Shown here piece by piece: positions 1 to 42,907 of a stretch of DNA of 42,907 nucleotides. How positions within the stretch are numbered: position 1 is the stretch's first letter; each line of letters begins with the position of its first letter. A model generated the notes under the pieces. The model was not told the origin of the DNA and ran no database searches. It worked only from the letters and a program-made list of their open reading frames with translations. Made by a program: the position numbers and the translations under genes. Source of the DNA: a virus (lineage: Duplodnaviria > Heunggongvirae > Uroviricota > Caudoviricetes); the IMG/VR virus record IMGVR_UViG_3300017747_005082, positions 137,618-180,524 of that record, one strand, 5' to 3'.

Positions 1-823
1 TAATATGTGCACGACCTGTAAAATTATATCCACGTTTAGTACATTCTTCCATTACATATTTATAATTTGGGATTACAGCCTCACGTGTATCTCCTGCAGG
101 CATTACCCATGTTTTATTTTTTGGGATATTATGTCTATTTCTAAAATTTTCGATATCATCCCAAATATAAGGATCATTCATATCAACAACTGGTTTAAAA
201 TGATAATCTTTATGATAATTTAATGTATCTTCAATAGCATTATGATTTAATCTAAACTTATTATGTTGTTTAATCATTTTATCATCCACAACTTTATCAG
301 AATTAGGTAACTGTACTCCTAGTTTAGGAACAGAATTTTCAAACTTAGGAGATAGTGAAATTAAATCTATTGGATATTTGGTTTCGACAAAATGAGAACC
401 TTCTGTTTCCATTGTTATAAATCCATTTCCATCAGACATCATTCCTGTTTTTGGTGAAATCAATGGTTTAGTATTTATAGGAGTAGGAAAACTCAATGGT
501 TCACTATGCATTTCATTAAACATAGTAACCAATTCATCTACTAATGCAGGATGCATTGTTGGTGAACCCCCACTTATCATAAGATGATTTATATCAGGTC
601 TACTTTCAAATAATTCTTTAATAGCTTGTAATGTCCATGATCCCTTTTCTGGAGTAATTGAAGTATACCAAGAATCACACCAACCTCCTTCACCAAACCA
701 ACATCTATGGGTACATCCTGTTGTTCTAACCAAAAAATGAGGGTATCCTGCTCTACTTCCTTCAGTTTGAATACAAGTATAAGCCTCTATAATAGGTTGT
801 ATTTTATTATAATCCATTTTCAT
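1..823 (-). CDS. queE: 7-carboxy-7-deazaguanine synthase (radical SAM), 3' end outside the window
   Basis: Not in the ORF track. Manual translation from the ATG at 821-823, which overlaps the folE TAA: MKMDYNKIQPIIEAYTCIQTEGSRAGYPHFLVRTTGCTHRCWFGEGGWCDSWYT...LMISGGSPTMH...ITMETEGS...SLSPK...GYNFTGRAHI, open to base 1. These are QueE hallmark motifs (Q-x-EG, Cys cluster, SGGxP, ETxG, SPK). Confidence 0.93.
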   Translation of the reverse strand, partial: MKMDYNKIQPIIEAYTCIQTEGSRAGYPHFLVRTTGCTHRCWFGEGGWCDSWYTSITPEKGSWTLQAIKELFESRPDINHLMISGGSPTMHPALVDELVTMFNEMHSEPLSFPTPINTKPLISPKTGMMSDGNGFITMETEGSHFVETKYPIDLISLSPKFENSVPKLGVQLPNSDKVVDDKMIKQHNKFRLNHNAIEDTLNYHKDYHFKPVVDMNDPYIWDDIENFRNRHNIPKNKTWVMPAGDTREAVIPNYKYVMEECTKRGYNFTGRAHI

Positions 824-1509
824 TATTTTAATTTTATCATTTGATATACTTCTTGTTTTGCTGTTTTTTCATGGTTTGAAAATACACCTGATACTTCACA
901 AGTGACCATTGAAGCTCCTTGGTGTTTTACTCCTCTACAAGAAACACAATTATGGGTAGAATCAATAACAACCATTACTCCAATATTTCCTGTACATATT
1001 TTGTCTACAGCATTTTGTATTGATTTTGTTAGTTGTTCTTGGATTGCTCCTCTTCTACCAAAATGTTCTACTATTCTATTTAGTTTAGATAATCCAACTA
1101 CAGTACCATCTTTTCCAGGTATATAAGCTATATGAACTTTTCCTTTTATTGTTTGATGATGATGAGAACATTGACTTGTTAATTCAATATTTTTTTCTAA
1201 AACTATACCAGTATACCCATCTGCAGGGAAAGAAGTAGTATCAGAAAATATTTCATATCTACCTTTCCATAAATCATTAACATAAGCTTTAGCTACTCTA
1301 TAAGGAGTATTATTAGAATTTGGATCTAATTGCCATTCACAACCTAAGGCTTCTAGAAAAGCTCCATAATGATAAGCAGCATTTGCAATAATTTCTTTTT
1401 TTTCTACATCATTTAGAGAGCGGTTTTCTCTTTCTAATACTTGTGCTAGTTGAGTTGATATACCATTAGCATAACCTACTTTTGCAGTTTCCAATTCTTG
1501 AATTTTCAT
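823..1509 (-). CDS. folE: GTP cyclohydrolase I
   Basis: NTPYRVAKAY, SQCSHHHQTI, GLSKLNRIVEHFGRR, IQEQLT and HNCVSCRGV match type I GTP cyclohydrolase motifs, including the Zn ligands. Confidence 0.96.
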   Translation of the reverse strand: MKIQELETAKVGYANGISTQLAQVLERENRSLNDVEKKEIIANAAYHYGAFLEALGCEWQLDPNSNNTPYRVAKAYVNDLWKGRYEIFSDTTSFPADGYTGIVLEKNIELTSQCSHHHQTIKGKVHIAYIPGKDGTVVGLSKLNRIVEHFGRRGAIQEQLTKSIQNAVDKICTGNIGVMVVIDSTHNCVSCRGVKHQGASMVTCEVSGVFSNHEKTAKQEVYQMIKLK

Positions 1510-1536
1510 TTCTTTTCTTTTCGTTATTTTTTTGAA

Positions 1537-1842
1537 TTACCTAGTTCGTGGAACTTTTAAATTTTCTGATTGTTGAACCACTTCAACGTTATTTCTAATA
1601 ATACCTTCTAATTTTACACTATTACCTTTCATGAAATTAATTTGATTATCTAATTCATTTATATGTTCCCAAATTTTTGGTAAGAGATTACTATGAGAGC
1701 GATGAGGTTTACAATCTTCATTTAATTTTTCTTCTCCTTGTGGGTAATCTAAATATTCTAATAATCTATAATTATCATAATTACATGCACTTATTTTTTG
1801 TGTTAGTTCTTCTAATATATGTTCTATTCTCTCTAATGTCAT
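1537..1842 (-). CDS. hypothetical protein (coiled-coil-like)
   Basis: 101-aa ORF on the gene-dense strand; no recognised motif. Confidence 0.7.
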   Translation of the reverse strand: MTLERIEHILEELTQKISACNYDNYRLLEYLDYPQGEEKLNEDCKPHRSHSNLLPKIWEHINELDNQINFMKGNSVKLEGIIRNNVEVVQQSENLKVPRTR

Positions 1843-1859
1843 AATATTTTCTTTTATAA

Positions 1860-2243
1860 TTAGTATTTTGGTTTTGCCGGTTCAATAATATTTGTTTCTA
1901 TTTTATCACTTATATTTTGGTTTTTATTTTTTTCTTCTAAAGTACAATTTAATAAATCAACATAATTTCTTAAATCAATTAAAGTATCTTCTATACTTTC
2001 ATTCTTTGCTATTTTATTTGAAAATAATAAATTACATAATCTTTGTATTTTCAAAAGAATATAAAACATATGTATTCCTTCTATTTTAGAAGTATTTACT
2101 TGTAATAAATCTAAAAGTTGATGCATTTGTTTAAAATTCTTTAATACATCTTCTCCAGCATAATCGTATCCTTTAGATTTAATTAATTCAATTCCTTTTT
2201 TATTTATATTTTCAATAAATTCTAATTGTTGTACTTGTTTCAT
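1860..2243 (-). CDS. nucleotide-modification-associated domain (Nmad1/DUF1599-like, all-alpha MazG-like fold)
   Basis: The K-KGYDYA...NF...K-x-x-RL-x-NL...NESIEDTLIDLRNY pattern resembles DUF1599/Nmad1; lies within a base-modification cluster. Confidence 0.7.
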   Translation of the reverse strand: MKQVQQLEFIENINKKGIELIKSKGYDYAGEDVLKNFKQMHQLLDLLQVNTSKIEGIHMFYILLKIQRLCNLLFSNKIAKNESIEDTLIDLRNYVDLLNCTLEEKNKNQNISDKIETNIIEPAKPKY

Positions 2244-2902
2244 AATTTAAATGCTTTTAATGTGTGTTCAAATGGATTATTTGGTATATCTTTTATTAAT
2301 TTCAACATTTGTTTTGCTAATTCTCTTATTTCTAATTGTGCATGTTCATCTGCTCTTAATATATAGAAATGATAAAAGGATCTCCAATTAAACATAATAT
2401 CCATTGTAATTTGGGAATTAAATGTTTTAAAATAACGAGAACTTTCTTTAGCACGTTTACGCCCTAAAATAGGTGTTAAATCTTCTAAACATTGATGATA
2501 TAATTGATTACCTAATTCAGTATATTGTTTAAGTTTAAATGCCCATGTTTGACCATGTTCATAATCATCTAAATATTCCATAGAATGAGGTACATCAAAA
2601 TCTTCAGGTAAATAATATTTATCTTCTTTAAGTTCTTTATATCTAGCACTTTCACCATTAATAGAAACACCAATTCTATGTTTTAAAAGATGAATATGTG
2701 TAGCTTGATCTACATTTACTAAAAAATGAATACAAGACTTTTCAAATGGTGTACCATGTTTGTTATCAGCTAACATTGTTAATAAATTAGGTACTTTACC
2801 TTCTTTACCTTTATAATCTCTTATTGTACTTGTCCAAGCACTCAATGCATGAGTTTTGTCACCACCATAATGACCTAATAATTCTACTGTGTTTTTATTC
2901 AT
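2240..2902 (-). CDS. thyX: FAD-dependent thymidylate synthase
   Basis: HGTPFE; KHRIGVSINGESARYKE is a variant of the ThyX RHRx7SxR signature; NWRSFYHFYILRADEHAQLEIRELA. Confidence 0.93.
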   Translation of the reverse strand: MNKNTVELLGHYGGDKTHALSAWTSTIRDYKGKEGKVPNLLTMLADNKHGTPFEKSCIHFLVNVDQATHIHLLKHRIGVSINGESARYKELKEDKYYLPEDFDVPHSMEYLDDYEHGQTWAFKLKQYTELGNQLYHQCLEDLTPILGRKRAKESSRYFKTFNSQITMDIMFNWRSFYHFYILRADEHAQLEIRELAKQMLKLIKDIPNNPFEHTLKAFKL

Positions 2903-3050
2903 TTAATTCTTTCTCTATTATCTTACAAATTTTATATACAATTTCTTTAGGTCCAAAAGTACTTTTCCAATCACATTCATCAGATACTTTATCAACCCAT
3001 TCCATATATATTTTATATATTTTTTCTTTATCTAAAACTAATGCATTCAT
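2895..3050 (-). CDS. small hypothetical protein (51 aa)
   Basis: Manual translation MNALVLDKEKIYKIYMEWVDKVSDECDWKSTFGPKEIVYKICKIIEKELNE. It fills the queC-thyX gap, with an ATGA overlap on the queC stop. Confidence 0.7.
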   Translation of the reverse strand: MNALVLDKEKIYKIYMEWVDKVSDECDWKSTFGPKEIVYKICKIIEKELNE

Positions 3051-3967
3051 TTTTTATCTCCATTATGTAAGTGATATGTAATAAGAGCATCATTTTCTAA
3101 TAATATAGATTTAACATGATCTCTAGCTATTTCCCAAGATACAGGACCTGTTTCATCTGCATAGGGCGTACTATCAGGCCTACCTAATTTAATAAACGCT
3201 TCAATACGTTCTACTGATGAAGCTGATTTATAATCTGAGTACCAAACAAATCTGTCTACATCTTCTTCACCATAAGGTCCTTTATTTGGGGATTTTTGGT
3301 TTATTTTAATTGGCTTGTATGAAGTTAATGTTCGTTTATATACTTCATTGAAATTTAATCCTAAATTATTACATGAATATTCTCCGTCTTTTAAAATATC
3401 GAATTTATTTAATTCAAGATAGGGTGTATATAAACTAACTTTTTCAGAACCCCAATTTCCTTGTTTAAATGCCTCAAAATCAGCATCTCTAAATTCTTGT
3501 CTACAATCAGGATAAATTGCATGATCTCCAGCATGAATTCCCATAGCTATAACACATTCCGAATTATTTTTTTCTGCTATACTTAAAGCAACAGATTGAA
3601 TAAGAGAAGAAAATATTTTATTTCTATTAGGTACAACAGTAGCTTTCATATTATCAGATTCATAATGACCTTCAGGTACATCTTCTCCTCCTTCAACTAA
3701 TGATGAATTTAATAATTGGGATAAACCATTAAGATTAATAATTTGATGTTTGACATTAATGAATTTACTATTTTCTCTTCCTGTTAATCCATTTGTATAA
3801 TTAAGATACTCTACTAATTCACTTGCTCTTTCAAGTTCAACTTTATGTTTTTGACCATAATCAAAACTTAACGCTGTAACTTCATAACCATTATCTAATA
3901 GGTTTAGTAATAAAGTGCTAGAGTCCATACCCCCACTTAGTGAAATTACTGCATATTTTTTATTCAT
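3047..3967 (-). CDS. queC: 7-cyano-7-deazaguanine synthase
   Basis: ISLSGGMDS PP-loop, FDYGQKH, VVPNRN and HAGDHAIYPDCRQEF; the C-terminal Zn cysteines are replaced. Confidence 0.95.
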   Translation of the reverse strand: MNKKYAVISLSGGMDSSTLLLNLLDNGYEVTALSFDYGQKHKVELERASELVEYLNYTNGLTGRENSKFINVKHQIINLNGLSQLLNSSLVEGGEDVPEGHYESDNMKATVVPNRNKIFSSLIQSVALSIAEKNNSECVIAMGIHAGDHAIYPDCRQEFRDADFEAFKQGNWGSEKVSLYTPYLELNKFDILKDGEYSCNNLGLNFNEVYKRTLTSYKPIKINQKSPNKGPYGEEDVDRFVWYSDYKSASSVERIEAFIKLGRPDSTPYADETGPVSWEIARDHVKSILLENDALITYHLHNGDKK

Positions 3968-3968
3968 A

Positions 3969-4166
3969 TTATTTTATATTTATAGGTTTTTTTCCTTCTT
4001 TATAATATAGATTTACATCTCTATCATCATGATCTCCTTTCTTACCTAAGAAATCTAATACTTCAAGATCCTTTGATGTTAAAAACTTTACATTAGAGAA
4101 TAATTTTGTAATAATTCTACGAGCATCATGAGGTTGGAACTGTATATTTCTTTTATGTTCTTTCAT
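3969..4166 (-). CDS. hypothetical protein
   Basis: 65-aa ORF tightly packed between its neighbours. Confidence 0.6.
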   Translation of the reverse strand: MKEHKRNIQFQPHDARRIITKLFSNVKFLTSKDLEVLDFLGKKGDHDDRDVNLYYKEGKKPINIK

Positions 4167-4411
4167 TAGTTAAAACATTTTTTATAAGCTTCTAAATTAT
4201 TGGCTATTGTAAAATATTCTTTTAATAATCTTGGAGGATAACACATAACTCTAGTATGACCTCCTTGATTAATTTCTTTTGTCATAGGTTTTATACCTCT
4301 TAACTTAGCGTAAGTAAATACTTGTAATCCTAATTTAGAACCTGCTGGTTTTTTTAAATAATCATAAAGGCTTAAATAATCTGTTGTGGGTGGGTTTAAA
4401 CTTGATGTCAT
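4166..4411 (-). CDS. hypothetical protein, weakly resembling antirepressor C-terminal-type small domains
   Basis: 81 aa; LG-x-x-V...RGI...V-x-x-YP-x-x-LL-x-EYF pattern. The function call is weak. Confidence 0.55.
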   Translation of the reverse strand: MTSSLNPPTTDYLSLYDYLKKPAGSKLGLQVFTYAKLRGIKPMTKEINQGGHTRVMCYPPRLLKEYFTIANNLEAYKKCFN

Positions 4412-5265
4412 AAATGTTTATTGTTTGTTATATTATTTGTTATATGTCTAAATTTTTCTATATTATCTAATATATATTCTTTTTGTTCAAAATCCAAAGT
4501 AGATTCAAAAAAATGTTCTAATTTTTCTTTTGGTTTAGAGGTTAAATTTATGGATTTGTAGTAATATTTCTCTCTTTTACAACCTAAAATTATTGGGGAA
4601 GAGGTATCAATAGAATTAATATATTCTTTTTTATTTCTACTATACAAACCTAGTTCTGTAGGTGTTGATAATCCTAATAAATGAATATAATGTTCTTTTT
4701 TAATTACTCCCTTATCAATTAAGTTAGTAATAATATGATTTCTTCCAAAAGAAGCATTCATTAATTCAGTTGAATGTCCTAATGATTGATAAGCTATTGA
4801 AGAATGATTAAAGGAAAAATGAGTGTAACCTAAATCAACACATTGCTGATATAATATTTCCATTTCTCCAAAAGTTTTACCTTGAACAACAACCATTAGT
4901 TGGGTTTTTTCAGGTAAATTTCCTGCTTTCTTTAAACCCATCCAATATTTTGCGTTTTTTAATGTCCCTAATGAATCATTCCATTCATCAGGAGGAATAA
5001 ATATATTGGGTTGAATTTCATCAATTAATTTTAATAAATTTGGGATAGTTGGGACTTCTCCTTCAAATAATCCATTATCTAATATAATAAATGAATTTTC
5101 TTTTTTACTATATTGTAACATCCATTCTTTGTATTCAGTATACCTATCCCAAAAATAAGGTAATATGTATTGATAATCATTATATATTAAACTTTCTTCT
5201 AATAGTTGTAATGGAGTTTCGTGTGATATTTTAATATTTAATTTCTGATATTCTTTCTCCATCAT
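4408..5265 (-). CDS. TGT-fold guanine transglycosylase-like protein (DpdA-like, divergent)
   Basis: Ordered motifs ILDNGLFE, PPDEW, VVQGKT, IHLLGL and SIDTSSP map onto the TGT catalytic Asp, Asp, Gln-Gly and second Asp. No C-terminal Zn site. Located among the que genes. Confidence 0.8.
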   Translation of the reverse strand: MMEKEYQKLNIKISHETPLQLLEESLIYNDYQYILPYFWDRYTEYKEWMLQYSKKENSFIILDNGLFEGEVPTIPNLLKLIDEIQPNIFIPPDEWNDSLGTLKNAKYWMGLKKAGNLPEKTQLMVVVQGKTFGEMEILYQQCVDLGYTHFSFNHSSIAYQSLGHSTELMNASFGRNHIITNLIDKGVIKKEHYIHLLGLSTPTELGLYSRNKKEYINSIDTSSPIILGCKREKYYYKSINLTSKPKEKLEHFFESTLDFEQKEYILDNIEKFRHITNNITNNKHL

Positions 5266-5479
5266 TATTATTAAAGTTTATAGTAATATTATTATCTCCA
5301 TCATCTTTCCAATTAAAATGACCTAATTTTAGTTTTTTCCAGTTTTCATCATCTTTTTTGGATGCGGCAAGAGTATGAAATAACTTGTAAAAATCTAACA
5401 TAAATCTATCAAGATTTTCTTCAGTTATAATATCATATATATCCTGTATATTTTTAATTTCAATTACTTCTTTTTTCAT
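5231..5479 (-). CDS. hypothetical protein
   Basis: 82-aa ORF; no recognised motif. Confidence 0.6.
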   Translation of the reverse strand: MKKEVIEIKNIQDIYDIITEENLDRFMLDFYKLFHTLAASKKDDENWKKLKLGHFNWKDDGDNNITINFNNNDGERISEIKY

Positions 5480-5619
5480 TTTCTTTTTTTCTTTTTAGGA
5501 GTTAGATGAGTATTTTTCTTTCTTACTTTGACTTTTCTTCCCTCTTCTAATTCCCTATGATATAATTCTAAATCTTTTAAAGTAACTTCTCTTTCCCCAC
5601 TATTCTTATGTTCTTCCAT
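5476..5619 (-). CDS. small hypothetical protein with basic tail (47 aa)
   Basis: Manual translation MEEHKNSGEREVTLKDLELYHRELEEGRKVKVRKKNTHLTPKKKKRK; start/stop overlaps with both neighbours. Confidence 0.65.
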   Translation of the reverse strand: MEEHKNSGEREVTLKDLELYHRELEEGRKVKVRKKNTHLTPKKKKRK

Positions 5620-6158
5620 TATAACGTAAATTTATGTTCTTTCCCATTAACATCACTATAAACAGTATGAGTTGGTTGGAGTCTATAATCTAAATCTTTA
5701 AATTTATTAACATATTTTTTTCCTTCTCCAGGATTCAAATAAGCAATAGTTAAATGGGGATGATAATCAAATTCATTAGTGTAAGGAAAAGTATTTCTTA
5801 ATTCTTTATTAACATCATATAAATTTTCCCCGGCTACATCAAATTTTAATACATCATATTTATCCTGCTCAAATAAAGAAACATTATAGGCTTTACATTC
5901 ATTAAATTCATAATATGATAAGATATCCTCTACTTGGAAAGGTTTGATTTCATCATGAATCCCAAATAATAAAGTACAGTGGGGATTTTTTTCTAATCCA
6001 AAAGATGGGTCTTCTGGATCTTGATATATATCACTAGGGTCTATTTCTGCTTGTATTTGAGATAATTCAGGAAAATCAAAAAATAACATAGCACAACCGA
6101 ATTCATGTTTTCTGTTCTCAAACAGAAAATGATATATTGATTTTTTTATTTCAAACAT
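5619..6158 (-). CDS. 2H phosphoesterase, T4 gp57B/Acb1-like
   Basis: Two HxT motifs (PHCTLLFG and YHPHLTIAY) about 75 aa apart; TNEFDYHPHLTIAY resembles the T4 57B segment around its second HxT. Confidence 0.8.
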   Translation of the reverse strand: MFEIKKSIYHFLFENRKHEFGCAMLFFDFPELSQIQAEIDPSDIYQDPEDPSFGLEKNPHCTLLFGIHDEIKPFQVEDILSYYEFNECKAYNVSLFEQDKYDVLKFDVAGENLYDVNKELRNTFPYTNEFDYHPHLTIAYLNPGEGKKYVNKFKDLDYRLQPTHTVYSDVNGKEHKFTL

Positions 6159-6604
6159 TATTTTAAATATAATTGATCTTTTAAATAATCTGATTTATGA
6201 TATTCTATATTTGAAGTTCTAGTTTCATGATAGTTTATTTTCTCAATATCAAAACCAAATCTTTGAGTAATTTCATCAAAAATATAATAACATACATTTT
6301 CCACTGAAGATGCAAATGGAATTATTTTTAGTCCTAGATCTTCTCCTCTATCTTTTTCGAATTGTTCAAAATAAGGTAATAATGGGTCATTTTTATCTAT
6401 TACAAATCTATGATCAAATTCATCTTTAAAAAATGGTTCAATTTCCTTATCAAAATCCCCAAATAATGTAGTTATATTTCCATGTCTTTCAACATTAAAT
6501 GTAATAAAGATTTTAGCATCATGTCCATGAGGTCTAAAACATTTATCTTTTAATTCTTGATTACGGTGACCGTAATACATTTTGTATTCTTTAGTTATTT
6601 TCAT
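6158..6604 (-). CDS. queD: 6-carboxy-5,6,7,8-tetrahydropterin synthase
   Basis: GHR, CFRPHGH (CxxxHGH), FDHRF, SSVEN, HETRTS. Confidence 0.92.
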   Translation of the reverse strand: MKITKEYKMYYGHRNQELKDKCFRPHGHDAKIFITFNVERHGNITTLFGDFDKEIEPFFKDEFDHRFVIDKNDPLLPYFEQFEKDRGEDLGLKIIPFASSVENVCYYIFDEITQRFGFDIEKINYHETRTSNIEYHKSDYLKDQLYLK

Positions 6605-6849
6605 TTATAATATTTAATATATTTATTTCGTATTTTAAATGCATTTCTTTTTTCCCCAAATGTAGAATCATACTCTATCGCTGTAAGGAAAATATCTAAT
6701 TCATCATTACTCATTATTTCACATAATAAATCAAATTCATCATCAGTGATATTGTAAAAATCTTTTATAACATCATCAAAAGCATCAGAAATGTATCCAC
6801 ATCCCTGGAATTGTATTTCTTTTCGTAATTTCTTTCGTATCATTCCCAA
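6601..6849 (-). CDS. hypothetical protein
   Basis: 82-aa acidic ORF overlapping its neighbours. Confidence 0.6.
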   Translation of the reverse strand: MGMIRKKLRKEIQFQGCGYISDAFDDVIKDFYNITDDEFDLLCEIMSNDELDIFLTAIEYDSTFGEKRNAFKIRNKYIKYYK

Positions 6850-7079
6850 TAATTTGATTTACCTTTTAAAAATTTTTTGATTTGTTTTATTTGATATTTT
6901 ATTACAGGGAGAATTTGTTTATTATTACATAAACCGAAACTTAATCCCACTGCATTAATTTCACATGCTATATTATTATCTTTTAAATAATGTTTCATTA
7001 TTTTTAATCTTGATAATTCTGTTTCAGCTTCTATCCTATCTTCTTTATTTTTAATAAATATTAAAATGTTCTTTTCCAT
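6840..7079 (-). CDS. hypothetical protein
   Basis: 79-aa ORF overlapping its neighbours. Confidence 0.55.
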   Translation of the reverse strand: MEKNILIFIKNKEDRIEAETELSRLKIMKHYLKDNNIACEINAVGLSFGLCNNKQILPVIKYQIKQIKKFLKGKSNYWE

Positions 7080-7549
7080 GATGGTTGTATATTATATTTA
7101 TATTTTTCTTCAAACAGAATATACAAATCTTGAATTGTACCTCCAAAATTTTCTAAGATTTCCTTTACTTGATCTTTTTTAAGAATATAAGATTTAGTAA
7201 AATCATTTATAATCCTTTCCATTCTTTCATCTTCATCTTTGTAATAATCTTCCATTAATCGCTTATATCTAGCTCTAATAATGGAAGAAGATTCCACCCA
7301 AGCTCCATAATCTTTATTTTTTACATATAAATCATTTAACTCAACTAAAGCTAATTGGGCTTGCCAAAAATATGAAGAAAAATCATAATAGCCTGATTTA
7401 ATTTTTTCTATAATAGTAGAATTTTTTAGTATTGGAACAGTAGTAGAATCATATTTCCTCCACCAAAAATATTTATTATGGGAAACTGGTTTAAGTTTTG
7501 ATATTTCTTTCAAAACTATTTCTTTATCATGTGTTTTAAAAATTGACAT
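7061..7549 (-). CDS. hypothetical phage protein
   Basis: 162-aa aromatic-rich ORF (YFWWRKY). Confidence 0.75.
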   Translation of the reverse strand: MSIFKTHDKEIVLKEISKLKPVSHNKYFWWRKYDSTTVPILKNSTIIEKIKSGYYDFSSYFWQAQLALVELNDLYVKNKDYGAWVESSSIIRARYKRLMEDYYKDEDERMERIINDFTKSYILKKDQVKEILENFGGTIQDLYILFEEKYKYNIQPSWKRTF

Positions 7550-7574
7550 ATAAATAATTTATTATAATATATAA

Positions 7575-7593
7575 AGGCCTCTTTAAGAGGCCT
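7575..7593 (-). terminator. GC-rich hairpin after the endolysin; probable intrinsic terminator
   Basis: Inverted repeat aggcctct-tta-agaggcct, followed on the minus strand by TTATATATT (weak U-tract). Confidence 0.6.
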
Positions 7594-7617
7594 AATAAAA
7601 ATATATTTATTTTAAAA

Positions 7618-8331
7618 TTATTTACTTACTTTTAAAACTGTACCAATTTGTAATGGTTTAGATTGAACAATATTATTTAAATTTATTAATTCTGATAATG
7701 TTAAATTATGATGTTTTGCTATTTGAGATAATGTATCTCCTTTTACAACTGTATAAAATTTTGTTGAGGTGTTTTTATCTTGGATATAATTAAATAATAC
7801 TTTAGCTATTTGTTTTATTAAAATAGTTTTATTTGTTTCATATTTTTTCATATCATTAGGATTTGATATAAAACATACTTCAAGTAAAACATTTTCCCCA
7901 GTTAATCTCATCCATCCTAATCGTCCATGATGTGATTCTAATTCAGTTTTTACCCCTTTTATTCCCCTCATAGGGATACCTAAAATTGAAGATACAGTAC
8001 TACTTAAAGATTCAGCTAATTTTCTTTCAAAAGAACTTGGCTCTCCAGGAACTAATGTTTCAACACCTGTTGCTGCTGCACTAGCTGCATTCCAATGTAT
8101 ATCTAATACTATTGAATCAGGAGAAGTTAAACTTTTAAATTTATTAATTGTTTCCGCTAAAATACTATTATCTCCATCAACAATAGGATTAATACCTAAT
8201 TGTTTTAATTCATCAACTAATTTATTTCTAAATTCTACTGATAATTCACCTTCAATATAACCATTTCCACTGGCTCCTCTATCTCTTCCTGCCTTGTTGC
8301 TATGTCCTGCAGATATAAAAATTTTACGCAT
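7618..8331 (-). CDS. endolysin: N-acetylmuramoyl-L-alanine amidase (Amidase_3) plus C-terminal LysM
   Basis: FISAGH, IEGE, LDIHWNA and LLEVCFISN are the Zn amidase motifs; YTVVKGDTLSQIAKHHNLTLSELINLN is LysM. Confidence 0.93.
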   Translation of the reverse strand: MRKIFISAGHSNKAGRDRGASGNGYIEGELSVEFRNKLVDELKQLGINPIVDGDNSILAETINKFKSLTSPDSIVLDIHWNAASAAATGVETLVPGEPSSFERKLAESLSSTVSSILGIPMRGIKGVKTELESHHGRLGWMRLTGENVLLEVCFISNPNDMKKYETNKTILIKQIAKVLFNYIQDKNTSTKFYTVVKGDTLSQIAKHHNLTLSELINLNNIVQSKPLQIGTVLKVSK

Positions 8332-8611
8332 CTTGTTCCTCCTCTATTTTTTTATTTTGTTTATGTAACGATTGTTTATCCCATACTGTTACTCCAGCTA
8401 ATGTTGCTACTAATAAAAGAAATCCATTAAATACATCTATTACATATCTATTAATTTCTTTATCAAGGATATAATCTGATATAGAAATCCAAATCCCTAT
8501 TATTGAAGCCATTATAAATGATACAAATAATAGTGTAGATTTTCTACTATATTTTCCTGTAGGTCCTTTTAATAAATCATTAATTATTTTTCTCATTGTC
8601 ATTATCTTCAT
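8324..8611 (-). CDS. two-TM membrane protein, holin-like
   Basis: Two hydrophobic helices and a charged C-terminus; directly upstream of the endolysin. Confidence 0.65.
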   Translation of the reverse strand: MKIMTMRKIINDLLKGPTGKYSRKSTLLFVSFIMASIIGIWISISDYILDKEINRYVIDVFNGFLLLVATLAGVTVWDKQSLHKQNKKIEEEQDA

Positions 8612-9197
8612 CCCTTAAAATAGTATCAAAAGATGAATCTATTTTGTCTGTTATTTTTTTCTCAAATAAATTTAATATATTATCCCAAAATCTAAATATT
8701 TTTGGTTTATATCCATATCGTTTTAAATGATTTTCTCCTATACTATGAATTTCAAATCCACATGATAATAACCAAATAGCTCCTTGAAAACTTATGCTAA
8801 TAACATAAATCCATCTCAATCCCATTATCTCTATCATCAATGATGTAACCATTAATAAAAATGATAATAATATTACTCCTAATAATTTCCACAGAGTCCT
8901 ATATAATTTATAAGACTTTATATAAGGTTTTTTTGGATCTCCGTATTTTACAAGACTTCTATATTTAGCTGCATTTAATCCTGTTACAAAATCAAAAAAA
9001 CAAACAAATAAAAACATAATAGTTCCCACAATCATTATTAATATAGGAAGTATTAGATTTTTTGGGTCAGTATCTCTAGCTAATACTTTTATCCAATAAG
9101 TCATAGGAAAAGATATTGAAAAAGATAACAAAGTTAAAGTACCTTTTTTAAATGTTAATATTTTCCATAGAAAACTAAGGGCTACTTTGAAAACCAT
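8580..9197 (-). CDS. multi-TM holin-like protein
   Basis: About four hydrophobic segments. D-F-V-TG-x-x-AA...S-x-KL-x-RT-x-x-K and E-x-x-SI-x-EN resemble phage holin_4_1-type proteins. Confidence 0.7.
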   Translation of the reverse strand: MVFKVALSFLWKILTFKKGTLTLLSFSISFPMTYWIKVLARDTDPKNLILPILIMIVGTIMFLFVCFFDFVTGLNAAKYRSLVKYGDPKKPYIKSYKLYRTLWKLLGVILLSFLLMVTSLMIEIMGLRWIYVISISFQGAIWLLSCGFEIHSIGENHLKRYGYKPKIFRFWDNILNLFEKKITDKIDSSFDTILRDEDNDNEKNN

Positions 9198-9715
9198 TTA
9201 ATAAAATTTATAGAAATTAATAAAATAACTATACTTAAAATAATTGGTTGAGTAAAAGTTATATAAATCATTACTGGTAAAGTAATTACTAATGATAATA
9301 TTGATATCATCTGTACAAAAGAAAACAATATTGATATTATCTTTGTACTTAGACAACTTGAATATCTAAATGCTTTAAATACAAAAAATAAACTAAATAT
9401 AAATAATTCTAAACTAGCAAATAATGGAAACCAAAATAATAAATAATTATCACCGGTATCTGTTATTATTGCGGGATTATTATCATCTGGTTTAAAAAAA
9501 GATATTATTTCGATAAATGAAGATAGAAATATTACTAATCCCATCCATATATCTAATATTTTCTTTTTTGATAATCCTACCTTTTTATCAATTAATATTG
9601 GTTCATATAAAAATTTATCTTTATCTTTTTGATGTCTTTTTGGTAAAGTCGGGTCTAATGATGAAGAAGGTGGTAGGTTCTTTGGATCTAAACTCTCGTT
9701 AGGTATTCTAGGCAT
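9182..9715 (-). CDS. membrane protein (about 4 TM) of the lysis cassette
   Basis: Pro-rich hydrophilic N-terminus followed by four hydrophobic stretches. Confidence 0.65.
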   Translation of the reverse strand: MPRIPNESLDPKNLPPSSSLDPTLPKRHQKDKDKFLYEPILIDKKVGLSKKKILDIWMGLVIFLSSFIEIISFFKPDDNNPAIITDTGDNYLLFWFPLFASLELFIFSLFFVFKAFRYSSCLSTKIISILFSFVQMISILSLVITLPVMIYITFTQPIILSIVILLISINFIKWFSK

Positions 9716-9737
9716 TAATAGGTATTTAAATTATAAC

Positions 9738-9745
9738 TATAAATA
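9738..9745 (-). promoter_or_regulatory. TATTTATA promoter-like motif
   Basis: Recurrent motif, 22 nt upstream of the ATG at 9715. Confidence 0.6.
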
Positions 9746-9749
9746 TATA

Positions 9750-9768
9750 TGGCCTCATGAAGAGGCCA
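9750..9768 (-). terminator. hairpin after nrdA; probable terminator
   Basis: tggcctc-atgaa-gaggcca perfect 7-bp stem; weak U-tract. Confidence 0.55.
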
Positions 9769-9790
9769 CATTTATTTTGTTTATTTTTCT

Positions 9791-12157
9791 TTATGAACCA
9801 CAATTTTCACATGGAAATTCTTCTTCTAAAGTCAATGGAATTTCTTTCAAAATTTCTTGGGGTTTTTCTATCCCTAATGATGCAATAGCTTGGGCAGAAC
9901 CTTGAGTTCTCAAATAATACATTCCTGTTTTTAATCCCTTTTTCCAAGAATACATATGCATTGATGATAATTTACCAATTGTAGGTTGTTCCATCCATAA
10001 ATTCATACTTTGAGATTGATCAATAAATACTGCTCTATCTGCAGCCATATCAATAATGTCTTTCATTGACATTTCCCATACAATTTTATATAATTCTTGG
10101 ATATTTTGGGGAATATATTCAATTCCTTGAACTGAACCCTTTCTGATTATAATATCATACTTAGTTTGTTCATTCCATAATCCTAACTCTTCAAGGTCCT
10201 TAACTAAATGTTTATTGATCACAACAAATTCTCCAGATAATACTCTTCTAACACCAATATTTGATTTAAATGGTTCAAATGCTTCATTATTACCCATAAT
10301 TTGTGCTGTAGATGCTGTTGGCATTGGAGCTATTAATAGGGAATTTCTTACCCCATATTTTTGGATATTTTCTCTTAAATTTTTATAATCTAAAGTTAAA
10401 TTACCAATAATTTTCTGATCTTCTGATTTTATACCCCACATATCTGGTTGGATTATTCCTTTAGATAATGGAGATCCTTCATAACTTTCGTATGTTCCGT
10501 CTCTTTTAGCTAAATTACATGATGTTGATAATGCAGAAATATATATCACTTCAAATATATCTTTATTTAGTTGTTTAGCTTCTTCACTATTAAATGGTAA
10601 TTTAAGAATCGCGAAAACATCAGCTAATCCTTGTACGCCCCAACCAATGGGTCTATGTTTATTATTTGAAGTTTTAGTTTCTTGGGTTGGGTATAAATTT
10701 TTATCAATAACTGTATTTAAATTATCTGTACCCTTAGAAATTATATAATATAATTTTTCAAAATCAAATTTACCATTAACAATACAATTAACTAAATTAA
10801 CCGATGCTAAATTACATACTGCTTGTTCTTCTGGTGAAGAGTATTCAATAATTTCCGTACATAGATTTGATGATTTAATTGTACCTAAATTCTTTTGATT
10901 AGATTTGGAATTAGCTGCATCTTTATTTAACATATAAGGAGTACCTGTTTCAATTTGAGATTCAAGAATAGCGTTCCATAAATCTCTTGCTTGGATTTTT
11001 TTACCATTCATTCTTCCTTCATTAATAGCTGTAACTATATTATGATATTCAGAATCAAATTCATCAGAGTGTAATTCATCTAAACGAGTAAATCCAGCTT
11101 TAAGTTGTTCATTAGGGCAAGATAAATACCAATCCCCATCAATTTCTACTTGTTTATAAAATAAATCAGGAATCCATAAAGCAGGGAATAAATCTCTTGC
11201 TCTTAATTCTTCTTTACCTGTGGTTTTTCTGATATCTAATAAAGTAAAAACATCTAAATGCCAAGGTTCTAAATACATAGCAAAAGATCCTTTACGTTTG
11301 TTTCCACCTTGGTCCCAATATCTAGCTAATTCGTTATTTAATTTTAAATAAGGTAAAATTCCATTAGAAGTTCCATTAGTAGAATGAATTTTAGAACCAG
11401 CAGCTCTTAAATTTGATATAGATAATCCAATTCCCCCAGCGTGTGATGAAATAATAGATACATCTTTGGCAGTATCCATAATACCATCTTTACTATCACC
11501 TTTGTTATTAATTAAAAAACATGAAGCCAGTTGCTGTCCTTTCAAACCAGAGTTAAACATAGTAGGAGTAGCATGGGTATAATCCCAATTAGATAACATT
11601 TTATAAGTCTCTATGACATCCTCCCAATTTTTAGTAACAGTAATAGCTTCCCTCATATACATATCTTGAGGTCTTTCAACTATTACATCTTCATTATTAT
11701 TATATATTTTTAATAGATATGCTTTCTCTAATGTTTTATATCCAAAATAATCAAACTTATAATCCTTTTCATAATCTATAACAGATTTAATATTATCAAA
11801 TCCATAAGATTCTACTCTTAAAATGTATTCTTCATTTAATAAATCTTTTTCTTTTAATTCATTAAAAACTAATTGAAAATCACCTGATGTTTCTTTATGT
11901 AAGGCAGATATAGCAATATTTGCCGCTAATTTACTATAATCTGGATGGTTTGTAGTATAAGAAGCTGCAGTATCTGCAGCTAATTTGTCTAATACGGTAG
12001 TAGTAACACCATCATAAAGACCTTGTACAACTTTCATTGATATTTCAAGATGATTTACTTGTAATCCAACACTAGCTTTTTTTATTCTAGTTTGAATCTT
12101 ACCAAAATCTACATTTACTAATCTACCATTTCTTTTCTTAACTTTAATCTCTTCCAA
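9791..12157 (-). CDS. nrdA: ribonucleotide reductase class Ia alpha subunit
   Basis: N-terminal ATP cone (VKKRNG), TPTMFNSG, LASCFL, SNLCTEI, VCNLAS, APMPTAST, LKTGMYYLR and C-terminal CENCGS. Starts at TTG. Confidence 0.97.
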   Translation of the reverse strand: MEEIKVKKRNGRLVNVDFGKIQTRIKKASVGLQVNHLEISMKVVQGLYDGVTTTVLDKLAADTAASYTTNHPDYSKLAANIAISALHKETSGDFQLVFNELKEKDLLNEEYILRVESYGFDNIKSVIDYEKDYKFDYFGYKTLEKAYLLKIYNNNEDVIVERPQDMYMREAITVTKNWEDVIETYKMLSNWDYTHATPTMFNSGLKGQQLASCFLINNKGDSKDGIMDTAKDVSIISSHAGGIGLSISNLRAAGSKIHSTNGTSNGILPYLKLNNELARYWDQGGNKRKGSFAMYLEPWHLDVFTLLDIRKTTGKEELRARDLFPALWIPDLFYKQVEIDGDWYLSCPNEQLKAGFTRLDELHSDEFDSEYHNIVTAINEGRMNGKKIQARDLWNAILESQIETGTPYMLNKDAANSKSNQKNLGTIKSSNLCTEIIEYSSPEEQAVCNLASVNLVNCIVNGKFDFEKLYYIISKGTDNLNTVIDKNLYPTQETKTSNNKHRPIGWGVQGLADVFAILKLPFNSEEAKQLNKDIFEVIYISALSTSCNLAKRDGTYESYEGSPLSKGIIQPDMWGIKSEDQKIIGNLTLDYKNLRENIQKYGVRNSLLIAPMPTASTAQIMGNNEAFEPFKSNIGVRRVLSGEFVVINKHLVKDLEELGLWNEQTKYDIIIRKGSVQGIEYIPQNIQELYKIVWEMSMKDIIDMAADRAVFIDQSQSMNLWMEQPTIGKLSSMHMYSWKKGLKTGMYYLRTQGSAQAIASLGIEKPQEILKEIPLTLEEEFPCENCGS

Positions 12158-12159
12158 TT

Positions 12160-12312
12160 TTATTTTTCTTTTGTAATAATTAATAGATCAAAGGAATATT
12201 TTAATTTATTTTTACTTCCTCTTTTGTATTTGTTGGTTAATATATACCAAATCATCTCCCATTTTGAAATACCATCTTTAGGTACAATATAATAATCTTG
12301 TGTTTTTTTCAT
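12160..12312 (-). CDS. small hypothetical protein (50 aa) between nrdB and nrdA
   Basis: Manual translation [50 protein letters not shown]. Its ATG overlaps the nrdB TAA; its stop is 2 nt before the nrdA TTG. Confidence 0.55.
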   Translation of the reverse strand: MKKTQDYYIVPKDGISKWEMIWYILTNKYKRGSKNKLKYSFDLLIITKEK

Positions 12313-13265
12313 TAGAATTCTTCATTAAATGTTATTTTTTGTTCTCCTTGTCCTACACCAGCTTTTTGATATTCCGATACTCTCTTTTCGAAAAAATTAC
12401 TTTGACCTTGTAATGCAATCATTTCCATAAATTTAAATGGTTGTTTCACATTAAATATTTTTTCACATCCTAATTCTACTAATAATCTGTCGGTTACAAA
12501 CTCCAGATATTGTGTCATTAATTCTGAGTTCATTCCAATTAAAGAAACTGGAAGAGATTCTGTAATGAATTCTTTCTCGATATCTAATGCAGATAATATG
12601 ATCTCAACTATTCTTGGTTTGGAAACTTTATTAATTAAGTGATGATTATGTAGATGTACAGCAAAATCACAATGCATTCCTTCATCACGAGAGATTAATT
12701 CGTTTGAAAATGTTAACCCAGGTAATAATCCACGATTTTTCATCCAAAATATTGAACAAAAGGCTCCTGAGAAAAATATTCCTTCAACAGCTGCAAAAGC
12801 GATTAATCTTTCAGCAAATGAGTCAGATTCTATCCATTTTAAAGCCCAGTCTGCTTTTTTCTTTATAGCTGCAAAATTTTCAATTGCTTTAAATAATTTA
12901 TCTTTCTCTCTTGGGTCTTTAATATAAGTATCAATCAAAAGAGAATAAGTTTCACTATGGATATTCTCCATCATGATTTGGAATCCGTAGAAAAATTTTG
13001 CTTCTGTATATTGCACTTCGTTCACGAAGTTTTCGGCAAGATTTTCGTTTACAATCCCGTCAGATGCGGCAAAAAAAGCTAGAATATGCTTAATAAAATG
13101 TTGTTCTCCTGGTGTTAATTCGTCAAATTTATCATCTTTTAAATCTATTTCCTCCGCAGTCCAAATAGAGGCTTGTGATTTTTTATACCATTCCCATAAA
13201 TCAGGATGTTCAATAGGAAATAAAACAAATCGGTTTGGGTTTTCTTTTAAAATTGGTTCTTGCAT
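12312..13265 (-). CDS. nrdB: ribonucleotide reductase class Ia beta subunit
   Basis: [37 protein letters not shown] (radical Tyr), EGIFFSG, RDEGMH, NFFEKRV. Confidence 0.97.
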
Positions 13266-13285
13266 ATATTTTATTTAAATGTAGA

Positions 13286-13293
13286 AATAAATA
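13286..13293 (-). promoter_or_regulatory. TATTTATT promoter-like motif
   Basis: Variant of the recurrent motif, 20 nt upstream of the nrdB ATG. Confidence 0.5.
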
Positions 13294-14661
13294 TTATTCA
13301 ATCTTAAATGAGTGAAATTTTTCTAATAATATTTCTTTTTCTTCTTTTTGTATTTGATTATAAGGTTGTTTTGGTTCTTCTTTTCTATATTCTTCTTCCT
13401 CATCATATTCTCCTAGTATAATAAATTCTCCAGTTTTAATATTAATTTCCATATCATAAGTTTGCCCATCACTTCCGTATCTATTCTTCATGATATGCCA
13501 TCTCCCCTTTCCTTTAACTTTATCTTTTCTATTTCTAGATTGAGACATTGAAAAATCTGCTACCATCAATTTATCATATGAACCAGCTGCTTTATCTCCT
13601 TCAACTACATCATCTTTAGCACCAGCTCTATTTACTTGTGATACTGACCATATAGGAATATTTAATTCTTTAGCTAATCCTTTAGTTCCATAATGTAAAT
13701 CATCTATTTCAGCTTTTGCATCTTTTCTAACTGTAGGAGGTTTTAATAAATCCACATAATCAATAATAACCAAATCAGCATTAAATCCTAAATCTTTACA
13801 TTTTTGTATATGAGATTTAATATTAGATAATTTAGTAGCTTTCATTGGAAATTCTTTAATAATTAAATTATTTTCATATTTTTTTAAAAAATCTTTTAAT
13901 TGTTCTACGTGTTCATCAATTTCATCTACACTTATTTTTGTTAAACAAGCATCATATCTTTTACCAACATAATCTTCCCCTAATTCTAAAGTATAATGAA
14001 TCACTTTATATCCTAATGCTAAAGCGAATGCTCCAATAGCTACTAAAGACCATGATTTTCCCCCTCCAGGTCCTCCATAAAATATACCATAATCTCCTCC
14101 TCCTAAACCTCCTGCTAATAATTTATTAATAATTTCCCAAGGTGTAGGTATTGGGACACGTTTGGATTTAGTATATCTAGTCTCAATATCTTTAATATAT
14201 TCTAATCCAATATTTTTATCTTGACCAGCTTTAAGAGCATTTTCTATAGTATGACGAATTTCTTCAAATTCACCAATATTAAGCAAATCTACTGAATCTA
14301 ATAATGCTTTTTTTAATTTTTGATTAACACAAAATGTATTAAATTCTTGTTCAACCCATTCTTTGTCCTCATTTAGTGTAGTAAAAATGGATTTTAGTTG
14401 TTCTTTAATTGCAACTTGTAATATTTCATTTTCTACTTTTTTTACCTCTATTTTAAAATATTCTAAACTAGGAGTAGTATGAAACTGATCAAAATAATTC
14501 AATATATTTTCTACAATCCATTTATCTCCAATATGGTCAAAATATTCGACTTCTATAATGTCTCTTATATTAAGAAGAAATGTTCTCTCCTTTAATAATG
14601 AATTAATAACCTTTAATTGAAAATTATAACCATAATCACTTAGTGATTTTAATGCACTCAT
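13294..14661 (-). CDS. replicative DNA helicase (DnaB/T4 gp41-like)
   Basis: Walker A GGPGGGKS, YTLEL, VIIDYVDLL, SQVNR, KNRYG. Confidence 0.92.
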   Translation of the reverse strand: MSALKSLSDYGYNFQLKVINSLLKERTFLLNIRDIIEVEYFDHIGDKWIVENILNYFDQFHTTPSLEYFKIEVKKVENEILQVAIKEQLKSIFTTLNEDKEWVEQEFNTFCVNQKLKKALLDSVDLLNIGEFEEIRHTIENALKAGQDKNIGLEYIKDIETRYTKSKRVPIPTPWEIINKLLAGGLGGGDYGIFYGGPGGGKSWSLVAIGAFALALGYKVIHYTLELGEDYVGKRYDACLTKISVDEIDEHVEQLKDFLKKYENNLIIKEFPMKATKLSNIKSHIQKCKDLGFNADLVIIDYVDLLKPPTVRKDAKAEIDDLHYGTKGLAKELNIPIWSVSQVNRAGAKDDVVEGDKAAGSYDKLMVADFSMSQSRNRKDKVKGKGRWHIMKNRYGSDGQTYDMEINIKTGEFIILGEYDEEEEYRKEEPKQPYNQIQKEEKEILLEKFHSFKIE

Positions 14662-15678
14662 TTATTTATATTTATTTAAAGGTTCAAAATTATTTGTTAA
14701 CCACATATTTAAATTAGGAATCGAATTCTCTAATTTATCATCTGTATAGTAATTAATAAATTTAGTTTTGTTAAAAATATTAGGTTTATCATTTATTAAT
14801 TTATCCAACCTTTCCATTTCATATTCAGGAATATTTAATGTTTTTAAATCCATTAATTTTTCATTAATACGTAATTGATGTTTAAAATTCCAAACATCTC
14901 CATATAATGGATTTTTATCAGATTCCCTGTAACTCTTATCTATTATTTCTTGAAGTGTAACAGGTTTTACTTTTGTTAACTCAGGAAATAAATTATATAA
15001 TTTCATTGGTCCTATTTTAGGAACTTTTGGGATATTATCAGAAACGTCTCCTAATATAATTTTTTTATTTAAGAAATTTTGGGGCCATACTCCAAATGTT
15101 TTATAAACTTCTTCAGGAGTATAATATTTCTTTTTTATTGGAGAATAGACAGTAATATTATCATTTACTAATTGTAAAAAATCTTCATCCACAGAAACTA
15201 TAATAGATTTATTGAATTTAGGCGCTAAATAAGCGATTACATCATCGGCCTCTAGTTTATCAATAATTGATATGGAAATAGGAAGACATTTAAGATAATC
15301 AATTAATCTTAACATTTGATCTTGCATAGATTCTGATTCTTGTTGTAAATTATCAAAACCTGTCCAATTAGTAATTCTTTTAATTTTTCTAGTTCCTTTA
15401 TATTCTGAGTATAAATTTTTCTTATTAATAGTGTTTCCTTCTCCATCAAAAATTAAAATAACTCTTGTAGGTTGGAGAAGATTAATCATAGCTCCCAACG
15501 ATTTAAGATAACCTGTTAATCCTCCTATATGATGTCCTTGAGTATTAAATTTATTTATAACAGAAAAGGAACGTATAAACATATTCATACTATCAATAAG
15601 AAGCACCCTATCATTTAAAGATAGGGTTTCTTCTATTGAGTCCTCTTGTACTAAATCTAATAAATCTTTATATTTCAT
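14662..15678 (-). CDS. 5'-3' exonuclease/flap endonuclease (PolA N-terminal or T4 RNase H-like)
   Basis: LLIDSMN, IFDGEG, YKGTR, LEADDVIAYL, SVDEDFLQL, GDVSDNIP. Confidence 0.92.
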   Translation of the reverse strand: MKYKDLLDLVQEDSIEETLSLNDRVLLIDSMNMFIRSFSVINKFNTQGHHIGGLTGYLKSLGAMINLLQPTRVILIFDGEGNTINKKNLYSEYKGTRKIKRITNWTGFDNLQQESESMQDQMLRLIDYLKCLPISISIIDKLEADDVIAYLAPKFNKSIIVSVDEDFLQLVNDNITVYSPIKKKYYTPEEVYKTFGVWPQNFLNKKIILGDVSDNIPKVPKIGPMKLYNLFPELTKVKPVTLQEIIDKSYRESDKNPLYGDVWNFKHQLRINEKLMDLKTLNIPEYEMERLDKLINDKPNIFNKTKFINYYTDDKLENSIPNLNMWLTNNFEPLNKYK

Positions 15679-15836
15679 TATTTATATTCTTCATCAAATT
15701 CATCATTTAATTTATTATAATGATAATCACAAACATAATATTCATACCCATTATAATCTTTAGTAGCAAAATTATTACATTCTTCACATTTTTTACCTTC
15801 AGGAGGTATGTTAAAATAATTTTGTATTTTTTCCAT
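15678..15836 (-). CDS. small putative Zn-finger protein (52 aa)
   Basis: Manual translation MEKIQNYFNIPPEGKKCEECNNFATKDYNGYEYYVCDYHYNKLNDEFDEEYK, with CxxC...CxxH; fills the gap exactly. Confidence 0.65.
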   Translation of the reverse strand: MEKIQNYFNIPPEGKKCEECNNFATKDYNGYEYYVCDYHYNKLNDEFDEEYK

Positions 15837-15837
15837 T

Positions 15838-16119
15838 TTATATATTATAAGCTTGTTTTCTTATTTGATTCATAGATAAAACAGTTGGAATATTATTATC
15901 TATTTTATAGAAACCTAATTTCCCTCCATCATTTAAATATCCAGCTTTAGTTAAATATCTTCTATATACATCTAAAGATCTTACATAAATTTTACCATCA
16001 GTCCATTTTCCTAACATACCAATTGAATCTAAATGTTTTATTAATTCCTGGCGAGTAATTATTTGTTCTTTATTTTTTGTGTTTATAAAACAACACATCT
16101 CTAACCACAAGTTTGTCAT
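15838..16119 (-). CDS. hypothetical protein, possible winged-helix DNA-binding
   Basis: 93 aa; the TRQELI...YRRYLTKAGYL...GFY pattern suggests a wHTH (weak). Confidence 0.55.
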   Translation of the reverse strand: MTNLWLEMCCFINTKNKEQIITRQELIKHLDSIGMLGKWTDGKIYVRSLDVYRRYLTKAGYLNDGGKLGFYKIDNNIPTVLSMNQIRKQAYNI

Positions 16120-16122
16120 ATT

Positions 16123-17184
16123 TTATTCATTTATGAAATCAATTTCATTATCTTCTACAGTTTGTTCAGTAAAGATAAAATCTTCAGATCCTAATACTTG
16201 TCCCCATTCTTTCTTATGCTCTTTTTTATAAGCATCTTGAGAAGCTGGTGTATCTTTAATAAATCCGTGAGCTGTACTTATTAATGTTCCTTTTCCAACA
16301 TTTCCTGTAACGTGGTTTTTATCTACTTGAATTTTAGTTTTTAATCCCCATTCGATAACTGCTTTATCTTTAGTTACATTAAGTTTCTGAGTACCATCAC
16401 TTGTAATATTTCCAAAAGTAATAGCCATAGAACAATCATAATACATGGAATCTCCATTCTTATTTTTCATTTTAGGTTGAGACATTGGATTTAATGCCGG
16501 TTCTACCCAAATTTTATTTACATAAAGAGCAGTATTAGTGTATGGTTGTGATTCTTTTCTTGATAACACTATTTGTTGATTAACAAAATTAGCAAATTGT
16601 TGAGATAAGGCAGCAGCATTCCACATTGGGGAATTTGATGATTTTTCTAAACTCATTCTACATGGAATTGAACCAATAGAATCCCAAAGAAATAATAAAT
16701 CATAAGGTAAATTTCCTTTCTTTTGCTCATTTAATATATCCATAATAAATTCAGCAACATCTTCTATACATTTTAATCTTTCTGAATCTATATAAATGAA
16801 AAAACCATTATAAGTTGCATTTCCATTCTCATCTACTACTTTTTCAAGATCAAACCCCATAGTCTCCCAATGTTCCCAACTATGTTTCATCTCTGTTATA
16901 ATAATAACAGGAAGAATACCATCTTTTTGTGCCTGAATAGCTTGTTCAATAAGAAGAGTTGTTTTTCCTGTATTAGACCTACCTCTAATTAATGTAGTAT
17001 GACCTTTAGGTGTTCCTGGAATTTTTAATACCTCTCTTACAGCTTCTGAAAATAGAATCCATTCTTGAGGTTTATAATTAGAATTGGACGCACCTAAATT
17101 TTTACTATTTTTAAATTTCTCTAAGGAAAAGGTAGAGTTAACCTTTTTATCTATCTTCCCAGATAGACTTTCTTTTTTTGTCAT
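16123..17184 (-). CDS. RecA/UvsX-like recombinase
   Basis: Walker A GRSNTGKT, Walker B LFLWDSIGS, YVNKIW and KIQVDKNHV; adjacent to the SSB. Confidence 0.88.
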   Translation of the reverse strand: MTKKESLSGKIDKKVNSTFSLEKFKNSKNLGASNSNYKPQEWILFSEAVREVLKIPGTPKGHTTLIRGRSNTGKTTLLIEQAIQAQKDGILPVIIITEMKHSWEHWETMGFDLEKVVDENGNATYNGFFIYIDSERLKCIEDVAEFIMDILNEQKKGNLPYDLLFLWDSIGSIPCRMSLEKSSNSPMWNAAALSQQFANFVNQQIVLSRKESQPYTNTALYVNKIWVEPALNPMSQPKMKNKNGDSMYYDCSMAITFGNITSDGTQKLNVTKDKAVIEWGLKTKIQVDKNHVTGNVGKGTLISTAHGFIKDTPASQDAYKKEHKKEWGQVLGSEDFIFTEQTVEDNEIDFINE

Positions 17185-17205
17185 AATGATTGTGTGTAGT
17201 TAATT

Positions 17206-17227
17206 AACCCCTCTGGATAGAGGGGTT
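17206..17227. other. 9-bp GC-rich hairpin between the SSB and recombinase genes
   Basis: aacccctct-ggat-agaggggtt; no U-tract on the coding strand. Confidence 0.7.
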
Positions 17228-17241
17228 TAGTTAATTCTTAA

Positions 17242-18024
17242 TTAATCAAATAAACTATCAAATTCATTTGAAGTAACTACTTCCCTTTTGGTACTTTGAG
17301 GTGTTGATTCATTAGTAAATGCTACATTTTGTTCTGTAGTTGTATTACTATCAGTTTCCTCTGTAGGGTTCAACCAATCTTCTAGAAATTTCTTTATTTC
17401 TTCAAATGTAAATTTAGAAAAATAATCTACAGGATCTAATTGATTTTCTAACCAATTTGAAACTTCTTTCACATCTTTTGATAATGGAGAAGGTTTCATA
17501 TTTGGTCTAATAGCAGATTCCTTATATGTAGGCCCTTGAGTTACATCTAATTTGAAATCTCTACCTTCTACCACATCAGTATAATCACCTACCTCTTCAT
17601 CAGCTGCATAAGCTAAAAGTTCAGTATAAATTTGTTTACCAAATTCATAAAATCTAACACCTTTGTCTTCTTGACCCCTAACAATTACTGGAGCAAAAAC
17701 TCTCATTTTAGGTTCAATTTTTTTAGCTAATTTCCAATCTTCAGGATCTTTTGATTTTCTTAAATTCTTAGCGAATTCAACAATTGGATCTTTTTCTCCG
17801 AAGTTAATTGGAGAGATAATAGTTCTTTTACCAAATTGATAATGAAAATACAATTCAATAAAGGGATTTTCTGGATTTGCCTTTAAAGGCACGAAGCGGA
17901 CTAAATGCTTCCCGATCTCTGGCTTCCAAAAATACTTCAACTTTTCTTCGTTGTTTTTGGTTTTCTTGCCGTACGTTGGATTCTGGATTGATTCCAACTT
18001 CTTTTGGATACTTTGAATGTCCAT
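17242..18024 (-). CDS. single-stranded DNA-binding protein (T4 gp32-like)
   Basis: FWKP...VRFVP...ELYFHY...DPIVE...RFYEFGKQIY...TD-x-x-EGRDF, ending in an acidic tail (EFDSLFD). Confidence 0.85.
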   Translation of the reverse strand: MDIQSIQKKLESIQNPTYGKKTKNNEEKLKYFWKPEIGKHLVRFVPLKANPENPFIELYFHYQFGKRTIISPINFGEKDPIVEFAKNLRKSKDPEDWKLAKKIEPKMRVFAPVIVRGQEDKGVRFYEFGKQIYTELLAYAADEEVGDYTDVVEGRDFKLDVTQGPTYKESAIRPNMKPSPLSKDVKEVSNWLENQLDPVDYFSKFTFEEIKKFLEDWLNPTEETDSNTTTEQNVAFTNESTPQSTKREVVTSNEFDSLFD

Positions 18025-18134
18025 ATTTAAAAATTAATTGGTTACGATATTTTCTGTTTGGAGTATATAATGGATATTTTTGATCCAATATTATAATGGA
18101 ATATAAGAAATTAAATTCTAATATCCAAATTTTC

Positions 18135-18587
18135 TTATAAAGAAATTATTTTGTGAATTTTTGTTGGAAGTTTTTTGAGAATACCATCATTAACTAGTAA
18201 TATGGAATTTTTATAATCTTCCCAATTTATAGGATACATAGCATTTAATTTCCCCCCATTTAATTCCATAATTAGGGAATTAAGAGAATTAATACTATAT
18301 AAAACATTGAATTCTTTTTTTCTATGAAGTAATATTGTATTTGGAAGAACTTTATCTGAAATATTAAAAGTATCTACATTATAAGTACATATAATTTCGT
18401 CCTTTCCTTCTATTTCTAATACAAAAATTTTATTGAATAATACTGAATATCTTTTATTTATTTCTTGGATTGTAGAATCCAAATTCTCGGGTAATGTGAA
18501 TGTTGTAAATAATTTTGAATTGATATTTTGTGACATAATATTGATATTTTCATCAATAAATATATCATTATAATATATAGTTTGCAT
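18135..18587 (-). CDS. hypothetical protein between polA and ssb
   Basis: 150-aa ORF containing LLHRKKEFNVLYSINSLN; function unknown. Confidence 0.8.
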   Translation of the reverse strand: MQTIYYNDIFIDENINIMSQNINSKLFTTFTLPENLDSTIQEINKRYSVLFNKIFVLEIEGKDEIICTYNVDTFNISDKVLPNTILLHRKKEFNVLYSINSLNSLIMELNGGKLNAMYPINWEDYKNSILLVNDGILKKLPTKIHKIISL

Positions 18588-18674
18588 AGTCTTTATTTGA
18601 AATTTTTATTGGGATTTATTTTTTTCTATTTAATTTTTGTTGAGCTAAACAATCTTTAGCATATTCTAAATTTC

Positions 18675-20012
18675 TCATTTTATTTGTTTTAAATTATTGT
18701 AATCTATTCCATAACTAACACTTGATTTAAAACCTCTTGTTTCAAGTATATTTTTAATTTCTTTTATTATATTTTTATCATCTTCAATATTATAATTTAT
18801 TAAAAATGAATCATATGTATATAATATACATTTTGATTTTTTATTATCCAAATAATCTAATAAATCTTTTAAATTTAAAATATTAAAATAAGTTTCAGCA
18901 CTTTGAATAATATAATTGTATATTTTTTGGGGAGTTGGATTAATAATCTCTTCTAATTTAATTTTTCTTCCACCTACTAATTCAATAAAACCTTGATTAT
19001 TAACTTCTTTCCATAATTTTTCAATATATTTTGCTAATTTTTCCCAAAATGGAACGTGTTTATATTGAGGAAATACACCTCCATTCATCATTTTAAAAGA
19101 AAGTTGTTTAGATTTTTTATAATCTTCAGGAGTTAATATTTCTTTATTAAAATACATTTTACCCATTTCGGTATGTATATCATCTCCTTCAAATATATAA
19201 CCTATTAATTTAGCGGATAATAAAATATGATACGATTTCATATCGAATTCAAATAAAAATCCATTTCGAGGAATTAAAAATTCCCTAGTATTATCAGATT
19301 TATTTAATGCTGCAAAATTAACACTATTAAATGCATTTGAAGGTCTTGAAGTAAAATTATATAAATTATATTGTGTATATATTTTATCTTCTTTAATTGA
19401 AAATTGTGGATGTCTTAGAGCAAAATGAGAATCAAAAATAGCGCGATCTATATTAATTCCTTCTTTTTCAATACAATACATTGAATATATATAGTCAACG
19501 TTGTAATACATTGATATATGTTGATTACCTATATAATCTTTAACATAATCATATATTAATTCTTGCTCTTCATAATGTTTTGTGATAGGAATAAATGAAT
19601 TTAGTTTTTGATGAATTTTAAAACTACCTTCGATATAATTAGTAACTATTGATTTATAGTTGGGTAATTCTAAAGAATAGATAGTATTCTCCAAATGTAA
19701 TAAATTTATATCTACTACTTTATTTTCTTTAAATCTATCTCCTAGATAATGGAGAATTTTCTTTTTATCTAAAACGTATATTGAGGGATGTTTTAATAGA
19801 AAAGTTTTAATTAAATCTATATCTAATGAAATTCCATCATTATGATTTATAGGAAAAATATAACCTTTATGTCCTTCTGTTTTGTAATAAATTAAAGATA
19901 TTCCTGTTAATTTAGGATGATAATTATGATTTAAAGGTACTATATTAATAAAACAAGGTTTATTATATGCTAACCTTTCAAGTTGGTTTTTATTCTCAAC
20001 AATCCAATACAT
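18675..20012 (-). CDS. polA: compact, divergent family A DNA polymerase
   Basis: YNLYNFTSRPSN (TGRLSS-like), motif A FEFDMKSYH, motif B KSKQLSFKMMNGG, NYIIQS and motif C LYTYDSF; only 445 aa. Confidence 0.85.
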   Translation of the reverse strand: MYWIVENKNQLERLAYNKPCFINIVPLNHNYHPKLTGISLIYYKTEGHKGYIFPINHNDGISLDIDLIKTFLLKHPSIYVLDKKKILHYLGDRFKENKVVDINLLHLENTIYSLELPNYKSIVTNYIEGSFKIHQKLNSFIPITKHYEEQELIYDYVKDYIGNQHISMYYNVDYIYSMYCIEKEGINIDRAIFDSHFALRHPQFSIKEDKIYTQYNLYNFTSRPSNAFNSVNFAALNKSDNTREFLIPRNGFLFEFDMKSYHILLSAKLIGYIFEGDDIHTEMGKMYFNKEILTPEDYKKSKQLSFKMMNGGVFPQYKHVPFWEKLAKYIEKLWKEVNNQGFIELVGGRKIKLEEIINPTPQKIYNYIIQSAETYFNILNLKDLLDYLDNKKSKCILYTYDSFLINYNIEDDKNIIKEIKNILETRGFKSSVSYGIDYNNLKQIK

Positions 20013-20029
20013 CTCATAACTTTATATTT

Positions 20030-20037
20030 TATAAATA
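20030..20037 (-). promoter_or_regulatory. TATTTATA promoter-like motif
   Basis: 17 nt upstream of the polA ATG. Confidence 0.55.
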
Positions 20038-20069
20038 TACAATTAATTTTTTAATAAATCTAATAAAAA

Positions 20070-20198
20070 TTAATTTATTTTTTGTTCGTAATGATATCTA
20101 TATTCTTTTCTTGTTGATATTCTAAAAGGAAGGCGAGTAAGTGAAGCTATTAATAATCCAAATAAAGTAATGATTATTAAAATTTGATATTTTATCAT
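20070..20198 (-). CDS. small membrane-anchored protein (42 aa)
   Basis: Manual translation MIKYQILIIITLFGLLIASLTRLPFRISTRKEYRYHYEQKIN; ATGA overlap with the upstream stop. Confidence 0.55.
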   Translation of the reverse strand: MIKYQILIIITLFGLLIASLTRLPFRISTRKEYRYHYEQKIN

Positions 20199-20812
20199 GG
20201 TTTATAAAATTGTTGAAAATTAGTTAAATATTGTTTTATACCTTGAAACGTCTTTTCTTTAGTATCTACTATTCTCTTATTAGTATCTATTACTCCCGCT
20301 CTAACTACACTTCCATTAGGTCTTTCATCTTCTAATGGACCTGATATTTGCCAAAAAAGTGATGTAACTTTCCATAAAGGGTAATTATAAACACCTTTTT
20401 GATTTAAAATATCATCATATGTAGGTTGATCTATTTCAATTATTTTAAACATACGAATAACTCTTTGTTTAGCAAAATATCTTGTAATTTTCCCTTGTTG
20501 ATAATCTTGTAAAGAAGGAATTGGATAAAAAGGCTGAGGTTCTAGTAAAGAATTAATATTAATATTATTTTGGTTTAATTTATCAAATATTTGGGTATCT
20601 TTAGTAGTAATAGATATTGTATTTTGTTGGGATCTTACTTCTACTTTTTGTAGTGGATAGTTTGTGTTAGATTGTGGGTTTTTCCCCGTGAAATATTTCC
20701 CATTAAATGTAATATAGTAATCTCCAATATATTCTTTCCCATCAAGAGTTGTTAATTCTCCAGGGTTAGCTTTTTGGTCTGTAATTATTCTTGATTTTGG
20801 GTAATATGGCAT
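20195..20812 (-). CDS. hypothetical phage protein, probably baseplate-associated
   Basis: 205 aa directly downstream of the hub gene; no functional motif recognised. Confidence 0.75.
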   Translation of the reverse strand: MPYYPKSRIITDQKANPGELTTLDGKEYIGDYYITFNGKYFTGKNPQSNTNYPLQKVEVRSQQNTISITTKDTQIFDKLNQNNININSLLEPQPFYPIPSLQDYQQGKITRYFAKQRVIRMFKIIEIDQPTYDDILNQKGVYNYPLWKVTSLFWQISGPLEDERPNGSVVRAGVIDTNKRIVDTKEKTFQGIKQYLTNFQQFYKP

Positions 20813-23800
20813 TTATATTCTATTTATATAACAATTATAATATTCTATTTTCTTTTGTCTTATATCTCCTACATTATATCCTACAGCATTTAATGCTTTT
20901 TCAAAATAATTTCCATCATATTGATTAGCTTTTACTCTATCTTTGAAATAAATAGCAGATATTTTAGCTCCTATTGCTGGATCATTTACTAAATCTGGAT
21001 TATTTACAATATCTATTCCACTTAATGTTGCATATTTTTTGTAGTTTCCATACCCAGTTAATTGAATATAACCTCTTCCATAATATTTCCCACCATCAGA
21101 TACATTTCTATTACCAACTCTTGAAGGCATATATTCACCATAAACAATTTTAAAAAAATCATTTTTACTAATTCCTCTAACAGTAGCCCTCGTATATTGA
21201 GATTCAGTTAAATTAGGAAATACTTGTCTTAATCTACTTATAGAATAAGTATGTTTTTCATCTTTTGGAACTAATCCAGATTCACCAGCAGCTATTGCTA
21301 CTATAGAGGCTATAGCTTGTTTAGAATTTAATCCAATATCATTCATAGCATCTTTTAGTAATTTGATAGGGATATTTGTCTGAATATTATCAAATAAAAC
21401 AGAGGCTCTTCTTGTACAAGTTTGGTTTAATAATTGTTGAATTGGGGTTATTTCAGGGTTAATAATATTTCCAAATAATCCAACACTACTAATAGGTGAA
21501 TATATTTGTGTATCTTCTTGATCAAATCTTATATTAATAGTTTGTCCTGTTATTTTTGTTATCCATTTATTATCATCAAAACTTTGATTTATAGTATGAA
21601 TAATAAATGCTATTTTAGGTTTATTATCTTTTGTTTTGTATGATGAAGGTAATAAATTAGTCGGAATCACAAAAGCAGATTGAGGAATTATTCCTGATAA
21701 TCCATCCATAGATAAACTAAAATCTAATGGAATTATAATAGATGCTTTATTTGTTGAATCTCTTTGTGTTCTATATTGTGCTAATAATTCTTTATAAGTA
21801 TTTAATGATGGATCAATTGATGGTACATTTATAACATATGATCCTACAGCTCCTAGTATATTTTCTATATGTTGCTTTAGGGTTTTAAGGTTTTCTTTTT
21901 GTTGTTTTGTAGATATTGGTTGGTCTGGTAAAGTTGTATTTATACTAGATGTGGATTTTTCAGTAGCTATTCTATCAAGTAATCCTCTAGATAAATTAGA
22001 TATAGCAAAAGAATCTTCACCTAACATACTAGGATTAGCTTGTGCTGCAATAGTAACCATACTAGCCATATTGGGACCTATTTTTGATTTAAAGCTATAA
22101 TTATAAACTATACTTTTATCACCAAAAATAGGAATTTCTGTATATTGATTATCATCATTTAATTCAATTCCTAAAGATGTTTTATTATCATCAATAATTC
22201 TCATACATTTGTTTGAATCATCAATTAATAATCTAAATTCATTAAATCCACATAAAGCTTTCCCTATACCTTCTAATATAGCGTTCATAAAATCAGACAA
22301 ATTTACATTACTAGAACCATCTTCACCTCTTTGTTGTCTTAGTATATCAGTAATAAAATTAATATTAACTAAAATATACATCATTCTGGCTCTTACATCT
22401 TTTTCATCTGAAGCAACATTTAAATAATTATTTATAAATCCTTTCGGTTTAACTTCTGTAATATTTGAAATAGTAGGAGCGTCAGCTCTTCCTAAACCTC
22501 CAATTCCCCCAGAATATGACTTATAATCATATTCTCTTTTAATAACTACATTATTTATAGAATTAAATAATCTGTCTTCTACTAAACCTAACCCAAAAGG
22601 ATCGTCTTCATTACTTTGATTTCTAGGAATTATACATACTCTAGGATCTATAGATACTTGTCCTTTATATGTTGCACAATAATTTAAAGAATCATTAAAA
22701 TCAATATATATATGAGGTTTACCATCTTTACCATTAGTAGTATTATAAATCATTCCTGTAGCAGTTATTAATGCTAATAAATGACCTAATGTTATATATA
22801 CTTGTGGTTCAGAGTTGTCACCAGCCTCAACATCATTAATTTGGTAAGGAACTCCTACTGAATGAAATAAAGCACTATTATTATTAGGAATATTTGTTTC
22901 TTCTGAACCATTATTTTTATTTAGTTCAGATATTAACGAATAATGATTTCCTTTTATAGCAGTAATATCGCCCTCTAATTCACCATTACTATTAAATTTA
23001 ATAAAATTATAAGGGCAAGAAGTAAATATTCTATTTAGTAGGTTTCTATAGCTTTCCGTTTGTGTTCCAACTAAAATAATTCCATCGTTTTTATTAGATG
23101 AATAATTTACAGTTTGTTGATAAATAGAAAATAATGCTTGATTTAGTATTGATAAATCTTTATCTGCTATTTGAGATGATAACTTTTCTCTATCTTCTTC
23201 ACTTCCAGTAAATGTACTTACCTCTCCAGTAAAATTAAGATCTCTAGTTACAGCTTGATTAATTTTTAATGATTCTAAAATATCTCCAGCTCCTACAAGT
23301 TTAATATCACATAAATAAGATCCATCCCCTTGAGCCTCCCAAACAAAATTTGAGATTGTTCCCATCATAGCATCATAATTTCCAGAATGTGATACTCTTT
23401 TCTTTTGAATAGCTTTCATCAAGTCTTCCTTATTAGAAAAACTAAATACATTTAAAGGTACTGGGGTTTTTAGAGAAGAATCGTTATCTAAATATATAGT
23501 ATGTCCCCATTCTAAAACTAGTGAAAATCCTAATTTCATATATAGAGCATCCATTAATTCTAATTGTTCTAAATCATAACAAATAAATTTAATAGTAGCA
23601 TATTGTAATGTACCTAATTTACCTGATGAACTAAGATCAATAGATATTATTCCAGGAACAGGTTTAAACCCTTGGGGTTTATTGGGTAATAAATTATATA
23701 ATCCATCATTTTCAAATCCTGATCTATTTATAATTCCATTTTCAGTTTTTTTTACTGTTCCACCTTGTAAAATATATTTTTTAGCTAATTCATCACCAGA

Positions 23801-24007
23801 TAAATTATATTTTTTAGCTAATGGATGATCTTGGTTTACATTAACACAAGAAGTTAATCTAATCCAAGAGTTTTTATTATTTAAATATATTAAATGTTTG
23901 TTTTCTCTTTGTATATTAGATTCTGCCAAAAATTTCTTTCTAGTTTCTATTTGTTTAGCAACATATGACTGGAATGCACCCCCAGCTATATTTGTAAATT
24001 TTTCCAT
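20813..24007 (-). CDS. baseplate hub-like protein with C-terminal GH19 (lysozyme-fold) domain
   Basis: C-terminal AAGESG...DE...DGGKYYGRGYIQLTGYGNY...IDIVNNPDLV is GH19. Position after the tape measure, tube initiator and LysM genes supports a hub role. Confidence 0.75.
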   Translation of the reverse strand: MEKFTNIAGGAFQSYVAKQIETRKKFLAESNIQRENKHLIYLNNKNSWIRLTSCVNVNQDHPLAKKYNLSGDELAKKYILQGGTVKKTENGIINRSGFENDGLYNLLPNKPQGFKPVPGIISIDLSSSGKLGTLQYATIKFICYDLEQLELMDALYMKLGFSLVLEWGHTIYLDNDSSLKTPVPLNVFSFSNKEDLMKAIQKKRVSHSGNYDAMMGTISNFVWEAQGDGSYLCDIKLVGAGDILESLKINQAVTRDLNFTGEVSTFTGSEEDREKLSSQIADKDLSILNQALFSIYQQTVNYSSNKNDGIILVGTQTESYRNLLNRIFTSCPYNFIKFNSNGELEGDITAIKGNHYSLISELNKNNGSEETNIPNNNSALFHSVGVPYQINDVEAGDNSEPQVYITLGHLLALITATGMIYNTTNGKDGKPHIYIDFNDSLNYCATYKGQVSIDPRVCIIPRNQSNEDDPFGLGLVEDRLFNSINNVVIKREYDYKSYSGGIGGLGRADAPTISNITEVKPKGFINNYLNVASDEKDVRARMMYILVNINFITDILRQQRGEDGSSNVNLSDFMNAILEGIGKALCGFNEFRLLIDDSNKCMRIIDDNKTSLGIELNDDNQYTEIPIFGDKSIVYNYSFKSKIGPNMASMVTIAAQANPSMLGEDSFAISNLSRGLLDRIATEKSTSSINTTLPDQPISTKQQKENLKTLKQHIENILGAVGSYVINVPSIDPSLNTYKELLAQYRTQRDSTNKASIIIPLDFSLSMDGLSGIIPQSAFVIPTNLLPSSYKTKDNKPKIAFIIHTINQSFDDNKWITKITGQTINIRFDQEDTQIYSPISSVGLFGNIINPEITPIQQLLNQTCTRRASVLFDNIQTNIPIKLLKDAMNDIGLNSKQAIASIVAIAAGESGLVPKDEKHTYSISRLRQVFPNLTESQYTRATVRGISKNDFFKIVYGEYMPSRVGNRNVSDGGKYYGRGYIQLTGYGNYKKYATLSGIDIVNNPDLVNDPAIGAKISAIYFKDRVKANQYDGNYFEKALNAVGYNVGDIRQKKIEYYNCYINRI

Positions 24008-24042
24008 AATTATATCCCCTTATTACATACTTTCATAACATT

Positions 24043-24345
24043 TTATAGTTCGTTTTCTTTATTAAAAATATTTATAATATTTGAAGAATCTTTAGGGATT
24101 CTAAGTTGTATTCCTATGGGTGGATAAAAAGAATCACATTCAAGATTATTAACCATAGCAACTGCCCACCAAAGAGTTTCATCACCCCAAAAATCATAGG
24201 CTATTAAATCTAGTCTATCAGTATTTGAGGTAATAATATATGTATCATCTTCTAATTCTCCAATTGAAGGATAATAAGTAGGTTGATATATTAATTTCCC
24301 CTCAGGAGTTTTTTTAGTTGGTATTGTTAAATAACGTGAAGACAT
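24043..24345 (-). CDS. LysM-like baseplate wedge protein (gp53/P2 gpX-like)
   Basis: DRLDLIAYDFWGDETLWWAVAMVNN...GIQLRIP. Confidence 0.8.
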   Translation of the reverse strand: MSSRYLTIPTKKTPEGKLIYQPTYYPSIGELEDDTYIITSNTDRLDLIAYDFWGDETLWWAVAMVNNLECDSFYPPIGIQLRIPKDSSNIINIFNKENEL

Positions 24346-26093
24346 TATGTTCTAGTTTGTAAATTACTAATAAAATTTCTGTTTACTTTATCACTCATTA
24401 TTAATGGAGTTTTATATCCTGTTCTAGCTAAAGTATCTAATATAGGAATAAAACTTACACTTACACTAATTAATTGTGGTAATTCCATCATATCCATATC
24501 AAATCCTTCTTCAGGTTGATCCATTTTTATCTCCCAAGGATAATTATCATCTATATTAAAATTTAAATTAGTAATAATACCTGGCATTCTATATAAGTAT
24601 TCCCCAATAGTTAATCTATGGATATTCCCTCTCATAAATCCATCTCCAGGAGAATAATCAGCACATAAAGTAGATGCTAAATAATTTAATTTTTGATAAA
24701 GAGGTTTCATCTCTTGTTTTGATTGGGGAGACATAGTAAAATTAAAATTAATTCTTCTATCATATACTTGATATGTAAATAAATTCTCTCCCCTACCAGC
24801 ATATCTTTTTCCACTCCAATCAGCATTATGATTATCATTAAAACCTTTTAAGAATGCTCTAAAATGAGTTCTATTAGTATAATTAATATTATTATTATCT
24901 ATAGTTTCAAATAAAAATTTAATTAAATCTCTAGAACCTGGTTCATCTTCAGGATTATCAGAATATTTTTTATGAACTATAGGAATTAAATTTACTTGAT
25001 CCTGACCTTCAGCAAATACACTATTAATATTTGTTCTTAATTCTCTAGGTCTAGCTCCAGGAGATCCTATACCAATTCTAGTTATCATAGGGATTTGAGG
25101 ATCTGAATAATTTCGAGAAAAAACACTACCAGATGGTTCTATTTCTCCTCTAAAATCAGTTAAACTAGTTCCTATAATATACTGTTGTTTTTTTATAATT
25201 TTATCATAAGATAAAGTGCTATAAAATGTTTGGAATGTATTTTTTTCTCTATCATTATTAGTAATTTCATTTCTAATAGTACCCGATACTTCAAATATTC
25301 CTAATTTTTGGTTTAATTCTTCTCCAGAGTAATATTTTTTTAAAAAATTACTGGCTCCTAAAACATTAAATGATAATGGATCTGATATTCTAATATATTC
25401 AGGTTTATCTCTGTTTGTATTTATAGTCTCTCCTTTATAATCTGTAGCTCTAAAGATAGTTGTTTCACCATCACCATATAAAGATCCTGGACCTCCAGAA
25501 TAATTCATTATTTGAAATTCATCAGGTGATATTCCTAGTCTTTCAAGTAATGATAAATTCGCAGGTTGATTTAGTATTTTTGTGGTATGTAAATTAACTA
25601 ATCTATTTTCTTCTTTAGGTTTCTTTCCTACTATAGACATATATTTTTGGTCATCATCTAATAGTGTAAGAGGAGTAGCACCTGCCCTAGGATAATTAAC
25701 TCCTGTTCCAGCAGTTGCGACAGATAGTAATAAATTAGTATTTAAATTATAAGTTCTTGTATTTATTCTTCCACCATTAATACCCGTTTCTATTAATGGA
25801 TTTGATTTTTGTAATGCTACTTGTTTTGAAGTAAAATTAGAACCTTTTGGAAAATCAGTTAAAAACTTACGTATTCTAATAGTATCTTCTGCAGCTGCAC
25901 GTACCGCATATAATCCCCCTCTTTGTGGGTAATCTGCGCTGAATTTAGCTGATTCTAATGCGATTCTTTCTAAAGCAGTAGAATTCTCTGGTAAACCTGT
26001 TTTGATATAAGGTAAACCAGAATCACCACCACCTTGGGTATCATTCCCCCATTTAAGTGATTTTAAATTAGTTTGTAAGTTTATTATTCCCAT
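24345..26093 (-). CDS. baseplate/tail-tube initiator-like protein
   Basis: C-terminal tube-fold-like segment (FRAFLKGFND...GRGENLFTYQVYDR-x-I-x-F-x-F...RLTIGEYL...GII); follows the tape measure. Confidence 0.65.
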   Translation of the reverse strand: MGIINLQTNLKSLKWGNDTQGGGDSGLPYIKTGLPENSTALERIALESAKFSADYPQRGGLYAVRAAAEDTIRIRKFLTDFPKGSNFTSKQVALQKSNPLIETGINGGRINTRTYNLNTNLLLSVATAGTGVNYPRAGATPLTLLDDDQKYMSIVGKKPKEENRLVNLHTTKILNQPANLSLLERLGISPDEFQIMNYSGGPGSLYGDGETTIFRATDYKGETINTNRDKPEYIRISDPLSFNVLGASNFLKKYYSGEELNQKLGIFEVSGTIRNEITNNDREKNTFQTFYSTLSYDKIIKKQQYIIGTSLTDFRGEIEPSGSVFSRNYSDPQIPMITRIGIGSPGARPRELRTNINSVFAEGQDQVNLIPIVHKKYSDNPEDEPGSRDLIKFLFETIDNNNINYTNRTHFRAFLKGFNDNHNADWSGKRYAGRGENLFTYQVYDRRINFNFTMSPQSKQEMKPLYQKLNYLASTLCADYSPGDGFMRGNIHRLTIGEYLYRMPGIITNLNFNIDDNYPWEIKMDQPEEGFDMDMMELPQLISVSVSFIPILDTLARTGYKTPLIMSDKVNRNFISNLQTRT

Positions 26094-26097
26094 CCAA

Positions 26098-26298
26098 TTA
26101 TTGTGGTAGGTTATCCATATATTTTGTTGCTGGTACTGCTGGATCTAGTTGTGAAGGTTGAGGTAGATTAAACATAGATGGTAATCCATTTAATGAATAT
26201 TCATCATGTTGTGTAGATGTCATTAATGATGCTACATTGTCTTGTGTAACCCCTCCAGTTGATAAATTTGAATTTAATTCTTGTCCTAATATTGCCAT
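26098..26298 (-). CDS. small hypothetical protein, probably tail-associated
   Basis: 66 aa; has its own upstream promoter-like motif. Confidence 0.65.
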   Translation of the reverse strand: MAILGQELNSNLSTGGVTQDNVASLMTSTQHDEYSLNGLPSMFNLPQPSQLDPAVPATKYMDNLPQ

Positions 26299-26314
26299 GT
26301 TATTTGTATTTTAT

Positions 26315-26322
26315 TATAAATA
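26315..26322 (-). promoter_or_regulatory. TATTTATA promoter-like motif
   Basis: 16 nt upstream of the ATG at 26298. Confidence 0.6.
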
Positions 26323-26329
26323 TTATTTT

Positions 26330-28693
26330 TTATATTCTTCTAGTTGATATAGCCATTGGTGTTGATAATTCCTGAGATACTTTATTTCCATCTAAATTAA
26401 CCACCATACCTCTATTTACAGCTCCAATTAAACTATCTAATTTGTTAATCATAACATCCATTTTATTACCTAATGTTGATGAAATATCTGATATATTACT
26501 TGATGGTTGTTTATCTCCAAATAAATTAGTACCTGCTATTATTTTATCATCTTTATTTAATTGGATAGATCCTTTTGGGCCAGATACTACAACACCCCCA
26601 TCAGAGTCAATTACCCCATCATTCATTTTAACAGAAGATTTGGCAGAATTCATAGCTGCTACAGAAGCTGCTATACCTCCTGCTATAGCAATAGCACCAA
26701 TACCTAAAGTAGTAGCGGAAGCTGTTGATATAGCTGCAATAGCCATACTTATCATTTGAGGTAAAGCCATGGCTGCAGCAATTGCTGCTCTTATTAAACC
26801 AGGTACTAAAGATGCTGTTACTGCAACTCCTGCAGCAGTTAATGCACCTGCTATACCTGCTGTAACAGGTCCCATTTCTACTAAAGTATCATGTAAAGAT
26901 TTAGTAGGATCAGTAATAGCACTAATTATATCTTTAATACCATTAAATGCATTAGCAATAGGAGTTAGAACAAATGATACTAAATCTATTAATGGAGATA
27001 CAAAAGCCATTACAGGTTCAGCTAATGCTACGAAAGATTCTTTCAGTTTTTCTGTTAATGCTAAAAATCTTTCTTGTATATTAGCAGATTTTGTTTGTCT
27101 ATCTAATTCTTCTTTACCTAAATCTGCTATTGAAGATAGATTAAATCCTTGTGCTTTTAAATTCGCTAATTTTTTTCTATTTTCTTCATTATCTTGGTAA
27201 CCTAATTTTGCTAGGGCTTGTTGTTCAATTAACATTTCACCCATTTGATCTTTACTTAATCCTATAGCTTTAGCTATAGATTCTTGTTGTATAGCATTTA
27301 AACCACCCCATTTAGTTAGATCAATACCTTGTTTTGTAATTTCTTTAGATAAACCTGCTATATCATTAGTTAAAGCATAATATCTAGCTCTTTCTAAATT
27401 TAACATTCTTCCAGTTATTACCTCAGCTTCAAATTCTGATGCAATAGAACTTTCTATATCAAGTAAAGATTTAGCTATTCCTTCAACTTCTTTTATATTA
27501 GTACCTAATTTTTTAGCTTCAAATGCAGCTTCTGCTAATTTTGCAGGATTTTGGGAATATGTAGCTAATAAAGCTTTAGAAGTATTATTAATATCATTAA
27601 GTAATGCTTTACCATTAATTGCTAAATTATTTTGTAAACTTAATGATTTTATTTGTCCTAAATATTGGGCAGATATTTCTTTAAGTGTTTTATTTGTGGC
27701 ACCTGATAGTTTACTTAATGTAGTAACAGCTTCTACAGAATATCCAGCTTGTACTGTTAATTCAACGTAATTAGTTAATAACTCTCCACTTAAAGCAACA
27801 TTAGTACCTAATGAAACATTTAATTCATTTTGTGCCTTTACTAATGATTTAGTATTAATAAAAATATTATTAGAAGATGCTGCAATATCAGTTAATCTTT
27901 CGTTTATTTTAGATGCTTCATCAAATGATGTACCGAAAGTTTTAGCAGTTTCACCTGCTAAATCATCTAATTTAAGAAATGCTTGAGTTAATTGAGTTAA
28001 TAAAAAACCTCCTATAACAAGTGGATCTTTTATTGCACCTAATAAAGCTTTCCCTACATTTTTTCCTATAACCCCTAATCCTTGTAATTTACCAGCAAAA
28101 CCATCTCTTAATTTTCCTTGAGCCTCTAAATCAGATATTTCTTCTCTTGTAGTTTCTGCAATATCATTAGTATCTATACCTATTTTTTTTAAAGTAGCAC
28201 TCCATCCTTTCAAAAACATTCCCCCAATACCAAAAGCAGAATTAATTTTATTAGATAAAGATAATTCCATTTCAAGAGAAGTAATATTCTCTTGATTCAT
28301 ATTTCTTTGTTCTTCTAAACCATTAACTATATCTAATAATATAGCTCTTTCTCTTCCTGATACTAATAATGCCTTTTCTCTCAATTGAAGAATTTCTGTA
28401 TCTAAAGATTTGGTAATATTTAATGCTTTAGTTAAATCTTTTTCAATTTCTCTTTGGGAACGAGTTAGTTTTTCTCTTTGAGTTGCTTGATCAACTAATT
28501 GTTTATTTAAATTAGTTAATTCTCTATTAGATCTGTTAATTCTTAAAGCTTGCTCCCCAGATATTTTGGCCATATCAGATAACTGTTTTGCTAGAGATAC
28601 TTGTTCCCTAATAATATCAGTATTGATACGATTAGCTTCTAGTTGTTCAGATAGAAGTTGATTTTGTAATTCTAATTCGTCTAAATTGGCCAT
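26330..28693 (-). CDS. tail tape measure protein
   Basis: 787 aa, Ala/Leu-rich and helical, with hydrophobic Ala/Gly C-terminal repeats; canonical position after the tube and chaperone genes. Confidence 0.85.
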   Translation of the reverse strand: MANLDELELQNQLLSEQLEANRINTDIIREQVSLAKQLSDMAKISGEQALRINRSNRELTNLNKQLVDQATQREKLTRSQREIEKDLTKALNITKSLDTEILQLREKALLVSGRERAILLDIVNGLEEQRNMNQENITSLEMELSLSNKINSAFGIGGMFLKGWSATLKKIGIDTNDIAETTREEISDLEAQGKLRDGFAGKLQGLGVIGKNVGKALLGAIKDPLVIGGFLLTQLTQAFLKLDDLAGETAKTFGTSFDEASKINERLTDIAASSNNIFINTKSLVKAQNELNVSLGTNVALSGELLTNYVELTVQAGYSVEAVTTLSKLSGATNKTLKEISAQYLGQIKSLSLQNNLAINGKALLNDINNTSKALLATYSQNPAKLAEAAFEAKKLGTNIKEVEGIAKSLLDIESSIASEFEAEVITGRMLNLERARYYALTNDIAGLSKEITKQGIDLTKWGGLNAIQQESIAKAIGLSKDQMGEMLIEQQALAKLGYQDNEENRKKLANLKAQGFNLSSIADLGKEELDRQTKSANIQERFLALTEKLKESFVALAEPVMAFVSPLIDLVSFVLTPIANAFNGIKDIISAITDPTKSLHDTLVEMGPVTAGIAGALTAAGVAVTASLVPGLIRAAIAAAMALPQMISMAIAAISTASATTLGIGAIAIAGGIAASVAAMNSAKSSVKMNDGVIDSDGGVVVSGPKGSIQLNKDDKIIAGTNLFGDKQPSSNISDISSTLGNKMDVMINKLDSLIGAVNRGMVVNLDGNKVSQELSTPMAISTRRI

Positions 28694-28710
28694 TTATTAT
28701 ATTTTATATT

Positions 28711-28718
28711 AATAAATA
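28711..28718 (-). promoter_or_regulatory. TATTTATT promoter-like motif
   Basis: 17 nt upstream of the tape measure ATG, right after a terminator. Confidence 0.6.
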
Positions 28719-28719
28719 T

Positions 28720-28747
28720 AAAAAAAGCCCCTATTTTTTAGGGACTT
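28720..28747 (-). terminator. intrinsic terminator overlapping the chaperone stop
   Basis: Minus strand AAGTCCCT-AAAAAAT-AGGGGCTT-TTTTT; 8-bp stem with one G.U pair. Confidence 0.7.
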
Positions 28748-29048
28748 TAGTAGTATATGTATTAGTTGTTGTAGGTGGTTTAGCTATATCTTTTACATTT
28801 TTAGCAGTTATCATATTATTTTGTTTATCTATAGCATCATTTTTATCTTGATAAAATTTCTCAATTTTTTTATAGGTTAATTTTCTCAACCAAATAGGCA
28901 TATTATAAACTGTCCCCCAATCATAATTATTACCATGAAAAACAATCTCATGTATTTCATCAAATAATTTTACTCTATAATTTTGACTCAGGCCAAAAAA
29001 AGTTAAGAGAAATTGGAAATGGTGTGCCCTCCACATCACCCTCTTCAA
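28731..29048 (-). CDS. second tail-assembly chaperone frame (gp51/GT-like), probably expressed by frameshift from the upstream gene
   Basis: The plausible part starts at FFGLSQNYRVKLF...YDWGTVYNMPIWLRK and has no convincing start of its own. It overlaps the upstream ORF by 74 nt across a T7 run. Confidence 0.7.
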   Translation of the reverse strand: MKRVMWRAHHFQFLLTFFGLSQNYRVKLFDEIHEIVFHGNNYDWGTVYNMPIWLRKLTYKKIEKFYQDKNDAIDKQNNMITAKNVKDIAKPPTTTNTYTTKVPKK

Positions 29049-29736
29049 AATAAACTAATTCAACATCTGGTGATACTCTTTTCATTTCATTTCTTAAAGC
29101 AATTGCTTCCTTAGCTAATAATCCTTTATCAACAAATTCTCTAATAGAACCCGAGGTTCTATCCCCATTTATTGAAGTAATTTGGAATTTTAACCTTGTT
29201 GATGATGTTGGTGGAGTACCATTTGGAAATAATTTTGCCAATCCTTCCAATTCTTTATCTATTTTTTTCTGATCTCCATTAGTTAATAATTTATATGTTA
29301 CTGTATTTTTAGAAAAAGGTAATTCATATTTAAATTCATTTACCCTAATTTCGATCATGTCTTCTTCTTTTAGTATCTTATCTTTTAATGTAGTTAAATC
29401 AATTGTTTTTTCAATTATTTTACCTTTTCCATCAGTAGTTTTAAATATATAATCTTTTCCATATCCTAAAATACGAGATGCTATTAATAATGCATTAAAA
29501 TCTCCAATTATAATATCATCCAATTCTACTTTATTAACTAATAATGATTCTATTACTTTATAAAATACTGTACCTCCATTAATATAATTTTGATTGGTTA
29601 AAATATCTTCTTCTTTAGCTGTCATATATTTCATTTCAACTACTCCAGATGAAAGAGGATGATCTTCTGGATAAATTAATCCTCTTGAAGGAAGTTCCAC
29701 TAATTCTGTGGGGATCGTAAATTTTTGTTCAGACAT
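28975..29736 (-). CDS. tail/baseplate-hub assembly chaperone (T4 gp26-like)
   Basis: ELVELPSRG-x-x-Y...VEMKYMTAKEEDIL is characteristic; lies between the tube and tape measure genes. Confidence 0.8.
   Translation of the reverse strand: MSEQKFTIPTELVELPSRGLIYPEDHPLSSGVVEMKYMTAKEEDILTNQNYINGGTVFYKVIESLLVNKVELDDIIIGDFNALLIASRILGYGKDYIFKTTDGKGKIIEKTIDLTTLKDKILKEEDMIEIRVNEFKYELPFSKNTVTYKLLTNGDQKKIDKELEGLAKLFPNGTPPTSSTRLKFQITSINGDRTSGSIREFVDKGLLAKEAIALRNEMKRVSPDVELVYFEEGDVEGTPFPISLNFFWPESKL
28995..29001 (-). other. candidate +1/-2 slippery site (AAC TTT TTT TGG)
   Basis: Seven T on the coding strand; frame 0 reads N-F-F-W-P and the +1 frame reads T-F-F-G-L. Confidence 0.6.
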
Positions 29737-29757
29737 AATTTATTATTTGTTGTTGTA

Positions 29758-29765
29758 TATAAATA
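29758..29765 (-). promoter_or_regulatory. TATTTATA promoter-like motif
   Basis: 21 nt upstream of the ATG at 29736. Confidence 0.6.
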
Positions 29766-29771
29766 TATAAG

Positions 29772-29804
29772 AAAAAAAGAAAGCCCAATCTTTCGATTGG
29801 GCTT
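29772..29804 (-). terminator. intrinsic terminator after the tail tube gene
   Basis: Perfect 10-bp stem AAGCCCAATC-GAAA-GATTGGGCTT followed by TCTTTTTTTC. Confidence 0.9.
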
Positions 29805-29824
29805 ATTATAAAATTTATGAAATA

Positions 29825-30313
29825 TCAGAAATTTGATATTGCGTAATCCATTCCAAGAGTAACATTAATTTGAATAGCAGAGTCTCCATTAGACCAATCA
29901 TATTCACCAAAATTAGAATTTTTAATAAATGCTCCTTTTAATATCCATTCTCCTACAATATCCCCTACAGGTCCTAATATTACCATAGAACAATCTTTTT
30001 TATAAAAATCTGAATATCCATCTCTACCTGTTACTGATTCGTGAGATAGTCTAAACCATTCCATTACAGCTTGTGTACCAGAAGGGGTAATTGGGTCGTA
30101 CATTTGTAATGTAACGTCTTGCCATCTTACTTTACCTTTAATTTTACGATAAACATTAATATGTTCTAGTGTAATTTCTCCAGCATCAAATGAAGGAGTT
30201 TGAGCTTTATTAATTATATATGCAGGAATACCATCAACATAAAACAAAAATCTATTAGGAGTTTTTGGTTCATAAGCGGTAAACATCATTGTATTTGTAT
30301 CTAATACTGCCAT
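29825..30313 (-). CDS. tail tube protein (T4 gp19-like)
   Basis: EPKTPNRF, KIKGKVRWQDVTL-x-x-YD, WILKGAF-x-x-x-x-x-FGEYDW; follows the sheath. Confidence 0.9.
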   Translation of the reverse strand: MAVLDTNTMMFTAYEPKTPNRFLFYVDGIPAYIINKAQTPSFDAGEITLEHINVYRKIKGKVRWQDVTLQMYDPITPSGTQAVMEWFRLSHESVTGRDGYSDFYKKDCSMVILGPVGDIVGEWILKGAFIKNSNFGEYDWSNGDSAIQINVTLGMDYAISNF

Positions 30314-30337
30314 TATTTCTTGTTAATTATTTATATT

Positions 30338-30345
30338 AATAAATA
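30338..30345 (-). promoter_or_regulatory. TATTTATT promoter-like motif
   Basis: 24 nt upstream of the tube ATG. Confidence 0.6.
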
Positions 30346-30352
30346 TATAAAG

Positions 30353-30375
30353 AAAAAACCCTCATTGAGGGTTTT
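30353..30375 (-). terminator. intrinsic terminator after the sheath gene
   Basis: AAAACCCTC-AAT-GAGGGTTTT then TTCTTT on the coding strand. Confidence 0.8.
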
Positions 30376-30385
30376 AACCTTTTTA

Positions 30386-32032
30386 TTAGAAAGTTGTTCC
30401 TGTTGGAGAAACATTAAAGTCTAATATAACAAATTCTATTGTTTTAGCTGGTTGAATATAAATTTGTCCTACTAATTGATTTCTATCAATAACTGTAGGA
30501 TCATTATTAGCATCCTCCATTACTACTTTATAAGCATATAATCCTCCTCTTTGTTGAACAGAGTCAAGATATGGTCTAACTCTAGATAAGAAACTATTTC
30601 TAGTAGATTCTAAATTATTCTCAAATACAAGTGTATTTCCTACTTGACCTATATACCCTTTTAATTCAATTAAACATCTTCTTACATTAACTCTATCAAG
30701 AGCTGATGGTTTTGCTATTAATGTTTTTTGTCCATAAACTACATTTCCTTGTCCTGGGAAACTAGCAATAGCGTTAACTTTACCTTGATACAAAGCATCT
30801 TTATCAGATGGTTTTAATTTTCTTTCTGTTTGAACAATTGAAATTCCTCCTCTTTTAAAACCTGCAGGAGCAAACCATGGTGCAGCTATTCTATCATTAT
30901 AAGCATATACTGATGGAATTATTGTTGAAGGTGGAACCCATGATAATTTTCCAGTATTTGGAGAATTTACTTGTAAATATGGATAATATGCTGCTGCATA
31001 TGAGTTATCAATTTCTGCTGCTTCTGCTATTACTGTTGATACATTAGCTCCTTTTCCAGCTAAATCAATAATAGCTATAGCATCTCCTCTATCTTGTGTA
31101 TTAGATAATAATAATGAAATAGCTGCACTATGGTTTGCTTGATTTAAACCAGGTACACTAATTACATTATATCTAAATTCTAATGGATTTGCCAATAAAT
31201 TCAATGAACCTGTATAATCGTTTGCAGTTAATCCATCAACTGCGGATAAATTTCCTGTAGCTCCATTAAAAGTACCACTAGCTACTACTGGAATAGAAGC
31301 AGTATATTGAGTTAATGCAGTTCCATTATTATCAAAATAGTTTAAAGTTGGAGATAATACTTGTTTAACTCTAATATATCTACTTTTATTAGTATAATCA
31401 CCAACAGTATCTAAAAATCCATTAGTTAATGTAGTAGCTTGATTACCAATTATAGCTTCTACATAATTAGTGCTATTTGGATCTAATGATAAATTTGTCC
31501 AAGATTCTAAAATAGTTTTTGTAGTACTATTATCATTTCCACTTCTTATTAATAAATTGAAAGTACCATTAGCTATATTTACTGATGGAATTTCCCATCT
31601 TATATTATCTACAGTCCCACTAACTAAAGCTCCATTATTCAATTCAGAGCCTGAACTATTCATTATATTTCCTGCTGATAATGTTTCTAATACTAATGAA
31701 GAACTTAATAAACTATTTAATATAGGAGTCGATGTTGCAGGTGCAAAAGCTCCTGATACTACTCTTGTTACTAATAATGAATCTCCTCCTTGTTGGAAAT
31801 AATTATAAGCAGATACTGATGTTAAATATTCATTTGTTGTAGAACCACTATTAAATGCTCCTCCAAATTTAGATAAGTAATCGCTATATGAAGTTGTAAG
31901 TGTAGGTACATTTACAGGTCCTTTAACTGTAGGTCCCACTATAGCAGCACCAGCTACCTGTGGACCTTGTGTGATTTGTGAGTTATTATTCTCTCTAGTT
32001 AATACCCCAGGAGATAAAAGTGTTTCAGCCAT
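30386..32032 (-). CDS. contractile tail sheath protein (T4 gp18-like)
   Basis: LLSPGVLTRE, GPTVKGP, WFAPAGFKRG, GQKTL, LDRVNVRR, IYIQPAKTIEFV. Confidence 0.96.
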   Translation of the reverse strand: MAETLLSPGVLTRENNNSQITQGPQVAGAAIVGPTVKGPVNVPTLTTSYSDYLSKFGGAFNSGSTTNEYLTSVSAYNYFQQGGDSLLVTRVVSGAFAPATSTPILNSLLSSSLVLETLSAGNIMNSSGSELNNGALVSGTVDNIRWEIPSVNIANGTFNLLIRSGNDNSTTKTILESWTNLSLDPNSTNYVEAIIGNQATTLTNGFLDTVGDYTNKSRYIRVKQVLSPTLNYFDNNGTALTQYTASIPVVASGTFNGATGNLSAVDGLTANDYTGSLNLLANPLEFRYNVISVPGLNQANHSAAISLLLSNTQDRGDAIAIIDLAGKGANVSTVIAEAAEIDNSYAAAYYPYLQVNSPNTGKLSWVPPSTIIPSVYAYNDRIAAPWFAPAGFKRGGISIVQTERKLKPSDKDALYQGKVNAIASFPGQGNVVYGQKTLIAKPSALDRVNVRRCLIELKGYIGQVGNTLVFENNLESTRNSFLSRVRPYLDSVQQRGGLYAYKVVMEDANNDPTVIDRNQLVGQIYIQPAKTIEFVILDFNVSPTGTTF

Positions 32033-32054
32033 TTTTTATATTATTATATTTAGG

Positions 32055-32062
32055 TATAAATA
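32055..32062 (-). promoter_or_regulatory. TATTTATA promoter-like motif
   Basis: 22 nt upstream of the sheath ATG. Confidence 0.65.
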
Positions 32063-32087
32063 TTAATTACTTTTTATAAAATTTAAA

Positions 32088-34685
32088 TTAATTATAAACT
32101 CGTATTTCTATTGGAGTACCTGATAAAATATCATCTTCTAAATTACCTATATTTTCGGTAATTATAGAGACTTCTGCAGTTGTTGTACCAATATGAGCTA
32201 TATGTTTATTAAGAAACAAATAATTTTGAAGGAATACTAATGTTTTATTATTTGTAAATTTGTTATCAGATCCTAATCTATAACTACCACTAGCATCTCT
32301 GGTAATACTTATAGTTCCTATAGTATTTTCTAATTCAATAGCAGTAGGATCATCAGTACCTGTTTGAGATAATAATGCTGTATATACATTATATGGTCTA
32401 GATCCTGTAATAGCTTGTTGAACAAATCTATTAGTAACTAAACTTTCAGAAGTAAAAGATTCACTATAATCTCCATCATATTGTATACCTATTCCATTAT
32501 TATCTTTTAATATTATTCTATCATTAAATACTTGAAGACCTGATTTTAATTGATTAAAATCATCTCTTATTCCTAGATTAATTCTTTCTTGTACACTACT
32601 TGATAAGTTTGAAATAGTAATTAATCCTGAATCTTCAACATCTCCAGATATTAAGAAGAATTTATCAAATGCTATAGTAGCTTGAGTATTCTCAGATATA
32701 CTAGCATCTTCTTCTAATACAGATCCTAAAGATACTCCTATATTTCCATCTTCTCCTGCATATAAACCATTTATTGATGTAGGAAGTATATTACTACTTG
32801 TAAGTGGAGAAGAAGGTACTAAGTATTCATTTGTATTGCCCCCATATGGAGTATATAATATTCTTGGTCTATCTGTTACACTAACAGTACTTCTAGTTCC
32901 ACTATAAAAAGATTCAATAGCAGAAGAACCTGGTAATATTACTATATCTCCAGAAAATTCTTGGTCATCTTCACCTAATCCAACAAAAAAACTAAAACTA
33001 CTATTTTCATTACTAAAGAAACCAGCACTTCCTGTTCCCCCAGGTAATTCTTTATAATAATTAGAATCTTGGTCTACTACATTTTGTAATGTAGCTGAAG
33101 AAGATGAAGAACCTGATGCTATTGCATCCATCACAAATTCATTAGTGGCTAATGATCTTGAACCACCACTTAATATTAAAGCTTTTGTTAAATTTGGAGA
33201 GGTTATTTCTCCTAAATTATTTTTTATAAATCCAATAGAACCAGAACCATCAGCTATTATAATATGGTTTGATGTTCCTGCGTTTAATCCTGTTGGTTTA
33301 CCTAATACTGTATTAAAACTTCCAGTAGTGATACCTGTTACTGTTCTACCAACAAGAATATTATCATTTCCTGTAGAAATTCCTGTAGTATCAGAGGTAC
33401 TATCTCCTCCAATTAAAACATTATTTGAACCTCTAACATTAGATCCTGCATTAGCTCCTAAAACTGTATTTCTTGAACCCGATACATTTAATCTTAATGT
33501 GTTATTACCTGCAGCTGTATTAAAACTTCCAGAAACATTACTTAATTGAGATGCTACCCCCATGGCTACATTTCTTCCACCAATTATATTTCCAGCTAAT
33601 GCTGATTGTCCTAATGCAGCATTTTGCATACCTGTTGTATTTGCCGCTAATGCGTTACCTCCTACAGCAGTATTAAATGCTCCAGTAGTATTAGCAAATA
33701 ATGAAAAACTACCTAAAGCTGTATTAGCTTGTCCTGATGTATTACTAGTTAATGCTCCTGCACCAAAAGCATCATTAAAATTACCTGTTGTTACTCTTAA
33801 TGATCCTGATCCAAATGCAGTGTTACTACTTAAACTACCACTTCCTTTACCTATCCTAATACCATTAATAGTTTTGTCTACTCCTCCTAATTCTTGTAAA
33901 GGTATATTATTTACTATACCAGAAATAGTAGCAGAAACATCTGGAACAGAAGATGGGTTATCTTGTAATAGTTGGAAATCACTACCTGTTGTTTGTGAAG
34001 AACCAGATCCATATACTCCTCCTTCCCCTAAAAATAAATAACTCTCATTACTACCACTATTAATAACTTTTGTTATTACATATCCCATAGATTGAGATTG
34101 GAAAGTAATTGATGGGTTTAAAGCATTTACATAGCTATATATTGTAGTTCCTGTAATATTCCATCCCAAATCTATTATTTGGGTAGATTCAAATTCTTCA
34201 TAGTCTTGAGAAGAAACTTGATTTGAAAATACTACTTCATAGTCATTTATATCTGTAACAGTACTACCAGTTCCATAAGTACCTTTACCCTTATTTATAT
34301 ACATAAATTTTTGGATAAATGAAGGTTCTTGTAAATTTTTTCTTTGTACTGCAGTGACCATCATAGATTGAGACTCTGTCAAAATAAACGATGGACTATT
34401 ATTTATTAAATTATGAGGTTGTCTTATACCTACAGTTCCTGTAGGTAAATTAAATCTTTTTACTATTAATATGTTATCTTGATTCGTAACAGAACCCGAA
34501 CCTGATGGAAAAGGTAAATTTGTTAATTGTGAACCATCTCCAATAAAATATGATGCAGTAACTGAACCTGATATTTCTATTTGTGTATTTGGAGATTCCC
34601 CAATTAGGGCATCTATTATACGAGTCAGGTGTTCTGCCTTTATTTGTTGGTGAGGAGCTATTCCAGATTTTGATATTTTAGTCAT
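32088..34685 (-). CDS. tail fibre/spike-like protein with 14-aa Gly/Asn repeats
   Basis: 865 aa, Ser/Gly/Thr-rich; N-terminal TASYFIGDGSQL, central N-T-A-x-G repeats and a distinct C-terminal domain. Confidence 0.75.
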   Translation of the reverse strand: MTKISKSGIAPHQQIKAEHLTRIIDALIGESPNTQIEISGSVTASYFIGDGSQLTNLPFPSGSGSVTNQDNILIVKRFNLPTGTVGIRQPHNLINNSPSFILTESQSMMVTAVQRKNLQEPSFIQKFMYINKGKGTYGTGSTVTDINDYEVVFSNQVSSQDYEEFESTQIIDLGWNITGTTIYSYVNALNPSITFQSQSMGYVITKVINSGSNESYLFLGEGGVYGSGSSQTTGSDFQLLQDNPSSVPDVSATISGIVNNIPLQELGGVDKTINGIRIGKGSGSLSSNTAFGSGSLRVTTGNFNDAFGAGALTSNTSGQANTALGSFSLFANTTGAFNTAVGGNALAANTTGMQNAALGQSALAGNIIGGRNVAMGVASQLSNVSGSFNTAAGNNTLRLNVSGSRNTVLGANAGSNVRGSNNVLIGGDSTSDTTGISTGNDNILVGRTVTGITTGSFNTVLGKPTGLNAGTSNHIIIADGSGSIGFIKNNLGEITSPNLTKALILSGGSRSLATNEFVMDAIASGSSSSSATLQNVVDQDSNYYKELPGGTGSAGFFSNENSSFSFFVGLGEDDQEFSGDIVILPGSSAIESFYSGTRSTVSVTDRPRILYTPYGGNTNEYLVPSSPLTSSNILPTSINGLYAGEDGNIGVSLGSVLEEDASISENTQATIAFDKFFLISGDVEDSGLITISNLSSSVQERINLGIRDDFNQLKSGLQVFNDRIILKDNNGIGIQYDGDYSESFTSESLVTNRFVQQAITGSRPYNVYTALLSQTGTDDPTAIELENTIGTISITRDASGSYRLGSDNKFTNNKTLVFLQNYLFLNKHIAHIGTTTAEVSIITENIGNLEDDILSGTPIEIRVYN
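33300..33830 (-). repeat. 14-residue protein-level tandem repeats (x-N-T-A-x-G-x-x-A-L-x-x-N-x)
   Basis: SNTAFG, FNDAFG, ANTALG, FNTAVG, QNAALG, RNVAMG, FNTAAG and RNTVLG recur about every 14 aa, followed by looser copies. Confidence 0.85.
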
Positions 34686-34700
34686 TTCTTATACTTTGGG

Positions 34701-34708
34701 TATAAATA
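34701..34708 (-). promoter_or_regulatory. TATTTATA promoter-like motif
   Basis: 15 nt upstream of the fibre ATG. Confidence 0.6.
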
Positions 34709-34945
34709 TTAATATTCTCCTGTCTCCAGATTTATATTTAAATTATCCCCATATTTTTGAATTAAGAATTCTTTCAAAGTTTTTTCTTCACTATCTATAT
34801 TTTTTAACTCAATTTTAATATTTTCTTTCTGTTGAGCTAATAATATTTTATTATAAGATATTTCCCCTAAACTAAATAACATTTTTTGGGTTCTTTGTTT
34901 TAATTCTTTTAATTGTTCTAATTCTTTTTCTTCTATTTTATTCAT
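34709..34945 (-). CDS. small coiled-coil protein, possible fibre assembly factor
   Basis: 78 aa of heptads ending KYGDNLNINLETGEY; lies among the fibre genes. Confidence 0.65.
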   Translation of the reverse strand: MNKIEEKELEQLKELKQRTQKMLFSLGEISYNKILLAQQKENIKIELKNIDSEEKTLKEFLIQKYGDNLNINLETGEY

Positions 34946-34958
34946 GTTCTTTATTTTG

Positions 34959-35780
34959 TTATGCTATTGCACTTAATCCTATTGAGATTAAATAATTATT
35001 ATATAAAACTCTATAGTTTTCATTTATAGTTTGAGATAAATACGCACCAAACCATGTAGAACTAAGACAATATGGACAAAAAGATGTACCTCCTCTTAAT
35101 AAATGAAAATTTGTATTTACTAAAGATGTATAGATTCCAGTTCTAGAAAATTGTACATTACTTTTATAAAAAATTACATCATTATTACTCCTATTTGCTG
35201 ATATTAATCCTGTTCCTGATAATGTTACAGATGCATTTATTTGATTACCACCTGCGTTTATTGATTGTATTGTTGTTGCTGATGATCTTATTGATTCGGA
35301 GCTTGTTGAAGTAGAAATACCCATTAAATGTGGATTTGCCCCCATATTTGGAGAAACAGCTCTTACAAACCCTTTTGACGCATCAGTTAATGTATATTTA
35401 ACACCATGTAAAGTTGGGTTAAAAGTAGTATCAAAATATCCACTAGATCCATCTCCTACTATTCCATTAACCGTATATGTTAATCCTCCATTAAAACTTC
35501 CTAAAGCTAATCGTTTCCAATCTATTAATCCAAATTGTACTAAACTAATGTCATTATAACAAAAATTAAAATAACTATCTATATTTGTCCAAAAGTTTCC
35601 AGCTTTCATTGCTATCATTTTTTGATTAAGTATATTCCTTACTGTAGCATTTGGAATAGTTATACCATGTAATGTAGCAAAATTAAAAACTGCTTGTAAT
35701 TCAGGTTCATAACTTACTGTAGATGAAGATAATATAGTTCTATAATATTTACTCATATTTAATTTTCTTGAGTTATCCAA
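34959..35780 (-). CDS. putative virion protein (lectin-like beta-rich C-terminus)
   Basis: GGLTY...GDGSSGYFDTTFNP, beta-rich; true start may be the Met at 35756. Confidence 0.6.
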   Translation of the reverse strand: MDNSRKLNMSKYYRTILSSSTVSYEPELQAVFNFATLHGITIPNATVRNILNQKMIAMKAGNFWTNIDSYFNFCYNDISLVQFGLIDWKRLALGSFNGGLTYTVNGIVGDGSSGYFDTTFNPTLHGVKYTLTDASKGFVRAVSPNMGANPHLMGISTSTSSESIRSSATTIQSINAGGNQINASVTLSGTGLISANRSNNDVIFYKSNVQFSRTGIYTSLVNTNFHLLRGGTSFCPYCLSSTWFGAYLSQTINENYRVLYNNYLISIGLSAIA

Positions 35781-36646
35781 TATTCTACTCTAGAACCAGT
35801 TGACCATTCAGCATAAATAATATTTAATTCTCCAGTAGCATATGTAGTACTTCCTAATAAAACCCATCCAGAGGGAAATGTAGGAATAGTACCATTATTA
35901 TGATATATTTTTTGAACAATTCCTAATATAGAACCTGTTAAATTATTTGTAATACTTGAAGTTGTTGGAGATGTAGGTGTATTATATATTTTAGGGGAAA
36001 CAAAATCAATTAATGATCCTGTTGCAAATATGGTTTTATCTTGTTTTAATAATAAACCTGCATTTATAATATTAATTGAAGATGTTGCATTACCTATACT
36101 ACTTGATAAATTATTTAAATTTGTCTGTAAACCACTTATAGTAGCTATACTTTGGGTTCCTGTATGATTTATTCTATCTAAATAATATAAACCATGTTGT
36201 CCATCTAATAAATCAGCATTAGAAGATGAAATAGAAAATGAAGAACTTAAAGAAATATTTGAATAAGATGAAGTCCCATATAAAGAACCTGTAATTCCAT
36301 TAGTTACAATTAAAGAACCAGTAATTATCTGATTTCCTGTAAAATTATTAGAACCAGTAGTAGCTAAATTATCAGGTATAGTCCCACCTCCATATGATTT
36401 AAAAATAACTCCATTAATATAACTACTTAATTGTTCTATAGAAATAAATGGATCATCCTTAAAATCAACAAATTCAGAATAAGCCATAAACCTATCAAAT
36501 ATAGTATCTTGGGTATATTTATTTTTTAAATTAATTCCATCATTTATACTTGATAAATTACTATATTCAACATAATAATCTCCTCTAATATAAGTAAATT
36601 CTCCAATTTTAAATAAATAGTCACTTATTTCTGTTATTTTTATCAT
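35759..36646 (-). CDS. tail fibre-like protein
   Basis: Fibre-type motifs TGSNNFTGNQIITGSL, ADLLDG and RINHTGTQ. Confidence 0.65.
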   Translation of the reverse strand: MIKITEISDYLFKIGEFTYIRGDYYVEYSNLSSINDGINLKNKYTQDTIFDRFMAYSEFVDFKDDPFISIEQLSSYINGVIFKSYGGGTIPDNLATTGSNNFTGNQIITGSLIVTNGITGSLYGTSSYSNISLSSSFSISSSNADLLDGQHGLYYLDRINHTGTQSIATISGLQTNLNNLSSSIGNATSSINIINAGLLLKQDKTIFATGSLIDFVSPKIYNTPTSPTTSSITNNLTGSILGIVQKIYHNNGTIPTFPSGWVLLGSTTYATGELNIIYAEWSTGSRVEYWITQEN

Positions 36647-37521
36647 TAATTAGATTCTTTAATTATTACCTTTGTTACATTATAAGATTTTAATGTTGGT
36701 GAAGCTATATCTACATTAATAGCTTTAGGTATAATATAACCATTAACTATTAAAGTTAAATCAGAACGAGAGGCTCTATCAGCACCACTTTCTACTATAA
36801 CAGGAGTAGGATATGATGTTATACTTGATTTAAATAAAAATCTTTCCTTATCCCCCCAATATGAATCAGAAGCAAATTCAAATGATTCTATTAATGAATT
36901 CATATGTTCTACATAATCAGTATATATAGTTAGTTTATATGTTATTGTAATATAATCAGGAATAATACCTATTTGATATTCTTGAGCAGGTTTAATATTG
37001 TTTATTACTGAAAAGTTATCATATATATTTCTTTTAGAGTATCCTGTTTTAAAATATTGCACATTGTTAACCTTATTACCATCTAATTTATTTCCAATAC
37101 TTCTATTTTTTTCAAATGATTCTCGTTTTAGAATTATTAAAGGTATTTGGGCCTTATTATTTTTATCGCGATAAAAACCGTCTTTTTGAATAGACTTCCA
37201 TCTTTCAGGGGATCCGTAGATAATAGGAACTTCTCGTTGATTACCGTTGATCTCTACGGTAGGTTTAATAGTATTCTTAATATAATACAATATAGTATCA
37301 TCATGATTCTCTAAAGAAATTTTTATTTCCTTGGTGGTATCACCTTTTAGAGAAATTTCATGTGCTCTATTAAAATCAGGTTTTCCAGGTTCTGTAGCTT
37401 CAGGATGTTCTTTTTTATTAGAATAGGGCTGTAAGTCTTGCTCTGGAATATTATATGATTCTTGTAAGTTATTTAAAAACTTCTCTTTATTAATTGGAGT
37501 AGGTTTATTATTTTTTGGCAT
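36646..37521 (-). CDS. tail terminator/sheath stabiliser (T4 gp15-like)
   Basis: VPIIYGSPERWK, PDYITITY-x-L-x-IYTDY-x-EHMNSLIE; follows the neck genes. Confidence 0.75.
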   Translation of the reverse strand: MPKNNKPTPINKEKFLNNLQESYNIPEQDLQPYSNKKEHPEATEPGKPDFNRAHEISLKGDTTKEIKISLENHDDTILYYIKNTIKPTVEINGNQREVPIIYGSPERWKSIQKDGFYRDKNNKAQIPLIILKRESFEKNRSIGNKLDGNKVNNVQYFKTGYSKRNIYDNFSVINNIKPAQEYQIGIIPDYITITYKLTIYTDYVEHMNSLIESFEFASDSYWGDKERFLFKSSITSYPTPVIVESGADRASRSDLTLIVNGYIIPKAINVDIASPTLKSYNVTKVIIKESN

Positions 37522-37817
37522 TATTTTTGAACAGTTCTAGAAAATTTATTTCTTATTGTTTTTAAATCTTTAATTAATTGTATTAATTTAGGTCTTGAAT
37601 GGAAATCTTTTGTTTGAACTTTTTCAAATTTGGAAATTAAATCACTTAAATTTTTATATATTTCCTCATCTCCAATATCTTTTTTTACACTCCAAGTTAC
37701 AGATTGAGTTTCAGGATCAATATCAGTTACAGTAGTTTTTCTTCCTCCTTTTTCCGATGTTTGTCCTATTTTAAAATCCCTTACATCTTCTCCTAATAAT
37801 TTTCTTAAAATTCCCAT
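37521..37817 (-). CDS. hypothetical protein, possible internal head protein
   Basis: 98 aa; N-terminal LRKLLGE. Confidence 0.6.
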   Translation of the reverse strand: MGILRKLLGEDVRDFKIGQTSEKGGRKTTVTDIDPETQSVTWSVKKDIGDEEIYKNLSDLISKFEKVQTKDFHSRPKLIQLIKDLKTIRNKFSRTVQK

Positions 37818-37818
37818 A

Positions 37819-38319
37819 TTATATTCTTGTTTCTCTTATCCCAAGTTTCTCTTCTCGAGTATAGTGGGCTGTTACTATTATAGACCAAGATGCTCCTGTA
37901 TCCTCTACCCCATCTCCATCTTTATATGCATATTCTAAATCTCTACCTGTTATTAATTGATTTTCATCTACATTATCAATTTCAAAATATTCTTCATTCC
38001 ATAACATTATATCACCTATCATAGGAACTACTCCAGCAACTTTAAGATGATATTTTAAGAACCTTACTACTAATGGTCTAAATCTATCTTGACCTTCTTC
38101 TCCATCTTTTGTAGAATAATTTCCTCTTTCAATTAAACAGTTAATTAAAACAGGTCCACTGAAAGTTTTATGTAAAGATTCACCATAAATATTTGTATCG
38201 GTTTCTTCTATATTACAAGAATAATACCCTACTTTTTGTTCAATTACTTGTCCAACAAGCTCTTTGTTAATATTTAACATAAAATCTACATCCCTACTAC
38301 GTGCGAAAAATGCTGCCAT
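37819..38319 (-). CDS. head completion/neck protein (T4 gp14-like)
   Basis: TNIYGES, P[18 protein letters not shown]; follows the gp13-like gene. Confidence 0.75.
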
Positions 38320-38340
38320 TATCTAATTCTTTATATTCTA

Positions 38341-39510
38341 TTATCCTATATATATCATCATTGGAAATCCTTGGATAATATTTTGCATTGATTGATTTTC
38401 ATCACTTCTTCTCTGTAATTGAGATTTACGAGAAGTTTCTTCTAAATCATTTCTCAATTTATCAATTAATGCTACTTTTTCTCTATCTGAAGTTGCTAAT
38501 AAATCTGATTGATTTAATGTTATTATATCTCCTGGTATATTAATAGAGGTATATTTTCCTCTAATAAATGCTAATAATTCTTTGGCTAAGGCTAAAGTGT
38601 ATTCAAATATCCAATATCTTCCAGGTCCATTTATTTGTGTATATATCGGATTTTTATATGGTACGTTAGAAATATTCGTTACTAATCCGTCTCCTGCTGT
38701 AGATGAACCACTAGGATATGTTACATAATTTTTTTCACTATTTTTAACATATCTAAAATGTAGTGGATAGTCTCTTGTAGGTATTGGGAATATTTTTAAA
38801 TGGTTGTTTATAATTTCAAATGAAAATCCTGATTTTCTAATCATATCATTCATTTCAATAGCCTGTAATACAGATACATCAAAATTTAGTGGCATTAACA
38901 TAAAATTAATAGCAGGAGATTGAGTACCAAATCCAAAAGAATCTAATAATTGTTGCGTACCATATCCTGTTCCTGCATATGGATCAAAATATCTAAGTAT
39001 AGCAGGAATATTTTCATAAAATACTTGTTTAATTTCAATGCTATCTCCAGGTAATAATGAAGCTGAAGATGAAGCCCATAAAGTTAAATCATAATCTTGT
39101 AATCCTGCAGTTAAGTTAATTGTACCACTATAAAAAGTAACATTACCACCAACTCCAACTTCTGAACCATAATCAGATGCTATTCTTATTATATTAGATA
39201 TACTAGGGTTAATAACTGAATTATTAATTATTGAACTCGTAGATGAAGCCTCTAGTGATAAATAGTTATTTCTTATTTGATAAAGGTATACTTCATTCCC
39301 ATATGTAGTTACTGCTTCTTCAAAACAAGCAAAAAATTGGTCAGCATTCATTTCAACATCCATAGAAGGATACCCTAAACGAGTAGCACAAAAACGTGCT
39401 ACTTTTAGGGCGTCCATTTGGAACAGAGCATCTGAATCGTAAAATCCAAATGGTGTTGAAGTTCCTGATATAAATTGTGGGTTATTATCCCAAACTACTG
39501 ATGATGCCAT
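38341..39510 (-). CDS. neck/adaptor protein (T4 gp13-like)
   Basis: RLGYPSMDVEM-x-x-DQ-x-x-ACFEEA, WIFEYTLALAKELL-x-x-IRGKY, IPGD-x-x-TLN. Confidence 0.85.
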   Translation of the reverse strand: MASSVVWDNNPQFISGTSTPFGFYDSDALFQMDALKVARFCATRLGYPSMDVEMNADQFFACFEEAVTTYGNEVYLYQIRNNYLSLEASSTSSIINNSVINPSISNIIRIASDYGSEVGVGGNVTFYSGTINLTAGLQDYDLTLWASSSASLLPGDSIEIKQVFYENIPAILRYFDPYAGTGYGTQQLLDSFGFGTQSPAINFMLMPLNFDVSVLQAIEMNDMIRKSGFSFEIINNHLKIFPIPTRDYPLHFRYVKNSEKNYVTYPSGSSTAGDGLVTNISNVPYKNPIYTQINGPGRYWIFEYTLALAKELLAFIRGKYTSINIPGDIITLNQSDLLATSDREKVALIDKLRNDLEETSRKSQLQRRSDENQSMQNIIQGFPMMIYIG

Positions 39511-40197
39511 TATTTTTATATTTAAATATATATCCTCCAGACGTTTTATTTTGTCCAGATAAACATTTATATATTGTTTTTATTTTTGTTATTTCTATAG
39601 CTTCTTTTATAGAGCTGTATTCTTGAATAAATATATTATCTGTAGAGTATTGTATGATTTTATTTTTACCTCTAAGTAGGTTATTTATTTCTATAGTAAA
39701 ATAATTATCTTTTTTATATTTAAATATGTAATTACCAACATAATTAATTATTCCATTTACATTAAATGAAATCCCTGTTATTTTTAATTGTTGCTCTGCT
39801 TCTTTTATAGAAGGCCATTCTCTTATAAAATTACCATCCAAATCATATTGGAAGATAGGTTTCATTAAAGATTTGGATTTTTTATTTCTGGTTTCTAATG
39901 ATGTTATTCTAGATAATTTATCTGTCTTAGTTAAAATACAATTTAAACCATTAGAACCTATTACATCATAATAATCTTGCCAATACGCTCTCTAATATTT
40001 AATTCTTCCCAATTACATTCTTCAATAATTTCAAAAATATGATTTTTAAAGCCATGTTTTTTTAAGGAATTATATAATTTAATTTGATTACGACAATGAT
40101 TTAATTTATAATACCTCTTCCAACGATCTGTAATATTAGTTGATTGACCTATATAAATTTTATTAGTTGGAGAAGTAATTTTATAAATACCTATCAT
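39485..40197 (-). pseudogene. GIY-YIG/NUMOD1 homing endonuclease split by a 1-nt frameshift
   Basis: The 5' ORF MIGIYKITSPTNKIYIGQS ends early. A frame change near 39984 continues YWQDYYDVIGSNGLNC...MKPIFQYDLDG with no stop into two NUMOD1-like repeats. Confidence 0.85.
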
Positions 40198-40219
40198 TAT
40201 CGTAATTATATTTTATAGC

Positions 40220-40227
40220 TATAAATA
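40220..40227 (-). promoter_or_regulatory. TATTTATA promoter-like motif
   Basis: 22 nt upstream of the GIY-YIG ATG. Confidence 0.6.
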
Positions 40228-40229
40228 TA

Positions 40230-40916
40230 TTAGTCTCTGAATTCTTCGTATATTTTTAGAATATCTTCAACAGCTTCATGTCTATGATTTTTCTTTAATG
40301 TAATAACTTTAACGTATTTTGATTTTTCTTCTAATCTATTAAAAAAGGAGATTCCCGAATCTTTTTTACTTTTTAAATCAACTTGCGATAAATCTCCACA
40401 AAAAGTCATCTTTCCTCCCTTACCTAATCTACCTAATATCATTTCTGTTTGAGCATGAGTAATGTTTTGACATTCATCTACAACAACGAATGAATTAGGG
40501 AATGTTCTTCCTCTCATAAAGGCGAATGGAACTATTTCAATTATTCCGTCATTAATTAATTTTTCTATTTTTTCTTTATCATATAAAATATGTAAATTAG
40601 CATAAATTGGAGCTAGCCAAGGATCCATTTTTTCTTTTAAATCTCCAGGTAAAAATCCTATATCTTCCTTTGATACAGTTGGTCTAGTAATTATTAACTT
40701 TTCCATATCCTTTTTAAAAATCAAATCTAAAGCAATTTGGCAAGCAAGTAATGTTTTTCCTGATCCAGCCATTCCTTTTATTAAAGTTACAGGAGTATCT
40801 AGTATTACTTTTTTAGCTTCCTTTTGTTCTTCATTCAATGGAATTTTAAATCTAATTTCTCCCTTTGGCTTTGATTGTTGTACATGAATAGGATCTGTGT
40901 GTGGTTTTGATGACAT
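40230..40916 (-). CDS. phoH: PhoH-family ATPase
   Basis: GMAGSGKT, IITRP, IGFLPGD-x-x-EK, AFMRGRTF, VDECQN, GDLSQVDL. Confidence 0.95.
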   Translation of the reverse strand: MSSKPHTDPIHVQQSKPKGEIRFKIPLNEEQKEAKKVILDTPVTLIKGMAGSGKTLLACQIALDLIFKKDMEKLIITRPTVSKEDIGFLPGDLKEKMDPWLAPIYANLHILYDKEKIEKLINDGIIEIVPFAFMRGRTFPNSFVVVDECQNITHAQTEMILGRLGKGGKMTFCGDLSQVDLKSKKDSGISFFNRLEEKSKYVKVITLKKNHRHEAVEDILKIYEEFRD

Positions 40917-40938
40917 AATTTTAAATTAATTAATTTAA

Positions 40939-40946
40939 TATAAATA
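40939..40946 (-). promoter_or_regulatory. TATTTATA promoter-like motif
   Basis: 22 nt upstream of the phoH ATG. Confidence 0.6.
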
Positions 40947-40978
40947 TTATAATATGAATTATTATATTCATAAAATAC

Positions 40979-41005
40979 AAAAAGGGCTTGGATAAACCAA
41001 GCCCT
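40979..41005 (-). terminator. intrinsic terminator after the major capsid gene
   Basis: AGGGCTTGG-TTTAT-CCAAGCCCT then TTTTGTATTTT. Confidence 0.9.
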
Positions 41006-41030
41006 CTTAAAGGATCTATATATTTTACTC

Positions 41031-42677
41031 TTAGATTGAATCTAAATCAGCAACAACAATTTTTGCGTAAAACTCTGGTCTTACCATTTTCTTAGCGTAT
41101 CTTGTCATTATACCTTTTCTTGGAGTAAATGTTTCTGGATCGTACACTAATGGAGTAGTCATTACAGGAATATATGGAGCATAAACCGCACCTGTTTCTA
41201 GGAATTGGTTACCTCTGAATCCCATTAAAATGATATTCTCTGTCATATATGGATTTTTGTATACTTTATAACGAGAATTAATCATACCTACTTTTTGTAC
41301 ACCAAATGCATATGACATTTTAGCTGCATCTCCATCTGTATCTGCAGCAAATCCAGGAATTGATTCTAATACAGTAGCTACTGTTGGAGAAACAACCATG
41401 AAATTAGCTCCACCTCTTAAAGTCTTTTGGTGAATAGCATTTGAGATTTTTTGCATTTTAATACCCAATGTTTGGAACCAAGACATTTTAGTATAATATA
41501 AACCAGCATTATTTACGTTAGTAAACGCACCATTAGTGAAATCTTGACCTACTTTTGCTGACCAATATTCTGTTGTAGGAGCATTTTGGATTAACATATC
41601 TAATATCTCCATATCAATCTCTAATGAGATATATTCTGACATTAAACTTGTAACTTCTGCTTCTGCATCAATTGATTGGAATGCATTAAGATCTTGAGAG
41701 AATTCTGGTGTCCAGCTTGCTTTTAATTTTTTAGTTTTAGCAGCAATTGTATCAGATTTCATTTGAATATTGAATTCTGGAATTACGATATCTGTTGCTG
41801 AAGCAGCATTAGGAATCGAGAATGTACCAGCTGTTGAATCTTCAAAATCACCTCTGTTATTATCTTTAGTTTGTTTATTATACAATACTGAAGCTGCTGT
41901 TAATGTTGGAGCAGAACCAGTATAATAGAAATCTACAGTACCTGCTGCTGTTAATCTTGTGAAGTTTTGTAATAAATTAGCTGGATTAACACCTGAACCT
42001 GATACTACAAACGCTCTAACACCATTAACATCAAAAGCACTTAATGAAGAAGTTGCTACTGAAATTTTATAAATTCCTCCAGCTGCGATTGAAGCAGATA
42101 AAGATGAATCGTAATTAACATCTGCTAATGTAAGTGATGATGATGCAGTTGTACCTGAGAATACTCCTGATGCAGAAACTACTGCAAATTGGTTTGTTGA
42201 GTATCCAAATCTACCAGCTCCATATAAACCACCTGTTGCATCGTTAGAGAAGATATTATTTTGGCTATTTTTACCATATAATGAATCACCTGCTGCGAAA
42301 GGAGCTTTAGTGTTACCATATTGGAAATCTAAGAAGAAGATTAAACCTGCTGGTAATGACATTGGTTGAACAGAAACGAATTCTTTAGCAGCAATTTGAC
42401 CAAATACTTTACGTACTAATGGTAATGCTACTGCAGCGTATTGTTCACCTGCACCTGCTGTAAAAGTTGCTCCTCCTTGGTTTGTTGTATTACTTTCTAA
42501 TACTAACTGTTTTGCTTGATTTTCTAATAGTTGGGCCATATGAGCCTTTTCTGTATCATTTTCGATACCTTGTAAAAGACCTGATCTTTTCCATTTGTTT
42601 GCTAATTTCAAAGCTCCAGTTAATTGGGCTTCATATGGATTAGCGCTTTCTAATAATTGTGATACTATTTTTGACAT
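41031..42677 (-). CDS. major capsid protein (T4 gp23-like)
   Basis: LLENQ, LPLVRKVF, VSVQPMSLPAGLIFFLDFQY, AKTKKLKASWTPE-x-x-QDL-x-A, EIDMEIL, YAPYIP, DPETFTPRKGIMTRY. Confidence 0.96.
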   Translation of the reverse strand: MSKIVSQLLESANPYEAQLTGALKLANKWKRSGLLQGIENDTEKAHMAQLLENQAKQLVLESNTTNQGGATFTAGAGEQYAAVALPLVRKVFGQIAAKEFVSVQPMSLPAGLIFFLDFQYGNTKAPFAAGDSLYGKNSQNNIFSNDATGGLYGAGRFGYSTNQFAVVSASGVFSGTTASSSLTLADVNYDSSLSASIAAGGIYKISVATSSLSAFDVNGVRAFVVSGSGVNPANLLQNFTRLTAAGTVDFYYTGSAPTLTAASVLYNKQTKDNNRGDFEDSTAGTFSIPNAASATDIVIPEFNIQMKSDTIAAKTKKLKASWTPEFSQDLNAFQSIDAEAEVTSLMSEYISLEIDMEILDMLIQNAPTTEYWSAKVGQDFTNGAFTNVNNAGLYYTKMSWFQTLGIKMQKISNAIHQKTLRGGANFMVVSPTVATVLESIPGFAADTDGDAAKMSYAFGVQKVGMINSRYKVYKNPYMTENIILMGFRGNQFLETGAVYAPYIPVMTTPLVYDPETFTPRKGIMTRYAKKMVRPEFYAKIVVADLDSI

Positions 42678-42687
42678 TTTTAATTAT

Positions 42688-42907
42688 TTAAATAATTCCT
42701 GCTAATTTTTGCATTCTACTTACAAAATTAACTTCTTCTGTTAATATTTCTGGTTTTTGTGTTTGGTTTGTATTTCCACCTAATGCTTTAGATGCTCTAC
42801 CTTTATTTTCTATTAATGGTTTTGTTGGAGCAGTAATTAAAGATTCTTTTAATGTTAAGAAAATATTTTCTGTTTCTTTAACTGTTTTTGCTCTATCAAA
42901 AGCATTA
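42688..42907 (-). CDS. prohead scaffold/core protein, C-terminal part (5' end outside the window)
   Basis: Manual translation ...AFDRAKTVKETENIFLTLKES...EEVNFVSRMQKLAGII*; the RMQKLAGI terminus and position just before the MCP are typical of scaffolds. Confidence 0.75.
   Translation of the reverse strand, partial: NAFDRAKTVKETENIFLTLKESLITAPTKPLIENKGRASKALGGNTNQTQKPEILTEEVNFVSRMQKLAGII

Follow-up and report, generated by a model that had tools for sequence, protein, structure and literature searches.

A DpdA3-type 7-deazaguanine module in an uncultured freshwater phage, with a possible route to guanine replacement at the level of free nucleotides

The complete 180.5-kb genome of an uncultured freshwater phage, known from a metagenome, ends in the 42,907-nt stretch of DNA analysed here (the window; positions refer to it unless given as genome positions). 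Its first 6,604 nt carry, co-oriented on the minus strand, queD, a 2H phosphoesterase gene, a TGT-fold gene (dpdA3, below), queC, thyX, an Nmad1/DUF1599 gene, folE and queE; all window features described below lie on this strand. Neighbouring genes overlap by 1–4 nt at the queD/2H, thyX/Nmad1 and folE/queE junctions and between dpdA3 and a small partner gene. Judging from the E-values, coincidence cannot explain the gathering of five pathway genes in 6.6 kb.

Four of these genes encode FolE, QueD, QueE and QueC, and signature motifs are present for the last three. The GTP cyclohydrolase I gene folE (823..1509; Pfam PF01227, 2.9e-42) encodes a protein 61.5% identical to FolE of immuto, a phage that recurs in the comparisons below. 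The radical SAM 7-carboxy-7-deazaguanine synthase gene queE (1..823; genome 137589-138440; 283 aa) extends 29 nt beyond the window start; its product matches the QueE-like PHROG (7e-40) and Pfam Radical_SAM (2e-5), retains the cysteine triad C-x3-C-x7-C and is 51% identical to QueE of immuto. The 6-carboxy-tetrahydropterin synthase gene queD (6158..6604; Pfam PTPS, 3e-16) is the sole PTPS gene of the genome, and its CFRPHGH motif (CxxxHGH) identifies the product as QueD and led us to reject the decarboxylase DpdL as its identity. The preQ0 synthase gene queC (3047..3967; Pfam QueC, 8.8e-41) encodes a long variant with the PP-loop SGGMDS (SGGxDS), 61% identical to QueC of immuto, whose DNA base derives from preQ0. 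The canonical Zn-binding cysteine cluster is missing from this protein, which reads SDYKSASSVERIEAF where SCGKCPSCSERI is usual. Since immuto and many relatives carry the same Zn-less form, and SCGKCPSC is retained in other relatives, it is atypical but probably active.

The TGT-fold gene dpdA3 (4408..5265) encodes a minimal 7-deazaguanine transglycosylase of 285 aa. Its product has no Pfam match, and the classical TGT domain PF01702 is absent from the complete genome. In tblastn searches it matches the 'DNA guanine transglycosylase' of immuto (immuto26A_65; 6e-24, 94% coverage) and gp056 of Campylobacter phage CP220 (1e-12), and phmmer recovers the same two phages (7e-30 and 1e-19, respectively) with a single match in each genome. 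An AlphaFold model (pLDDT 90.9) matches the bacterial DpdA structure 7UI4 and the Z. mobilis TGT with Z scores of about 18 (18.2) over 239–246 residues. Among 31 homologues, D63, D93, L197 and D220 are invariant and no cysteine is conserved that could form a Zn site. D63 and D220 align with the catalytic D63 and D206 of CAjan DpdA1, in a sequence alignment only and with a non-significant hhalign E-value of 0.066. Homology to the founding members, a TGT/DpdA-type TIM barrel recognisable only by remote methods (about 260–285 aa, no Zn subdomain) and the co-encoded FolE, QueD, QueE and QueC place this protein in the already published DpdA3 family (Cui/Hutinet 2023, PMC10516641); it is not new. 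The family is widespread in environmental data, with >460 protein clusters and >470 viral contigs. The original prediction, made from the letters of the window, had described an eight-gene co-oriented cluster, a complete GTP-to-preQ0 pathway and a transglycosylase lacking a Zn domain; all eight genes, including the four pathway enzymes, are supported by Pfam, PHROG or model matches, and the missing Zn domain agrees with the homologue alignment.

Directly downstream of dpdA3 lies a gene for a basic 81-aa protein (4166..4411), a candidate accessory subunit. Of 80 related loci, 57 have it at this position and in the same orientation, and three metagenomic proteins (P0029, P0232 and P0233) have it fused to DpdA3. 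Its predicted structure is a helix-helix-hairpin-helix (pLDDT 76) with no significant match in the PDB and a faint shape likeness to AntA and winged-helix domains. The partner could be a DNA-binding module. Three further small ORFs are interspersed: a 101-aa ORF of no family (1537..1842; no match in Pfam or PHROG), a 65-aa ORF without a match in family searches (3969..4166) and an 82-aa ORF with only a weak match to PHROG 26841 (5231..5479; 2.5e-4), the last two of unassigned function.

The Nmad1/DUF1599-like gene (1860..2243; Pfam DUF1599 at a weak 0.005, PHROG 1485 at 2e-10) overlaps by 4 nt with the stop of thyX (2240..2902; flavin-dependent thymidylate synthase, Pfam Thy1 3.8e-29) and is strongly conserved in the clade. 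Its product scores 17.6 bits against the PF07659 model, for which the cut-off is 25, and has 110 homologues at 48–86% identity, several of which, at 51–73%, carry PF07659; DUF1599 clusters make up 19 of its 30 ESM-Atlas neighbours. Because this gene stands beside ThyX here and follows the ThyA gene in the related phage L170, Nmad1 is paired with thymidylate synthase and not with DpdA3; the MazG-like pyrophosphatase role supposed for it in the original prediction is at most putative. The LigT-like 2H phosphoesterase gene (5619..6158; Pfam 2_5_RNA_ligase2 7.8e-07, two HxT/S motifs) has no assigned role in the pathway; L170 shows a faint 2H match two genes upstream of dpdA3, and a 2H gene is present in 3 of 80 related loci. 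The original proposal that thyX, Nmad1 and 2H are companions of the pathway is not supported, as they adjoin DpdA3 in just 1–3 of the 80 loci. It had also suggested that the ribonucleotide reductase and an altered PolA take part. Class Ia large and small subunits are encoded in the window (9791..13265; Pfam 4e-193 and 1e-104), but nothing ties them to the pathway, the PolA-like ORF (18675..20012) matches the C-terminal part of PolA alone and weakly (Pfam DNA_pol_A 1.8e-4, below the cut-off; PHROG 17 4e-5), and the main replicase is a split family-B polymerase encoded outside the window. Also nearby, besides the 2H gene, are genes for a HAD_SAK_2 protein and a DSP phosphatase.

The co-oriented block continues to the left of base 1, with a P-loop kinase-like gene for a 165-aa protein (genome 136318-136815), a PhyH-type Fe/2OG dioxygenase gene (genome 135682-136317) and, 2.2 kb left of the window, a MazG-type NTP pyrophosphatase gene (genome 134966-135442) whose product has intact EExxE and D..D motifs. 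L170 keeps the order QueE, 119-aa ORF, P-loop, MazG. An AAA_28 kinase is encoded about 48 kb from dpdA3 (genome 9272-9802).

Its gene content makes the block a 7-deazaguanine DNA-modification module of the DpdA3 type, and the phage probably replaces the G of its own DNA. A close parallel is immuto, likewise a myovirus of low GC content that infects a Bacteroidota host, which shares DpdA3 (32% identity), FolE, QueE, Zn-less QueC, a MazG-type NTP pyrophosphatase (61%) and an AAA_28 kinase (28%). Unlike here, the MazG and kinase genes of immuto flank DpdA3 directly (gene row MazG, DpdA3, DpdN, kinase, QueF), and immuto has no 81-aa partner. In addition, immuto encodes QueF, a formyltransferase (DpdN) and a small phosphoribosyltransferase. 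All three are absent here, so that the pathway should stop at preQ0. CP220 (Firehammervirus), in which dADG replaces 100% of G, is also a large myovirus with a DpdA3 (32% identity; 1e-12 to 1e-19) and an AAA_28 kinase (30%), but there the partner of DpdA3 is an HD/P-loop protein and not MazG, in a three-gene islet among structural genes (HD/P-loop gp055, DpdA3 gp056, kinase gp057), and the QueC homologue has been proposed to go no further than ADG. Cellulophaga phage phiST, reported to carry dDG at 100% of G, shares DpdA3, FolE, QueD, QueE and a nearby MazG/dUTPase-like gene, but lacks QueC and relies on DpdL, a QueD-like decarboxylase, whereas QueC is present and DpdL absent here; BLAST of our DpdA3 (P0001) against that of phiST gave no direct match.

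To our knowledge, DpdA3 phages are the only viruses in which every G is replaced by a 7-deazaguanine. The TIM-barrel fold, apparently also the catalytic Asp pair, and the preQ0 pathway genes are shared with DpdA1 and DpdA2 phages (CAjan, 9g, VH7D) and with bacterial DpdA (7UI4), but those enzymes have been shown to act on DNA and give partial, motif-specific replacement, whereas DpdA3 is associated with complete replacement. In figures, DNA-acting DpdA enzymes reach about 30% at most, at specific motifs, against 100% in all three DpdA3 phage lineages measured, and in E. coli DpdA2 alone modified DNA while DpdA3 alone did not (PMC10516641).

We lean towards a pre-replicative route, with a probability of roughly one half, in which the base is exchanged on free nucleotides before replication. 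The MazG-type pyrophosphatase would convert dGTP to dGMP; DpdA3, by way of its conserved Asp pair, would put preQ0 in place of guanine on a free deoxynucleotide, dGMP being the simplest case; a phage P-loop kinase, with the 165-aa protein of the block and the AAA_28 enzyme as candidates, would re-phosphorylate the product; and the phage PolB would make DNA with G fully replaced by dPreQ0, which would protect it from restriction. The odds are even that DpdA3 is not a DNA-modifying enzyme but the first TGT-superfamily transglycosylase on free deoxynucleotides (dGMP + preQ0 -> dPreQ0-MP + guanine), as the core of a purine counterpart to the T4 triad of dCTPase, hydroxymethylase and dNMP kinase. 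In T4 (gp56 dCTPase, gp42 dCMP hydroxymethylase, gp1 dNMP kinase) and in S-2L (MazZ, PurZ, DatZ; PMC8342488), as in the proposed route, a pyrophosphatase removes the canonical dNTP and supplies dNMP, the base is altered on the monophosphate, and a kinase brings the product back to the triphosphate. Unlike in those triads, the change of base would here fall to a transglycosylase of the TGT fold, which would exchange the entire base, with a proposed activity on free nucleotides.

Gene context in other phages points the same way. In six cultured phage lineages, P-loop kinase genes lie directly beside DpdA3 or DpdA3-like genes, and these kinases fall into at least four groups without detectable mutual similarity. 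Besides the CP220 and immuto arrangements, an AAA_18/33 kinase gene abuts the DpdA3-like gene of Chryseobacterium phage MA9V-3, a T4 gp1-type dNMP kinase gene and a dCTP-deaminase/dUTPase-fold gene come straight after that of Aeromonas phage Ahp1, and a P-loop gene overlaps the front of those of Bacillus phage BSTP12 and Weizmannia phage Youna2; in phiST, the MazG/dUTPase-like gene is three genes from DpdA3. The DpdA1 cluster of the partial, motif-specific modifier CAjan, examined as a control, yielded no kinase or NTPase. Pyrophosphatase and kinase genes are encoded with the modifier here as well (MazG/PRA-PH and P-loop in the block, AAA_28 elsewhere), and the AAA_28 kinase is present in 18 of 18 phage records matching DpdA3 and in 5 of 5 complete relatives. 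ADG nucleoside has been reported in the cytoplasm of CP220-infected cells. A pool-level route to deaza-dGTP had been part of the original prediction, and the kinases and MazG genes beside DpdA3 in other phages strengthen it; its details change, the pyrophosphatase being the MazG left of base 1, accompanied by the P-loop kinase-like gene, and the replicase the split PolB. A modified-dGTP idea had already been proposed for Campylobacter phages, according to a statement in PMC6884629, and was argued against in 2023 (PMC10516641).

Several observations weigh against this route. MazG lies within 10 kb of dpdA3 in only 6 of 80 loci of the clade and is absent from 2 of 5 complete relatives, and the AAA_28 kinase was never near dpdA3 among the 80 kinase loci of the clade. 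The same kinase family occurs in 89 Streptomyces phage records, and no deazaguanine genes lie near it in Karimac, the one such locus examined. Large phages in any case often encode MazG and nucleotide kinases, and we know of no TGT-superfamily enzyme that acts on free nucleotides.

A serious but less favoured alternative yields the same product from the same module after replication: DpdA3, perhaps with its 81-aa partner, would flip G from new duplex DNA and insert free preQ0, and MazG, the kinases, ThyX and the reductase would be ordinary nucleotide supply. Post-replicative insertion is the proposal of the sole paper on the family (PMC10516641). It is consistent with the fold and catalytic residues that DpdA3, as modelled, appears to share with DNA-acting DpdA (7UI4) and CAjan DpdA1, with MazG and kinase genes that mostly do not adjoin dpdA3 in the clade, and with the conserved basic partner, which some proteins have as a fusion with DpdA3 and which is faintly reminiscent in shape of AntA and winged-helix domains. 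It also fits the placement of dpdA3 in a replication module, with DnaB in 60, a 5'-3' exonuclease in 56, UvsX in 51 and gp32 in 37 of 80 related loci. Set against it are the contrast between partial, motif-specific and complete replacement, the inactivity of DpdA3 alone in E. coli, and the recurrence beside DpdA3 and DpdA3-like genes, in six lineages, of unrelated nucleotide kinases and dNTP hydrolases, which it leaves unexplained. Moreover, wherever complete base replacement in phages has been studied well, it is, as far as we know, pre-replicative.

On either timing, dPreQ0 is the default predicted base. The complete genome, including the flank left of base 1, contains no gene for QueF, ArcS, Gat-QueC, a second PTPS, DpdL, a DpdN-type formyltransferase, an HD protein or PF01702, so that the absence of QueF, ArcS and Gat-QueC first noted for the window extends to the whole genome; with no tailoring enzyme encoded, preQ0 would be the base used. 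A different final base is unlikely, whether through a QueC that stops at the amide (dADG, as proposed for the CP220 homologue) or through tailoring by an unrecognised enzyme such as the PhyH dioxygenase: QueC here is indeed atypical in lacking the Zn site, but immuto, which requires preQ0 for QueF, has the same Zn-less type, and the dioxygenase gene, although it sits between the P-loop gene and MazG, has no counterpart in the syntenic block of L170 and turns up in 1 of 80 loci. A role in tRNA modification of the queuosine or archaeosine kind, on phage or host tRNAs, is very improbable, since despite a mainly tRNA-modifying fold and the nearby HAD_SAK_2, DSP phosphatase and 2H genes, this DpdA3 lacks the Zn subdomain of tRNA-guanine transglycosylases, no QueA, QueG or QueF gene is there to finish queuosine, and the closest relatives with data, immuto and CP220, have fully modified DNA.

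With no tailoring genes in the complete genome, an all-dPreQ0 genome is predicted, and dPreQ0 is not among the products reported for the three measured DpdA3 phages. Any mechanism for DpdA3 has to account for its conserved and sometimes fused 81-aa partner. If DpdA3 does act on nucleotides, the enzymology of the TGT superfamily would change, the failure of DpdA3 in heterologous tests would be explained, and an enzymatic route to 7-deaza-dNTPs would become available.

The block adds a complete new member to the known DpdA3-type 7-deazaguanine system; dPreQ0 DNA is its predicted product. The window holding the block is the final 42.9 kb of a single viral contig of 180,524 bp (26% G+C, terminal overlap of ~123 bp) that is classed as complete and carries almost all of its genes on the minus strand. 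The phage is recognizable as a large T4-like myovirus by its genes for tail sheath, tail tube, gp32, a clamp loader, and UvsX-like and DnaB-like proteins. Every gene named in the original prediction for window positions 1–6604 is present, all on the minus strand. In transcription order, the block contains queD (6604–6158; CxxxHGH motif), a 2H phosphoesterase (6158–5619; both HxT/S motifs), an 82-aa ORF, the TGT-like gene (5265–4408; 285 aa), an ORF for a basic 81-aa protein (4411–4166), a 65-aa ORF, queC (3967–3047; SGGxDS PP-loop), thyX (2902–2240), an Nmad1/DUF1599-like gene (2243–1860), a 101-aa ORF, folE (1509–823), and queE (823 to 29 nt past the window start; Cys triad conserved). Judged by sequence, the QueD, QueC, 2H, and QueE motifs are consistent with active enzymes.

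The TGT-like gene is dpdA3. Its product, P0001, has no Pfam match, and PF01702 has zero matches across the complete genome. The protein matches a hypothetical protein of the Campylobacter phage CP220, with further matches in 13 other Campylobacter phage records; the phage proteins matched are those on which the DpdA3 subfamily was founded (Cui, Hutinet et al. 2023; PMC10516641). Its AlphaFold model, for which 31 homologues were used, has a pLDDT of 90.9; structural alignment with the DNA preQ0 insertase DpdA (7UI4) and with Z. mobilis TGT gives a Z of 18.2 over 239–246 residues. No cysteine is conserved in the alignment of the 31 homologues, so the Zn site is absent from DpdA3. Residues D63, D93, L197, and D220 are invariant, and a statistically weak hhalign comparison places them opposite D63, D105, F189, and D206 of the DpdA of phage CAjan, which are assigned to catalysis and base binding (PMC7544227). 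Neither the hhalign comparison with CAjan DpdA nor that with E. coli Tgt reached significance, and no PDB sequence was matched by a profile made from the DpdA3 alignment. The family is large, with 462 or more protein clusters and 472 or more viral contigs. A search for fused forms with a length of at least 500 aa had no hits. The family is acidic (median pI 5.6), as is E. coli Tgt, and charge therefore does not discriminate.

Completeness of the genome made it possible to see which genes lie left of base 1. The co-oriented block carries on leftward past the window start with a 119-aa ORF, an 84-aa ORF, a P-loop protein of 165 aa whose GK(I)T loop resembles that of adenylate kinases (genome 136318–136815), a PhyH-type dioxygenase (genome 135682–136317), a MazG/PRA-PH NTP pyrophosphatase with an intact EExxE motif (genome 134966–135442), a DSP phosphatase and a HAD_SAK_2 protein (both within genome 133195–134180), and a family-B DNA polymerase gene that an HNH endonuclease gene divides in two (genome 129235–133062, L001:9236–13063 in our excerpt of the genome). 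The MazG protein is 61% identical to that encoded two genes upstream of DpdA3 in immuto, a cultured dpdA3 phage. The polymerase consists of a 617-aa N-terminal and a 301-aa C-terminal part, with the HNH endonuclease gene and a 129-aa ORF in between. In a syntenic 175-kb relative (L170), the conserved order is 2H, DpdA3, 81-aa protein, QueC, thymidylate synthase, Nmad1, FolE, QueE, 119-aa ORF, P-loop protein, MazG, and PolB. The HAD_SAK_2 and DSP/PTP-SAK phosphatase genes (L001:13196–14181), whose “Swiss Army Knife” domains are RNA-repair domains, adjoin MazG; these two genes and that of the 2H phosphoesterase may belong to a set for RNA repair that has no connection with DNA modification.

The original prediction had left room for tailoring genes left of base 1. 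In the complete genome we found no QueF, second PTPS-fold gene (DpdL), formyltransferase (DpdN), or HD protein, and no homologues of the immuto QueF, DpdN, and phosphoribosyltransferase. The lone sub-threshold QueF match falls inside FolE, whose T-fold is related to that of QueF. QueC is unusual: it is long and has no Zn-binding Cys cluster. The default prediction of dPreQ0 as the base rests on this lack of tailoring genes and on the 61% identity of QueC to that of immuto, whose DNA base fdPreQ1 requires preQ0 (PMC10516641). Complete replacement is expected here too, because G replacement is 100% in all three DpdA3 lineages measured (dADG in CP220, dDG in the Cellulophaga phage phiST, and fdPreQ1 in immuto; PMC10516641).

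Two QueC types occupy the same cluster position in this phage group: the long, Zn-cluster-less form found here, in immuto (L003/L002), and in many relatives, versus a canonical 246-aa form with SCGKCPSC (L170:2570–3310, L007, L011), to which it is ~30% identical. The PhyH-type Fe(II)/2-oxoglutarate dioxygenase (Pfam 2.9e-22; L001:15683–16318), encoded between the P-loop gene and MazG and missing at the corresponding place in L170, may act in tailoring or be cargo unconnected with the system.

Some of the companion genes are better assigned elsewhere. Nmad1 had been proposed as the pyrophosphatase of G replacement. It is strongly conserved in the clade (48–86% identity), has no match among cultured phages, and comes after ThyX here and after a ThyA-family enzyme in L170; its partner is therefore the thymidylate synthase, not DpdA3, and the candidate for the pyrophosphatase role is MazG outside the window. 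Of 80 related loci, just 1 has thyX within 10 kb of DpdA3, 2 have Nmad1, and 3 have 2H; on this ground the three were rejected as parts dedicated to G replacement. The “altered PolA” proved to be a weak C-terminal PolA-like match, the replicase being the split PolB. No special polymerase is needed, since 7-deazaguanine derivatives do not inhibit the polymerases required for phage replication (PMC6884629). The exchange of ThyX (window 1860–2902 (-), with Nmad1/DUF1599) for a 355-aa ThyA-family protein (L170:3929–5324) looks like a non-orthologous displacement in which the synthase–Nmad1 pair is kept; the long L170 protein could be a pyrimidine hydroxymethylase.

The literature on pre- versus post-replicative insertion is divided. 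Use of a modified dGTP by the polymerase was an earlier proposal for Campylobacter phages, as noted in PMC6884629. Post-replicative insertion has been argued from the presence of DpdA in every such phage (PMC10516641); in the same study, attempts to get DpdA3 to function in E. coli failed, whereas DpdA2 did so on its own. Gene context gives replacement of guanine on free deoxynucleotides before replication a probability of about one half. In CP220, DpdA3 is flanked by an HD/P-loop protein and a P-loop kinase, the three genes standing as an islet amid tail genes. The immuto order is MazG, small ORF, DpdA3, small ORF, DpdN, kinase, and QueF, and phiST encodes a MazG/dUTPase-like protein three genes away from DpdA3. 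More distant DpdA3-like genes, all within FolE/QueD/QueE clusters, also have P-loop kinase neighbors. An AAA_18/AAA_33 kinase abuts the gene in Chryseobacterium phage MA9V-3 (L173); in Aeromonas phage Ahp1 (L174) it is followed by a T4 gp1-type dNMP kinase (PF21448, 1.7e-17) and a dCTP-deaminase/dUTPase-fold protein; and in Bacillus phage BSTP12 (L171) and Weizmannia phage Youna2 (L172) an overlapping P-loop gene lies 5′ and PolA 3′. The kinases beside DpdA3 and DpdA3-like genes fall into at least four groups without detectable mutual similarity. Nucleotide kinases act on free nucleotides, and a T4-like scheme of dNTPase, dNMP modifier, and dNMP kinase thus predicts that kinases and dNTP hydrolases of unrelated origin recur beside DpdA3, as they do. 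The DpdA1 cluster of CAjan, a phage with partial, motif-specific modification, has no detectable kinase or NTP pyrophosphatase; it is the single control, as a tblastn query with E. coli Tgt missed phage DpdA1/2. The four DpdA3-like genes are unannotated or mis-annotated (e.g., “NadR”, “polynucleotide kinase”), with no 7-deazaguanine annotation in the records viewed, and the BSTP12 and Youna2 proteins weakly match DUF6610, the DpdA4 family.

An AAA_28 “thymidylate kinase” accompanies the system. It occurs in 18 of 18 phage records that matched DpdA3 and in all five complete relatives, with an orthologue in the present genome (genome 9272–9802, L086:4273–4803). The original pool-level idea gains from the kinase and dNTP-hydrolase neighbors in cultured phages and loses from the clade of the present phage, where MazG is mostly, and the AAA_28 kinase always, distant from DpdA3. 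MazG is within 10 kb in only 6/80 loci and missing from two of the five complete relatives, QueC adjoins in 57/80, and none of the 80 kinase loci of the clade has DpdA3 nearby.

Insertion by DpdA3 into finished DNA is a serious possibility, though somewhat less probable than the pool-level route. In this clade DpdA3 mostly lies within the replication module: of 80 loci, 60 include DnaB, 56 the exonuclease, 51 UvsX, and 37 gp32. The basic 81-aa protein follows DpdA3 on its 3′ side in 57/80 related loci (L004–L083) and is fused to its C-terminus in at least three metagenomic database proteins from several contigs (P0029, P0232, P0233; 354–366 aa), which surfaced only among near-length matches. 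If DNA-binding, this partner would favor post-replicative insertion; however, replacement is 100% in immuto and CP220, which lack it. It carries the motif SLYDYLG.AAG.ELG..V...A ... Y.G.V.LY..FL..YF, belongs to no Pfam or PHROG family, and is modeled as helix-helix-hairpin-helix. Searches against the PDB gave no significant match (Foldseek best E 0.6; VIA wide best Z 4.8), and the sole fold lead is a resemblance in shape to AntA domains in the ESM-Atlas (TM 0.63). Complex predictions with DpdA3 scored 0.00, 0.36, and 0.00, which speaks neither for nor against binding. What probability these two routes leave goes to other possibilities.

The distribution of the AAA_28 kinase also bears on replacement at the pool level. 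Among 50,697 phage records, the family is confined to DpdA3 phages (Campylobacter, Flavobacterium) and 89 Streptomyces phage records, the latter a point against the pool-level route. In the one Streptomyces locus examined, that of phage Karimac (L169:6210–7621), the kinase gene is coupled to and overlaps a “methyltransferase” gene, with no deazaguanine genes nearby. When viral contigs were scanned with the kinase alignment, only close relatives came back, other lineages being outside its reach. The AAA_28 enzymes may serve generally as kinases of modified dNMPs. The cultured DpdA3 phages immuto and CP220 are better biochemical material than the present uncultured genome.

Follow-up and report, generated by a model that had tools for sequence, protein, structure and literature searches.

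Between the tail tube and tape measure genes of an uncultured 180-kb phage, two open reading frames on the minus strand overlap in different frames, and beyond the candidate shift site the second has no methionine codon for about 30 codons. How is the downstream frame translated, and what does it add to the upstream one? We address these questions in a window of 42,907 nucleotides, a term used here for the whole stretch of DNA that was analyzed, which belongs to a genome represented by a single 180,524-bp contig with a GC content of 26%. The reading that we favor, and consider likely, is that a programmed +1 ribosomal frameshift yields two forms of one protein, of 253 and 334 amino acids; this reading is drawn from comparisons of sequence. 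The upstream frame is termed ORF A and the downstream frame ORF B, and the features needed to follow the argument are listed here with their positions in the window; the genes of this region all lie on the minus strand.

30386–32032, minus strand: sheath gene (PHROG and Pfam matches).
29825–30313, minus strand: tail tube gene, 162 amino acids, the upstream neighbor (phrog_4542 tail tube, E 7.5e-22; match to PF06841 weak).
29781–29804, minus strand: terminator-like hairpin 3′ of the tube gene (10-pair stem, then a T run).
28975–29736, minus strand: ORF A, short form, 253 amino acids, hub/tape-measure assembly chaperone of the gp26/gp51 family, PF12322-type (phrog_150, E 1.2e-6; PF12322 via relatives; model).
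28987–29001, minus strand: candidate shift site and conserved core, TTT TTT TGG CCT GAG (reading of the sequence, homolog alignments).
28996–28998, 28993–28995 and 28992–28994, minus strand: P-site UUU, A-site UGG and first +1 codon GGC, respectively.
28731–29048, minus strand: ORF B, full open frame including the overlap with A.
28731–28994, minus strand: B extension in the +1 frame, 87 amino acids and stop (kept in 82 loci, coding signature, model).
28731–29736, minus strand: predicted long form A-B, 334 amino acids, via the +1 shift.
28724–28748, minus strand: terminator-like hairpin overlapping the stop of B.
26330–28693, minus strand: tape measure protein gene, 787 amino acids, the downstream neighbor (BLASTP to the annotated immuto protein).

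The location of the pair between tube and tape measure, as given in the original prediction, is borne out by both neighbors. The tube gene has the phrog_4542 match listed above, and the 787-amino-acid ORF, which has no Pfam or PHROG match of its own, aligns by BLASTP (E 3e-35) with the protein annotated as tape measure in Flavobacterium phage vB_FspM_immuto, at 25% identity across 584 residues. Terminator-like hairpins on the minus strand lie 3′ of the sheath gene (30355–30375), of the tube gene and of the chaperone pair, dividing the tail module into short units of transcription or attenuation; five terminator-like hairpins were found versus 0.7 expected in shuffles. We also looked for such a hairpin between the stop codon of A and B, and none is present there.

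When read on the minus strand, ORF A ends with CTT AAC TTT TTT TGG CCT GAG TCA AAA TTA TAG, encoding LNFFWPESKL*, and its run of seven T nucleotides appears as A7 at 28995–29001 on the plus strand. The +1 frame across this run reads TTT TTT GGC CTG AGT... (FFGLSQNYRVKLF...), encoding FFGLSQNYR..., and remains open for 87 codons to 28731; the -1 frame closes two codons past the site (TTG GCC TGA). Reading TGGC as one step therefore produces a 334-amino-acid fusion. This re-reading agrees with the original prediction in the end of A, in the overlapping +1 ORF at the T7 run and in the lengths of the two products. It also agrees that there is no methionine until about 30 codons past the site, the first being residue 32 of the extension. 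The +1 frame of the window carries TTG at 29048, GTG at 29039 and ATG at 29036 upstream of the site, and homologs do not keep these codons, but the ATG at 29036 sits behind a GAGG sequence.

An open frame of this size is unusual for the genome. Starting from codons inside its genes, open runs in the +1 frame have a mean length of 9.5 codons, and runs of at least 88 codons occur at 0.64% of positions. Furthermore, only two of the 39 in-frame YTT_TGG sites are followed by a long open +1 frame, namely the site of ORF A and one other. The rarity of both observations indicates that the B frame reflects more than chance.

To evaluate conservation, we scanned IMG/VR, which yielded 599 relatives of A, and kept the 80 best (49–61% identical to the A protein of the window). 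The near set, which takes in the window, the immuto phage and Microcystis phage Mel-JY01, comprises 82 loci in which the site can be examined. A homolog of B in the +1 frame, overlapping the end of A, is present in all 82, and the similarity begins at the slip site. The slippery site is YTT_TGG in 80 loci and TTT_TTC in the other two (L062 and L069), which thus present UUC rather than UGG in the A site and carry nine T nucleotides. A 15-nucleotide core, TTTTTTTGGCCTGAC, is identical in 71 loci, even though the A and B proteins are only about 50–60% identical to those of the window. The homolog alignment that had been proposed as a check confirms the expected pattern: frame 0 conserves FFWP, the +1 frame conserves FFGL, and TTTTTTTGGCCTGA is nearly invariant.

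The portion of B that would be lost with a start at its first ATG is the portion that is conserved best. This is the N-terminal stretch of 38 residues, GLTxEYRxxLFxQIHEIVFHGxGGYDWxTVYNMPIWLR, whereas the first ATG in B homologs is found at codon 34 or 38, downstream of most of it. That first methionine is the conserved one of the motif YNMPIW, and it is absent in some loci. In about 30 loci, there is no ATG, GTG or TTG in the B frame between the preceding stop codon and the YNMPIW methionine. Pairwise differences between the stop of A and this methionine amount to 0.26, 0.17 and 0.50 at the first, second and third codon positions of the B frame, and this concentration at third positions, a signature of coding sequence, indicates that the stretch is translated in that frame.

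Codon choice at the site is constrained as well. F246 is encoded by TTT in 77 of 77 sequences and F247 in 75 of 75. P249 is CCT in 75 of 77 sequences, while other proline columns use all four codons (1.4–1.7 bits), and D250 is GAC in 73 of 74, while GAT is the preferred aspartate codon elsewhere. No codons of the genome are rarer than GGC and CTG (0.8 and 0.7 per 1000), with which the +1 frame begins. The site is nearly invariant despite the codon bias of the genome. However, the invariance of GGCCTGA is no proof of a signal, because dual coding (WPD in frame 0 and GLT in the +1 frame) suffices to explain it.

No in-frame fusion of A and B was found among the best 120 of more than 7900 database homologs of A, which are 248–273 amino acids long, and no longer database protein carries B. 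The two are therefore not joined in a single frame in any relative found. In the public records, neither immuto nor Mel-JY01 nor Bacillus phage HSE3 carries a frameshift annotation.

By profile comparison and structural modeling, A is a member of the gp26/gp51 family (PF12322). The A protein of the window itself scores below threshold against PF12322 T4_baseplate (E 0.01, 15.9 bits, with a cut-off of 24.5 bits), but the family is matched by 53 of 77 aligned relatives (best E 5e-22), and A matches phrog_150 directly with the E value listed above. Its AlphaFold model (pLDDT 91.6) matches BFVD models named ‘baseplate hub assembly protein, T4-like’ with E values down to 2e-19; sequence and Foldseek searches of the PDB returned no solved structure related to A. 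Among the chaperone families of the lambda type, the sole match of the locus is a sub-threshold one to Phage_TAC_13 (E 0.024–0.036). The B protein, folded separately from A, is predicted to form three helices followed by a basic, disordered tail (pLDDT 77.5), and it has no PHROG match, including to phrog_634 and to positions 231–281 of phrog_150, which stand for the tail module of T4 gp51 and the cyanophage small gp51.

More distant relatives reveal which parts of the site can change. The three cultured immuto isolates and one further locus (L078) carry TTT CTT TGG CCT GAC and keep the +1 arrangement (TTTCTTTGG). Another 16 loci (L086–L101), found with a 34%-identical query, carry GGC TTC TTT TGG CCT GA (TTCTTTTGG). 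In this latter type, a +1-frame TAG three codons before GGC confines any shift to a few codons, and there is no start codon. The two variants contain only three to four contiguous T nucleotides. The T7 run, to which the original prediction assigned a central role, is therefore not essential, as these relatives keep the +1 arrangement with TTT CTT TGG or TTC TTT TGG. From such variants we infer a minimal site of YUU_UGG.

A start of B independent of A had been named as a finding that would speak against the original prediction. Two uncultured relatives do have such a start: in L096 (2227–2552) and L102 (2215–2520), B is a free-standing gene in the -1 frame that begins at an ATG of its own, 2–5 nucleotides past the stop of A. 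These versions carry about 20 extra N-terminal residues that are missing from other B homologs, and the site codons of L102 are relaxed to CCA GAT. The separate genes indicate that B can work unfused and that the A-B fusion is not universal. Relatives without the frameshift retain the FF(W)PD motif as well. In a further group, consisting of Bacillus phage HSE3 (L083:4680–4910) and L107–L112, a B-like ORF in the +1 frame follows EFFRP or ELFNP (ELFNPSK). Most members of this clade have no start codon before a late methionine, and candidate slip sites are TTT_C or CCC_A.

The mechanism that we propose is as follows. Most ribosomes would read ORF A to its stop codon and produce the 253-amino-acid chaperone of the gp26/gp51 family. 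A minority would stall while the P site holds tRNA-Phe on the second UUU and UGG occupies the A site, whereupon tRNA-Phe would re-pair one base forward, again on UUU, and GGC would be read next. Translation would then add the 87-residue helical extension to give the 334-amino-acid long form. If lambda gpG/gpGT is taken as a guide, the A part common to both may act on the tape measure or hub, the B extension may add a second contact, and a fixed ratio of both forms may matter in tail assembly. The original prediction had allowed a +1 or -2 event by ribosomal or transcriptional slippage. The site variants favor the +1 ribosomal option over the others, because all keep a UUU or CUU codon whose tRNA is able to re-pair on UUU. 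Indeed, CUU_U and UUU_U are known shift sites of prfB (PMC5009743).

Elements that might stimulate the shift were sought around the site. Folding of the downstream RNA gave z-scores of -1.7 to +2.4, around 0, with no common fold, and Rfam gave no match above threshold at the site. A Shine-Dalgarno-like stimulator upstream at the prfB spacing is absent in the window and not conserved in relatives. The long ORFs of the genome contain 27 in-frame TTT_TGG sites, and since UUU_UGG is not avoided in this way, the bare site is probably weak. We therefore expect a shift of probably low efficiency, as in G/GT.

The tRNA genes of the phage were considered as another source of an unusual decoding event. 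A cluster of 25–26 genes is located at 49065–56162 of the phage genome, outside the window. At default ARAGORN settings the 25 tRNAs lack only one for Trp, which suggested that the UGG codon might be ‘hungry’. However, relaxed thresholds show a tRNA-Trp(CCA) gene inside the cluster, and this idea was dropped. No tRNA with an 8-base anticodon loop is predicted among the phage tRNAs. One tRNA has a CUA anticodon and is labeled tRNA-Pyl by ARAGORN, being an amber suppressor. The stop codon of A is TAG, and its read-through would extend the protein by four codons only. The structural genes of the window are intact under translation table 11.

The alternative that fares best, although it is unlikely, is transcriptional slippage on the T7 run, in which RNA polymerase would omit a single U or insert two extra ones, such that standard translation of the altered message would yield the fusion. 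The run of seven T nucleotides in the window and most near relatives, extended to nine in L062 and L069, fits this explanation, although a run of seven is short among those for which slippage is known. A homopolymer is nevertheless not what the relatives preserve, as evident by the retention of the +1 arrangement with TTTCTTTGG in the three immuto isolates and L078 and with TTCTTTTGG in 16 loci. With only three to four contiguous T nucleotides, these variants fall short of the run length that slippage requires.

We regard as improbable a -2 ribosomal shift on U7, which would reach the same frame with one extra phenylalanine (FFFGL). On U7 the tRNA-Phe could re-pair perfectly two bases back, and a tail chaperone gene provides a precedent, since Mu uses a -2 shift (PMC5009743), as the original prediction had stated. 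The relatives with TTC TTT TGG again carry the argument. There, tRNA-Phe would land on UCU, and the +1-frame TAG of this clade leaves three codons within which the shift must occur. Shifts of -2 usually need strong stimulators, and none is seen at the site.

An equally doubtful alternative dispenses with recoding and treats B as a separate small protein, made either from the ATG at 29036 behind GAGG or by coupling or reinitiation. This reading draws on the potential start codons TTG, GTG and ATG that precede the site in the +1 frame of the window, on the free-standing B genes with their own ATG in L096 and L102, and on public records, which annotate small separate ORFs. It leaves the conserved N-terminal part of B unmade in the approximately 30 loci that have no ATG, GTG or TTG before codon 34, and it offers no start at all in loci of the L086 type, where the frame is closed three codons before GGC. 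Moreover, the versions of B that do stand alone carry an N-terminal extension of about 20 amino acids that the others lack. Finally, a sequencing or assembly error in an error-prone homopolymer, or a pseudogene whose real gene has one frame, can be practically dismissed, because isolate genomes and more than 100 independent assemblies share the same +1 offset, even where the site has no homopolymer, and the database proteins searched include no in-frame version.

Phage T4 gp26 (208 amino acids) and gp51 (249 amino acids) are hub assembly chaperones (PMC3004832) and have the PF12322/phrog_150 domain in common with A. They are products of two separate paralogous genes that involve no frameshift and that adjoin genes 27–29 rather than following the tube gene. 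T4 gp26 consists of the PF12322 domain alone and ends with GLKEFFELL*, few residues past the same FF motif, and gp51 consists of this domain plus an in-frame tail of about 48 residues. The original prediction had likened A and B to a T4-like gp26/gp51 pair. The link to the family holds, but A corresponds to the domain common to both proteins, and B would correspond to the extra tail of gp51.

T4-like cyanophages (e.g. P-HM1, NC_015280) have a comparable arrangement. They encode gp26, a tiny ‘gp51’ and a large tape-measure-like gene in that order, and so resemble the window both in the order A, B, tape measure and in the overlap of B at the FF motif. Among 55 distinct relatives, the small gp51 is always in the -1 frame, open back to a canonical T_TTT_TTC/A heptamer at the gp26 FF motif, whereas the B frame of the window is +1. 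The peptide FFRIALF.. is conserved upstream of the annotated ATG, which many relatives lack, and it aligns to T4 gp51 residues 200–209; in a profile comparison, the small gp51 matches residues 200–252 of T4-type gp51 (E 2e-13, probability 98%). Although annotated as two independent genes, cyanophage gp26 and small gp51 (P-HM1 L122:9360–9560; L123–L202) look joined by an unannotated -1 frameshift.

The similarity of B to these tails is detected with profiles, which are needed here because comparisons of A or B with single T4 sequences by BLASTP or hhalign are uninformative. B matches the profile of the cyanophage small gp51 with E 1.5e-4 and a probability of 51% (hhalign). Its direct link to T4-type gp51 is weak, aligning co-linearly with the tail at E 0.029 in a setting where a known-true pair, A and the gp51 N-domain, gives E 0.013. 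Cyanophage Gp51 and two T4-type hub assembly proteins are among the top Foldseek matches of the B model, all with E above 0.01. When homologs of the T4 gp51 tail were sought, only three close relatives were recovered. Close homologs of T4 gp51 carry, besides PF12322, a precomputed Pfam assignment, PF28602, which may model the gp51 tail, and in one GenBank record a gp51 homolog is already called ‘tape measure protein assembly chaperone’.

On the basis of these profiles and models, the correspondence of the short form to gp26 and of the long form to gp51 is supported, although not proven. We lean toward a broader interpretation, in which the FF motif that closes the gp26/gp51 domain is an ancient recoding junction across many T4-related myoviruses. 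One two-form chaperone may be made in four ways: by a +1 slip in the clade of the window and probably in HSE3-like phages, by a -1 slip in cyanophages, from two adjacent genes in L096 and L102, and from duplicated genes with an in-frame tail in T4 gp26 and gp51.

Several consequences would follow. The tail assembly chaperone frameshift of lambda gpG/gpGT is conserved in long-tailed phages (Levin 1993; Xu, Hendrix and Duda 2004, as reviewed in PMC5009743), and this G/GT device has been described as conserved ‘except T4’ (PMC5009743). If the interpretation is true, T4 is no exception to the rule, with gp26 being G-like and gp51 GT-like. A frameshift in gp26/gp51 homologs at the position of lambda G/GT turns this into a testable assignment of gp26 to the short form and gp51 to the long form. 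One junction that occurs as +1, -1, in-frame fusion and split genes would also make it possible to follow, in a natural series, how recoding switches direction. At a practical level, thousands of metagenomic genomes and several isolate genomes carry a wrong annotation of the locus, which is labeled ‘baseplate hub subunit’ and followed by a small hypothetical ORF.

Other known frameshifts reach the +1 frame in a chaperone gene upstream of the tape measure gene, as proposed here. These include a +1 shift in HSTV-2 and the -2 shift in Mu (PMC5009743), as well as about 350 ‘forward’ chaperone frameshifts in SEA-PHAGES data (PMC10274946). They involve unrelated protein families and hosts, and none is reported for PF12322-type genes. 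We likewise found no report of a frameshift in gp26/gp51-type genes in the literature, within which subscription journals were covered incompletely. A mechanistic parallel is prfB, the gene for release factor 2 with the site CUU_UGA_C, where CUU or UUU in the P site is followed by U and permits re-pairing on UUU (PMC5009743), as proposed for the window. The window differs from prfB by presenting a sense codon, UGG, rather than a stop codon in the A site, by having no Shine-Dalgarno-like stimulator three bases upstream and by having no autoregulatory logic.

Frameshifting at lambda G/GT is a textbook example of recoding. Both the lambda genes and the locus described here lie between the tube and tape measure genes, have a start-less ORF that overlaps the 3′ end of a shorter one, and carry a conserved slippery site that yields products with a common N-terminal part, which in the window are predicted. 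The two differ in the direction of the shift (+1 rather than -1), in the site (YUU_UGG rather than an X_XXY_YYZ heptamer) and in the protein family (PF12322 rather than the chaperone family of the lambda type). We therefore judge that the locus very probably follows the lambda G/GT principle in a +1 version, and that its protein family has, as far as we found, not been published as frameshifted.
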